The notes beneath the pieces are model-generated. The model did not search any database, was not told where the DNA came from, and saw only the letters and a program-made list of their open reading frames with translations. A program made the translations under genes and the position numbers. A stretch of DNA of 43,460 nt, taken from a virus (lineage: Duplodnaviria > Caudoviricetes). Shown one piece after another: positions 1 to 43,460 of this stretch. Location of the stretch: positions 1 through 43,460 of IMG/VR virus record IMGVR_UViG_3300048599_000747. One strand, 5' to 3'. Every line of letters begins with the position of its first letter. The stretch's first letter is position 1.

Positions 1-1407
1 CTAGCGCCGCTTCTTCGAAACCTTCGGAACGGCCCTTCCAAATGTCCCGCTGATCGTAGGCGCTGCTGACGATCCCGCCCCTGTGAGCACCACCGGAACT
101 CCTCCAACCGACCTTCTAGCCATCTCAAGCGATAGAGCGAGCGCTACCACACAGTCGTCATGCTTGCCTGTTGGGGCGTTCATCCTCAGGTTTCCTGATA
201 GCGTTCGCTCATATCGATATGACCCGAGCTCTGACAGGATGACCCGAGCGATGTCGCCTGGTTCGGCAGGATCGGTGAGAGGGGCAAGTAAAGCAATCTC
301 TTTGTGCTCGATGGCTATAGCCAGTTGGTTGATCACCATTTGCTTCGAGAGCATAGTGAACTTAAATGGATGCACTGTTGTCCACCACGCCTGGTCACGA
401 AGGAGCTGCCAAACCGCTTCGTTACTTGTTGCATCGATCATGATCGGTGCTTGAAATCTCATCGAGACATCCAAGATCTTCGGAATCTGAAGGGTGTAGT
501 CGATCTTGTTGAACCGCTCGGCATAGACGACTCGACCCTCCGTTACATCGAACACGATGATCACTGTCCAGTCCTCATACTGGGCGATGTCGACGCCGAT
601 CGCGTAGAGGTGGCCAGGCTCTGGAACTTCAAGAAATGGGGCGGTTGCAATCTTTCTATAGCCCCTGAACACTGCACCAACGGAGTCAAGGAACTCCGCG
701 AAATATTCCTGCCTGATTGTCGACTCGGGCAGGTCCTTCATGTCCTCTTCAAGCACTCCCTTGGGGATATGCGGATTGATATGTGAGGGGAGTTGCCACG
801 ACTTATAACCACGGACACCCATCTGACCACGGTCGAAAATGTCTTTGAACCAGTCATCGCCTTCAGGCGTGCTGATGAAGAGTGCGCCGCCGGCGTGATC
901 CAGGAGAGACGGTCTTAGGTGATCGGTCCAAATCTCTGGGTCTGATTCTTCGGCCGATTCATCAAAAATGATCAAATCGAGACCTTCACCCAGTAGAGAA
1001 GCGGCGTTTCCACTCGACCTTACAAAGATGCGGCCGCCTGTGGAAAGTGTAATCTCACCTTTGCCCTGAGACATCCGGTGAGTCGTGACGAGACTCCGCA
1101 AATCAGAGCCCAGGATCATCTGTTCGCATTCGCGGAACACGATCTTGGCCAGGTCGTAGGTAGGTGCCACGACCATGACCCAACCACCCAAAGAAGCACA
1201 TACCGTAGCTTCGAATCCGGCACAAACCGACTTACCGAAACGTCGGCCGCAACACATGACTCGAAATCGCGACCGACTTTGATGGACGGGGAGCTGCCCG
1301 ACATGGGGCTGATACTTGACGATTTCGGCGATCCGGGCTTTGTCTTGCCAGGTGATGAGTCTATACATCGCCTGCCAAACCGGTCGACGGTGAATCAGTG
1401 GTTTCAT
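1..1407 (-). CDS. terL: Terminase large subunit (Terminase_6-like ATPase plus RNase H-like nuclease)
   Basis: Walker A region CCGRRFGKS, Walker B LIIFDES, coupling motif ISTP, nuclease motifs IGVDIA and HDDCVVALAL. Confidence 0.95.
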   Translation of the reverse strand: MKPLIHRRPVWQAMYRLITWQDKARIAEIVKYQPHVGQLPVHQSRSRFRVMCCGRRFGKSVCAGFEATVCASLGGWVMVVAPTYDLAKIVFRECEQMILGSDLRSLVTTHRMSQGKGEITLSTGGRIFVRSSGNAASLLGEGLDLIIFDESAEESDPEIWTDHLRPSLLDHAGGALFISTPEGDDWFKDIFDRGQMGVRGYKSWQLPSHINPHIPKGVLEEDMKDLPESTIRQEYFAEFLDSVGAVFRGYRKIATAPFLEVPEPGHLYAIGVDIAQYEDWTVIIVFDVTEGRVVYAERFNKIDYTLQIPKILDVSMRFQAPIMIDATSNEAVWQLLRDQAWWTTVHPFKFTMLSKQMVINQLAIAIEHKEIALLAPLTDPAEPGDIARVILSELGSYRYERTLSGNLRMNAPTGKHDDCVVALALSLEMARRSVGGVPVVLTGAGSSAAPTISGTFGRAVPKVSKKRR

Positions 1408-3659
1408 TCGGGAACGAATCTAGCCGTGATGGTTGAGTGAGTTAGCTCCTTAGTTCCTCTATGCTTAACCGAAACGACCATGAGTGGGATGCCCGACACT
1501 CCGGCCCTATCTGACTGAACCATCACTACGTCAAGAGGAAAAATGTCTGGTTGGTACCAAGTGGTGAACGGAACGGTGAGGCCAGGCATCCTGATCGTTC
1601 GGTACATGGCCGTGCCGGCTTCATAGGCAAATCCCTGTTCGGCAAAGAGGGAATCAACCCACGCCGATGGGTTCGGGTATCCAAGGTGGTTAAAGGCTCG
1701 AGTGTCGTCGATAACTCCCCAGTCTGTGAACTTCATAACGATGGGATCCCACCGCGGCGTGAACGCATTGACTCCGATCAGGATCGCATCAGAACGGACT
1801 TCGTCCATGTCCTTCGATGATCCAATTGCCCAGCAACCTTCTGGACCGCCAGCTTCCACATCCGACTCATAGAAGGTGCGCTTAATATTCGATGGGATTC
1901 TGAACTTCTCAAAGGCCAGGTCGCCGGCGACGTCAAAGAAAAGCATGAAACCAATACTCGCAGCGATCTTTACCATCAGGTCCCACAGTTCGGGACTCGT
2001 CGGTCGGGTGAGTGCAGATCCAGATTCACCAACCGGCAGATAGTAAGCAGGACCACCGAGACCATCTCCGAGGTCACTTCCAGGACCAAATGGAAAACTA
2101 GGAATGAGTTGGGCGAACCTCATATTGCGAAGAGAAACCCCTCCGAGCTGAGCAAGAAAGCCGATCGCATAGAAAACGTTCCAACCGTCCATCCAGGGCA
2201 GCGCCCACCGAGGGTTTCTAAGCTGCCTAGCCCTTCCTCTGCACGTGATCACGCATTCACTAGCTGCGTTCGATGACTCGGTATCTCCCTGGGTGTTTCC
2301 ATAGCCCGTGAACTGAAGAACCGACGGGCCGAACGAACCATAGTTGTTGATGGTTCGGGAACCCCATATCTGGCAGCCGACCTGGCCATGGTTCACAACC
2401 CATTGCCCCCAGGTTCCCCAATAGCCAAACGGACGATTTCCTTGTCGATTATTGTTGAAGCCCAGTTTTGCGACCGATTCAATCTCGAGGCTTTCGGGTC
2501 TAAATGTGTGCTCAACCTCGATCCATTCGGGCTCAACACGCCACCCGGAATCTGGGTCGAAGCTTTCTTCACCGTGGTAAACAACTTCAACACCTCGAAC
2601 GGCCGCCACCCAGTCGGAATAGTCAACCTGTCGGTAGGTTCCCGAATAGGGCGCCGTCAGCACCGCGGTGTAATAAACGTTGGGCCCGGTGAGATCGCTT
2701 TGGTTTGGGTCAAAAAAGATATCGCAACCGGGAGGAACGACGCCGGCGGCGTCTGCAAATGGTGGATCGAACCGGTCAGAAGAGAAGCCGATTGGGTTTT
2801 CAGGACTAACCCAGGTGACCGATGTTCTCCATTTCATCGGGTGAGCTGAACATGCAAGCGTTTTGAAACCTCGAGCCCTAATGCGTGCAGAGTTAATCTG
2901 CCACAGGGGTAAGCCAAGCGAGTCGCAGCGAGACTCCTCGAAGTAATGAGCCTCATCTTGACAACCAACCCGAAAAGCCATACGGCCGGCAATAAGGCGG
3001 CACTCGAGCATGTTCATATCGAGCGGAGCTTCAGTGTCCGATTCACCGCCAAGTGAGCCCGCTTTCCACATCTCGGAAGATCCGGCAAGAACCGCTCGAT
3101 CTACCCAACTCCCACCTGGCTCTAATATTGCCAACCTAATCGAGTTAAGACCTTCGATTCGTATCGAGTAAATGATCTCGTCGCTACCGACTCCAACCCC
3201 GATGCGGAAGGTTTGAAATTTCTGTTCAATGTGATTGCCTTTTCCCTCGTCGGGATCCGTTCTCGCCCAAAGGAACGTTATGCCTTGGCAAGCACCGGTG
3301 CACTCGACATCAAGCACATCGAGACCCGTGGAGCTTGAAACGGCGATCTCCTGAAAGCCGAGAGGGTTGTTGGCTCTGTATGATGGTGCAATCCCGCCCA
3401 TGTTTTGCCAGTAAACGAACGGCAATGTGTCAGGCTCGCCGGCATAACCGCTATCAGGGTTCTGGTGATGAGGAATGAAAATGGGAGCGGCGTATACGGC
3501 CTGGAGGTTGAAGTCAAAAACGATATCTTCGGCGCCTTGCAAGTTGGCCACTCCGGACTGCCAAGGAAAATCGGTATAGATGAAGAACGGTTTTCGCTGC
3601 AAAGGGAACATCCCCCTGGTGCCTGAAAACCGAACATCGAAGCTATCCTCTATCCTCAT
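1404..3659 (-). CDS. Large virion structural protein, probably tail tip or baseplate hub-like
   Basis: 751 aa, beta-rich. The C-terminal FFDVAGDLAF...PDIFPLDVVMV...VVSVKH pattern resembles tail hub proteins. ATGA-coupled to both neighbours. Confidence 0.5.
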   Translation of the reverse strand: MRIEDSFDVRFSGTRGMFPLQRKPFFIYTDFPWQSGVANLQGAEDIVFDFNLQAVYAAPIFIPHHQNPDSGYAGEPDTLPFVYWQNMGGIAPSYRANNPLGFQEIAVSSSTGLDVLDVECTGACQGITFLWARTDPDEGKGNHIEQKFQTFRIGVGVGSDEIIYSIRIEGLNSIRLAILEPGGSWVDRAVLAGSSEMWKAGSLGGESDTEAPLDMNMLECRLIAGRMAFRVGCQDEAHYFEESRCDSLGLPLWQINSARIRARGFKTLACSAHPMKWRTSVTWVSPENPIGFSSDRFDPPFADAAGVVPPGCDIFFDPNQSDLTGPNVYYTAVLTAPYSGTYRQVDYSDWVAAVRGVEVVYHGEESFDPDSGWRVEPEWIEVEHTFRPESLEIESVAKLGFNNNRQGNRPFGYWGTWGQWVVNHGQVGCQIWGSRTINNYGSFGPSVLQFTGYGNTQGDTESSNAASECVITCRGRARQLRNPRWALPWMDGWNVFYAIGFLAQLGGVSLRNMRFAQLIPSFPFGPGSDLGDGLGGPAYYLPVGESGSALTRPTSPELWDLMVKIAASIGFMLFFDVAGDLAFEKFRIPSNIKRTFYESDVEAGGPEGCWAIGSSKDMDEVRSDAILIGVNAFTPRWDPIVMKFTDWGVIDDTRAFNHLGYPNPSAWVDSLFAEQGFAYEAGTAMYRTIRMPGLTVPFTTWYQPDIFPLDVVMVQSDRAGVSGIPLMVVSVKHRGTKELTHSTITARFVPE

Positions 3660-5797
3660 CGTGGATCCACCTTGTGAATGGACTGACCAGGAAGGCTAAT
3701 TGAAGATGTTCGAAGCTGGCTGGCAGTCTTGACGGCGATCGCACGACCCGTTCGTATGGTTCGAGCGCCGAACGATTCAAACCGGCTCAAGGCTTCCCGT
3801 TCTTCGGCCCAGCGTGATCCTTCATCGAACCCGCCGCATTTCTTAAAAAGCTCGGTGCGTACTAGAATCCCACTCGTATATACACCGCCGGCTATGGTGA
3901 GAGCACCATCGGCGGATGCGATCAGGTCGCACACGATGGCGTCATAGTCATCTAGGTAGGGACTAACGAGATCCAGCCATCCGGGAAGTGCTAAGTCGTC
4001 GTCATCAAGAAACCAGGTCCATTCGCTCCTCACCGCCTCGATACCTCGGTTTCTGGCTACTGATGGCCCAAGAGGCTCAGAAAGCGATACCAGGCCCGTG
4101 TAGGGGCGGGATTGGGCTATCTGCATAGCGTAAGGCCTCGACTCCCTACCATCGGACACGATGACTACAGGTGCATGATCTCCAAGTGACTTGATGCAAG
4201 CCGATAAAGGCTGCGAGCGATCGCGTGTAGGAATGACCACCGTGACTGGGCAGTCGGACTGCTCGACCGGAACGTCAAGGCGCGCTTTCCAACCATCGAG
4301 CACGGTCGTATAGTTTGCCCAGGGTATAAGCCTTGATGAGTGGTGACCCTCTTCCTGAAGGTTCTTAGCCCAATGCGTCCTTGCAGTCACCTTTGGGATA
4401 TGGTTAATCCCTAACGGATCGATCGACATCACTTCGCGAAAGAGATCCCAGTCTTCTACAGCTCCCCCTGGCTCGTGGTTGTGTGGATCCACATTGAACA
4501 AAAGGCCCTTTTCTTTGAACAAACCCGCCCAAAAAACGGTTGAAGATGTCTTGATGAAGCACTCTTGCTCAAGTCGCTCTGGCCAGTATCGCCAATCCTT
4601 GAGCTGCTCTTCTGGATGCTGATCGGGCATGTAGCGGTAACGGCGGAACTCTTCGTCCCACCATCGCCAGGCGAAGTCCGTTTCGCTGTAGCTCATGAGG
4701 CAACTTGGGGTCGTTTCATGGTGGCGAAGGTGCTCTTCGAGGTGGTTTGACTTCCAAACGTCATCCGAGTCGAGAAACGCAATATATTTACCACTGGAGA
4801 TCTCGACGCCTTTATTGCGGGCTCCGCCTGGTCCCTGGTTATGCGGAAGGTGAATGAACCAAATCCGGTTCTCATGGCCGCGATATCTGGTTGTTGCCGC
4901 CCTCTGGATTCGGTCCCAATCTTGTGAGCCGTCGTCGATGACGTAAAGCCTCCAATGAGGCATCGTTTGCTTCAAAACGCTGTCGATCGCTTCGAAAAGA
5001 GCGTCGGTTCGGTTGTACGTGGGAATGACCACCGAGACCATCTCTTTGATGCCTTCCCGCTTTTCGGTAAGAAGGAAGCGAGAACGGCACATGCGTGCAT
5101 CCCTTTCATCTCCGATCCATGAGACGGTTTGATGCTCGAGATGCTCCACGTATGCACGCCTGGCATGGGCGATCTTCGTGAACCGAAGCGCCCGGTCAAA
5201 GAGGTCATAGTCTTCGCCGAAAAGCTCATACTCTTCGTCCATACCCCCAAGCTGGTCCCACATCTCATGGGCGATCGCAAAGCAGTAACCACCTTGCGGA
5301 ACGTATGGCGCGGTAATGAGCTTGTTCTCCTTGAATGAACCCTCATGAGAAGACCACCAACGTTCGACGTCTTCGATGGTTTGGTAGACATCATCCATCG
5401 ACTCCGGTCTTCTGAGGCGAGGAGGGGTTACACCCGCTGCAGATGCGCATTTGGGAGATAACGGCAAAGCAACAGAGCAAAAATCATCCAAGGCATGAAT
5501 GAGCTCTGAAACGCTTCCTGGAGCAAAAACCGTGTCGTTGTTGACCACGATCAGCACGTCCCAATCGCCTTTTAGAGCGGCGCCCATGTTGATACTTCGG
5601 GCGTAGGTGTACCGGTCGGGATTTACGATCAGCCGAATGTCCTTATTTCCTCTCAGTGCTGCCAGGGTGTCGTCGTCGGATCCATTGTCGACCACGACGA
5701 TATCGAGTGCTTCATCTTGTTGCCTCAGAGAGCTGAGGCACATGAGCGTGAGGAGCAAGTTGTTGAGAACTGGGATGACAATACGAACCTTTCTCAT
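3656..5797 (-). CDS. Glycosyltransferase with three tandem GT2 (GT-A) domains
   Basis: Three GT2 starts (IVIPVLN, VVIPTYNR, VVIPTRDR) with VVDNGS, IDDGS and VSDG, and DxD-type motifs NND, FLDSDD and FLDDDD. Confidence 0.92.
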   Translation of the reverse strand: MRKVRIVIPVLNNLLLTLMCLSSLRQQDEALDIVVVDNGSDDDTLAALRGNKDIRLIVNPDRYTYARSINMGAALKGDWDVLIVVNNDTVFAPGSVSELIHALDDFCSVALPLSPKCASAAGVTPPRLRRPESMDDVYQTIEDVERWWSSHEGSFKENKLITAPYVPQGGYCFAIAHEMWDQLGGMDEEYELFGEDYDLFDRALRFTKIAHARRAYVEHLEHQTVSWIGDERDARMCRSRFLLTEKREGIKEMVSVVIPTYNRTDALFEAIDSVLKQTMPHWRLYVIDDGSQDWDRIQRAATTRYRGHENRIWFIHLPHNQGPGGARNKGVEISSGKYIAFLDSDDVWKSNHLEEHLRHHETTPSCLMSYSETDFAWRWWDEEFRRYRYMPDQHPEEQLKDWRYWPERLEQECFIKTSSTVFWAGLFKEKGLLFNVDPHNHEPGGAVEDWDLFREVMSIDPLGINHIPKVTARTHWAKNLQEEGHHSSRLIPWANYTTVLDGWKARLDVPVEQSDCPVTVVIPTRDRSQPLSACIKSLGDHAPVVIVSDGRESRPYAMQIAQSRPYTGLVSLSEPLGPSVARNRGIEAVRSEWTWFLDDDDLALPGWLDLVSPYLDDYDAIVCDLIASADGALTIAGGVYTSGILVRTELFKKCGGFDEGSRWAEEREALSRFESFGARTIRTGRAIAVKTASQLRTSSISLPGQSIHKVDPR

Positions 5798-6348
5798 GGT
5801 CTTAGGGCCACCCCGTAGCCTCGGTCAAAATGGCTGCAAATTGTCGACCAGCCCATGGCATTAAGCCTAGCCAGGGCAAGGGAAGGTCCAGGCGAACTGG
5901 CTGGGCGTTCAACGAATGGCCATGTATCGTGGAGGCAGATACACTTCGCTCCCGCATCAATAGAGCGACGAACATCGAGCCAGCATTCTTCAACTCCATG
6001 ATCGCCATCGATGAGGGCCATATCCACATGATCAGGGAAGGGCACCGTAACCGAATCGCCGGCGATCAGCTCCACAACAGGCAGAGTGCCTGTCATCTCC
6101 AAGCTATATTTGAGATCATCCGGGGTGTGCTCGAGACAGAATAGGTCGACGACAACCAGATAGCCGGATCCATTCTCCTGGAGGGCTCGTGCAGCTCGCG
6201 CTGTGATGCATCCCTTGAAGCATCCAATCTCAAGCACCACATCGGGTCGAAGCCACCGAATCATTCCTTCTACGATCAGTGCATGGCGCTGGGTGTCGAG
6301 TCCTGGAATCTGCACCCAAGCCCGTTCAAATTCTTCTCGTGTAATCAT
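5794..6348 (-). CDS. Class I SAM-dependent methyltransferase (Methyltransf_24-like)
   Basis: VLEIGCFKG SAM motif, LIDGDH, and CLHDT. Confidence 0.88.
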   Translation of the reverse strand: MITREEFERAWVQIPGLDTQRHALIVEGMIRWLRPDVVLEIGCFKGCITARAARALQENGSGYLVVVDLFCLEHTPDDLKYSLEMTGTLPVVELIAGDSVTVPFPDHVDMALIDGDHGVEECWLDVRRSIDAGAKCICLHDTWPFVERPASSPGPSLALARLNAMGWSTICSHFDRGYGVALRP

Positions 6349-7100
6349 AAAATGCCTCCTAATTGGTTCAATATTCGAAATGCCTCGTTTATCACGTCAT
6401 CTATGGGAATGAGTTCGGGTGCGTTTTGGGCGAAAAGCGCCATCTGGACCGGCTCATCGAGCGGTAAATAGATCCGATCGGGGCGATGAAGCGAGACGAT
6501 CGAGACACTTGGAACCAGATTTCCAAGCGCTATAAAGAGCGGGCCGCTATCGAATCCCACGAAAAGATCTGCTGTAGAGCAAATGCCGGCGAGCTCCATG
6601 AGGGGAAGAGTGCCTATGACTTTGGCATCCTCCGGATGGTTCGATAAATTGCACGCATCGAGGTCGGCAACGTTAAAACCCAACGACCGAAAGAGACCAC
6701 TCATTTCCAGATAGCCGGAATGGGATTTCTCGCTACATCCTCCATGGTGTTGAACCAATATCCTTGGCTTGCGATCGCCCCAAAATTGGTGGCCACTCAA
6801 CTTAAAGATGTCTGGAACGTGGCAGTGCATCCGCTTGTGTTCCCAGTCGATGCCATGGTTCGCATACCACTCGACGCGTCCGAAGATCGCAGGAAACATC
6901 TCTTCAAAGTCATCGGGAGTAGGGTATTGAAACCCGTGAAACACGATATCCGGCCACTCTCGAAAGAAGTCCATCCAACGGCTTGGTATGGCGCTCACAT
7001 GCACGGTCTCTCCGGTATGTCTTCGAAGCTCCATGATTGCCGACAAGCCTTGCAGAACATCACCCATTCCCATCTCCCAGTTGAAATGGAAGCCTCGCAT
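6345..7100 (-). CDS. GT9 (ADP-heptose:LPS heptosyltransferase-like, GT-B) glycosyltransferase
   Basis: GMGDVL N-terminal motif and ADLFVGFDSGPLFIA C-terminal motif. Start re-called to the ATG at 7100, which overlaps the radical SAM stop (TGATG). Confidence 0.8.
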   Translation of the reverse strand: MRGFHFNWEMGMGDVLQGLSAIMELRRHTGETVHVSAIPSRWMDFFREWPDIVFHGFQYPTPDDFEEMFPAIFGRVEWYANHGIDWEHKRMHCHVPDIFKLSGHQFWGDRKPRILVQHHGGCSEKSHSGYLEMSGLFRSLGFNVADLDACNLSNHPEDAKVIGTLPLMELAGICSTADLFVGFDSGPLFIALGNLVPSVSIVSLHRPDRIYLPLDEPVQMALFAQNAPELIPIDDVINEAFRILNQLGGIL

Positions 7101-8347
7101 CACTTTTTCCTGGGGCACAATCGGCAAACCTTGTTGTCCATTGAGGTTTCGTTCGCCCAGTTGCTCAAAAAGGCCTGATAGTCCTTGTTCTTCTCGATGA
7201 TCGACATCCAATCGCCTTCTCGAATGTTTCCAATCGAGTGGCGAGCAAGGCATGACCAAACCTCACCGGTGTGGTCTACATACACCTCACGTGGAGCAAC
7301 GAAATATTCCACATTCTCATCGTTATCGGGCTGTATGCTCGATAGGGGCTGAACGGCTGCTTTCTTCAGGGGTGAATCAGTTGGAAGCTTGAACCAAGGA
7401 ACCTCTGGCAGAATGACTACGGCTCCCGTAGATCCGGTGGTTAGCCCTGGAGAACCTGAACCTGAATTAATGATTGCCGTCGTAGTTGCGGTTCCGATGC
7501 CCCCACATGGATTAGCACTCATCAGAAAATCGGTGTATCGGCGCCATCCTTTTAGGTCGGTTCCATCCTCGCCGGCGTTCGGGTTTAGATCGGAAAATGT
7601 GGGCAATTGAGCGATGAACCAAATTCCTTCCTTTTCAGCGATAGTTCTGGCTTCATCAACCATTCGGAGCGTTCGGTCTCTGAAGAACCGTATCGACTGG
7701 TTGACCCTACTCGTTACGTGGTGATCGGCGCCGACCATCGTGATCTCAGCGCCATCTGAATGTCTGCCTATACCCAGCCTGGCGCACAATTCCACCCATT
7801 TTGGAAGTTCATCGATGTTGGCCGCGGTGGCGGTGAATTGGCTCAGCATGATCGCTCCAGGCTTTGCCTTTCGGAAGATCTGAACGTTTGTAACAAGCTC
7901 CGCTAGGTCGCCTTTACGAACACGTCGATAGGCTTCGTCCGTGCCGGCATCGATCGACACCGAAACTCGGGGAACATCTCCTACCGAATCAAGAATCGAC
8001 TTCTTTCCGAGATAGTGGCCGTTGGTAAAGAAGAACAGGTTCTTGCCTGTACTGACGATTTCCTTTGCAGCAGGTACGAAGATCGGCGAGAGTGTAGGTT
8101 CACCAAGGCCACCTAGCTCCATGTTCTCGGCATGGGGCATGAACCGGTCCGCGATGAGCTTCCATGTGTCCGCATTCATGTTCTTCGACAGATCGAGCGG
8201 GGAAGAGGTATCGAACTCGATTACTCCTTTTTGAGTCTTTCCGATGCTGTTCTTAGGCAGCAGCTCTCGCTCGCACATGGTGCATGAGAGGTTGCAAACT
8301 GACGAGATACGGGCGTGGACTGCTCTTGGTAAGTAAATCGTTTTCAT
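7100..8347 (-). CDS. Radical SAM protein with SPASM/twitch-like C-terminus
   Basis: CNLSCTMC (CxxxCxxC), GLGEPTL, FTNG, VSIDAG, and C-terminal VDHTGEVWSC...IGN...CRLC. Confidence 0.92.
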   Translation of the reverse strand: MKTIYLPRAVHARISSVCNLSCTMCERELLPKNSIGKTQKGVIEFDTSSPLDLSKNMNADTWKLIADRFMPHAENMELGGLGEPTLSPIFVPAAKEIVSTGKNLFFFTNGHYLGKKSILDSVGDVPRVSVSIDAGTDEAYRRVRKGDLAELVTNVQIFRKAKPGAIMLSQFTATAANIDELPKWVELCARLGIGRHSDGAEITMVGADHHVTSRVNQSIRFFRDRTLRMVDEARTIAEKEGIWFIAQLPTFSDLNPNAGEDGTDLKGWRRYTDFLMSANPCGGIGTATTTAIINSGSGSPGLTTGSTGAVVILPEVPWFKLPTDSPLKKAAVQPLSSIQPDNDENVEYFVAPREVYVDHTGEVWSCLARHSIGNIREGDWMSIIEKNKDYQAFLSNWANETSMDNKVCRLCPRKK

Positions 8348-8361
8348 GGAATTTATAAGCG

Positions 8362-8396
8362 AAAAAGGGAAGGAACTCCTTAGGAGGCCTTCCCTT
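8362..8396 (-). terminator. Intrinsic terminator-like hairpin
   Basis: Minus strand AAGGGAAGG-CCTCCTAAGGAGTT-CCTTCCCTT followed by TTT, downstream of the 8416..8838 gene. Confidence 0.65.
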
Positions 8397-8415
8397 AATC
8401 TGCGTTCTCAGCCTC

Positions 8416-8838
8416 CTACTTCGAGGCTACGGCGTCAGCGATCGCAACAAGCACGTCGCCGCCCTTGTCTCCCCAGGTTCTTGAAGCCGTAAGAATTTCC
8501 TGAACCTTGGTCTCATCCTTGATACCGAGAGGCGCACAAACATATTTGCGGATCGTGTTCTCGCTCGGTGTCATTGCGCGGTCGGCGCCGGTCTGGATCT
8601 GGTTTTTATTGGCCAGGTAGGCCGCAACGAGAGCCATTCCAATAACGCCTTGAAAGCCTCCGAGAAGGCTCAGGATATTAGCTGAGCTCACGGATGCACC
8701 TGCGAGGCCTTCGGGCTCGTCGGCACTGGCGCCATAGGCGGTTGCCAGAGATTGTTCGTCTACGGACTCGCCGTTGATGGCTGTGACTTCGCCATTTTCG
8801 ATTGTGATCTCTAAGATCATGGGTTTACTCCTTGTCAT
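8416..8838 (-). CDS. Hypothetical protein with a central hydrophobic helix
   Basis: 140 aa, co-oriented with and overlapping the upstream ORF. Confidence 0.6.
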   Translation of the reverse strand: MTRSKPMILEITIENGEVTAINGESVDEQSLATAYGASADEPEGLAGASVSSANILSLLGGFQGVIGMALVAAYLANKNQIQTGADRAMTPSENTIRKYVCAPLGIKDETKVQEILTASRTWGDKGGDVLVAIADAVASK

Positions 8839-9190
8839 CGTCCGACACGATCTTAAGCACGATCGTGCTTACAGTGTCCGGAGTGGGTATGGGTGTCGGG
8901 GCCTCGACCTTTTGGGGAGCTGAACTCGTGGAGTCGAGCGGTCCAAAGAAGATGAGAGGCGGGTTGAGGTCGACTTTTGGAAGCCCTCGGGAGGTAAGAA
9001 ACGCCTCTGCTTGGGCAGTCGTGAAGGGAAGCCGGTCACAACCGTTCGCAAAGTCGCGAATAAGCGCCTCATAGCGCTCGGTGTCATCCGGCGGGATGTC
9101 GGTGAGATGAACGTGGCCGTCCTGGCACACGATCGTGCCCTTGAGTCGGCCGTTCTCTGGCGATTGCCAGTAAAGGAACTGAGATATCAT
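8825..9190 (-). CDS. Hypothetical protein
   Basis: ATG preceded by GGAGG; 121 aa with a Pro/Thr-rich tail. Confidence 0.65.
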   Translation of the reverse strand: MISQFLYWQSPENGRLKGTIVCQDGHVHLTDIPPDDTERYEALIRDFANGCDRLPFTTAQAEAFLTSRGLPKVDLNPPLIFFGPLDSTSSAPQKVEAPTPIPTPDTVSTIVLKIVSDDDKE

Positions 9191-9267
9191 TGGTCCTCCA
9201 CTTGTCGCCTATGAGACGTGGTGGAGTTCAAGATGAGTGAAAGTGAACCTATGAGGAAGACCGATTG

Positions 9268-9273
9268 TATAAT
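9268..9273 (+). promoter_or_regulatory. -10 box of a leaderless promoter
   Basis: TATAAT, then 6 nt, then the ATG at 9280. Confidence 0.6.
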
Positions 9274-9279
9274 GCAGAT

Positions 9280-9462
9280 ATGAAGAAAGGCAAAGTCGCT
9301 AAAGTCAAGATGTCTAAGGAAACTCTTGAATCGGTCAAGCGAGGGATAGAACAGTCGGCAGCAGGAAAAACACGATCCTTAGGAAGCTTCGCAGAATTCG
9401 CCACCGATGATGGCACCCGAGTTGAAGAGATGAAAAAAGAAAAGGCTCAAGAAGAGTCCTGA
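9280..9462 (+). CDS. Small moron protein, antitoxin-C-terminus-like
   Basis: Opposite strand to the late operon. ETLESVKRGIEQSAAGKTRSLGSF resembles the 'S(I/V)xRGxxxxxxGK' helix of type II antitoxins. Confidence 0.55.
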   Translation: MKKGKVAKVKMSKETLESVKRGIEQSAAGKTRSLGSFAEFATDDGTRVEEMKKEKAQEES

Positions 9463-9474
9463 GCCTAAGGAGTT

Positions 9475-10008
9475 CTACAGCTTATCGATGTACGAAAGCC
9501 CTTTTCCTCCCGACGCATTTCGCACGACGGGCAATTCGTTGGCTGAGCCTAGAACAGCACCGAATCTAAAATGTACAGAAAACAACGAGTTCTGCTGAAT
9601 ACTTTGAAGCAACGTAGAAGCCTCCCGAACCGCTGAAAGAAGTGCAGAAGAGTTCTGATCCTGAGTAGCCTTAAAGTCAGGATCATTGAATAGCGACGGT
9701 TCATTGATAACTTGGTTGCCGTATCTTTCACTATTAGCGGCTGCCGATTCGATTCTCTTGCACGCTGAGTTGTAGCTATTCACCTGTACCTCAAGAGCCT
9801 TCAGCTGAGCATCAATGCTTGCTTGTTGTTCTGAAACCTGGCTCTGGTTTGGATACTTTTGAACCCCAACAGCAGTTGCCTGTTTAGTCGAATCTGCTGA
9901 CTTAAATGTCTCCTTTGGGCGAGTGACAAGCAACACAATCACGGCACCAAGAAGAAAAGAGCACAATATAGATAATGCCAAGATTAGAACGCTTTTTCCG
10001 TTTTCCAT
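9475..10008 (-). CDS. Membrane-anchored hypothetical protein (moron)
   Basis: N-terminal TM helix followed by a coiled coil; AT-richer than the flanks. Confidence 0.7.
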   Translation of the reverse strand: MENGKSVLILALSILCSFLLGAVIVLLVTRPKETFKSADSTKQATAVGVQKYPNQSQVSEQQASIDAQLKALEVQVNSYNSACKRIESAAANSERYGNQVINEPSLFNDPDFKATQDQNSSALLSAVREASTLLQSIQQNSLFSVHFRFGAVLGSANELPVVRNASGGKGLSYIDKL

Positions 10009-10019
10009 CTATTGACCAC

Positions 10020-10349
10020 CTAATGGTTACTCACTGCATGTCCTATGCTGGTTAGAGCGTTCACTACCCCATAGAAAGTTACGAGCATCGCAACGACCAA
10101 GACGGCAATTAACATCGCACTTGGAGACTCCTTAGCTTTTGGAACACTCGACTGCTTGGCTTTCGCGTTCGTCGGCAGTGTAGAGAGGTCTCTTATTGGA
10201 AGATCATCCTGCATAACGAAATCCACTGGGTTAACGCCTTGGTTGAAAGAATCCAGCAATGCGTTCTGATCGAGATCAGAAGTCCGTATGTCGGGTTTTC
10301 TTGATGCTATTAATCGGTGAACTTTAGTCAACCAGTCGATATAATTCAT
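10020..10349 (-). CDS. Hypothetical protein with a C-terminal TM helix (moron)
   Basis: Start re-called to the ATG at 10349, which lies 6 nt after TATAAT (10361-10356). Confidence 0.65.
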   Translation of the reverse strand: MNYIDWLTKVHRLIASRKPDIRTSDLDQNALLDSFNQGVNPVDFVMQDDLPIRDLSTLPTNAKAKQSSVPKAKESPSAMLIAVLVVAMLVTFYGVVNALTSIGHAVSNH

Positions 10350-10385
10350 GATCGAATTATACGCCAAGTCACCTCTAGTCGGTGT

Positions 10386-10637
10386 CTAGGTCAAAGGGAA
10401 TGACCTTTCTTGAACCGTTTTCTGAAGGCAACCCATCACTTGATGAGTGAGTCCGATGCATGTAAGGGCGTTTCCATGGAAATAGCCCATAAAGAATGAG
10501 TTCTTATCGAGATGGTCGGCGTCTCCAACAGCCACAACGGTGGCAAATCCCCACTCATGAAGCTGCCTGCACATCTCATTAACTAACTTATCAGCGGCAA
10601 TTCTTGCCTCTTCTGGTGTTTCAAAGTTGATTCCCAT
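10386..10637 (-). CDS. Hypothetical protein
   Basis: 83-aa ORF directly after the tape measure stop. Confidence 0.55.
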   Translation of the reverse strand: MGINFETPEEARIAADKLVNEMCRQLHEWGFATVVAVGDADHLDKNSFFMGYFHGNALTCIGLTHQVMGCLQKTVQERSFPLT

Positions 10638-10642
10638 AGTTG

Positions 10643-13456
10643 TTATCCACTTGGTGTATTTCGAGCGTGAACGTTGGTGGTCACATCCTCAGCGCTCTTG
10701 AAGGCTTCGACCGTCTGTGTCGTGTCCTTCAGTTTAACACCCTTCTCAGTCTCGACGATCACGCGAACCGTTACCTCTCCGTTCCCTTTGCTTTTTCCAC
10801 TGGCGGCGGCGGCAAGCATGTGACCGTTAAATCCCTGGGGGGTTCCCATTCCCGGCATTTGCATCATACGAGTCGGGAACATCCGCATGCTTCGCGTATC
10901 TTCTTCGCTTCCACCGAACGCAGGATTAACGATTCCACGAAGGGAAGCTTCACGCCGGGTGAACTGGCTCATCATCAAACGACCCTGGCTAGGCATGTTA
11001 TAAGCCTCACTTATGAGGTTTTCTTGCCAACCTTGATCGTAACGAGCAGCTAGACCGACTTGAGACTGCCGGACGGCATTGGCCGACTCGGCATAGTCAC
11101 CTTCCATGCCTTCGGTCCACCGCCCTTGGCTGATAAGCTTCGAGCGATTAGAAGAAAGATCTTGCAACCTCTTCTGATTCAGTTGCATTTGCTGCATAAG
11201 ATTTCCGCGTAGTGCTCCAGGACTTCCACCAAACCCGGCTTCGTAGATCGCCGATTGTGTGTCCAGATTCGAGCGCAAAGCCCGATCCTTTCCACTTTCT
11301 GGCACGGTTGCCATACCTCTAAGAGTCTGTTCAGAGGTGAGCTTTAGGCTCATTATCTCTCGGTCCTTGGCTCTCACTTCAGGGCTTTTCAGGTCGAAAC
11401 CGGCCTTGATCAAATCCGTGCGTTCCTTCTCGGCGGACGAAACATCATTCAATGATGCGGAGTAGAGCTTTGAATATGCTTCACTTGCATCGGCGCCACC
11501 TACTCCACGAATAAGGCTCTTCTTGGGGTTAAAAGTCCCAAGAACGTTTTCGGTGTCCCGTTCCATTCTTCCCGCCTGGGCAGTCGCGAGGGCTGAGGCC
11601 TTTCTAGCCTGTTCTTCGCTCACCTTAAGCTGTTGAATCTCCGTTTGGAGTTGGAGTTTCTCCTCATAGGTGATGTACCGCGAGGTGTCGAGGATGTTCT
11701 TAAGCACCTTCTCACGCTCCTGGAGGACCTTGAGCTGCGCGTCGTATTGTCCGGCTTGTTCTTGAGCGGATCCAAACATGAATCCATGCGCCCCTTGTGC
11801 CATCATCTCGGCTCCTTTGAGCGTCTGTTCGGATAGGATTGTGCGGTTACGGGCTTGCTCTTGTTGTCTTGGGACTCCGACTGAGGCTTTATGTCTGAGA
11901 TCTGCAACCTGGTTTTCGATCTGCGTGCGCTCAGCTGGACTAAGCATTCCGGCAGCGGCCTTGTCGCGCATAAGCCTTTCGAGTTCCGATGCACTTGTTT
12001 CGTAGGATCGCTGAAGCTCATTCCATGGCAGTGTGTCATAACGACCTCCACCGAACAAGGCTTTCTCCATCCCTCTTGAAGCTGATCCCATCAAAGATTC
12101 TGCATGAGCAGAAACTTCGGCACCCATGGCGCCAAATCGTCTTTCTTTGTCCACTAGATCGGCGGTTTTCAATAAGGCGTCCGCTTCAAAATCGAGTGCC
12201 TTAGCCTGACCCGGATTATGGCTTTGACTCATCAGTCGAGCTTGAGCCCTTTTGTGTGCGGCCAAAGAAAGCATCGCCGATTTCTCTGCTTCGGCTTCAC
12301 CCCTACCTGCCTGAGATCCACCATAGCGAACCGCAAGTCCGGCTGTTAACCCGTAGTAGCTAATTGCTCCTTCATCTCCGGCCATGTCATCTGGGAGTGT
12401 AATGGCCAAAGCTGCTCGCTTTTCCGCGATTCCTGCAAGCTTGGTTTTTCCTCTTCTTCTCAGAATCGCTGCATTGACGGGGTTCTTGTAAGCCGTATCA
12501 AGGAGCATGTCGTCGTCCTCTTCATCGGTCCAAGTGTCTCCTAACCTTGGAAGTCTGCCCCCTCTTTTCTTGATGGCCCCAGGTGAGTAGAGAGCTTCAT
12601 GAATGGACTTATCGTAAGCATCTCTGAGGAACGGGGAATTGAGTTCCCTGGATTTATGAAAAGCATAGGCTGGCAAGGGGACTCCCGATTGAAGCCAAGC
12701 CATTTGCTGATCAAGCTCACCTTGGGTCATGCCCTGTGAAGATCTTATGATTCGGCCGTTTACTCCTCTTCCGTCGCTCATGCCATAGCCAGACTTCATC
12801 AAACTCAACATGTCGTCGAAGGCAATGTCCTTCTTGATGATAGGTTCCATCGTGCTTTGCCAAATCGAACCTACGCCACTACCGATACCTGCACCAACAA
12901 GCGCTCCAGGAGGACCACCCAATGAAAAACCTATTCCTGCGCCAATGCTCGTAAAAGCAAGTGCTCCAGCACCAGGTATCAATGATTCAGCGTGAAATGG
13001 CTTACCTGTAACCACACTCTGAGAGTAACCTCCGGCAAATTGCCTCAGAATATCCATAGACTGGCTATATGCCATTTGGCCGCCAATTGCGGCACCCAGA
13101 TCCCTTAGCGTTAGGTTGGTATCGGTTCCTGGAGGTGGTGCACCTCCACCAGCCCCACCTGCATGAGCGGGAGTGTTCGCGGGTATTGTCGCGGCACCGG
13201 GGCCACCTGCGTTTGCTGCAGCATGGCTCAAAGTCGTCGGAGGGGTGCTGGGAGAAGGGGGAAGAGCGTTAGCGGCTGCGACTTGCCCACCGGATGAGGA
13301 CGCCACCGTGGGGGCTCCGGAACCCGTAGGCGTTCCCCCCGGTCCCCCATAGATGCCATTTAACTCGGCAATCTGAGCCTTGAGCTGGGCCACCATCTGC
13401 ATCGCCTCGGTAAATCCCTGCGCCTGTAGTTTCAGAATGGCAATCGATTCGCTCAT
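10643..13456 (-). CDS. Tail tape measure protein
   Basis: 937 aa, Ala/Gly/Gln-rich and helical, with a glycine-zipper segment GAGIGFSLGGPPGALVGAGIGSGVG; lies downstream of the tail tube gene. Confidence 0.8.
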   Translation of the reverse strand: MSESIAILKLQAQGFTEAMQMVAQLKAQIAELNGIYGGPGGTPTGSGAPTVASSSGGQVAAANALPPSPSTPPTTLSHAAANAGGPGAATIPANTPAHAGGAGGGAPPPGTDTNLTLRDLGAAIGGQMAYSQSMDILRQFAGGYSQSVVTGKPFHAESLIPGAGALAFTSIGAGIGFSLGGPPGALVGAGIGSGVGSIWQSTMEPIIKKDIAFDDMLSLMKSGYGMSDGRGVNGRIIRSSQGMTQGELDQQMAWLQSGVPLPAYAFHKSRELNSPFLRDAYDKSIHEALYSPGAIKKRGGRLPRLGDTWTDEEDDDMLLDTAYKNPVNAAILRRRGKTKLAGIAEKRAALAITLPDDMAGDEGAISYYGLTAGLAVRYGGSQAGRGEAEAEKSAMLSLAAHKRAQARLMSQSHNPGQAKALDFEADALLKTADLVDKERRFGAMGAEVSAHAESLMGSASRGMEKALFGGGRYDTLPWNELQRSYETSASELERLMRDKAAAGMLSPAERTQIENQVADLRHKASVGVPRQQEQARNRTILSEQTLKGAEMMAQGAHGFMFGSAQEQAGQYDAQLKVLQEREKVLKNILDTSRYITYEEKLQLQTEIQQLKVSEEQARKASALATAQAGRMERDTENVLGTFNPKKSLIRGVGGADASEAYSKLYSASLNDVSSAEKERTDLIKAGFDLKSPEVRAKDREIMSLKLTSEQTLRGMATVPESGKDRALRSNLDTQSAIYEAGFGGSPGALRGNLMQQMQLNQKRLQDLSSNRSKLISQGRWTEGMEGDYAESANAVRQSQVGLAARYDQGWQENLISEAYNMPSQGRLMMSQFTRREASLRGIVNPAFGGSEEDTRSMRMFPTRMMQMPGMGTPQGFNGHMLAAAASGKSKGNGEVTVRVIVETEKGVKLKDTTQTVEAFKSAEDVTTNVHARNTPSG

Positions 13457-13520
13457 GCGCTTTCAGACGGATCATCGCATGAGTGAGGCTAAAATGAGCA
13501 CGAACTGATATACTCGCCCA

Positions 13521-13832
13521 ATGGATAAGGTATCAGAACTCCGGGTGATGATTGCCAAGGCGAAGACTCTGTTCTGCTTGATCGAGGTAGGCCTACTGGC
13601 GAATAGAAGCGCTACACCGCCTGGATTCTACGAATCAGGGATTCAAACGATGCTGAAGGTCGGAGAGTGGGACCAGATGTTGGACGACATTAAGAATGAC
13701 CCTGACTCCTTACTCAGTCTCGACAGTTCCATCGAAGATATAAAGGCCGTTCTCAGGGAACTAGAACCATTTTGGCCCGTTGCCATTGACATCGCACGTC
13801 CTGTATTCCCTGAGCTGTTTGAGAGAATCTAG
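13521..13832 (+). CDS. Hypothetical moron protein on the opposite strand
   Basis: Extended -10 TGaTATACT (13506-13514), then 6 nt, then ATG. Fills the gap between tail tube and tape measure genes. Confidence 0.65.
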   Translation: MDKVSELRVMIAKAKTLFCLIEVGLLANRSATPPGFYESGIQTMLKVGEWDQMLDDIKNDPDSLLSLDSSIEDIKAVLRELEPFWPVAIDIARPVFPELFERI

Positions 13833-14662
13833 CTGATGGTGATAGGCTTGTTCGTTGAGTCACCTTGTACAAGGCAGTTATAGCTAACGAATGCTTGACT
13901 CAGGTCGCCATGTCCGTCGTTGGGATTTTCTGGGATCACCTTCGTGAGCGATAGGGTATTCGTTGTCGCTCCCGCGAGTGCGACTGTGATCGTTGCGCCG
14001 TCCGCGAATGGTTCTGATCCAGTCTGGCGAGAGTCAAACGTAAAGGTAGCTCCAGCCGTAGCAACACCCGCATCCCATGAAGAAAGCGATTTTGTTCCGT
14101 CGAGAGGACCGTTCGGAACGTGAGAGTTGCTATAGGTGATTTCAGCCCCATAGATATTGCCCGTAATTCCACCAATTGTGACCTTGTCGTACATGAGCGA
14201 TGCAGAAGCATCAATCGTGTTCGAATAGTCCGTGGGTAAGGCGGTAGCTGGAATTGGAATACCAGGCGCCACGAAAACGACCGACAGACCAACCATCATG
14301 CCCTTTGCTATGGTCAGAGTGAATGCTTCGGCTTTGGAGTTTGCAAGCGTAAATGTCTTGATGCCGTTATGGGCGATGATCGTCGACGGTGATGTATCGT
14401 CGAGGCCTCCAGCCCAAGTTCGCGCCAAGAAGAGGTTAAAGAAGGTCTTTGCCGCGCTGAGGACTTCACCCGTCTTTTCACGCACCATCATCGATGCAGT
14501 AAAACGAGTCGTTTTGAGCCCTTCAGAAAAGTTCGTGCTCCATGAGTTGCCAACCGGATTCGGAGCGATGAGGTTCCGTGGGTTCGGCATCTGCCAATTG
14601 AAAACGGGGTATTTGACGCCCCCGATTGAAACGTATCCATGTCGTCCTTGAGGGATGCTCAT
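13829..14662 (-). CDS. Major tail (tube) protein
   Basis: MSIPQGRHGYVSIG start, Thr/Ser/Gly-rich beta composition, EITYSN motif, and position before the tape measure gene. Confidence 0.7.
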   Translation of the reverse strand: MSIPQGRHGYVSIGGVKYPVFNWQMPNPRNLIAPNPVGNSWSTNFSEGLKTTRFTASMMVREKTGEVLSAAKTFFNLFLARTWAGGLDDTSPSTIIAHNGIKTFTLANSKAEAFTLTIAKGMMVGLSVVFVAPGIPIPATALPTDYSNTIDASASLMYDKVTIGGITGNIYGAEITYSNSHVPNGPLDGTKSLSSWDAGVATAGATFTFDSRQTGSEPFADGATITVALAGATTNTLSLTKVIPENPNDGHGDLSQAFVSYNCLVQGDSTNKPITIS

Positions 14663-14663
14663 A

Positions 14664-15158
14664 TTAGTTGTCCTCCGATCCGACGATCGCCTCGATCTTT
14701 CTCATGGCGTCCTCGGTGATGGTTATTGGGCGCGCCGGCAGTCCCCTGCCTGAGCCCGTTTGGTGGTAGGCCGCATAATCAAGCGACGAACCGAATGTCA
14801 GCGTGTCGCCGTCGATCTCTTCTATGTGGTCGGGATCCTGTTTCTGGGTCCAGCTCGAAAAAAGAGCTCCCGATCGAATCAGGATGTTCTCAGGTCCAAA
14901 TACTCCGTTCTGCTTGAGGGATTGAACCTCTTCGCCTTTTTGGTTATGGCGAGGGTAGCCTGCCGCTCGCTTTTGTCTGATCGTGCTCGTTGCGAGTGGC
15001 TTCCACGAAGGGATTCCTCCCGACTGAAACTGAGCGATAACATCCGATCGAATGATTTCGGCAGCTTGCTGGAGGATGTTCCGTGGATCAACATTTTGCT
15101 CAAGCGCCGATAGTGTCTTGATCCACTCAGAAGCGTCGAGCGAGTAGGTGATATTCAC
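14664..15158 (-). CDS. Virion morphogenesis / tail completion protein (Mu gpG-like)
   Basis: WKPLATST, LIRSGAL, FGSSLDYAAYHQTG and LPARP motifs. Confidence 0.88.
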   Translation of the reverse strand: MNITYSLDASEWIKTLSALEQNVDPRNILQQAAEIIRSDVIAQFQSGGIPSWKPLATSTIRQKRAAGYPRHNQKGEEVQSLKQNGVFGPENILIRSGALFSSWTQKQDPDHIEEIDGDTLTFGSSLDYAAYHQTGSGRGLPARPITITEDAMRKIEAIVGSEDN

Positions 15159-15994
15159 GGCAGGAGTGGTCTCCCAGCCGGTCTTGCGGCTTCTACATAG
15201 ATCGAGCCGGCCGTTATGCCGACAGCGGCAGAGATCGCCGATACGGCCCCTATTAGCGAGTTGGCAGGTGCTGGGGTTGCTCCACCGGGAACCAGGGTGA
15301 AAACGCCGTTAGCGTTGACTGTGGCCGTCCATGTCATGCCGGCGGTTGCTGTCTTGGTCGCCGGATCGTAAGCCGTGCCGGTCACGGTGACGAGTCCCGT
15401 ACCTGTGATCCCCGACGCCTTGAGCTGAGGGAATCCACCTGCATACATCGAAGTGTCGATCGTTTGACCAACGGAGTATCCCGTTCCAACGACAAACTTA
15501 GCGAGTCCATTGGCATAAGTCGCCCCTTGAAGAACCTCGAAATAAAGGTTCCATGCGCTTGGATAAACGCCCGTCTGCCACGAGCTCGCAAGGTCGCGCC
15601 AATAGGGATGCTGCAGAGCTTGCCATTTGGTTGCCTGAGACACGTTGAGGTAGGTCAGATAATCGTCCAGGCTTCTCACGTTGGGGACCTGGAATCGCGT
15701 CACATGGCCTTGCAACGCCGACAGTATCGGGGCAAGGTTGTTTGCGGCTTGACCGACTCCATTAACCGAAAGATCAAGGGTTTGGATCGGCTGCACGAGT
15801 GCGGCGATCGGGTCTAGATCGCTGATCGTGGTGACGAGGACGGTCTTAAGATCGGTGATCGCACCGACTGCGCCCCATACACCTCCACTCACGCCGACGC
15901 CGTAGCCAGAGGCCTGCGTTCCAACATATCGAAGTGCGAACCTCACACAGGGATCCAATACAGCGTTTAGGTCGGATGCAACGATAACACTCAT
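15155..15994 (-). CDS. Putative virion structural protein
   Basis: 279 aa, Ala/Gly/Thr/Val-rich, coupled between neck genes. Confidence 0.6.
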   Translation of the reverse strand: MSVIVASDLNAVLDPCVRFALRYVGTQASGYGVGVSGGVWGAVGAITDLKTVLVTTISDLDPIAALVQPIQTLDLSVNGVGQAANNLAPILSALQGHVTRFQVPNVRSLDDYLTYLNVSQATKWQALQHPYWRDLASSWQTGVYPSAWNLYFEVLQGATYANGLAKFVVGTGYSVGQTIDTSMYAGGFPQLKASGITGTGLVTVTGTAYDPATKTATAGMTWTATVNANGVFTLVPGGATPAPANSLIGAVSAISAAVGITAGSIYVEAARPAGRPLLP

Positions 15995-16449
15995 AGGCCT
16001 GATCCTCGAACTCCATGAACTGGCTTAAAAATCTTCTTGGCGGGGGAAACTGAAATATCCTGAGCCTCTTCGAGCTCAGTTACTTTCATGGTTTGGTCGA
16101 CAATCCCCTTGAGGATCGCATCACCGCGCTTTTCTAGCGACCTGCCGTAGGGATTCGCAACCATCTGCCCGGCTTCATTCTGTGCGTAGGTTTGCATCTC
16201 GATCATAGCCGCGGTCTTCAGGTTTGCGAGTGCGATAACGGCCTTAGGGGGGGTGACATTGAGAACGACTCCGGTTGAACTCACAGGCCAATAAAACCGC
16301 TCAGACAGGACCAGGTCAATCTCGACGTCGACGATATCGGCCGCTGCCGTAATTTCGTCGATTGAGAGCTGGCTCTTTCGGTTTCGGCACAAGTTCCGGA
16401 CTGCGTCTTCTTTTGCATACATGATGTAGGTCTTTGGGGTTCGAGCCAT
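15991..16449 (-). CDS. Head-tail adaptor (Mu gp36/DUF1320-like)
   Basis: MYAKEDAVR...EIDLVLSERFYWP pattern; immediately after the capsid gene. Confidence 0.7.
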   Translation of the reverse strand: MARTPKTYIMYAKEDAVRNLCRNRKSQLSIDEITAAADIVDVEIDLVLSERFYWPVSSTGVVLNVTPPKAVIALANLKTAAMIEMQTYAQNEAGQMVANPYGRSLEKRGDAILKGIVDQTMKVTELEEAQDISVSPAKKIFKPVHGVRGSGL

Positions 16450-16485
16450 CCAAGCTCGAACCCCTATTTGCGTTGCCTTTGAGGG

Positions 16486-17412
16486 CTAGGTCGTCACGTC
16501 CGTGAGAAGAGCTCCGCATTCCTTCGCAATAAGCTTAGGCGTGTAGTTGGCCTCATACTCGTAGATGTCGGCTTTTCGGCTTTTCTCGAACCAAGAGGTG
16601 ACCTCCTCATATTCCATGAGAGTCGCCCCGTAGGTGACGCTCTTGTATCCTGGTCCACTCGGATTCACATAACCAAGCCAGATGTCGTCGGACATGATTC
16701 GAGAAAGAGCTGGGGGTTGGCCCTTCCTCGCCGTATTGATGAGGGATTTCACGTAAATCACGTTCATCCCGTACATGTTCGGCGGGAGATCGGCGGCACC
16801 GCCTTCCTTCCAGATGTTCACGGTGTATTTGTTCTCGTCCTTCCACTCGGCCGTTCGCATGATCCAGCGCGCCACAAGAGGCGTCAGAACGATCGTGTTC
16901 GGCGTAAAGCCGCAACCGATTTCAACTGCATTGATTGCGGCCTCTAGATCTGTTCTTGGTGATGCCGTGGTGAGGTTGGACCAGTTAAGAGCGTTTGAGT
17001 AGATGTTATTGGCCGCGGTGCGACAAATACCACCCGTTCCAAACATGCGAATCTCGTAGTTGTTCCAAACGAGTTGTTTCAGATACTCGGTTGTCGACGA
17101 TTCAAGGTCAACCTGGCTGTCCCAGTTTTTGCGCATGTCTTGCGTGATCGGCTCGTTAAGAGCATGTTTCTCGCAAACATACGGCTCGTATCGCCAGCCT
17201 CTTGAGACTTCATTCGACTCGTCGCCATCCGCGCGGGTGTCGTCGGCCGTGTTGAACATCGACTTGTCGAACACCGAATACACATCTGCGCGGTTCTCGA
17301 CCGGAACAACTGGGAACAGGTTGCGAGCAACGAGCTCAGGCGGCGTGAACTGAACCGCCAGATTCGTCATGACTTTGTTGTAGTGAACTTGAGTGCTTCT
17401 TCCAATTGCCAC
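16486..17412 (-). CDS. Major capsid protein
   Basis: GTG start at 17412 with AGGAGG. Motifs MTNLAV, LFPVVPV, GFTPNTIVL and YGAT; follows the protease and decoration genes. Confidence 0.88.
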   Translation of the reverse strand: MAIGRSTQVHYNKVMTNLAVQFTPPELVARNLFPVVPVENRADVYSVFDKSMFNTADDTRADGDESNEVSRGWRYEPYVCEKHALNEPITQDMRKNWDSQVDLESSTTEYLKQLVWNNYEIRMFGTGGICRTAANNIYSNALNWSNLTTASPRTDLEAAINAVEIGCGFTPNTIVLTPLVARWIMRTAEWKDENKYTVNIWKEGGAADLPPNMYGMNVIYVKSLINTARKGQPPALSRIMSDDIWLGYVNPSGPGYKSVTYGATLMEYEEVTSWFEKSRKADIYEYEANYTPKLIAKECGALLTDVTT

Positions 17413-17425
17413 TTGTTGTTCCTCC

Positions 17426-18007
17426 TTAGCCGTAGAGTGGGCCGCGCATAAGCTCGACCGGAATGACGTCGTATTGGGCAGTGGCCGGAGCCATAGCGAT
17501 TCCAATGGGGTAGAAGATCGTGTTCGTGCCGGCACCTGTGGTCGGAACGAGAGCGGGGTCGTCAGCCATCGCCAGGTTATACGTGAGCGTCGCTCGCGGA
17601 TCAAACGGCAAGAGCATTTCGAGTAATGAGGTGAGAGGCGTTTGAACGGTCGTTCGAGTAGCGAGAGCGGTGCTAAAAAGCATGGCGTCGGCTGCGACAG
17701 CCGCGTTTACCATGACTTCAGCGATGCCCTCGGTGATGACAAGAAGCTCATCGCCAGAAAAGGCTGCGTTCGCCGTTACACCGATGACCCTTCGAGCCGA
17801 CATCGTGGCGCCGAGGATAACGGCCGTTGGCATCGGAACAACAAGTTGACCGATTGCAGCTCGAGTAACGCCGGCGGCGATGGCCGCGGTGACTTCAGCT
17901 GCAGTAGCCAGTCCAACGATTTGGAACGGAGCGATTGGGTTCGCACCCGCGCCAGGAGAGTCCCAATAGACAAACCCTTTTGTCTGTTCTGTTCTTCGTC
18001 CAGCCAT
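17426..18007 (-). CDS. Capsid decoration/cement protein (DUF2190-like)
   Basis: IGVT...GD...VITEGIAEV and IGIAMAPATAQYDVIPV motifs; lies between protease and capsid genes. Confidence 0.7.
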   Translation of the reverse strand: MAGRRTEQTKGFVYWDSPGAGANPIAPFQIVGLATAAEVTAAIAAGVTRAAIGQLVVPMPTAVILGATMSARRVIGVTANAAFSGDELLVITEGIAEVMVNAAVAADAMLFSTALATRTTVQTPLTSLLEMLLPFDPRATLTYNLAMADDPALVPTTGAGTNTIFYPIGIAMAPATAQYDVIPVELMRGPLYG

Positions 18008-18010
18008 GGG

Positions 18011-19186
18011 TTATTTACCTCCCCTGATCTTTCGCTCGGCGAGAACCAGCGCCTGGCGATAGGAGAGTTTGGGATTCTCTTTCATCGCGGCCTTGGCTTC
18101 CTTGTCGAGCTTGTCGTCGTCGTCATCCGAGTTATCCGGACTGCCGTCTTCGTCGAGCACCGCTTCCTTTTCGGGATCGGTGGCAATTGAGTCAGGGAGT
18201 TGGTTCAACACGTCGAGCACTGACTCAACGACGTCTAGCTTGTCAACTCCGTCGCCTTCACCTTCGTCCAGCTTCTTCTTGCATCCGAGTTGAACGACCG
18301 AGGTTCCCGTTGAAACGAGCGCCTCAGAAAGGGCGAACACTTTCTTATAGATGGGGACTGTGATCTTGCCTTTGCGGGCAAGACTTGCGAGCTGAGATTT
18401 GACCTCACCGAGTCGAAGCTTCGTCTGGGTTTCCAGGTTCGACTTTTGAACGTCGGTCAGTTGAGCCTTGAGTGTCTCATTTGCTTTGACCAGTTCAGTA
18501 AGCTTCACCTCGCTTTCCGATAGTTTGGCGGCGCTTCCGCTGCCCGCCTTGGCTTCGGCAAGCTGAGCCCTGAGAGCGTCATTTTCGGCTTGTAGCTCTT
18601 CTGGCGTCTTAGGCATATTTGCCTCCTTTTGGGTGGTTTTTTGCGGTTTGTTGCCGCCTGCCCCGGATTCTCCGGGAACATCGTCTTTGCCCTTGAACTC
18701 TGAAAGGTTCACGGGCTCAATGGGAGCCATGCGCTTGATGTAGGGGCGGTTGGTGAGCGCCAGGCCCTCAAACACTTGCTTTGTCGCCTTGTCCTCAGGA
18801 TCGAACCAGGCGAGGTCAAGTTCACTGGAACAATAAGCGAGAGACCCCTCGTCGACGAGTTCTTTTGTTTTCTCGTCAGTGACATCAAACAGCGCAAAAA
18901 GATGGTCGCCGTCCGCGGAGAGTTCGAGCTGCTTCACCCAGCCACAATCATCGGCGTCATTGTCTGAGTGAGCTGTGCTCTCATCTCCATCTTTTGCACG
19001 GCCATCCACAGGCACTTCGTAGCCCTTTGCTCCTAGGTCGAAGTTATATTTGAGCTCTTTGAGTAGCTCCTTGGTAACATTCAGACCGCCGGCAATTGGG
19101 TAGTCCCAATGGCCAACGCGGAGCGCCTCAACGCGGTACAGGTCGCCTGAAGGTGAGATCTCGCTTAGGAAAAAAACCGTTTTCAC
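18011..19186 (-). CDS. Mu-like prohead protease with C-terminal scaffold
   Basis: GWVKQL, YCSSEL and GLALTNRPYIKRMAPI motifs; coiled-coil C-terminus with an internal Met after AAGGAGG (MPKTPEELQ) typical of a nested scaffold. Confidence 0.88.
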   Translation of the reverse strand: MKTVFFLSEISPSGDLYRVEALRVGHWDYPIAGGLNVTKELLKELKYNFDLGAKGYEVPVDGRAKDGDESTAHSDNDADDCGWVKQLELSADGDHLFALFDVTDEKTKELVDEGSLAYCSSELDLAWFDPEDKATKQVFEGLALTNRPYIKRMAPIEPVNLSEFKGKDDVPGESGAGGNKPQKTTQKEANMPKTPEELQAENDALRAQLAEAKAGSGSAAKLSESEVKLTELVKANETLKAQLTDVQKSNLETQTKLRLGEVKSQLASLARKGKITVPIYKKVFALSEALVSTGTSVVQLGCKKKLDEGEGDGVDKLDVVESVLDVLNQLPDSIATDPEKEAVLDEDGSPDNSDDDDDKLDKEAKAAMKENPKLSYRQALVLAERKIRGGK

Positions 19187-19506
19187 CAGTGTCTCTCCAC
19201 GTCTCGCTCATCCGCGAATCCACTAGGCTGTTTGCTAACTACGGGGCACTTGCCCAAGGCCAAGGTCATCGCCTTAAGTTCGGTCGTTTGGTCAGCGATC
19301 GCCTTTGTCTGAGAATCAAGCAGTTCCCATTGCTTGGAATAGCGCTCCTCGTCCTTGGTGGCTCGCTGTTCGAGATAGCTAAAGTAGCGATCCGTGACCG
19401 CTCCTGTTCGCTGCTCACTCCACTTGACGAGCCAAACGACCAGCCCAATGACGGTGCTCAAGATCGCGGTAAGGGACACAAACCAGACGGTCGGGTTGTC
19501 GGTCAT
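19183..19506 (-). CDS. Holin-like single-TM protein
   Basis: N-terminal TM helix and a charged coiled-coil C-terminus. Confidence 0.45.
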   Translation of the reverse strand: MTDNPTVWFVSLTAILSTVIGLVVWLVKWSEQRTGAVTDRYFSYLEQRATKDEERYSKQWELLDSQTKAIADQTTELKAMTLALGKCPVVSKQPSGFADERDVERHW

Positions 19507-20189
19507 CGAGGATCCTCCGAAGTGAAGTCGACCGAGCTCCAGCAGTCGAACTCAGGGTCGCAAGTCGTCAGGTAGTCGTAAGGCATCCAGAAGTGGCCGT
19601 GATCGCTCCAAGCCTCGCTCCAGGAGTTTCGAATGCGGAACGCCTTCAAAGCATCGTCGTAGCCGACAATCACCATGCAATGGCCACCATCGAAGTGGTC
19701 TGCCATCGGTAGTGTTGATCCAGGAGTGAGTTTCGCAATCGCCTCGATGTCAACTCGAACGCCGATCAAAACCGGTTTCTTCTCGCTGATCGCGTGCTTG
19801 ATCTGATCGATGCTGGTGAGCCTCGCATATCCCGCGATCGTGTAACGCTTGCCATCCGAAGCGAGCATTCCAACCTTCACCAGTTGGTCGAGAGCTACAC
19901 GTGGAAACGTGCCATCTGAACCGGGAGCACCGTCGACGGCTTTACATTGCCTATACAGCTCATCGGGATCGAAAGAAAGCCATGCTCCGGACTGCTCAAA
20001 CTCGTGGTATCGCTTGATGCCGGCGCAAGAAAAGCACACGCATTCGGAGGTCTGACCTTGATCAAAAACCGGTCCGATAGCGGATTCAAGGGAAATGCGC
20101 TCTGGGAGTGTGGTGGGGGCTAATCCCATCAGCGTGGGCCATTGCCAGTCTCTTTCGTCTTTTGCGTCTCTGAGATATCCGAATAACAT
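19503..20189 (-). CDS. Papain-like C1 cysteine peptidase
   Basis: DQGQTSEC (Gln/Cys), GGHCMVIVGYDD (His) and RNSW (Asn). Confidence 0.93.
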   Translation of the reverse strand: MLFGYLRDAKDERDWQWPTLMGLAPTTLPERISLESAIGPVFDQGQTSECVCFSCAGIKRYHEFEQSGAWLSFDPDELYRQCKAVDGAPGSDGTFPRVALDQLVKVGMLASDGKRYTIAGYARLTSIDQIKHAISEKKPVLIGVRVDIEAIAKLTPGSTLPMADHFDGGHCMVIVGYDDALKAFRIRNSWSEAWSDHGHFWMPYDYLTTCDPEFDCWSSVDFTSEDPR

Positions 20190-20345
20190 GTAACCGATTA
20201 GCCAGCGACATAAGCCGCTCAGCTACCTTGTTCAGTTTTCGGACCTCCCCTCCACTTTCGGCGATTGGCCAGCTTGGTCACTTGCGCTTCATGACGCTGG
20301 GTAGTGGATAAAGGATGCGCGTAGGTTCAAAACAGTCGACGTGAA

Positions 20346-20546
20346 CTATTCTAGATCGTCAGGATGAATTCGATTCTTGGTGGTTGCAGCTTGGTGATGG
20401 CAATTACGATTAGTGAAGCTAGATCGGCTCCATTCGCCGCTGATTGCTTTTTTGTAGCTATTGCCTACGCACCGTCCAGCTCCTTGAGTATGCTTAGGAG
20501 CCTTCTTGCTACGTCCTCGATGGCCTTTACGCTTGTAATTAGCCAT
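20346..20546 (-). CDS. Small basic hypothetical protein
   Basis: MANYKRKGHRGRSKK start overlapping the upstream stop. Confidence 0.45.
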   Translation of the reverse strand: MANYKRKGHRGRSKKAPKHTQGAGRCVGNSYKKAISGEWSRSSFTNRNCHHQAATTKNRIHPDDLE

Positions 20547-20775
20547 CCTCTTCATCCTTATGAGCTTCCATAGGCAAGGGAAGAGGCACATGGCCTCCAG
20601 ACAAAGCCGAAGTGAGCTCGTCTTCTCGCTGTAGATCGATCCGCTGAGTTGTTGCGATGATTACGCCTGGCTCGCCGTTAACGACGCCTACCTTTTCAAG
20701 CGTCCCATTTCGCATTCGGCGCATGGTCAAGATCAATGCCCTTTCACGGTCGCTAATTTCCATATTCGTCATCAA
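20539..20775 (-). CDS. Small protein, DUF2292/YezD-like
   Basis: MRRMRNGTLEKVGVVNGEPGVIIATTQRIDL fits the helix / G-x-(L,V)-x-I-x-V-x-x-G / strand pattern. Confidence 0.45.
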   Translation of the reverse strand: MMTNMEISDRERALILTMRRMRNGTLEKVGVVNGEPGVIIATTQRIDLQREDELTSALSGGHVPLPLPMEAHKDEEDG

Positions 20776-21266
20776 CTCTCACTCCTCAATTGCACGCATA
20801 CACGGCTCGAAAAACTGGCTTGAAATGCTTTGACGACAGCCGAGTTCATCTCGGCAACCCCGTACTCGACGGAAGAAACGGGGGTGGCATCTTCGAAGTA
20901 AAGGTCGTGAGTCTCATCGATCGGAAAAGCCCGATGCCGGCGGTTTAGGATCAACTTCACAACCGTTCCAAGAACGCCAATTGCTTCGGCTGATTGTTCC
21001 GGCTCGTCCCAGTGAACCATGCCCCAAATCGTAAGGTTTGCCATGTCTGCAGCAATGTCGGGCATCGCGATCCACTCCGTTCTCTCCGATCGCTGGTCGA
21101 TCATCAAACACGGATACATTTTGGCGTCGACGTTGTGGGAAAAGTAGGGAAGGATATGCCCAAACTGACCGGGAAGCCCCGCCACATGCATCGCGGCCGC
21201 GAGTTCCGTTCGGTGTCCCTCCAGGATGTCCTTGACCGTGTGAACCACGGTTCGAATGCTATACAA
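20772..21266 (-). CDS. Putative tail terminator / neck protein
   Basis: 164 aa with a YPCLMID motif and a layout typical of tail completion proteins. Confidence 0.5.
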   Translation of the reverse strand: MYSIRTVVHTVKDILEGHRTELAAAMHVAGLPGQFGHILPYFSHNVDAKMYPCLMIDQRSERTEWIAMPDIAADMANLTIWGMVHWDEPEQSAEAIGVLGTVVKLILNRRHRAFPIDETHDLYFEDATPVSSVEYGVAEMNSAVVKAFQASFSSRVCVQLRSES

Positions 21267-22977
21267 GGCCGCGCTCCTTGGCCATCACTCGTATCGTTGC
21301 GTCTAGGATTTCATTCACCTCGATTTCGTCAATGCAGTCGGCGCCGGGTTTGTCCCCTCGAAAAGGGCATTGGCCAACGGAACTAACGGGAAATCTACAG
21401 GATATGCCGTGCATCTCGAAGCACTTGACGGGTTTGCCCCTCCAAATAGCTTCCCATGAACCTGCATCACCGCACCCACCAATGAGTCCAGCCGGATCGT
21501 GAGTTGCCCAAAGCCAAACGGACGGCACGCCGAGAGCATTTGCAAGGTAGGAACCACCCGAGTCGAACCCTATCCACACCGCGAGTTTGTTGAGCTCACG
21601 AGCGAAATTCTCTAATCCAGGCGTATCAATCACCTGGAATCCCTCTAAAGCAGCTTCGGATCTGAGTTTCTCTTGTTGGCCAAAACATCGAACCTCAAAT
21701 CCTAGGGATTGAAGAGCATGACCGAGTTCTTTCCAATGTCGGTATTGCTTCGATGGCCATCCACCATGTAGTTGGATTCCAGCAACCATCCCCTGCGGTC
21801 GTCTTTCTTCATCGATCTCAAAACTCATCTTTCGAGGGCCTGCAAAGTCCTCTATCCCCAACGCCCAGAATCCATAGAACGTTGTTCCTTCGATTCCGTT
21901 GGCAACACCCCAATCCACCGCTGTTGGAGGAACCTGAGAATGCTGAGACACAACTTCAACCTTATCAATGAAAGGGCAATGCCTCATCACTGTAGCGATC
22001 ATGTCGTTACCAGCGAACACGCGAATCGAAACGTCTGGATAAAGCGTTTTGAACGCTCGGAATGAAGCCGTTGCCATGATGGCGTCCCCCAGACCAAACC
22101 ACCGGTAAAGAGCAGCATCGTATCGCTCAAGCAGGGGAGCGATCGAATAGGAACAACCTGCTCGAATGCGCTTGAAAACCTTTCCGTCAAGCTCATAGAA
22201 CTCACTGTCACAGGTGTTGATCAAGTCGTCCGCATTTACTCTGGTGATCTTGACAAGGTCTGGAGCGTTCCCTTTTGGGATGATACGCTGGAGGCCAGGG
22301 CGGCTATCCATTTCGAGGGGAACATTCATTCGCTCAGAAAGCAGGGTCATATCCAGCCTATATCTTTCATGATAGTGCTGCAGACCGAAGATCTCGTGAG
22401 TCATCGTGCCGCCTTCATGAGTTACTCGAGCATGCTTCGATACGAATGTTGGGAGACCGAGTTCACGAGCGATCCGGTGTTGAAGGTCGGCTGCATAGCC
22501 ATCGACCACGAATCCCGATCCGATGCCAGCGACCTGGTCGAGGATCTCTCTTGAAACACCAAAACAACATCGATCGACGTATTGAGTCGTGGTTTCGCTC
22601 ATCCAGGTCTTCTGGTCAGGATTATCGCTATCAACCACCTGCGGAACCCATAAGCCCCCATCTTGTGCGAGTTCGCGAAGAAGGAGAGGCAATTCGTCGG
22701 TATCGACGTCATCGTGTATGAAAACAAGATAATCGCCCTGGGCTGCCAAGGCACCCAGGGCCATCGCTTTCCCAACGCCCCAAGGCTCCGAAATGTCCAG
22801 GAAGCGACCTGGTAAGGATAGTTTGTTATTCAGATGCCAGGCTAAACGCTCATACTCACCCGCATGGGAAGGGATGATGACTTCCAGATCGATCTGGCTC
22901 CGGGCGAGAGAGATCTTCCCCCAAAGCAGTTCGTTATGTCTAAATAGCCCTCCACTTGGAACAATTAGCGAAATCAC
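21259..22977 (-). CDS. Fused GT2-like plus GT9-like glycosyltransferase
   Basis: N-terminal ISLIVPS and YLVFIHDDV; C-terminal GLGDAIMA and WIGFDSGGSYLANALGVP. Confidence 0.85.
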   Translation of the reverse strand: MISLIVPSGGLFRHNELLWGKISLARSQIDLEVIIPSHAGEYERLAWHLNNKLSLPGRFLDISEPWGVGKAMALGALAAQGDYLVFIHDDVDTDELPLLLRELAQDGGLWVPQVVDSDNPDQKTWMSETTTQYVDRCCFGVSREILDQVAGIGSGFVVDGYAADLQHRIARELGLPTFVSKHARVTHEGGTMTHEIFGLQHYHERYRLDMTLLSERMNVPLEMDSRPGLQRIIPKGNAPDLVKITRVNADDLINTCDSEFYELDGKVFKRIRAGCSYSIAPLLERYDAALYRWFGLGDAIMATASFRAFKTLYPDVSIRVFAGNDMIATVMRHCPFIDKVEVVSQHSQVPPTAVDWGVANGIEGTTFYGFWALGIEDFAGPRKMSFEIDEERRPQGMVAGIQLHGGWPSKQYRHWKELGHALQSLGFEVRCFGQQEKLRSEAALEGFQVIDTPGLENFARELNKLAVWIGFDSGGSYLANALGVPSVWLWATHDPAGLIGGCGDAGSWEAIWRGKPVKCFEMHGISCRFPVSSVGQCPFRGDKPGADCIDEIEVNEILDATIRVMAKERGLV

Positions 22978-23975
22978 GCAGCCTTCTCACCTTCACCAAA
23001 AAGCAACATATACAGGATACGCCATAGGCCGTCCAAACCCCTTCCCACGGCAATGTGCATCCCATATCCGAGGTAGTGTCTGATGTTTCCTGCATCGATC
23101 ACCTGAGCCGGATTCGTGAGGGTTTTGGGAACCATCGGAAGGAGTTTACTGAGCTGCTCTGGATCTTGCGATTGAGTCACCGAGGCTTCCACCACCGAGG
23201 GTTCAAGCTTAACGCTCGGTACGCCCGCAACAGGCAGCCGAAGAGGCATGTTCTCACCGCCTAGCATGTCGATTAGGTCTTGAACGCCTTTTTCTGGGGT
23301 TGCTGCTGGAGTGGCGTCATCGAACCGGTCGGGATGGACGGTTCGCTTCTGAACTACCTTGACATGACACCGGCACTCAGTCAGGCAGTCTGTATTCTCG
23401 CCCGGCCAGCCGAGTTCGCATAGTTCGTCATAGCTGAACCCATCATTCTCCCGGCTCTTCTTCGCACGCTCAATGCAGCTCTTGCAATGCTCAGCTTCGA
23501 CGTCCATCACCCAGTAGTAGCGGTTGTTCTCGGCTGTTGGATCTTCCCAATCGGTCGTTTCACCTCGCGTATAGAGCGACCACAACGACTTGGCATACAT
23601 GCTTCCCCTATCGAAGTAGTCCATCTTGCCTCGACCGACTTCCATGTCACCAACGAAGCGGTTGAAATACCGCATATTCCGAGAGTGGCGTCCGGAGAGC
23701 ATCTTTGCTTCTGCATCCGAGATATCGCTGCGGGTATCACCCCTAGCACGTCGACCTGCAACAAACGCCTCTGTTTCAGCGTTCTGCAGGTTGCGCTTGA
23801 ACTGTCTTACCAGCTCCGTTCGGTCGAGATCTCCACGTTGAAAGCCCGTGATTCCTTTGTGGATCTGGCTTTCAAAAGTCCGCTCGATATCGGCATAACG
23901 AGGGAGTTCAACGGCATTCCGATCAAACTTTCGAGGATCAACCGGTTCATTTGCCCATTCAGGAACTGCCCTCAT
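22974..23975 (-). CDS. Head morphogenesis protein (Mu gpF/SPP1 gp7-like)
   Basis: YYW...EHCKSC and PGENTDCLTECRC cysteine motifs. Confidence 0.75.
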   Translation of the reverse strand: MRAVPEWANEPVDPRKFDRNAVELPRYADIERTFESQIHKGITGFQRGDLDRTELVRQFKRNLQNAETEAFVAGRRARGDTRSDISDAEAKMLSGRHSRNMRYFNRFVGDMEVGRGKMDYFDRGSMYAKSLWSLYTRGETTDWEDPTAENNRYYWVMDVEAEHCKSCIERAKKSRENDGFSYDELCELGWPGENTDCLTECRCHVKVVQKRTVHPDRFDDATPAATPEKGVQDLIDMLGGENMPLRLPVAGVPSVKLEPSVVEASVTQSQDPEQLSKLLPMVPKTLTNPAQVIDAGNIRHYLGYGMHIAVGRGLDGLWRILYMLLFGEGEKAA

Positions 23976-24187
23976 TTATCTACACCTGGCCTCTGCTTGT
24001 ATGCTCCCCAGAACTCCCTTCTCATCGAAAGAAGGATCTCGGCAAGTCCGTTCTCTATGGTCATGACGTCTGCGTTCCACTCCCCCATCATCCAAGCAAT
24101 GAACATTTCTACTTCAGGTTGCAAGGCATCCCCGCTCACCGTCTCATTGGGATTCATCCCTAAACGGTGAGCTATGAAGGTAAAAAA
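23972..24187 (-). CDS. -1 frameshift extension of the upstream ORF (gpGT-like)
   Basis: No convincing own start. Entered in the -1 frame at T TTT TTA (24187-24181). Its stop overlaps the MuF ATG. Confidence 0.6.
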   Translation of the reverse strand, partial: FFTFIAHRLGMNPNETVSGDALQPEVEMFIAWMMGEWNADVMTIENGLAEILLSMRREFWGAYKQRPGVDK

Positions 24188-24633
24188 TCGAGTTTCGATG
24201 GCTCCGGCTCGGATCGTTCGACGATCTCTGAGTAAAGGCAAGGGATCAGCGTGGGAGCCATGCTGAGAACCTCGTCATAGCTCTTTCCGAGTCCTAAGGC
24301 CACGATCTCAGCACGGAACACATCTTCATCGAACCGACTCTGCCCGTTCTCCCATGTAGTTGATCGCCTTTTGGCTTCCAGCTTCCCACCGTAGGTGTAG
24401 GGTTTGATTTCGTAGGATCGCACTTGGATCCGATCAGAATAGCGATCCCGGATCTCGCTTTGGTATTGGTCGATCGATTCGGCATTTTCGATCATGCGAG
24501 CCCGTTCGGTAGCGTCAGTGGTCGTCTCTGCTTGTTTACGCATGGCTTCAACCGAGGCTTTAACTCGCCAAGCCGGCAGAAGGACGGTAAGGGCGCCGCC
24601 TGGGTGTTCAATAACTTCGAGGTCGATTTTCAT
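24172..24633 (-). CDS. Putative tail assembly chaperone (gpG-like)
   Basis: 153 aa, helical; ends GAT TTT TTA CCT TCA TAG with a slippery heptamer. Confidence 0.6.
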   Translation of the reverse strand: MKIDLEVIEHPGGALTVLLPAWRVKASVEAMRKQAETTTDATERARMIENAESIDQYQSEIRDRYSDRIQVRSYEIKPYTYGGKLEAKRRSTTWENGQSRFDEDVFRAEIVALGLGKSYDEVLSMAPTLIPCLYSEIVERSEPEPSKLDFLPS

Positions 24634-25001
24634 GATGTGAGTCTCCTGTAGGGTTCATGGTCCGAGCTGGGGAAGCGGTTCGACCACCTGGACCAAATAC
24701 GTCGCTCTGCTTTCACGATTCGCGATAGCAGGAAATCGGGATTGATGCCAATGCTCTCGGCGATCTTCTTATGTGCCTTCTTGAGCTTCCAGTCGGGTAT
24801 CCCTGATCTAAACGAGGTTATGACGCGCGTTTCGACGCCTACGAGTGTGGCAAGCGCTGCGTCTTCCATTTCGAGCGTGACGTTGCCTTCTGACGTGAAA
24901 GCATAAGGGTAGGGGGATCCACTTTGAGGCGGGCTGTCCGGCTGGAATCCGTAGGTTGTTGAAGCGGTCTTTCGATATCCTTTGGTTACGACTGTTTTCA
25001 T
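24630..25001 (-). CDS. Hypothetical protein
   Basis: ATG at 25001 after GGTGG, coupled to both neighbours. Confidence 0.55.
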   Translation of the reverse strand: MKTVVTKGYRKTASTTYGFQPDSPPQSGSPYPYAFTSEGNVTLEMEDAALATLVGVETRVITSFRSGIPDWKLKKAHKKIAESIGINPDFLLSRIVKAERRIWSRWSNRFPSSDHEPYRRLTS

Positions 25002-25002
25002 A

Positions 25003-27141
25003 TCACCACCTCGCTGAAGGGCTGGAACTGTCATCTAGGGTAAACGTTCGAAGCGGTGTTACTCCATCCGGGGCATAGATCACGAGCGTAGGCGGTGGGC
25101 CCGGATGGATGCGCCAAACGCCAACGCCATCAGACCAGGCAGCCTTCAAAGCATCGTTAACCGTAGTGCCTGCCCAGGCACCAGCTCCGAGAGCGTCGCT
25201 CATTGACAATCGCGTTCCGATCGCCACGTCGACGCGTGAAAGAAGGTTTGAAAGGGAAGTGGCCGAGCCACCCATGCTTTGGACGTCGGCAACCACGGTC
25301 TGAGCCTGGCTCCAACATACACGCATAAAATCTGTGCCTGTACCCGAAGTGTTGCCTGCGGTGCCTTTGATTCTGATCGTCGCGGGCCTGTGCGCCCCGT
25401 AGGGAAACGATCCACTTACGGATGGAACATAGGTGAGGTAAAGACGCTGAATGACGGTAGAGGCAACGTCGATGGCAGAACCGTCCGATCTCAAGGCCGA
25501 CGCAAGCACACCAGCACCGTCTTCGAATTCCAGTTGAGGATCGACAAGCTGAATAGTTGGGTTTGATGCCCATGCAAACGCTGAGCTGACCTGAACGTCG
25601 AATGTGATTGAAATTGGCTGACCGGCGACGATATCCACGGGTACATCGATGAAGTTGGGAGAGACTGAGAGCTCGAACGTCATCTTATGGCAGAAGGCAT
25701 AACCCAAAGCAGAAAAACCGGCGTCGACTTCGCTGGCTGTTGTTCCTCCTGGAGACCATGATCGAATACGCCCAGGTTGAGGGTTTCCTGGAGACGATCC
25801 GTAGTCATAGATGATGGCGATCGCCTTGCAACCAGATGCCGCTTCTTGCCTGTAGCTTAGGGCAGGTGTCGGGCTTTGCAGCATCGCCCCATAGCCTACG
25901 ACGCTACAGCCAGAGCCGATATCAAGGTCGGCGTTCGAGTTGCGGTCGATGACCGATGATCCTCCAACATCGGCATATTTACCGAGCACAATCCCGGATG
26001 AGCTGATCGCGTAGGTGTAGCACCCTTTCGTGATGCTCGAGTCATAGCAGCCGGCATTGTTGTTGTGGCCGTAGACACAGCCAAACCAAATGGTGTCCTT
26101 GGGAAAAACGCTATCGACCATAAACGAACTGGCTGAGAAGCATCCAAACGTGTGGAATGAAGCTCTCGTCAGCGTCGACCGGTAGTTTCCACACCAGCAG
26201 TTGCTGATATAGCCTCTCAGGCCATTCACAGCCGAATCACCCCTCATCGCCTTGGAGTAGTCATAGGCCATGTTGTAGCCGTGAATCGCTCCGTAGAAAA
26301 CCAAGCTGTTATAGTTGGTCGCTGCCGGTGCATGGGTTCGAAGGGCCTGGCCGTACCCAGAGGCGTAAACCGTGGACGTCGTGTTGATGATCGAGCACCC
26401 GATCTGAGCTACCGGGCCGTTGTTGAAAAGGAAACAATATTCGCTGCCGGCGGCACTTGTTCGGGCCGTTAGAATCTGGATATTGCTCGTGATGTTGATC
26501 AGATAACAACCCGTGATGTAGGCAGCAGAGAGCGTTCCTGAAAGGTTGATCGTCGATCCACCTCCCCAGCTTGTCAGGGTGAACATTTGGACCGTTGGAG
26601 TCGTTGACGTGCAGTTCTTGACAGCAACGATGTAGTCTCCAACCTGCCACCCATCAGCCTGCAAAACTGCGTTCGTTTGATCCACGATCACAGCGGACGC
26701 CCCGTTCGAAGCATCACTCGCGAGTCTCACGTGCCGATGTGCCGGCCACGTGGCGTTGAGCTTAATGGCTGCGTTGTTGTACGAGCAGTTGATCTCCGAG
26801 CGATCACCGAGCCAGATCTTGAAGATTGAGTTGGCTGGAGCCTGAGCCGACTCAGATGCACCGTGAATGAGGGATCCACCGGAAGCAATCGTGATGTCGT
26901 GGGTGGCTACACCGTCCATCTTAAGATATCCAGTGCCCGCGCCGTTCGGTCCGGATAGTGTTCCGTTGATCGTCCCGGCAATCATTCCGGTAGCCATAGC
27001 TGATTGGCTCACGTCCATGTAGCAAGTCTTTCCGGCCGCAATGATGAACGAATCACCATCAACCGGAATCGCGCCACCCCATGCTGCAGCCGTCGACCAA
27101 TTGTCGGTGCTACTCGCTGGGTTGAACGTTTTGATTGCCAT
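25003..27141 (-). CDS. Large beta-rich virion protein (G8-like N-terminus, probable beta-helix; fibre or spike)
   Basis: NWSTAAAWGGAIPVDGDSFII start, Cys/Asn/Gly/Tyr-rich repetitive middle, C-terminal APDGVTPLRTFTL. Confidence 0.6.
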   Translation of the reverse strand: MAIKTFNPASSTDNWSTAAAWGGAIPVDGDSFIIAAGKTCYMDVSQSAMATGMIAGTINGTLSGPNGAGTGYLKMDGVATHDITIASGGSLIHGASESAQAPANSIFKIWLGDRSEINCSYNNAAIKLNATWPAHRHVRLASDASNGASAVIVDQTNAVLQADGWQVGDYIVAVKNCTSTTPTVQMFTLTSWGGGSTINLSGTLSAAYITGCYLINITSNIQILTARTSAAGSEYCFLFNNGPVAQIGCSIINTTSTVYASGYGQALRTHAPAATNYNSLVFYGAIHGYNMAYDYSKAMRGDSAVNGLRGYISNCWCGNYRSTLTRASFHTFGCFSASSFMVDSVFPKDTIWFGCVYGHNNNAGCYDSSITKGCYTYAISSSGIVLGKYADVGGSSVIDRNSNADLDIGSGCSVVGYGAMLQSPTPALSYRQEAASGCKAIAIIYDYGSSPGNPQPGRIRSWSPGGTTASEVDAGFSALGYAFCHKMTFELSVSPNFIDVPVDIVAGQPISITFDVQVSSAFAWASNPTIQLVDPQLEFEDGAGVLASALRSDGSAIDVASTVIQRLYLTYVPSVSGSFPYGAHRPATIRIKGTAGNTSGTGTDFMRVCWSQAQTVVADVQSMGGSATSLSNLLSRVDVAIGTRLSMSDALGAGAWAGTTVNDALKAAWSDGVGVWRIHPGPPPTLVIYAPDGVTPLRTFTLDDSSSPSARW

Positions 27142-27307
27142 CTGCTAACTCCGTTTCACGTTGGTTTTGATACAGGTCGTCGCACCATGCTTGAGGATCA
27201 ACAAGCACATCATGAGTTTCATAGCGTCGCTCTGACCCGTCTGGGCACTCGCAGACATAGACCTTGGCGCCCAGCACATTATCAACCCGCAAAATTGAAA
27301 CGATCAA
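27110..27307 (-). CDS. Hypothetical protein
   Basis: 65 aa, coupled to neighbours. Confidence 0.5.
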   Translation of the reverse strand: MIVSILRVDNVLGAKVYVCECPDGSERRYETHDVLVDPQAWCDDLYQNQRETELADGNQNVQPSE

Positions 27308-27537
27308 AGATCCTCGCCACTGATGATGGTGTTCATCTTGCCGGTGTCACTATATTCGGTGACAACTTCACCCACTCGGGTCACTGCGTTGACCACGTCT
27401 TGGTCGGTGTTTAGTGCACTCGTGTTCAAGCCATTGAACCAATGACGCTGCAACCTGTTGGCCCTCAGCCAAAGCGATTCCATGTCCTTACACCACTGTT
27501 CGAGCTCTGCTTTGAAGTCTTTCGGAACCATTTTCAT
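27304..27537 (-). CDS. Hypothetical protein
   Basis: 77 aa with an AGGAG RBS. Confidence 0.6.
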   Translation of the reverse strand: MKMVPKDFKAELEQWCKDMESLWLRANRLQRHWFNGLNTSALNTDQDVVNAVTRVGEVVTEYSDTGKMNTIISGEDL

Positions 27538-27541
27538 TCTC

Positions 27542-27814
27542 CTAGTTGGCGATAATAATGGAGCTCTTGCGCTCCTTGGCGAGGGTGCCGAGTCTCAACT
27601 TGACGTAATCCAGAAGGATTTGCATCGCGGCTATCTCGTCGATCGGGACGGCCTTAGGTTGCTCAAGAGGCTGTCCATCTGAGTCTATGAAGAGCACCCG
27701 AACGGCTTGAACATGCAACTGGATTGGGTTTGTCGGCTGTGCGATGACGGTCACTTGGTCCTGAAACGGGACTGTTGGCAAGGTTAGGATAGGTTTTTCA
27801 CTCATGGTTTTCAC
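27542..27814 (-). CDS. Hypothetical protein
   Basis: 90 aa, co-oriented with the late genes. Confidence 0.55.
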   Translation of the reverse strand: MKTMSEKPILTLPTVPFQDQVTVIAQPTNPIQLHVQAVRVLFIDSDGQPLEQPKAVPIDEIAAMQILLDYVKLRLGTLAKERKSSIIIAN

Positions 27815-27851
27815 GATTTACGGCATAATATAGGTTGACCGGCGTCGATTC

Positions 27852-27958
27852 GGACGTTACTAGTCTGGGGAGCTCGAAAGAGCGGCATCAGGCACGACGG
27901 TAAGGAGCATGAGGGGCGTGGCCGGCCACTCTCGGTCTTGGGAAAGCCGATGACGTCC
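27852..27958 (+). ncRNA. Candidate structured ncRNA (unassigned)
   Basis: Closing stem GGACGTTA/TGACGTCC encloses three hairpins, two with GNRA loops (GAAA, GGGA). Fills a non-coding gap. Confidence 0.4.
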
Positions 27959-27971
27959 ACCACAAATGACC

Positions 27972-30011
27972 TCATGCTTCTCCCATTTCAAAGGCCTCTA
28001 CGTGGTAGACCTTATGCCTTTGCCCCTTCATCCTCTTGGATGCTTCTGGATATTGCTTCACGGTGACCTTTACAGGCACTTTCTTGCCGCCGTAATCCAT
28101 GGTCGACCTAAGCACGTGGATTTGTGCAATGTCTGCTGAACCTCGCCGGTCGTCTCGGTTTTCGACATGCTCTGCTGAGTTTAGGATATGGGCCAGGTTG
28201 AACGCAGCATCGGCTTGTTCAGGTGTGTTTGGACCGCTTGCGATCTTCCCAGCTGTGCTGTGGTTCACAACTGCCGTCCCATCAATACCATCCAGCTCGT
28301 ATGTGCCTTCTAGACTATCGACATGGTGTTCTATTGCTTGCCTTAACGCACCCTTTTTGAGGTCTCTGAAGGGTGCAGGATGTGGAGCGAAAGACTTTCC
28401 GATTTCGATTGGATCATTGTTCATGTCCCTATCGTCTGCGCTGCTTTTTTGCCCTGTCTGGTCGCCCGATCCCTTGGGTGCGAACTTGCCATCTGGGTCT
28501 CGGTTATCGTCGCTTAGTTCTGCCTTGAGCTCAGCTTTATCGTCCTTGAGTGGGTCAGGTCCTACCGAATCATCACTTGGTGTCTCTTTCGTTATCGGTG
28601 AGGTCAGACGGCTCTCTATGGCGCTCTGGATCGCACTCTTCATGCGCTGGGCAGCTGAGACTGTGACGAGGGCTAGGCCGTTGTCTTGAGCGATATTCGA
28701 CCAGTCGGGTTCGAGGTCGTTGCCTTCAACGTCCTGGACGGGAACGCCTGTTGAAAGCAGAGACAGGAGTGCACGGAGGAGAGCTCGCTTGACCTTGGCA
28801 TCGAGCGGTTCGAAGACGATACGGCACTCTGGAGCATCGGCGCCGAAGTTGAAAAGAACGAAATCCTTCAGTAGTTGCTCATTAAGAACAGCCGTGAGCT
28901 CGTCGAGAATCGCTTCGCAGTTCTCAATGAACAGATCGAGCACCGCTTCACCGAGGTTATAAGTGCCGGTATCTGGGCTCTCACTCGAAGCCATTTCGGG
29001 AACGACCAAGGCGATTCGGATCATATCGTTGAGTAGGCTGATCTTCTCGACATACCGATCCTCTCCTGGAGGTTGGGTGATGTCAATTCCCCACAGAGGA
29101 TTGCCTGAAACGTCGAACTCTGATGGCAATGTGACGCTATGACCGCTCTCAAGGCCTGCGAGCGTATCGTTCATCAAATCGGAGCTCGCTTGTTGAATTG
29201 GCTTACCGTCAGGCCCGATACCGGCCGACGTAAAGCCCGGCTTGTGGTGGCCTACCGTCCAGGGCACCGCGAAACGTTTGGAATACATGCCCAAGTCATC
29301 CCACACGGACTCAACGAGCTCCACAAATGGAACTGCAGGCTTTGTCCTCGGGATGCCATAGTTGCCGTCAAACTCCTTGTCATTAGTGAAGTGGATCACT
29401 TTAGACTTGGGGATGTCTTTTTGCTCCACAGTCCCGATGAATTGCCGAATGCCGGCAAACTCGCTCGTGTCTGATCGGACCAGAATCCGCGTATCGAGTG
29501 GCGACATCGACGCAAACCGTTTGATCGTCCATATGAACGGGAAGTCTCGCTCGATATCGGCGCTTGAGTTGGCCTGCGTCGTGGTAACCGAGACCTCAAA
29601 CCGCGGAACCCACACCTTCTCAACAGCTTGATAACCGAACTCTTGAGCTCCTTTAATCAGTATCCCAATGAGTTCGGAGATGCGCGGCCCAAGCTCTTGT
29701 TTTGCCAGGTCAGCAATATCCGGCCGTGCACATGAAAAATGGAAGTTTGCTCGCTTGATCGGTGTCCGGAGAGTGCTAAGTGAATCCTTGACGATCGGAT
29801 ACCACCGAACACGATCGTAGTCCCTTATCGCGATCTCATCATACCGATTGGCAAGGCAAACGACGTCGTCCTTTCTTCCACGTCCCCAGCGAGACATTTG
29901 AGGCACATAGCGAGCGTCGCCGGTTCGAGCGAGTGGCCGGGTGTCGGGATGCCGCACCTTCGGTTTGCGCTTGAAGATCGCAGGTAAGGAGAACAGCTTG
30001 AATCTAGCCAC
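27972..30011 (-). CDS. Portal protein (Mu gp29/DUF935-like) with a C-terminal LPD3-like domain
   Basis: FGYQAVEKVW, IPKSKVIHF, YGIPR, RFAVP and LNEQLLKDFVLFNFG portal motifs; extra C-terminal region of about 200 aa. Confidence 0.88.
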   Translation of the reverse strand: MARFKLFSLPAIFKRKPKVRHPDTRPLARTGDARYVPQMSRWGRGRKDDVVCLANRYDEIAIRDYDRVRWYPIVKDSLSTLRTPIKRANFHFSCARPDIADLAKQELGPRISELIGILIKGAQEFGYQAVEKVWVPRFEVSVTTTQANSSADIERDFPFIWTIKRFASMSPLDTRILVRSDTSEFAGIRQFIGTVEQKDIPKSKVIHFTNDKEFDGNYGIPRTKPAVPFVELVESVWDDLGMYSKRFAVPWTVGHHKPGFTSAGIGPDGKPIQQASSDLMNDTLAGLESGHSVTLPSEFDVSGNPLWGIDITQPPGEDRYVEKISLLNDMIRIALVVPEMASSESPDTGTYNLGEAVLDLFIENCEAILDELTAVLNEQLLKDFVLFNFGADAPECRIVFEPLDAKVKRALLRALLSLLSTGVPVQDVEGNDLEPDWSNIAQDNGLALVTVSAAQRMKSAIQSAIESRLTSPITKETPSDDSVGPDPLKDDKAELKAELSDDNRDPDGKFAPKGSGDQTGQKSSADDRDMNNDPIEIGKSFAPHPAPFRDLKKGALRQAIEHHVDSLEGTYELDGIDGTAVVNHSTAGKIASGPNTPEQADAAFNLAHILNSAEHVENRDDRRGSADIAQIHVLRSTMDYGGKKVPVKVTVKQYPEASKRMKGQRHKVYHVEAFEMGEA

Positions 30012-30561
30012 GCACCGCTCCCATGTTGATCCGGAACATCTTCGATGTCCATCGTCTTGTCTTGCGGATTACCCGATCGCCTTCGCGACTGCCGGCGTCG
30101 TTACTGTTGCCCTCGATCGTTTGCATGAACCAAATTCCGAGGATCGAGTAGGCCTTCACGATGAAGAAGATGTGACCTGTGCCATCGGCGTTTACCCACC
30201 CAGCTAGATCTCCTCTTTGAGCACCCTTGCAGGTGTTCAGTAGAATCCCCAGCTTTGCGGCCCACGCTTTCCAACCGAAAGCGCTCTGAGGGTGACCTGG
30301 TCCGTCACTCAGCCGCCAACCGGCTCGAACGAAACACCAGAAGACAAAGCTCGCACACCAAGGCGATCCGGGCTTTGCACCCGCGGTATTGAGGTATTCG
30401 CGTATTCGAGGTGAGTCATTCTGGGTCACTTCATGGACCTTGAAAACATCGCACTCGACGCTAGCGACGATGAGTCCTCTTTCCTTGAGGGTGAGACTAG
30501 TCCACTTTGCGTCTGAAAGCCAGGTAACGGGTGAAGTGCTCATGCTTCGGGAGACGGACAT
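30004..30561 (-). CDS. CHAP-domain endolysin
   Basis: PWCASFVFW (Cys), GHIFFI (His) and TIEGNS. Confidence 0.88.
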   Translation of the reverse strand: MSVSRSMSTSPVTWLSDAKWTSLTLKERGLIVASVECDVFKVHEVTQNDSPRIREYLNTAGAKPGSPWCASFVFWCFVRAGWRLSDGPGHPQSAFGWKAWAAKLGILLNTCKGAQRGDLAGWVNADGTGHIFFIVKAYSILGIWFMQTIEGNSNDAGSREGDRVIRKTRRWTSKMFRINMGAVRG

Positions 30562-30593
30562 GATCCGCTTCGTGTGCCTGGCAGGTTCGCTTC

Positions 30594-30632
30594 GAAGAAC
30601 AACGGGACTGCCTCGATTTGAGACAATCCCGT
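30594..30632 (-). terminator. Terminator-like hairpin
   Basis: Minus strand ACGGGATTGTCTC-AAATC-GAGGCAGTCCCGT (13 bp including G-U pairs) followed by TGTTCTT. Confidence 0.55.
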
Positions 30633-30656
30633 AGTCATGGCTTCGGTTTGTGGTTG

Positions 30657-30980
30657 TTACTCGACTTGAGAGGCGAGGTTGGTGAGGGCGTCGGCCGCTG
30701 CTTGTGCCTTGGTGGCGTTGTCGGCGGCTAGGGTCTGGATTTCCGCGAGTTGCTCGGGTGTGACGGTTGTCGCCTCAAGAGCGGCGATGCGGTCAGAGAG
30801 CGTCTTTTCGTCGGCTGCGATGTTGGTCACCGCATCGGAGATGGTGTTGAGAGCCGCTGCTGTAGTGGCTTCTGATGCCTGAATGTCTTCAATGGCCATA
30901 GACTGTTTCCTTTGGGTCTTTGTGATCTTGCAGAGTAACCCGAGGGTTAACATCTGCAGAATGATGGTGAGAGGGTTCAT
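30657..30980 (-). CDS. Ala-rich coiled-coil protein (alternative start at 30899)
   Basis: Heptad pattern; two possible starts, each with an SD-like sequence. Confidence 0.7.
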   Translation of the reverse strand: MNPLTIILQMLTLGLLCKITKTQRKQSMAIEDIQASEATTAAALNTISDAVTNIAADEKTLSDRIAALEATTVTPEQLAEIQTLAADNATKAQAAADALTNLASQVE

Positions 30981-30983
30981 GTT

Positions 30984-31020
30984 GTTTCAATCCTCATCCG
31001 GGTCTAATCCCGGATGCCAC
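30984..31020 (-). CRISPR. Solitary CRISPR repeat unit, type I-C-like (not an array)
   Basis: GTGGCATCCGGGATTAGACCCGGATGAGGATTGAAAC: 37 nt, GT start, 8-bp stem, ATTGAAAC end. Only one copy seen. Confidence 0.75.
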
Positions 31021-31047
31021 CCATGCACACCTTGAGACGCCAGGCCC

Positions 31048-31530
31048 TTATTCCTCGTCGTTATCAGGTTCGATTTCACCACCCTCAGGCGTTTCCGTTC
31101 GCTTTCTGATGTCGTTCACGATACCGACGATCTCCTTGCCAATGTTCATGTTCGCGTCAACCTGCAGCTGATCCTTGCGCCCCCAATCATCCGGCTTTCG
31201 GCGTTCAAGCATCCAAGCCGCTGCATGCCAGTCCATCTCCTTTGTTTTAGTCGTTTCGGTTGACGTTCCATCTGGACTAATCTTTACCTTGGTGGTGACA
31301 ACCTCATGTTCGGTGCCGGCTTTGGTGATGATCGAAACGAGGTGAACTTCCCATTCGGCTTCCGCGCGCGCGATGAGCTCCGCAAAATCCGCGTAACGCT
31401 TCAACCACCGGGCGAGTGTGTCTTCGCTTATTCCTCCATAAAGACATGCTGCTCGACGGGTGTTTCCGGTCTTAAGCGCCTGGGCTATTCGGTCGGCTCT
31501 CTCTTGGGTGAATTTCGGTTTTCTTGCCAT
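31048..31530 (-). CDS. terS: Terminase small subunit-like HTH protein
   Basis: MARKPKFT...GNTRRAACLYGGISEDTLARW HTH and WHAAAWMLERRKPDDWGR motif. Start re-called to 31530. Confidence 0.75.
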   Translation of the reverse strand: MARKPKFTQERADRIAQALKTGNTRRAACLYGGISEDTLARWLKRYADFAELIARAEAEWEVHLVSIITKAGTEHEVVTTKVKISPDGTSTETTKTKEMDWHAAAWMLERRKPDDWGRKDQLQVDANMNIGKEIVGIVNDIRKRTETPEGGEIEPDNDEE

Positions 31531-32203
31531 TTTGAGTCTGGAGCGGACGGGTCGGATTCGAACCGCCTTCTTCCGTCTGGGAGACGGTTGCATCACCAAT
31601 AATGCTTCGTCCGCGCTTAGGATACGACCTCGCAAGGGGTAGGAGCCGCTCGCGGCTGCCTTTATCGAGGGGCATCAAATACTTGTGCTTTCCTGGCTTT
31701 TTCACGTATTTGAGGGCCGTTCGGTCGATCTGATGACCCGTTTCGATACGTTTGCTGATCGTTCTCGGATGGACAACACGGCCATCGAGCAAAGGATATT
31801 TGTCAGGCTCAGTTCGGCCGACATAGATCCAATTGGATGCTTGATAGATCGCTCCGAGATGTCCCTCAGCCGGATCAGCATATGAGACGATGAGCTTGAG
31901 CCCTGGATACCGACGCTTGATCATCCGAATGGCCACCGAAAGTATCTTCGAAACGTGGGCTTGATGTCTCTTCAATGCAACCCTCACGAGCTCGCAGACT
32001 TGCGTATGCTTTAAGCCGTATGGCTCGCCGATGTGATTACATGCTCCAACTCCGAAAATGACGGCGCCGATAAAGATTCCTGACTCCCACACGCCGATTC
32101 TCGCAAGCTTCCCAGCCGGCATTCGTCTAGAATAGTGCCAATGCTCGACGGCGTATTTTGATGCTACGAACGTGCACCAATCGAGCTTAAGGGATCCACT
32201 CAT
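31472..32203 (-). CDS. mom: Mom-family adenine modification enzyme (GNAT fold)
   Basis: HWHYS, IGAVIFG, CELVRVAL and IVSYADPAEGHLGAIYQASNWIYVG motifs. Start re-called to the ATG at 32203. Confidence 0.88.
   Translation of the reverse strand: MSGSLKLDWCTFVASKYAVEHWHYSRRMPAGKLARIGVWESGIFIGAVIFGVGACNHIGEPYGLKHTQVCELVRVALKRHQAHVSKILSVAIRMIKRRYPGLKLIVSYADPAEGHLGAIYQASNWIYVGRTEPDKYPLLDGRVVHPRTISKRIETGHQIDRTALKYVKKPGKHKYLMPLDKGSRERLLPLARSYPKRGRSIIGDATVSQTEEGGSNPTRPLQTQNGKKTEIHPRESRPNSPGA
31539..31614 (-). tRNA. Non-canonical tRNA-Gly(CCC)-like RNA embedded in the mom 3' end
   Basis: GCGGACG AA GCAT TATTGGTG ATGC A ACCGT CTCCCAG ACGGA AGAA GGCGG TTCGAAT CCGACC CGTCCGC T CCA: a 76-nt cloverleaf with encoded CCA. 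Confidence 0.88.
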
Positions 32204-32732
32204 GACCACACTCCGGACAAACGGTTTTCTGCTTGGTGTCGAGTGCACCTTGATCTGTTGCTGTTCCGGGAGCGAAACTCGGTTCTTCAGCCAGGCTTGC
32301 AAGCAGTCGATCGAGATCTCCTTGTGAGTATCCGATGGATTCCGTCAAGTCTTCGACAACTAGAATCTCCGCAAGCAAACCCGCAAGACGTTCAGAATCA
32401 TTGGATCCCTTTTCCTGGGTGCGATTGTCGGCGATCGCGAATGCTTCAGCCTCACTCTTTGAGAGATCTGAGATGTCGATGCAAGGAACAAGCCAGTCGG
32501 AACCAGTATCCTCAATGCCTCGAGGAGCTGGTGAACCGTTTGCCTTCATTGTCTGGAGCGCAACCAATGCATGGTTTCCGGCCATCACAGTTCCTTTGTG
32601 GACCTTGAGAGCGCCGTTGAATCCAAACCTCGTGATGCTTGCGATGATCGCGTTTACGTCGCCGACTCGGTAGTTTCTCTCCCACTTCTTGAGTCTCGAA
32701 AGCTCCATCATAGAAACCGTTGATTTACTCAT
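32187..32732 (-). CDS. ParB/Srx N-terminal-domain protein of the type linked to DNA-modification genes
   Basis: IIASITRFGF, VMAGNH and AFAIADNR motifs; C-terminal CPECGHEW knuckle. Confidence 0.85.
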   Translation of the reverse strand: MSKSTVSMMELSRLKKWERNYRVGDVNAIIASITRFGFNGALKVHKGTVMAGNHALVALQTMKANGSPAPRGIEDTGSDWLVPCIDISDLSKSEAEAFAIADNRTQEKGSNDSERLAGLLAEILVVEDLTESIGYSQGDLDRLLASLAEEPSFAPGTATDQGALDTKQKTVCPECGHEWIP

Positions 32733-32739
32733 GTAGACA

Positions 32740-32752
32740 AAGTTATACCATC
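32740..32752 (-). promoter_or_regulatory. Possible extended -10 promoter for the ParB-mom-terS unit
   Basis: TGGTATAACT a few nt upstream of the SD-less ATG at 32732. Confidence 0.4.
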
Positions 32753-33816
32753 TTATTGACTAATCGGTTCCTGTGCCACTCTTCTTCGTTGAAAGGTTCT
32801 CGAGTTCCTTTTTTGTATCGCACCATCATTGGTTCGCCATCGATGGTTTCAACACGTAGGTCGAAGTCAAACTCGGCTGTTGGATCCTTTCTATATCGAT
32901 CGGCGTCTGAAATCACCTCGCCGCCGTTGCCCATTTCCTCACGAAGGATGTTTCGTTTATCGAAAACGGCCTCCCAAGAAACCTTGCCTTTCCAGGTTCG
33001 ATGGGCGAATAGGAACAATTCAACGGCGCCAGGCGGACCGAACAGATTCGCGAGTTGCCTCAACGCGCTATCGGGCTTGAGGTGACGCCGGATATCCTTG
33101 TCGAGTGGCGGATCCCATCCAAGCCCGTCACAAATTCCGGATAGAACTTGTGAAACCTCTTCCCAAGCCTGGTTTGGCTTACGGTCGGCCTTGCCGTTCG
33201 AATTCACCGGCGATGGTTTCTCATCACTTCCGTTAGGAAGTGTATTAGGGATACGGGATACGGGATGGTCCATTACATGGCCCGGATTAATGGTGTTGGT
33301 AATGGTGTTACACCCAACATCACCACTCGATTTGAACCTATCATCGTTTCGTTCTTTCGTTTTTCCGATTTCGATCTGGTTTTCAGACTTGCTAGTAGGC
33401 ACCTCACAGTCTGTTTTTGGTGAATTACACCCACCATTATTAACGGTGTTAGTAATGCTCTGTGTAACGGTGTTACGCTCTATCCTTTTGCGCTCTCGGA
33501 AGTCATTAACCCGCTTCTTGTTGGCTTCACGCTCAGAAAGGACTTGCTCTCTGCTCGGGTTGAATTTCAGGTAGCTTCGAATCTGATAACCCCCTTGGAC
33601 TTCAAGCCACCAAGGTTTGTCACCGGACGTGAGCTGTTCGACAGCCTCCCTTGTTCCACCTGGAAGCTTTGTAACTCGGCCTTCAGGCACGAATCCATCG
33701 GTGAGATTACGCGAGCACCAGGAGATCGCACACCAGAAAAGAGATATCGCTTCACAGCTCATCTTGTCTAGATCTGGATCATCGTCAAACCCATCATCAA
33801 TGCGACCCCAGGGCAC
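32743..33816 (-). CDS. Phage replication initiator (lambda O-analogous)
   Basis: N-terminal WGRIDDGF...SWCSRNLTDGFVP winged-helix-type region, KKRVNDFRERKR, and a repetitive linker. GTG start overlaps the rusA stop. Confidence 0.7.
   Translation of the reverse strand: MPWGRIDDGFDDDPDLDKMSCEAISLFWCAISWCSRNLTDGFVPEGRVTKLPGGTREAVEQLTSGDKPWWLEVQGGYQIRSYLKFNPSREQVLSEREANKKRVNDFRERKRIERNTVTQSITNTVNNGGCNSPKTDCEVPTSKSENQIEIGKTKERNDDRFKSSGDVGCNTITNTINPGHVMDHPVSRIPNTLPNGSDEKPSPVNSNGKADRKPNQAWEEVSQVLSGICDGLGWDPPLDKDIRRHLKPDSALRQLANLFGPPGAVELFLFAHRTWKGKVSWEAVFDKRNILREEMGNGGEVISDADRYRKDPTAEFDFDLRVETIDGEPMMVRYKKGTREPFNEEEWHRNRLVNKMV
33288..33476. repeat. 12-bp iteron-like repeats (putative origin)
   Basis: TAATGGTGTTGG (33288), TAATGGTGTTAC (33300), TAACGGTGTTAG (33441), degenerate TAATGCTCTGTG (33453), TAACGGTGTTAC (33465). 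Confidence 0.65.
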
Positions 33817-34283
33817 TATTTCACCTTCCTTAGTGGGGATTCGATCTCCACGATTCGAATAGCGAAGTAGCCGATATCTGACCACTTCTTGAATGTATGA
33901 GAATCGGCAATCTCAGCGTCATCTCTAATGAACCCCTCCTCGACAAGCCGGTCCTCGAGGGTTTTCATCAGGTTCGAGATGTCCGGTTTCGATACATGAG
34001 GGATGCCGCAATCTGTGCGGTTCTTCTCAGGCTCTCCCTTACGGTAGGGCCATGCAAGGATCACTTCAATTTTCACAGGTCCTTCCAGTGGCCTCGATGG
34101 TCGACGGTCCTTCAGATGCTGCGTCCAGAAGTCTCTAGCCTTGATTAATTGATCAGTATCGGCGAGTCTTGCGTACATTCCGGCTTTCACGATCTTCTTG
34201 CTCTGGTGATTGCAGGCAGGTATCACGACGTTGTCGACGGTAAATCGGATTTCCCTTAGGATCGGTCGCATGGTTCTCTCCAT
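33816..34283 (-). CDS. rusA: RusA-family Holliday junction resolvase
   Basis: KPDISNLMKTLED and IRDDAEI catalytic motifs. Confidence 0.9.
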   Translation of the reverse strand: MERTMRPILREIRFTVDNVVIPACNHQSKKIVKAGMYARLADTDQLIKARDFWTQHLKDRRPSRPLEGPVKIEVILAWPYRKGEPEKNRTDCGIPHVSKPDISNLMKTLEDRLVEEGFIRDDAEIADSHTFKKWSDIGYFAIRIVEIESPLRKVK

Positions 34284-34828
34284 GGCACTCCTAGTTGATC
34301 GAAGAAGTCCTTTTCTGTTGGCGTTTCGAGAGCTTTTCCGCGATCCCAGAGCACACCTTGATCGACTCTCATCCCAAATGGCATCTTCCCACCCTTGTGC
34401 TTAGGTGTCATAAGGGATTGTGAGAACCGTTTTGATCCGGTTCGAATGACCATGAGTACGCCGTATTGTGCTGGTGGAAGCACACAAAACAGATCGATCG
34501 GAATCCCTTTGTAGAGCAGTCTCTGGAAACGAGGACCGCAACACTGAGTATCGATCGAACTGCGCCTGTGTTCAAAAACTCCTTCATCGATGAGCTTTTG
34601 TATTCGTTCGAACTGAAGATTAACGGGCTTCAAATCACCAAAGAGCCCATCGGGGCGTTCTTCGACCTTGGGGACGATCAAAAGCTCGATGTCACCCACA
34701 AAAGGCTTTTCTCTCCGAATGCTGCCTGCGAATTCGCAACTCTCGCACACGTCCTCCAGGAGCGACATAGCTTCTTTACCAACTATGATCGCTTCTTTCA
34801 AGGAGATGCTGATCGGTTGAGTCGTCAT
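34256..34828 (-). CDS. Minimal DNA polymerase X / pol-beta-like nucleotidyltransferase
   Basis: AGSIRR...GDIE, IDLF, RTGS and TEKDFFDQLGVPWREP motifs. Confidence 0.85.
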   Translation of the reverse strand: MTTQPISISLKEAIIVGKEAMSLLEDVCESCEFAGSIRREKPFVGDIELLIVPKVEERPDGLFGDLKPVNLQFERIQKLIDEGVFEHRRSSIDTQCCGPRFQRLLYKGIPIDLFCVLPPAQYGVLMVIRTGSKRFSQSLMTPKHKGGKMPFGMRVDQGVLWDRGKALETPTEKDFFDQLGVPWREPCDRS

Positions 34829-34833
34829 GGCGC

Positions 34834-35622
34834 TCACTTCGCCACCTCGCAAAGGTCTCCAAAGTCCATCGCGAATTGAGACCCCTTCTGCACGATAGTG
34901 ACGATCTCGCGTTGCTCACTCACGGGGACAGCCGCAGGCGTTAGTGTTTCGTCACCCTTGAGTAGCTTGAGGATCTTTGATTCGAACGGCGATAGAGCAG
35001 ATCCGCGGGCAAGTGGCCACCACATGTTTCGCCATCCGCCCCAGGTTTCAAGGGAAAGGGTGTTGCCGTGTATGATCGTGGCCGGGATGTTCCAAAGGGT
35101 GAGATTGAGGTAGGCCATCTCGCAAGCCAGCCGCGAAATATCAATGCAAGTCACCTGCATGTTGAGAGGCGAGTACCCTTGATCGATGAGCATTTCCGCT
35201 GCAGAAAGAACCATTCCACCCGCTCCGCATGCCGGTTCGAGTAGCTCAAGCGGACGATCCGGTGGAATCACGACAGTCTGCAATGTCATGCCGGCCATCA
35301 GTTTGCATATCGATGGTGGTGTGTAGAATTCCCCGTTCCATTTTTGCCCCGATGACGAACCGAGTTCCATGTAGACAGGACCTAGAATGTCCGAGTATGG
35401 CTCTTGCTCCATCGATTCTACGAGGAACGCGAAGCCCTCTTTGAACAACTGCATGGAGTCGGCATCCCATCTCTTGGCTTCGGCTTCGTACTCTTCTTCA
35501 CGTGTTTGCATGGCGACTGCGCAAGCCGAGAGCCTTATAAGAGCTTCGAAAGCCTCGAAGGGCGAGCGTCGATCGGATATACGTTGCAGGAGTTTAATTA
35601 GCTCGTTTCGGAACGTGCTCAT
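34834..35622 (-). CDS. HsdM-like N-6 DNA methylase-family protein lacking the catalytic NPPF motif
   Basis: DILGPVY, GEFYTP, EPACGAGGM and IIHGNTL present; no (N/D)PP(F/Y) follows. Confidence 0.8.
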   Translation of the reverse strand: MSTFRNELIKLLQRISDRRSPFEAFEALIRLSACAVAMQTREEEYEAEAKRWDADSMQLFKEGFAFLVESMEQEPYSDILGPVYMELGSSSGQKWNGEFYTPPSICKLMAGMTLQTVVIPPDRPLELLEPACGAGGMVLSAAEMLIDQGYSPLNMQVTCIDISRLACEMAYLNLTLWNIPATIIHGNTLSLETWGGWRNMWWPLARGSALSPFESKILKLLKGDETLTPAAVPVSEQREIVTIVQKGSQFAMDFGDLCEVAK

Positions 35623-35858
35623 GCCCCTGCCTCCTTCTTGATCCATTCCCACTCACCTGGATTTAGAATCCCCTCACGGCAACGGACTGATATGGTTGCC
35701 TTGCCATCGGTATGGATCCTCACGAGATCCAGGTCCATGCGAGGCGGAAGGTGGTGATCGTTGTATCTGCTGGTCGTTCGTACGAATGGGCCGCGCTTGC
35801 GGCCCTCTCGCACCCATCGCTCATAGTCGGGATGAGCTTTCTCAGGCATCTTTGCCAC
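35619..35858 (-). CDS. Hypothetical protein
   Basis: 79 aa, overlapping both neighbours. Confidence 0.5.
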   Translation of the reverse strand: MAKMPEKAHPDYERWVREGRKRGPFVRTTSRYNDHHLPPRMDLDLVRIHTDGKATISVRCREGILNPGEWEWIKKEAGA

Positions 35859-37431
35859 CTGCCTTCTCAGCTCTCAACCGCTCCTTCTGAGCTTTCTTGC
35901 TGAGAAGATCCCAGTCGGAAGCTTTTCGAATCCCGGCAATGTCGATTGCAAGGATTCGAGCGAACGTGAAGAGGGCGATCCCTGGTGAGTCAACATGGCC
36001 GCTGTTGAGCTCGGCTTTGTGTTGGTGGATCTCGTCGCGTGTTGCGGCGATGAACGCTCCACGGATGGCCGATTGTAGGGGTATGCCGATAAGCTTTTCA
36101 GCCTTGATGGTTCGATAGAGCCCGTCGGTATGACCGAGCTCTTCGAGAGCTGCCCCAAAGCCAGGGTGCCTGGAATCCTCGCGGTCCTTCGATTCATAGA
36201 CCTCGCGTTGCTGGGTGGCCAGCTTTGCCGCAAACGTGGCGATAAGGCAGGGAAGGGAGTCGTTGAGCACGCTCACGGTGTGAGGCGTCCATGTTTGCAG
36301 AACGATGTCGATCGCATCAAAAATGCGGCGCCGGGTAAGCATCTCAACCTTGATCAGCCGGGCTTTTTCTCTGTCTTCTGCGCGTTGCTCAGGAGTCTGC
36401 TGAGCCCTTCCACATTCGCTATCGTTACGATCGGTGTAGAAAATCGTCGAATAGGGTTTGTGGCCTTCGACGATCAGACCAAGCTTTGCGCCTTCGGCAT
36501 CTTCACTTGCGAAGCTCCATTTCCCATGAGGAATGGTGCTCTCGCGGCAGTAGTGCCAGTTTTCGCTGAGGATCGCGATTTCTTCGACCCCCGTTTTAGC
36601 CTTGAGATCCTCAACAAGCCGGGATTCATATGCCCCTAGCTTCTCGGCATGACAGCGGCGATCGGTGCATAAACCGCTTTTGTTACCCTTCTCATCAGGA
36701 AAGAGAAGTGGCTGAATCGCCGTGTTCTTAGCGCAGGTGGTGCAGGGGCCAGCCACCGGTAGCAAGTCGGAGTCGGAAGCTTTGAAGGGAAATCCAGACA
36801 CCTTGAGAAGAATGTTGTTCCGGATCCACTCTTCAGCCTTAGAAGGCTTGAATGCTCCGTTGCTAACCTCCCATCTATTGCTCTCCAAAACCTCGTCTTG
36901 ATCTTGTGGTTGAAGGCGGCTAAGGATTTGGGCTGTTCCGAGGCTGATATGGTCCTCATCGAACATCTTTCGTGTCCGTTCTGACAGGCTCAGCAACTTC
37001 ATACGGCCATAAACGTAGGCTTCACTCTTGCCTACCTTCTCAGCGATCGACGCAACATCGTAGATACCGCGGTCGATGAGTTTGGCGTATCCGTCCGCCT
37101 CTTCCAAGGGGTGAACGTCCTCGCGTTGAAGATTTTCGATAACTTGGCACTCGAGCACTTGGTTGTCGTCGAGATCTCGAACGATGCAAGGGACCTCTTC
37201 GAGTCCGGCGAGCTGAGAGGCTCGGAACCGGCGAGATCCCGCAACAATCTCGTGTGTGATGGCTTTCTTCTTGCCCTTACCGGCATGTGGCCTAACGAGG
37301 ATCGGCTGCAAGATGCCTTTCTCTTTGATCGATTGAGAAAGCTCCTGGAGCGCTGTTTCGTTGTACGATCGCCGAGGGTTAGTCGGCGATTCGCATAAAT
37401 TGATGACGGGGATAAATTTGAACTCGCTCAC
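35842..37431 (-). CDS. parB: ParB/RepB/Spo0J-family protein
   Basis: NPRR, GILQPILVR, IVAGSRRFRA and ENLQREDV motifs plus an HTH; extra CxxC...C..RC cluster. Confidence 0.9.
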   Translation of the reverse strand: MSEFKFIPVINLCESPTNPRRSYNETALQELSQSIKEKGILQPILVRPHAGKGKKKAITHEIVAGSRRFRASQLAGLEEVPCIVRDLDDNQVLECQVIENLQREDVHPLEEADGYAKLIDRGIYDVASIAEKVGKSEAYVYGRMKLLSLSERTRKMFDEDHISLGTAQILSRLQPQDQDEVLESNRWEVSNGAFKPSKAEEWIRNNILLKVSGFPFKASDSDLLPVAGPCTTCAKNTAIQPLLFPDEKGNKSGLCTDRRCHAEKLGAYESRLVEDLKAKTGVEEIAILSENWHYCRESTIPHGKWSFASEDAEGAKLGLIVEGHKPYSTIFYTDRNDSECGRAQQTPEQRAEDREKARLIKVEMLTRRRIFDAIDIVLQTWTPHTVSVLNDSLPCLIATFAAKLATQQREVYESKDREDSRHPGFGAALEELGHTDGLYRTIKAEKLIGIPLQSAIRGAFIAATRDEIHQHKAELNSGHVDSPGIALFTFARILAIDIAGIRKASDWDLLSKKAQKERLRAEKAGGKDA

Positions 37432-39083
37432 GATTTGACCTCCTTGATAAACGCGATGAGCTCGGCGCCGGTCTTGAGACCTTTAGCCAGCCCTTCGGTG
37501 AGCTTCTGTTGGATCGACCAACCATGGACCTTGCAGATCGACTCGAACCTGGTCCACTCGCCAGATTTCCAGGCTGCTTTTGATTTGAGTTGAACCATGT
37601 CAACGAACGGGTCGTCGCTACTCGTATTTGGGACCGAGGGCGTCGTGGGCTCCGGAGCAGGTTGGGCAGTCGCAGTCGGGCTCGTGCTGAGCGGCTTCTC
37701 TTGCCCACCGGGAACCGATTCTTGGGGAGATGTCTTCGATGGTTCTGCGTCGGGCGGAGTCGTTGGCATCAGATTTCTGGTCTGCGCCTCTTCCGAAAAA
37801 GGGGTTTCGTCAGCAACCTGAGGCGGAACTCCTTCCAGATAAGCGAGGACTTGCTCCGAGGTTGTACACCCGACCTCCTTCGCCTCAGTAACGAACGCCT
37901 CAAGGGTAATGTCGCGAGATTGACATACGGAAGTGAGATCGCGAGTTTGGCTCTCGGTCATGCCAATCGAATTCAGCCATAGAGGGATGTTAAGCTCAAC
38001 CTTTTCGTTTTTAGCCGACTCAGTTTTGGCTGGTTCGACCTTATCCGTTTGTTTCGGTTGAGATTGCTTCGGAGCAGCTTGCACTGAAGTAGGATCAGAT
38101 TGCATCCGACAGATGGCAACCGGATCGATAGACACCTTCGCACATACATACCGTATCAGCCGATCAGCGTCGGTTGCACCATAGCGCTCAGCTTCGATCA
38201 CGAGGGTAACCCAGTCTTCGCCGGCATTTTTGCAGGACGAGATGAGGGATCGGGTGACAACCTCTCGAATGGATCTCTTGCTCAGGATCGACCGGACCTG
38301 GTCCTTGCGGGCGGCGTCAGATTCCTCCGAAGCCTTCTTGAACTCATCGGGGTCACTGGTTGCCAAGAGATTCCAAGCAGCTCCAGCTTCTATCTCTCCA
38401 GACCCAAGCCAGTTCAGTAGTTCCCGGCCAATGCCTTCATCAATGATGAATGTCCGCCCATCGAACAAGCCGGTTCGGTCTTTCTCAACCTTCGCAAGGT
38501 GGGTGTCTTTGTCGAGCTTCCAAACGGTCGTGAACTCATATTCTGATCCTTCTTCGGCAACCGCCTTCATGCCGAGTTTCTTAACTTCGGACTTCTTGTT
38601 CCGACCGTCATCGGAACTCTCGATCGCATATTCGGCCTTCTCGCGAAAGGTAACCACCATGTGAACGGGGCTCTGTAGGATCGCGTCTTTGAGCGTGGCC
38701 CACAATGGCTTTGCCTTGGCCCAGTTAGACCACTGAGCTCCTCGACCGCCAGCGGTGTCGAGCTGATCCTTGTAGTCAAGAATGTATTGCCATGCGTGGC
38801 TGAGCGAGTCGATGACGATTGCACCGGCTCCCATATCGACCGCTTCCCGAATCTGGCTAATGTATTTGTCAGGTTTGAACGGAGGAGTGATAGGCCCGTG
38901 CTCGAAGTCGAGATGATCATACATCGCGGCCGATTCATTTTCGGTGTCGATCACGCAGACGGGTTTTCCATTGGCTAGCCCATGCGCGAGCTTGATCGCG
39001 CTCATGGTCTTGCCAGAAAAAGAAACACCCTGAAGTGCGATTTTCAGGGGAACAGCTTTACGGGCTGCTTTTTTGAATGCCAT
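37428..39083 (-). CDS. Sak4-like AAA ATPase with an extended repeat-containing C-terminus
   Basis: MAFKKAAR start with GGAGG; GVSFSGKT, IDTEN, IDSLSHAW, EYEFT and KDRTGLF motifs. Confidence 0.82.
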   Translation of the reverse strand: MAFKKAARKAVPLKIALQGVSFSGKTMSAIKLAHGLANGKPVCVIDTENESAAMYDHLDFEHGPITPPFKPDKYISQIREAVDMGAGAIVIDSLSHAWQYILDYKDQLDTAGGRGAQWSNWAKAKPLWATLKDAILQSPVHMVVTFREKAEYAIESSDDGRNKKSEVKKLGMKAVAEEGSEYEFTTVWKLDKDTHLAKVEKDRTGLFDGRTFIIDEGIGRELLNWLGSGEIEAGAAWNLLATSDPDEFKKASEESDAARKDQVRSILSKRSIREVVTRSLISSCKNAGEDWVTLVIEAERYGATDADRLIRYVCAKVSIDPVAICRMQSDPTSVQAAPKQSQPKQTDKVEPAKTESAKNEKVELNIPLWLNSIGMTESQTRDLTSVCQSRDITLEAFVTEAKEVGCTTSEQVLAYLEGVPPQVADETPFSEEAQTRNLMPTTPPDAEPSKTSPQESVPGGQEKPLSTSPTATAQPAPEPTTPSVPNTSSDDPFVDMVQLKSKAAWKSGEWTRFESICKVHGWSIQQKLTEGLAKGLKTGAELIAFIKEVKS

Positions 39084-39087
39084 GGGA

Positions 39088-39414
39088 TCAGACCTCCTTG
39101 GTCTCAGGTTGCGCACCTGCTTGCGCCGAGGAGCCGTCTGTGCTATCATTGGGGATAGTTGTTGGTTCCGGTCTCTCGGAATCAGTCGTGACGCCCTCGC
39201 AGGTTGCAGCCTCGGGGGCATTTTCTTTTTTAACAGCCTCACATCGCGCGATCTGTCGAATCGTGTCGATCAAAAGCTCAGGGAAGAGCAATTCCTTTAT
39301 GCGCTTAGCAGTCCATTTCTCATCAAAGTAAAGCTTTCGAATCTTCTCACGATCTTCATCGCTTTTGAGGCGTGGCCTACCGCCATTTTTACGGGTTTTT
39401 TGTGTAGCGTTCAT
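39088..39414 (-). CDS. Cro-position HTH protein
   Basis: First gene divergent from the repressor; GGRPR followed by IRKLYFDEKWTAKRI, HTH-like. Confidence 0.55.
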   Translation of the reverse strand: MNATQKTRKNGGRPRLKSDEDREKIRKLYFDEKWTAKRIKELLFPELLIDTIRQIARCEAVKKENAPEAATCEGVTTDSERPEPTTIPNDSTDGSSAQAGAQPETKEV

Positions 39415-39425
39415 GTGAGTGACTT

Positions 39426-39480
39426 CATCATACACCAGAATGGCTTATTATGAAGCAGGTATTTCTTCTTTTTTCGCGCA
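39426..39480 (-). promoter_or_regulatory. Leftward early promoter/operator block
   Basis: TTCATA-16 nt-TATGAT; inverted copy of 40313-40367 (46/55 identical). Confidence 0.75.
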
Positions 39481-39492
39481 ATGATTTGTTTC

Positions 39493-40212
39493 ATGTTGAG
39501 CAAAGGATCAAAAGTTAGGAGGGCTAGGGAATCTCAATCACCCCCATGGTCGCAATATGACCTTGAGGAGAAATCTGGCGTCAGCAGAAGCAAGATTTCC
39601 CAGTGGGAGATTGATCGAACTGAGCCTAAGGAATCCGACCTACGTAAGGTTGCCAAGGCCCTTGGCATTGCTGAAGAGTGGTTCTATGACGGGCTAGACA
39701 ATGCCGTCCCTCTTCCTAGTGAGTCAAAGAAGCAGCCCGAACCCTTATTGAGTGATCCCATGGGAGTCTTTTCTTATGGTTATCGGAACTTGCGATATGC
39801 AGGGGTGGTGCCTTGTGGAGAATGGGGCGATCCGCTAGACTCTGAAGAAATGATTCCAATTAGCGCCGAGCTTGAGCATCCGAAGCGTTATGCTGCGACG
39901 GTTGCAGGAGATTCGTGCTACCCTGCTCTGCGGCAGGGAGACCTCACAATATGGCATTACGACCTTGCTCCCGCTTCGGGGCTTATCGTGCTTGCGCAGA
40001 GGAAAGGCGATCATGGCTGCACGGTTAAGCAGTTGAGAATCAATGATTTGGGTGAGCCGCACCTGGTGCCGATCAACCCAAAATATGAGGAGCCAACAAA
40101 TGGCGATGGGTGGGGCACAATTGCTCGATTGGTTGCTGTGATTCGCGACGATGGGCGCATCAAGCACTACTTCATTCAATTGTCAGGCCTTAAGCCCGAA
40201 GATTTGACGTAG
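39493..40212 (+). CDS. CI-like repressor (XRE HTH plus S24 peptidase)
   Basis: SQYDLEEKSGVSRSKISQWEIDRTEP HTH, VPCG cleavage-site region, GDSC serine and TVKQL lysine. Start is 39493 or 39481. Confidence 0.93.
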   Translation: MLSKGSKVRRARESQSPPWSQYDLEEKSGVSRSKISQWEIDRTEPKESDLRKVAKALGIAEEWFYDGLDNAVPLPSESKKQPEPLLSDPMGVFSYGYRNLRYAGVVPCGEWGDPLDSEEMIPISAELEHPKRYAATVAGDSCYPALRQGDLTIWHYDLAPASGLIVLAQRKGDHGCTVKQLRINDLGEPHLVPINPKYEEPTNGDGWGTIARLVAVIRDDGRIKHYFIQLSGLKPEDLT

Positions 40213-40242
40213 AACTGAAAACACCTCAGGTTTCTATTACCA

Positions 40243-40274
40243 GCCCCGGCCGCCCTCGCCGGGGTTTTCTTTTT
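40243..40274 (+). terminator. Rho-independent terminator of the repressor gene
   Basis: GCCCCGGC-cgccctc-GCCGGGGT followed by TTTCTTTTT. Confidence 0.85.
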
Positions 40275-40312
40275 GTCTCTCGGTGGGTCCTAGTCGGTCC
40301 TTTTACACAATA

Positions 40313-40367
40313 TGCACGAATAAAGAAGAAAAACATGCTTCATATAACGCCAATTTGGTGTATGATG
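40313..40367 (+). promoter_or_regulatory. Rightward early promoter/operator block
   Basis: TTCATA-16 nt-TATGAT; inverted copy of 39426-39480. Confidence 0.75.
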
Positions 40368-40405
40368 TTTTCAACGGTTCCTGCAAGAGCCCGAGGAAAA
40401 CAACT

Positions 40406-40756
40406 ATGTCACGACGTAAGCAACCACCAGAAAGGGAACTGGCCAAGAAAGCGGTTCGCCTTTTCGACATCTCACGCAAGATAGCAAAAGAGGTTCCTGA
40501 AGGCAATCTCATCCTAGCCGAGTGGACCTGCACCTGGTCACCAGAGTCAACCACCCGGGCTAAGCTCATCCTCTCATACACGCGGCAGCTCACCCAAGCG
40601 GAGCAGTTCCATGTTGCCGGCGCGTTCGAGTCCTTTGCCCCGAAAGCCGAATGGACCTACGGCCATAACTCGAAGCTCGTCTTTTCGATCCAGGTAGCCC
40701 CTGAATATCCAAAGCCGATCTTCGCTCCGGACGGCCGAATGGTCGTGGTGAGCTGA
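40406..40756 (+). CDS. Hypothetical early protein
   Basis: Start re-called to the ATG at 40406 after GAGG. Confidence 0.65.
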   Translation: MSRRKQPPERELAKKAVRLFDISRKIAKEVPEGNLILAEWTCTWSPESTTRAKLILSYTRQLTQAEQFHVAGAFESFAPKAEWTYGHNSKLVFSIQVAPEYPKPIFAPDGRMVVVS

Positions 40757-41130
40757 TGGCGAAGGCACCCTACAAAACCAATGACCGAGTCATCTACCGC
40801 GGCTATCGAAAGGGAACGATCAGGCTAGCCGTTGAGGACTTCGCCTTCGTGCAACTCGACGGAACTCCACGTGGAGTTAAGCACACAAAAGCCACCTACG
40901 ACGAGCTCACCGCTTCCACATCCCCCGACCGACCGCGAGATACATATACGTTCTATGCCGGCTATTGCGAAGGGGTTCACGACCAGTCTGAGGGGACCCA
41001 CTATTGCCAAACCCTGACCGGAAACGATTGGTCGATTGGCTACCGCAAAGGATGGGACGACTCTAAAGCCGATACGGTGCGAGGAGTTGGAGATGAAGCC
41101 TTCATCGAATGTGGAGGCAAGGTCTCATGA
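40756..41130 (+). CDS. Hypothetical protein (SH3-like N-terminus, YxxGYxxG C-terminus)
   Basis: TGATG-coupled to the upstream gene. Confidence 0.65.
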   Translation: MAKAPYKTNDRVIYRGYRKGTIRLAVEDFAFVQLDGTPRGVKHTKATYDELTASTSPDRPRDTYTFYAGYCEGVHDQSEGTHYCQTLTGNDWSIGYRKGWDDSKADTVRGVGDEAFIECGGKVS

Positions 41131-41261
41131 GTGGGCGGGTGAAGACCATTCTCGGAGTCCTTTTCATCGTCATCGCCTTTGCGATCGCCGGCGGCCAGGA
41201 CCGAGCCAATTGGGCCGACAACCCCACGGTAACCCAGTCCATGGCGGAGGATGCCCGATGA
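41127..41261 (+). CDS. 44-aa membrane peptide absent from the ORF track
   Basis: MSGRVKTILGVLFIVIAFAIAGGQDRANWADNPTVTQSMAEDAR; GGAGG RBS and ATGA overlaps at both ends. Confidence 0.65.
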   Translation: MSGRVKTILGVLFIVIAFAIAGGQDRANWADNPTVTQSMAEDAR

Positions 41262-41512
41262 TGGCTCACTTTGATGAGCGAGAGCTTAACCGCCTTCGTG
41301 ACCGTTGGCGCTCACTCAGAAGCAAACGCGATCGTGATCGATTGACCTCCATCATTTGCGCGATCATCTACGCCTTACTCATCGCTGCCGCAGTCATCGC
41401 GACAGCGCTTACCCAAGCGCACCCGGTACCCCCTGCCGGGGCAGTATCCCTCAAGCCCGGTTCGACCTTTGTTCACCTTTCAGTCGTCCGGGCTCCGATT
41501 CTAATCCCCTAG
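41258..41512 (+). CDS. Small membrane protein
   Basis: GGAGG RBS; basic N-terminus followed by a TM helix. Confidence 0.6.
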   Translation: MMAHFDERELNRLRDRWRSLRSKRDRDRLTSIICAIIYALLIAAAVIATALTQAHPVPPAGAVSLKPGSTFVHLSVVRAPILIP

Positions 41513-41520
41513 GAGGATCC

Positions 41521-42216
41521 ATGTTAAACGAAAACCTTAAAGCCGCAGCCGAACAAGCTGTGCAAACTACTGAAACTGTTCAACCCATCGAAATCGATGG
41601 CACGCTCTACGATCCCGAAACGGGAGAGCAGCTTGACGACAATGGCGTATCGACGGGCAAGAAGCCGTTCTCGATCACCGACAAAGACTCCCTAGCTTAT
41701 TGCCTTCGCAAACTCCGCGAGTCTGAAGCAACCATTATAGTTACTAATTCGGCTCGTCAGGTCCGTGTCAAAGAGCTTGAATCGCTCATCGAGGGCATTC
41801 CGGATGTTCAAGCCATTCGATTGCAGATTCTGGCGATCGACGAATCTTGCGACATGATCACGAAGCCCGCAGAACGCAAGAAGTCGTTCTTCAACGCGTT
41901 GATCGAAGGCGAAGGTGTTCCGCTCGTTAAAACGTGGCTGGAAGGAGTCAAGGAGCGAACATGGCATTGCCTTGACGGGTCAATCGGGTTCCGAAAGACT
42001 TCAGGAACCCTTAAGGTAAAGAGCTCGGAAAAAGCCGTGGACATCGCCTCAGTTGTGTGTCCCGAGGCCATTGTCGAATCGGTATCAGTTACAGCCGTGA
42101 AGAAAGCGCTATTCGAATACATCCTTCGTTGCGACGGATGCACGCTCACCAACATAGCAGAAGCTTTCGATTACGAGCTTCCCACTGATAAGGCGACGAT
42201 CAAGACCGGCGTCTGA
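41521..42216 (+). CDS. Mu Gam-like host-nuclease inhibitor / DNA end-binding protein
   Basis: FSITDKDSLAYCLRKL, a coiled coil, and KERTWHCLDGSIGFRK. AGGAGG precedes the ATG at 41521. Confidence 0.72.
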   Translation: MLNENLKAAAEQAVQTTETVQPIEIDGTLYDPETGEQLDDNGVSTGKKPFSITDKDSLAYCLRKLRESEATIIVTNSARQVRVKELESLIEGIPDVQAIRLQILAIDESCDMITKPAERKKSFFNALIEGEGVPLVKTWLEGVKERTWHCLDGSIGFRKTSGTLKVKSSEKAVDIASVVCPEAIVESVSVTAVKKALFEYILRCDGCTLTNIAEAFDYELPTDKATIKTGV

Positions 42217-42288
42217 CGAATACCCCTAAAGCGCGCGGTTGCCGGTCCGCGTCACCAAAACCGGCAGAAGACACTCAGGAGGTTATGA

Positions 42289-43245
42289 ATGGCGAACGTT
42301 TTCAGCAATGCACCAGAAGTCGCGGGAATAGCGCGAAGACTGATAGGCCTACACCATACGCATCTAAAGAACATTCGAATCGATTATGTCTTTCGGTCGG
42401 AATCATCAAGCGACGGTGGCAAGGTCGTTTGGGCCTCCGCTCGAAAGATCACCGGTCTTAATGCTTTCCTTGCCACAGAATCGGATGAAAGCTTTGAGTT
42501 ACAAGGCGACCCTGATACCGATCAGTTCTTTTGCATTGAGGTGTGGGAGGATGTTTGGGATCGCTTGAAGGACGAACAGAAGGAAGCTCTTGTAGATCAC
42601 GAGCTTTGTCACTGCTGGGCTGAGGAAGCCTGCAACGCAGAGGGCGATTCGATACTCAAACTCAAGATTCTTCCTCATGACGTGGAGGAGTTCGCGAGTG
42701 TCATCCAGCGTCACGGCCTTTGGAAAGATGATGTCAAAGTGTTCGTCGAAGTCGGCAAGAAAGCGATGGTTGACGACGTCATGCGCAAGGGGCAGGAGCT
42801 GTTCGATGACTACGATCGACATGATGAAATGAAGATATTTAGCGAGGAAGTCGATCTCATGGTCGACGGCATTCCCATGAAGATCATCGTTAGCTTGGTG
42901 GACGAAGGATTCCTACTCAAAGCCATCAGGAAAGACGATGGCCAGGTGTTCCTCGAAACCACCTTCGTTAATCGAGAAGAAGTTCTGGACTGGATCAAGG
43001 ACTGCAAGGTAGCAGGGGAATCACCTGACACTGCAAAGAGATCGAAGCGGTCAAAAGTGAAGAAAGCTGAGGTGGCAGCATTCGCGGTCGTTGAAGGCGG
43101 TCCTGCCCCTATCGAAATTGATGCTTCGATCCCGACCAAACGCAAATGCCTTTCTTGTAACGGATCGGGAGAAAACTCGTTTGGTGAGCCAGATGCACCT
43201 TGTGGCATGTGCGACGGGACCGGAGAAATTGAGGTGTCCGAATGA
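42289..43245 (+). CDS. Putative phage metallopeptidase with a C-terminal CxxCxGxG zinc finger
   Basis: LVDHELCH and PHDVEEF motifs; CLSCNGSG...CGMCDGTG. Confidence 0.82.
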   Translation: MANVFSNAPEVAGIARRLIGLHHTHLKNIRIDYVFRSESSSDGGKVVWASARKITGLNAFLATESDESFELQGDPDTDQFFCIEVWEDVWDRLKDEQKEALVDHELCHCWAEEACNAEGDSILKLKILPHDVEEFASVIQRHGLWKDDVKVFVEVGKKAMVDDVMRKGQELFDDYDRHDEMKIFSEEVDLMVDGIPMKIIVSLVDEGFLLKAIRKDDGQVFLETTFVNREEVLDWIKDCKVAGESPDTAKRSKRSKVKKAEVAAFAVVEGGPAPIEIDASIPTKRKCLSCNGSGENSFGEPDAPCGMCDGTGEIEVSE

Positions 43246-43460
43246 AGGACTCCTACTACGTGGTCTTTAACGAAGAACGGATCGACCGGTTTTTGCGGTC
43301 GGACAAGTTCACTCTGAATAGCGGTGAATATGCGGTTCGAATGGAATTTGAGGTTCCGCAAGAGGTCTTCGCACCTGTCCACATTCCCACGACGAAGGTG
43401 GTCATTCCAGCCGATGCAGTTCGAAGAACGATTGACATCGAAGTGCAGGTGTCCGAATGA
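43242..43460 (+). CDS. Hypothetical protein
   Basis: 72 aa, ATGA-coupled. Confidence 0.6.
   Translation: MKDSYYVVFNEERIDRFLRSDKFTLNSGEYAVRMEFEVPQEVFAPVHIPTTKVVIPADAVRRTIDIEVQVSE

Follow-up and report, generated by a model that had tools for sequence, protein, structure and literature searches.

In a 43,460-base provirus record (the window hereafter; 96% complete), a solitary 37-nt type I-C CRISPR repeat lies on the minus strand at 30984..31020, in the sense of the late genes, within the 67-nt gap between terS (31048..31530, minus strand) and ATG 30980 of the following gene, ORF107 (30657..30980, minus strand). Comparison with a syntenic relative indicates that the repeat most likely overwrote the ORF107 ribosome-binding site and that its own GAGGA took over. 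We assign a probability of about one in two to the wider reading, namely that a captured repeat has been kept as a ribosome site and is a predicted Cas5c substrate as a by-product.

A solitary repeat among late genes

The lytic genes of the window are on the minus strand. terS is directly upstream of the repeat and runs in the same direction; the repeat starts 27 nt past the terS stop and ends 3 nt ahead of ATG 30980. ORF107, which encodes a hydrophobic N-terminus and a long helix, directly precedes a CHAP endolysin gene (30004..30561, minus strand). A terminator-like hairpin follows ORF107 (30602..30632, minus strand), and such sites number 3 in all, vs 3.4 expected by chance. Promoter-like sites are likewise at chance level (2 found vs 1.4 +/- 1.0 expected), and a −35-like hexamer in the repeat tail was rejected for the same reason. 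At the far end of the late region, ~30 kb from terS, is terL (1-1407), preceded in that region by glycosyltransferase, methyltransferase, and radical SAM genes (3656-8347). A 55-nt inverted repeat with 84% complementarity (39426-39480 and 40313-40367) flanks the S24 repressor gene and likely comprises operators. No RNA data set was among the sequencing runs listed as containing the window. Three wastewater runs contain small shares of it (0.05-0.07), as a few exact pieces near 32.1-33.0 kb and none across the repeat; they are uninformative on expression, habitat, or absence.

The initial annotation of this DNA described a type I-C-like repeat in sense orientation after terS, a stem followed by exactly 11 nt, and the lack of a second repeat or a cas gene, all of which was borne out. 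Its fold has 4 nt ahead of an 8-bp stem with a 6-nt loop, and then a tail of 11 nt (z −4.35; none of 200 shuffles is equally stable). A profile built from 35 array repeats gives the copy 39.8 bits, compared with −1.5 for the next site in the window and 4.9 for the best of 10 shuffles, which all but excludes a chance look-alike as its origin. A search allowing up to 3 mismatches returned this one copy; the closest look-alike of its 5′ half, 256 nt away inside ORF107, has no tail. No cas family was detected among the 56 ORFs of the window scanned. The element is a solitary repeat unit (SRU) as that class is defined: intergenic, with no full or partial second repeat nearby and no cas genes.

Rfam matches the repeat to CRISPR-DR9 (E 7.7e-4, 33.2 bits, under the gathering score of 45). 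A search of species genomes with the 18 letters at its 3′ end recovered 58 stretches at 56 loci, and ~20 of those loci are arrays of 37-nt repeats that differ from the window copy at 5-11 positions. Cas candidates were taken from seven of these ~20 array loci; Cas7c and Cas8c exceeded the cut-off in 7/7 loci and Cas5c in 6/6. Stem covariation across 19 repeats reveals both-sided changes in five of nine pairs. By its sequence, the element is a type I-C CRISPR repeat. The nearest array repeat, from a Capsulimonadales genome, is identical at 32 of 37 letters, with all five differences at the stem top and loop. Relative to the 37-nt type I-C array repeats (CRISPR-DR9-like; Capsulimonadales L015/L043), the window copy has the same stem base and tail, but it is single and has an A-A mismatch at the stem top; A13 is absent from the 35 array consensus repeats. 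The copy matches 20/20 positions conserved in those consensus repeats, about half of them fixed by the search pattern, and its pair at 12-19 is G-C, unlike that of most arrays. The array search that the initial annotation called for thus yielded a near repeat at five mismatches, but neither a host nor an identical array repeat was found in the species-genome and metagenome-contig scans. Viral contigs, metagenome contigs, and annotated phages, collections that may lack the window's own or nearest genome, contained no exact or near-exact repeat.

Cas5c is reported to cleave at the stem base and leave an 11-nt handle (PMC5965381), and the Bacillus halodurans enzyme is described as tolerating loop and 5′ changes, while changes near the cut block cleavage (PMC8524198). 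Together with the fold, this literature leads us to predict that the window repeat is an intact Cas5c site, cut between 30995 and 30994 (30994..30995, minus strand) to give a product with its 5′ end at 30994 and an 11-nt handle.

The initial annotation also placed the repeat next to mom. In the window, terS separates the two, and the mom 3′ end and a tRNA-Gly overlap immediately ahead of terS. This tRNA-Gly(CCC) (31539-31614, minus strand), with an encoded CCA, starts where the Mom domain ends and is read through within the mom 3′ end. tRNA-Gly-like RNAs follow the Mom domain at 15 of 63 distinct loci at ARAGORN -ps90 and at 35 of 63 at -ps80 (window included); the anticodon is NCC in 14 of 15 relaxed-threshold tRNA calls at Mom 3′ ends, vs 0 in two controls. 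The Mom donor is reported to be Gly-tRNA-Gly (PMC13219725), and the tRNA-Gly in the mom 3′ end is likely the enzyme's own glycine donor.

The probable ORF107 ribosome-binding site and its counterpart in a relative

The tail of the repeat contains GAGGA (30991..30995, minus strand), 10 nt ahead of ATG 30980. It is likely the Shine–Dalgarno sequence of ORF107, as had been proposed at the outset, an assignment supported both by computed pairing and by the GGAGGA that a relative has in the same place. The pairing energy is −5.6 kcal/mol for ATG 30980, and there is none (+1.7) for Met10. The start at 30980 is further supported by the orthologue P0010, the N-terminus of which (MNLLTLGLL) aligns to the hydrophobic N-terminus of ORF107. 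Met28, an in-frame start at 30899, has its own SD-like site (−4.9 kcal/mol), and P0010 has a Met at a similar place; a dual start of ORF107 is possible. P0010 was the only relative of ORF107 among 1.84 billion representatives. No homologue was found in 401 genomes of the phylum of genome G001, and a viral match (L002) was rejected as spurious.

P0010 is encoded at L207, the syntenic member of the 11 loci recovered by a metagenome scan with the TerS alignment. The order of terS (59% identity to the window), the ORF107 orthologue, endolysin (74%), portal (71%), and two further genes is the same as in the window, and the repeat is absent (best profile score −2.2). An 11-nt flank that is identical in both (31034..31044, minus strand) anchors the comparison. 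From this flank to the ATG there are 21 nt with GGAGGA in L207, and 53 nt with the repeat in the window; the junction was read from anchors, since a MAFFT alignment misplaced the start codons. Because L207 lacks the repeat but has a plain Shine–Dalgarno sequence before the same gene, the repeat most likely overwrote the ORF107 ribosome-binding site, with its GAGGA as the replacement. Gain of the repeat in the window's lineage is the parsimonious reading of these sequences rather than a proven one, as is the exact junction, because the single empty-site relative is ~30% diverged and has its terS fused to another frame. In both phages, the Shine–Dalgarno sequence is predicted to pair with the first codons.

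The L207 locus is a rearranged prophage remnant, in which terS, without its N-terminus, is fused in frame to an open frame of ~1,000 residues beside the host sufB (L207:1088-4483). The repeat tail follows terS in 0 of 17 TerS-relative loci, 16 of which are distant. A prophage in genome G429 has neither ORF107 nor the repeat, and no portal relatives were found in viral contigs.

Downstream of the repeat, the initial annotation noted a 32-nt, spacer-length stretch and then a small hairpin. The hairpin is real, but the stretch is 34 nt, and both lie inside the ORF107 frame. The hairpin spans codons 7-19 (30926..30960, minus strand), with the core at 30936-30949 (codons L-T-L-G-L) as its tip, and the extended form starts 23 nt past the repeat. 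It falls in the top 1.9% of 9,849 41-nt windows and is strong relative to synonymous recoding (z −3.4, second of 30 N-termini). The repeat-less orthologue forms a −20 kcal/mol hairpin from different letters, 16-17 nt past the ATG, vs 20 nt in the window. Since that orthologue has an early hairpin of its own, the one in the window probably belongs to the gene and not to the repeat. The idea that spacer and hairpin mimic a crRNA, with the hairpin as its 3′ element, was rejected: the sequence is coding, and the orthologue without the repeat has a hairpin at a similar place.

Solitary repeats in chromosomes and the likely host

We hand-sorted the solitary repeats from two pattern scans and scanned 134 neighboring ORFs. 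With two cas-locus cases, one array end, one duplicate, and 13 loci without a Pfam neighbor left out, 23 annotated non-cas solitary repeats remain. Their orientation is sense in 17 and antisense in 6 (one-sided p 0.017, for hand-sorted, nonindependent cases with two on one contig). The tail serves as a Shine–Dalgarno sequence in two clear cases and one probable case. In one Chloroflexota locus, within the S10 operon, 3 nt separate the repeat from rplC (L042:1327-1363, minus strand); in another, the repeat directly abuts serS, at 0 nt (L018:10001-10037, minus strand). The probable third case of window-like geometry is at a penicillin-binding protein gene. Both clear cases are sporadic. Of 25 genomes, a single one has the rplC repeat, which is missing even from relatives with 93-94% identity in L3; the serS repeat is present in one of the 18 loci read out of 26 genomes. 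Because the same anatomy occurs sporadically before these chromosomal genes, a solitary repeat alone does not indicate anti-CRISPR activity. Cas5c was detected in one of five incomplete genomes with chromosomal solitary repeats, and the array repeat there is visibly unlike the serS repeat.

The type I-C PAM is TTC. Among the rplC empty alleles, 5 of 15 have TTN at the junction, the two best matches included, which fits replacement of a PAM by the repeat. L207, at which the letters in the would-be PAM position are TCA rather than TTN, does not fit such replacement, though it is distant.

Further chromosomal solitary repeats (L013:9982-10018, L052:9789-9825, L021:1744-1780, and L055:5342-5378) are found upstream of genes for an ETF, a leucyl aminopeptidase, and a solute-binding protein. 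The interval between zapA and the 5-FTHF cyclo-ligase gene, a common site of 6S RNA, is another such location. In type I-C operons, repeats occur just before cas5c (L049:9982-10018) and cas3 (L050, near 8399-8435), where self-regulation through Cas5c cutting or a crlRNA is possible. Each of two viral contigs (L060/L061 and L087/L088) has two separate solitary I-C repeats several kb apart, one of them before an HTH gene.

The host is tentatively assigned to the Armatimonadota, which we take to be the phylum of G001. For the SufB encoded next to the L207 remnant, identity to the best matches is 80-83% in 201 genomes of that phylum and at most 75% in plasmids; the assignment is only tentative because this search covered that phylum and plasmids. 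Related prophage genes are present in G429 and G178, members of one family. Arrays of the window's repeat family occur in 15 of 175 genomes of this candidate host family, with the nearest repeat at eight mismatches. Spacer matching (473 and 286 spacers) returned chance-level matches only, of 14-15 exact letters or up to 21 with mismatches.

Competing explanations and biological meaning

In the reading that we favor, a repeat from a host array would have been captured by recombination between an array spacer and its phage target, a type of exchange that has been reported (PMC8616872). Such an event would also eliminate the PAM and let the phage escape the spacer concerned. The incoming repeat would have overwritten the Shine–Dalgarno sequence and persisted by providing a replacement in its tail. 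Where the host has a matching Cas5c, cleavage of the late mRNA at 30995/30994 would split terS from ORF107 and shorten the Shine–Dalgarno sequence to AGGA at the new 5′ end, and Cas5c, Cas8c, and Cas7 would load over the start codon. ORF107 output from the first start would fall, and part of the Cascade pool would be occupied late in infection; both would be side effects, not the reason for the repeat. This by-product might pass for weak, late anti-CRISPR activity. The anatomy is compatible with a Cas-dependent mRNA cut as a predicted effect, not as shown selection. Several observations weigh against capture. The 20/20 intact positions and the G-C pair at 12-19 fit selection for Cas recognition as well as recent capture, and with no identical array repeat, the donor is unseen. 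Only the two clear cases and one probable case among the 23 solitary repeats use the tail as a Shine–Dalgarno sequence, and RacrIC1, as described in PMC10651486, is likewise inside an operon and is inhibitory upon expression.

A selected RNA anti-CRISPR (Racr) would have an abundant late transcript cut by Cas5c, the handle-bearing product of which sequesters Cascade subunits and shields the phage from interference or priming. We consider this unlikely, and less likely than the ribosome-site reading. The intact cut-site region, the sense orientation (shared by 17 of the 23 solitary repeats), the report that RacrIC1 acts from a bicistronic mRNA (PMC10651486), and the arrays of this family in 15/175 genomes of the candidate host family all argue for it. 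They are countered by the lack of the repeat in the syntenic L207, promoter-like sites at chance level, and the same anatomy before chromosomal serS and rplC. Location among late genes would imply expression after interference usually acts. No acr-named family was recognized among the ORFs scanned (56 with Pfam, 21 with PHROGs, and 21 with NCBIfam), a weak test; an acr gene is often within 1 kb of a Racr, an enrichment rather than a requirement, and the neighbors here are terS, mom, ORF107, and endolysin. That the phage might instead use the repeat as a one-repeat guide, with the handle and ~35 nt of ORF107 loading host Cascade to attack PAM-bearing sister phages while the repeat protects the carrier, is quite unlikely. 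The 34 nt to the core hairpin fall at the mode of spacer lengths (274 of 473 array spacers have 34-35 nt), five of the 15 rplC empty alleles have TTN at the junction, and viral mini-arrays are reported to target related viruses (PMC11656645). Yet such a guide would have an undefined 3′ end, with no second repeat and an extended hairpin that starts 23 nt past the repeat, and the letters of L207 at the PAM position are TCA. A PAM-flanked target for the 35 nt that follow the repeat was found neither in the window nor in the other loci searched, which comprised 2.15 million bases (both strands) of fetched sequence and 20 array-bearing loci. The sole viral match, of 18 nt in an unrelated phage (L335), is preceded by GTT rather than TTC, is at about the level expected by chance, and was rejected as a target.

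Very doubtful, too, is a selected switch, through which the phage would sense a I-C-positive cell via host Cas5c and lower ORF107, likely a lysis-cassette accessory, or shift to the start at 30899. A cut inside the Shine–Dalgarno sequence weakens its computed pairing from −5.6 to −4.4 kcal/mol, and the second start has an SD-like site at −4.9 kcal/mol. ORF107 precedes endolysin and has a hydrophobic N-terminus, and the repeat just before the cas5c Shine–Dalgarno sequence at L049 indicates that this geometry exists in cas operons. The repeat is not conserved in L207, however, and ORF107 has no known function. Moreover, the cut in isolation is predicted to leave the Shine–Dalgarno region somewhat freer (unpaired 0.22 to 0.53), so the effect may have either sign. 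It is highly improbable that the repeat is an att site through which the phage enters a CRISPR array, or that the resemblance is due to chance. A streptococcal phage is reported to integrate into repeats through attP (bioRxiv 2020.10.09.333658), but the window repeat is mid-provirus, flanked by two late genes, and the scan of 56 ORFs detected no integrase family; the profile scores speak against a look-alike.

The element resembles several described systems without coinciding with any of them. Like RacrIC1 and other viral solitary repeat units (Camara-Wilpert et al. 2023, PMC10651486, in which 2,103 viral solitary-repeat cases are reported), it is one intergenic host-type repeat in a prophage operon, with no second repeat and no cas genes. 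Unlike RacrIC1 as described there, it has no recognized acr gene or promoter of its own, lies among late genes, has a tail that is likely a Shine–Dalgarno sequence, and has an empty-site relative; inhibition is only a candidate function. The window repeat was not found in nine supplementary files of that study, the long ones of which may be incomplete. With viral crlRNAs, or Cracrs (bioRxiv 10.1101/2024.10.29.618823), it would share a phage RNA that begins at a CRISPR-like repeat and can be loaded by host Cas proteins. Cracrs are reported to match, at nine or more PAM-proximal positions, the spacer of a host CreA/R RNA directed against cas or toxin promoters; by contrast, the stretch downstream of the window repeat is coding and has no PAM-flanked match in the loci compared, the true host locus not among them. 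Virus-borne mini-arrays (PMC11656645, PMC8616872) likewise place about a spacer length of phage-type sequence after a repeat, but in the window neither a further repeat, full or truncated, nor a target was identified, which sets the element apart from a mini-array as defined in these sources. Our literature search, with subscription papers mostly outside its scope, returned nothing on CRISPR repeats that serve as ribosome-binding sites.

Catalogs treat phage solitary repeats as candidate RNA anti-CRISPRs. The empty-site relative and the chromosomal parallels provide a concrete route by which such repeats may arise and persist without anti-CRISPR selection. In a bolder and improbable version, type I-C repeats would be a recurring source of ribosome-binding sites: the SD-like handle GAGGA would let captured copies survive at phage and essential host start codons (rplC, serS), placing these genes under host Cas5c, and the phage studied here would use the cut both to retune a lysis-cassette gene and to make its late mRNA a Cascade decoy or guide. 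If Cas5c does cut such sites, a crRNA-processing enzyme would exert translation-level control of non-CRISPR genes.

Follow-up and report, generated by a model that had tools for sequence, protein, structure and literature searches.

A known relative of the system considered here is phage Mu's Mom enzyme, which moves glycine from Gly-tRNA-Gly onto N6 of adenine (PMC13219725). The use of this donor by Mom, mentioned in a preliminary description of the locus discussed below, is therefore on the published record. All three E. coli glycine isoacceptors serve the Mu enzyme and Gly-tRNA-Ala does not, and the same report names residues important for Mu Mom (H58, Y59, R111, S124, D149, Y159, R151, W48, and W181). 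Overexpressed Mom is lethal (PMC7261163). A second body of work concerns a staphylococcal aminoacyl transferase, which is inhibited because EF-Tu sequesters Gly-tRNA (PMC7826273), and this sequestration would supply a motive for a glycine donor that avoids EF-Tu. The main text and preprint of PMC13219725 make no mention of "phage-encoded tRNA" or "neighborhood", the searchable portion of its supplement holds nothing relevant, and a literature search covering few subscription papers turned up no description of a tRNA linked to mom.

The mom locus of the provirus

The window analysed here, 43,460 nt long, spans an entire provirus record. On its minus strand, three consecutive genes overlap one another in turn: a gene for a ParB-N-like protein of 181 aa (32732-32187; ParB-like PHROG 620/723, E 9e-26/2e-23), which overlaps the start of mom; mom itself (32203-31472; 243 aa); and the terminase small subunit gene terS (31530-31048; PHROG 4102, E 1e-22), which is overlapped by the mom tail. 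The most likely start of mom is the ATG at 32203, not the TTG at 32302. A scan for promoters and terminators returned matches at chance level only.

The protein is firmly identified as Mom, a GNAT enzyme, by its profile matches (Pfam PF25680, 154 bits against a cut-off of 27.1; PDB 8BV8, E 8e-12; PHROG 1384). Pairwise alignment with Mu Mom gives 27% over 205 columns and extends up to SYPK, the end of the window's Mom core (32203-31616); the natural end of the Mu protein is QPYPK. Equivalents of Mu H58 and Y59, of the catalytic R111, S124, and D149, and of Y159 are retained in this alignment, and R151, W48, and W181 are replaced by A, V, and V, respectively. The position of R151 is occupied by residues other than Arg throughout the window's Mom clade, and since this residue is essential in Mu, identical chemistry is not assured.

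What follows the core is a 76-nt tRNA-Gly-like RNA (31614-31539), whose first nucleotide, G1, lies one base beyond the codon matching the last residue of Mu Mom, the Lys of YPK. The C-terminal tail of the annotated protein is therefore best seen as read-through of the RNA, and the peptide RGRSIIGDATVSQTEEGGSNPTRPLQ is the RNA translated in the Mom frame, just as the preliminary description had read it. The mom ORF continues for 22 codons beyond the CCA, and terS starts, at 31530, 8 nt past it.

The acceptor stem of the RNA (GCGGACG/CGTCCGC) is Watson-Crick paired at 7 of 7 positions and is followed by U73 (31542) and an encoded CCA. Positions 8 and 14 are A and U, the 4-bp D stem is GCAT/ATGC, G18G19 is present, and A27.A43 forms a mismatch in the anticodon stem. 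The 7-nt anticodon loop, CU-CCC-AG, retains U33 and carries the CCC anticodon at 31581-31579, and the variable loop has 4 nt. In the T arm (31567-31550), a stem of GGCGG/CCG-A-CC closes a TTCGAAT loop, from which an additional A (31552), the hallmark of the family, bulges out between positions 63 and 64. The bacterial tRNA-Gly identity set (G1-C72, C2-G71, U73, C35, and C36) is complete, and all the structural details first described for this RNA, from stems, A8/U14, bulge, CCC, and CCA to the GlyRS elements, are present in the sequence. The predicted fold is more stable than chance would give (z = -3.17), with none of 200 shuffled sequences equally stable.

Judged against canonical elongator tRNAs, the window RNA has G18G19, U33, the T54-psi55-C56 motif, a 7-nt anticodon loop, and CCA, and it is missing U8-A14, an uninterrupted 5-bp T stem, and a paired 27-43. 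ARAGORN calls it at its default threshold as tRNA-Gly(ccc), the sole tRNA in the window, and with 30.2 bits it just passes the cut-off of the Rfam tRNA family (RF00005), set at 29, with no match to Rfam families other than tRNA. The initial expectation of a copy overlooked by annotation thus failed, as far as ARAGORN is concerned, for the window RNA. It does hold for most of the relatives described below, as ARAGORN at default settings calls a glycine tRNA at the mom end in just 9 of 80 homologous loci, and none of 20 family loci compared with Rfam reaches any cut-off. By sequence comparison the window copy is among the most canonical of its family and may for that reason be shut out of translation only in part; with U33, G18G19, TTCGAAT, and the 7-nt loop kept, it could still decode GGG.

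Several other features of the window deserve mention. A solitary 37-nt hairpin resembling a CRISPR repeat lies on the minus strand at 31020-30984, its 3' end 3 nt ahead of an ORF start at 30980 (Rfam CRISPR-DR9, 33.2 bits, below the cut-off of 45; E 5e-5). It occurs once in the window, and a pattern search of viral contigs found no relatives; it could be a lone repeat unit like those of RNA anti-CRISPRs, or a Cas6 site. Also on the minus strand are an LPD3 domain fused to the portal protein (30011-27972), a PolX-like thumb-domain protein (35652-34256), and an N6 DNA methylase (8347-3656). The window further includes a glycosyltransferase and a radical-SAM-like gene, which together with the PolX-like protein and the methylase may mean that additional modification systems are encoded by this phage.

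Linkage between the RNA and mom

The preliminary description proposed that mom homologues be scanned for adjacent cloverleaves with glycine anticodons, and such a tie emerged whether the search began from mom or from the RNA. Starting from mom, 80 loci were kept of 87 confirmed relatives in viral contigs. A structural parse of these loci, scored for G1 and U73, places the element directly after YPK in 79 of 80; a stricter parse does so in 74 of 80, against 7/79, 2/80, 1/80, and 1/77 at control offsets. A covariance model finds matches in 77 of the 80, one per locus, with the 34 full-length copies from which it was built matching by construction. The same model matches 78 of 80 loci in a second Mom clade (the best 80 of 168), where one further copy is recognizable by eye as degenerate and one locus has none, and 9 of 9 in a third Mom set, each of these two sets including its own query locus. 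Among prokaryote genome contigs the RNA is found at 10 of 13 mom loci, the three misses being weak partial matches. The Mu clade is devoid of it, with no RNA at any of 44 mom loci, 27 of which have at least 150 nt of downstream sequence. The mom loci in all of these counts are not phylogenetically independent.

Cultured phages provide a few copies. Salinibacter phage B2_17 has a bulged copy immediately past the mom stop, Arthrobacter phages Shade and Sicarius2 have unannotated copies without the bulge, and Microbacterium phage Appa has a near-canonical tRNA-Gly convergent with mom. No such RNA lies near mom in 10 of the 14 cultured phages examined, including Mu, phiEf11, and PM87. In one subset of cultured phages 7 of 8 are without RNA at mom, as are the loci L074 and L460, and a blastn search of the element against cultured phages found no match. 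Loss of R151 was considered as a sign of RNA presence and was rejected, given that RNA-less phiEf11, L074, and PM87 also lack this residue. A quick Mom tree (54 rows, unrooted, with long branches, and used only for spread and nesting) distributes RNA-bearing Moms over many deep groups, sets Mu beside an RNA-bearing clade, and nests RNA-less phiEf11 and L074 within the window's clade. Though the tree is unrooted, the RNA has likely been lost in some Mom lineages.

The reverse search used a motif made of the bulged T arm and the acceptor end, with no reference to Mom, and yielded 80 of at least 120 loci in viral contigs and 80 of at least 120 in metagenome contigs. Matches without a matching 5' acceptor arm (7/80 viral, 5/80 metagenomic) were removed before counting. 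Among the viral matches listed, 70 of 73 elements adjoin mom: 60 follow it, 8 lie at its 5' end, and 2 follow truncated Mom fragments. The other three of those listed have no Mom; one is truncated, one faces another GNAT, and one comes after a glycosyltransferase-like gene. Pfam confirms Mom in 45 of 45 neighbours tested. Among the metagenomic matches listed, 65 of 75 adjoin mom, in 47 cases at its 3' end, in 17 at its 5' end, and once in convergent orientation, and the 10 in which purpose-built HMMs detect no Mom include several that are truncated or retain a KPYP remnant. A few elements (L116/L226, L284, L290, and L279) have no mom within 1.5 kb. The position of the RNA varies by lineage, being at the mom 3' end in some and at the 5' end in others. 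A related motif occurs 7 times in 602 genomes of two phyla, and the full acceptor stem is present only in the one match linked to mom. By these comparisons the element is not a housekeeping tRNA; it is a real RNA family, conserved and specific to mom.

Some unusual arrangements were encountered along the way. At L098 (35-556) the bulged element faces a GNAT not recognized as Mom by Pfam, and the element at L116/L226 comes after the glycosyltransferase-like gene; possibly these two genes encode other client enzymes. Tandem Mom paralogues lie at L135 (1009-1671 and 1823-2485), the first with an RNA at its 5' end. Partial or orphan copies at L243, L251, L252, L265, L279, and L264 are on cellular-looking contigs, two of them near transposases, and would be remnants or integration scars. 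In a Planctomycete genome (L488, G002:C4:1-2493), 23 tRNA genes whose acceptor stems are atypical form a dense array.

The ParB-N-like protein had been put forward as a partner of the RNA. Where the upstream sequence is long enough, a ParB-like gene is indeed found ahead of mom, in 62 of 65 and 69 of 71 loci, but one also precedes mom in phiEf11, which has no RNA, and so nothing ties the protein to the RNA. On this evidence ParB-N is a usual neighbour of mom and not specific to RNA-bearing loci.

Features kept and lost in the RNA family

The cloverleaf covaries in a test of the kind proposed earlier, and it does so with the bulged T-stem register included. In 34 ungapped copies pairing is complete (100%) in the acceptor stem and likewise in the bulged T stem. 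Two-sided changes occur at 16 of 21 pairs, a count reached by none of 500 shuffles, although related sequences can inflate a test of this kind. Slid registers pair only 33-45% in the same copies, and RNAalifold selects the bulged register unprompted. The anticodon stem is 72% paired in the fixed register, since one subgroup is shifted by a base. Among 122 unique copies from the Mom-first set the bulge is present in 117 and missing from 5, and the bulged base is A in all 117; each of the five T-stem pairs of the bulged register includes cells that have changed and yet remain paired, such as A50-U64 (12 times) and A51-U63 (5 times). Taken together, these comparisons indicate that the bulge is under selection. 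Nor does conservation of the element appear to be driven by the protein: a four-fold codon site is invariant (CCG in 34 of 34), the stems have no synonymous variation, and both the reading frame through the RNA and the position of the stop differ between loci.

The 122 copies also allow the features of the family to be sorted into those kept and those decayed. An NCC anticodon is found in all 122, U73 in 117, G3-C70 in 116, and an encoded CCA in 88. The pairs G1-C72 and C2-G71, which the parser behind the 122 copies required, were found in 63 of 63 copies with a parser that favours G1; the 122-copy parser also missed L013 and L078, both of which the structural parse and the covariance model found. 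The features kept agree with the glycine identity set of bacteria (PMC9976931). By contrast, U33 remains in just 29 copies, U8 in 11 (A8 stands in 103), and the TTC of the T loop in 21 of 117, with TGC in its place in 51 of 125 copies. Short forms of 70 nt or less, lacking a proper D arm, make up 58 of the 122. Anticodon usage is skewed as well (ACC 58, TCC 53, CCC 11, GCC 0), and ACC is rare in bacterial tRNA-Gly. Retention of the GlyRS determinants along with decay of the decoding features is the pattern expected of an RNA that GlyRS reads and the ribosome does not.

Two details of the window RNA at first seemed patterned and did not generalize. The A8/U14 arrangement had been taken as a swap of the invariant pair, but positions 8 and 14 in 90 full-length copies are AA 37, AU 22, UA 20, AC 10, and UU 1, so the family appears to have lost the pair rather than swapped it. 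In the alignment of relatives, the A27.A43 mismatch is not a family feature.

Variants of the RNA were seen at a few loci. At L414, L420, L250, L255, and L281, two different short Mom RNAs stand in tandem, mostly 1 nt apart, in the manner of a small tRNA operon. Two 5'-type copies, L469 and L470, have A73 in place of U73. A73 is the archaeal and eukaryal glycine discriminator (PMC9976931), and its presence may reflect a different host GlyRS.

Proposed function of the nested RNA and its known counterparts

The reading that best accommodates these observations, with a probability of roughly 0.7, is that the mom-nested RNA is a dedicated glycine donor for Mom that avoids EF-Tu, and that its excision would also destroy the mom message. 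The RNA would be cut from the phage transcript by RNase P and 3' nucleases and charged by the host glycyl-tRNA synthetase, the T-stem bulge is predicted to weaken capture by EF-Tu, and Mom would take glycine from its own nested RNA much as Mu Mom takes it from published Gly-tRNA-Gly. Under the rules of tRNA processing, a cut at G1 would leave a mom message without a stop or without a start. Excision would thus remove the stop codon in the 3' type and the start codon in the 5' type, and since the RNA is traversed by the mom frame at both gene ends, one transcript would give enzyme or carrier RNA. Such nesting would hold a toxic enzyme in check and at the same time build up its co-substrate. The core of the preliminary description, a dedicated glycyl donor, has strong comparative support, with the mom linkage, the kept GlyRS determinants, and the lost decoding features on its side, and without the swap, A27.A43, and ParB-N details. 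Since Mu Mom uses all host isoacceptors and RNA-less Moms exist, the RNA would be an optimisation and not a requirement.

The bulge, between positions 63 and 64, lies inside the EF-Tu contact region. The pairs G49-C65, G50-C64, and C51-G63 sum to -10.0 kcal/mol by the rules of PMC3239215, which do not cover bulges; the same three-pair sums average -10.8 and -11.0 for the Gly classes and reach -9.5 kcal/mol for a staphylococcal donor. Counting against the bulge as a block to EF-Tu are the 5 unbulged copies among the 122, together with Shade and Sicarius2, as well as a T-stem bulge at 51a in selC* tRNA-Cys that is dispensable for suppression (PMC5389517).

The geometry of the nesting could also be read as the work of a tRNA mimic that acts only in cis, a place in the mom mRNA where cleavage occurs or where Mom or GlyRS binds, which limits a toxic enzyme and has no donor role. 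The mom stop lies beyond G1 in 153 of 155 3'-type loci. Of 31 5'-type loci, 29 have a Mom frame that stays open across the RNA; 28 offer a start codon no more than 60 nt upstream, and only 7 have a possible start beyond the RNA. The lethality of overexpressed Mom would give such control a purpose. RNase P, moreover, also reads a 3' RCCA. Yet mere cleavage would not need the C35C36 found in 122 of 122 copies, and the copies in tandem (5 loci), entirely past the mom stop (B2_17, L043, L121, and L124), or convergent with mom (L234 and Appa) have no means of acting on the mom frame in cis and speak for an additional importance of the RNA as a free product. The 3' overlap itself may be frozen compaction only, as G1 abuts the YPK codons. 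A role confined to cis is unlikely on balance, and cis control could in any case coexist with the donor role.

Another possibility is a general phage tRNA-Gly, a supplement to translation or a decoy or replacement against host nucleases and toxins that acetylate tRNA-Gly, kept near mom because Mom drains Gly-tRNA. The window copy does pass ARAGORN and Rfam, the relatives in Appa, L019, and L076 are near-canonical, the few elements away from mom would fit, and the toxin TacT reads U73 and G71 of tRNA-Gly (PMC9976931). Decoding is implausible, however, for most of the family, given its many short forms, its losses of U33 and TTC, its lack of GCC, and its 58 ACC anticodons; the codon that the window copy would read, GGG, is the rarest glycine codon in the 15 large ORFs of the window (91/660), and selection on the bulge also counts against ordinary service in translation. 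This explanation is quite unlikely. An attachment-site remnant, decaying pseudogene, or by-product of protein conservation is very improbable: tRNA 3' ends often serve as targets of integration, the window itself comes from a provirus, and the Rfam score is low, but about 10 kb separate the element from the recombinase-like gene (42289-43245), it tracks mom at either gene end through varying frames and stop positions, and the covariation of both RNA halves, the codon invariance of the stems, and the retained features largely refute such an origin.

If the donor reading is correct, it assigns a concrete task, open to testing, to one class of phage tRNAs, whose purpose has long been in question, and shows a way in which a DNA-modifying enzyme could obtain activated glycine that EF-Tu normally sequesters. 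The RNA would be a natural minimal GlyRS substrate and a candidate EF-Tu antideterminant, useful for delivering amino acids orthogonally. By its presence many phages are marked as predicted carriers of glycine-modified adenine, and cultured systems with the element are at hand in Salinibacter B2_17, Arthrobacter Shade and Sicarius2, and Microbacterium Appa. Annotated Mom tails and leaders are read-through products of an RNA mostly overlooked by tRNA finders. The broader proposition of an undescribed and widespread RNA class, an enzyme-nested aminoacyl carrier pared (to 64-68 nt without a D arm) to the parts recognized by GlyRS and Mom, shielded from EF-Tu by its T-stem bulge, found at either gene end, and silencing a toxic enzyme by its excision, stands at about even odds.

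With ordinary tRNA-Gly (Rfam RF00005) the Mom RNA shares the cloverleaf, the identity set, and CCA, and the window copy passes both ARAGORN and Rfam. Unlike the family, the host tRNA-Gly(TCC) of prophage-bearing genomes has canonical U8, A14, U33, and TTC and an unbulged T stem. The window Mom belongs to the same family as Mu Mom (PF25680, PDB 8BV8), with a C-terminal YPK and 6 of the 9 listed key residues. Mu differs in using host tRNA-Gly, its clade being without the RNA (0/44), and in having R151, W48, and W181, which are absent from the window Mom. The selC* tRNA-Cys and the (8/4) tRNA-Sec are likewise specialised tRNAs whose T stem has one bulged A (PMC5389517, PMC7609411). Those molecules have an 8/4 architecture with the bulge at 51a on the 5' strand, whereas the Mom RNA is 7/5, has its bulge on the 3' strand (63/64), and is of glycine identity.

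A further parallel is with the staphylococcal NP1-NP3 tRNA-Gly species, donors for FmhB, FemA, and FemB (PMC7826273, PMC3239215). These likewise have glycine identity and often a TGC T loop, as in 51 of 125 Mom RNAs; their predicted EF-Tu binding is weaker, as that of the Mom RNA may be too, and both they and the Mom RNA are paired with a GNAT-type aminoacyl transferase. The NP1-NP3 stem is A49-U65/U50-A64/A51-U63 with a UCC anticodon, and the window RNA has a bulged stem of G-C, G-C, and C-G with CCC. The Mom RNA is moreover phage-borne, nested in the gene of its enzyme, and often without a D arm, and its acceptor is DNA. By analogy, then, it would work like a staphylococcal non-proteogenic tRNA-Gly without being a member of that group.
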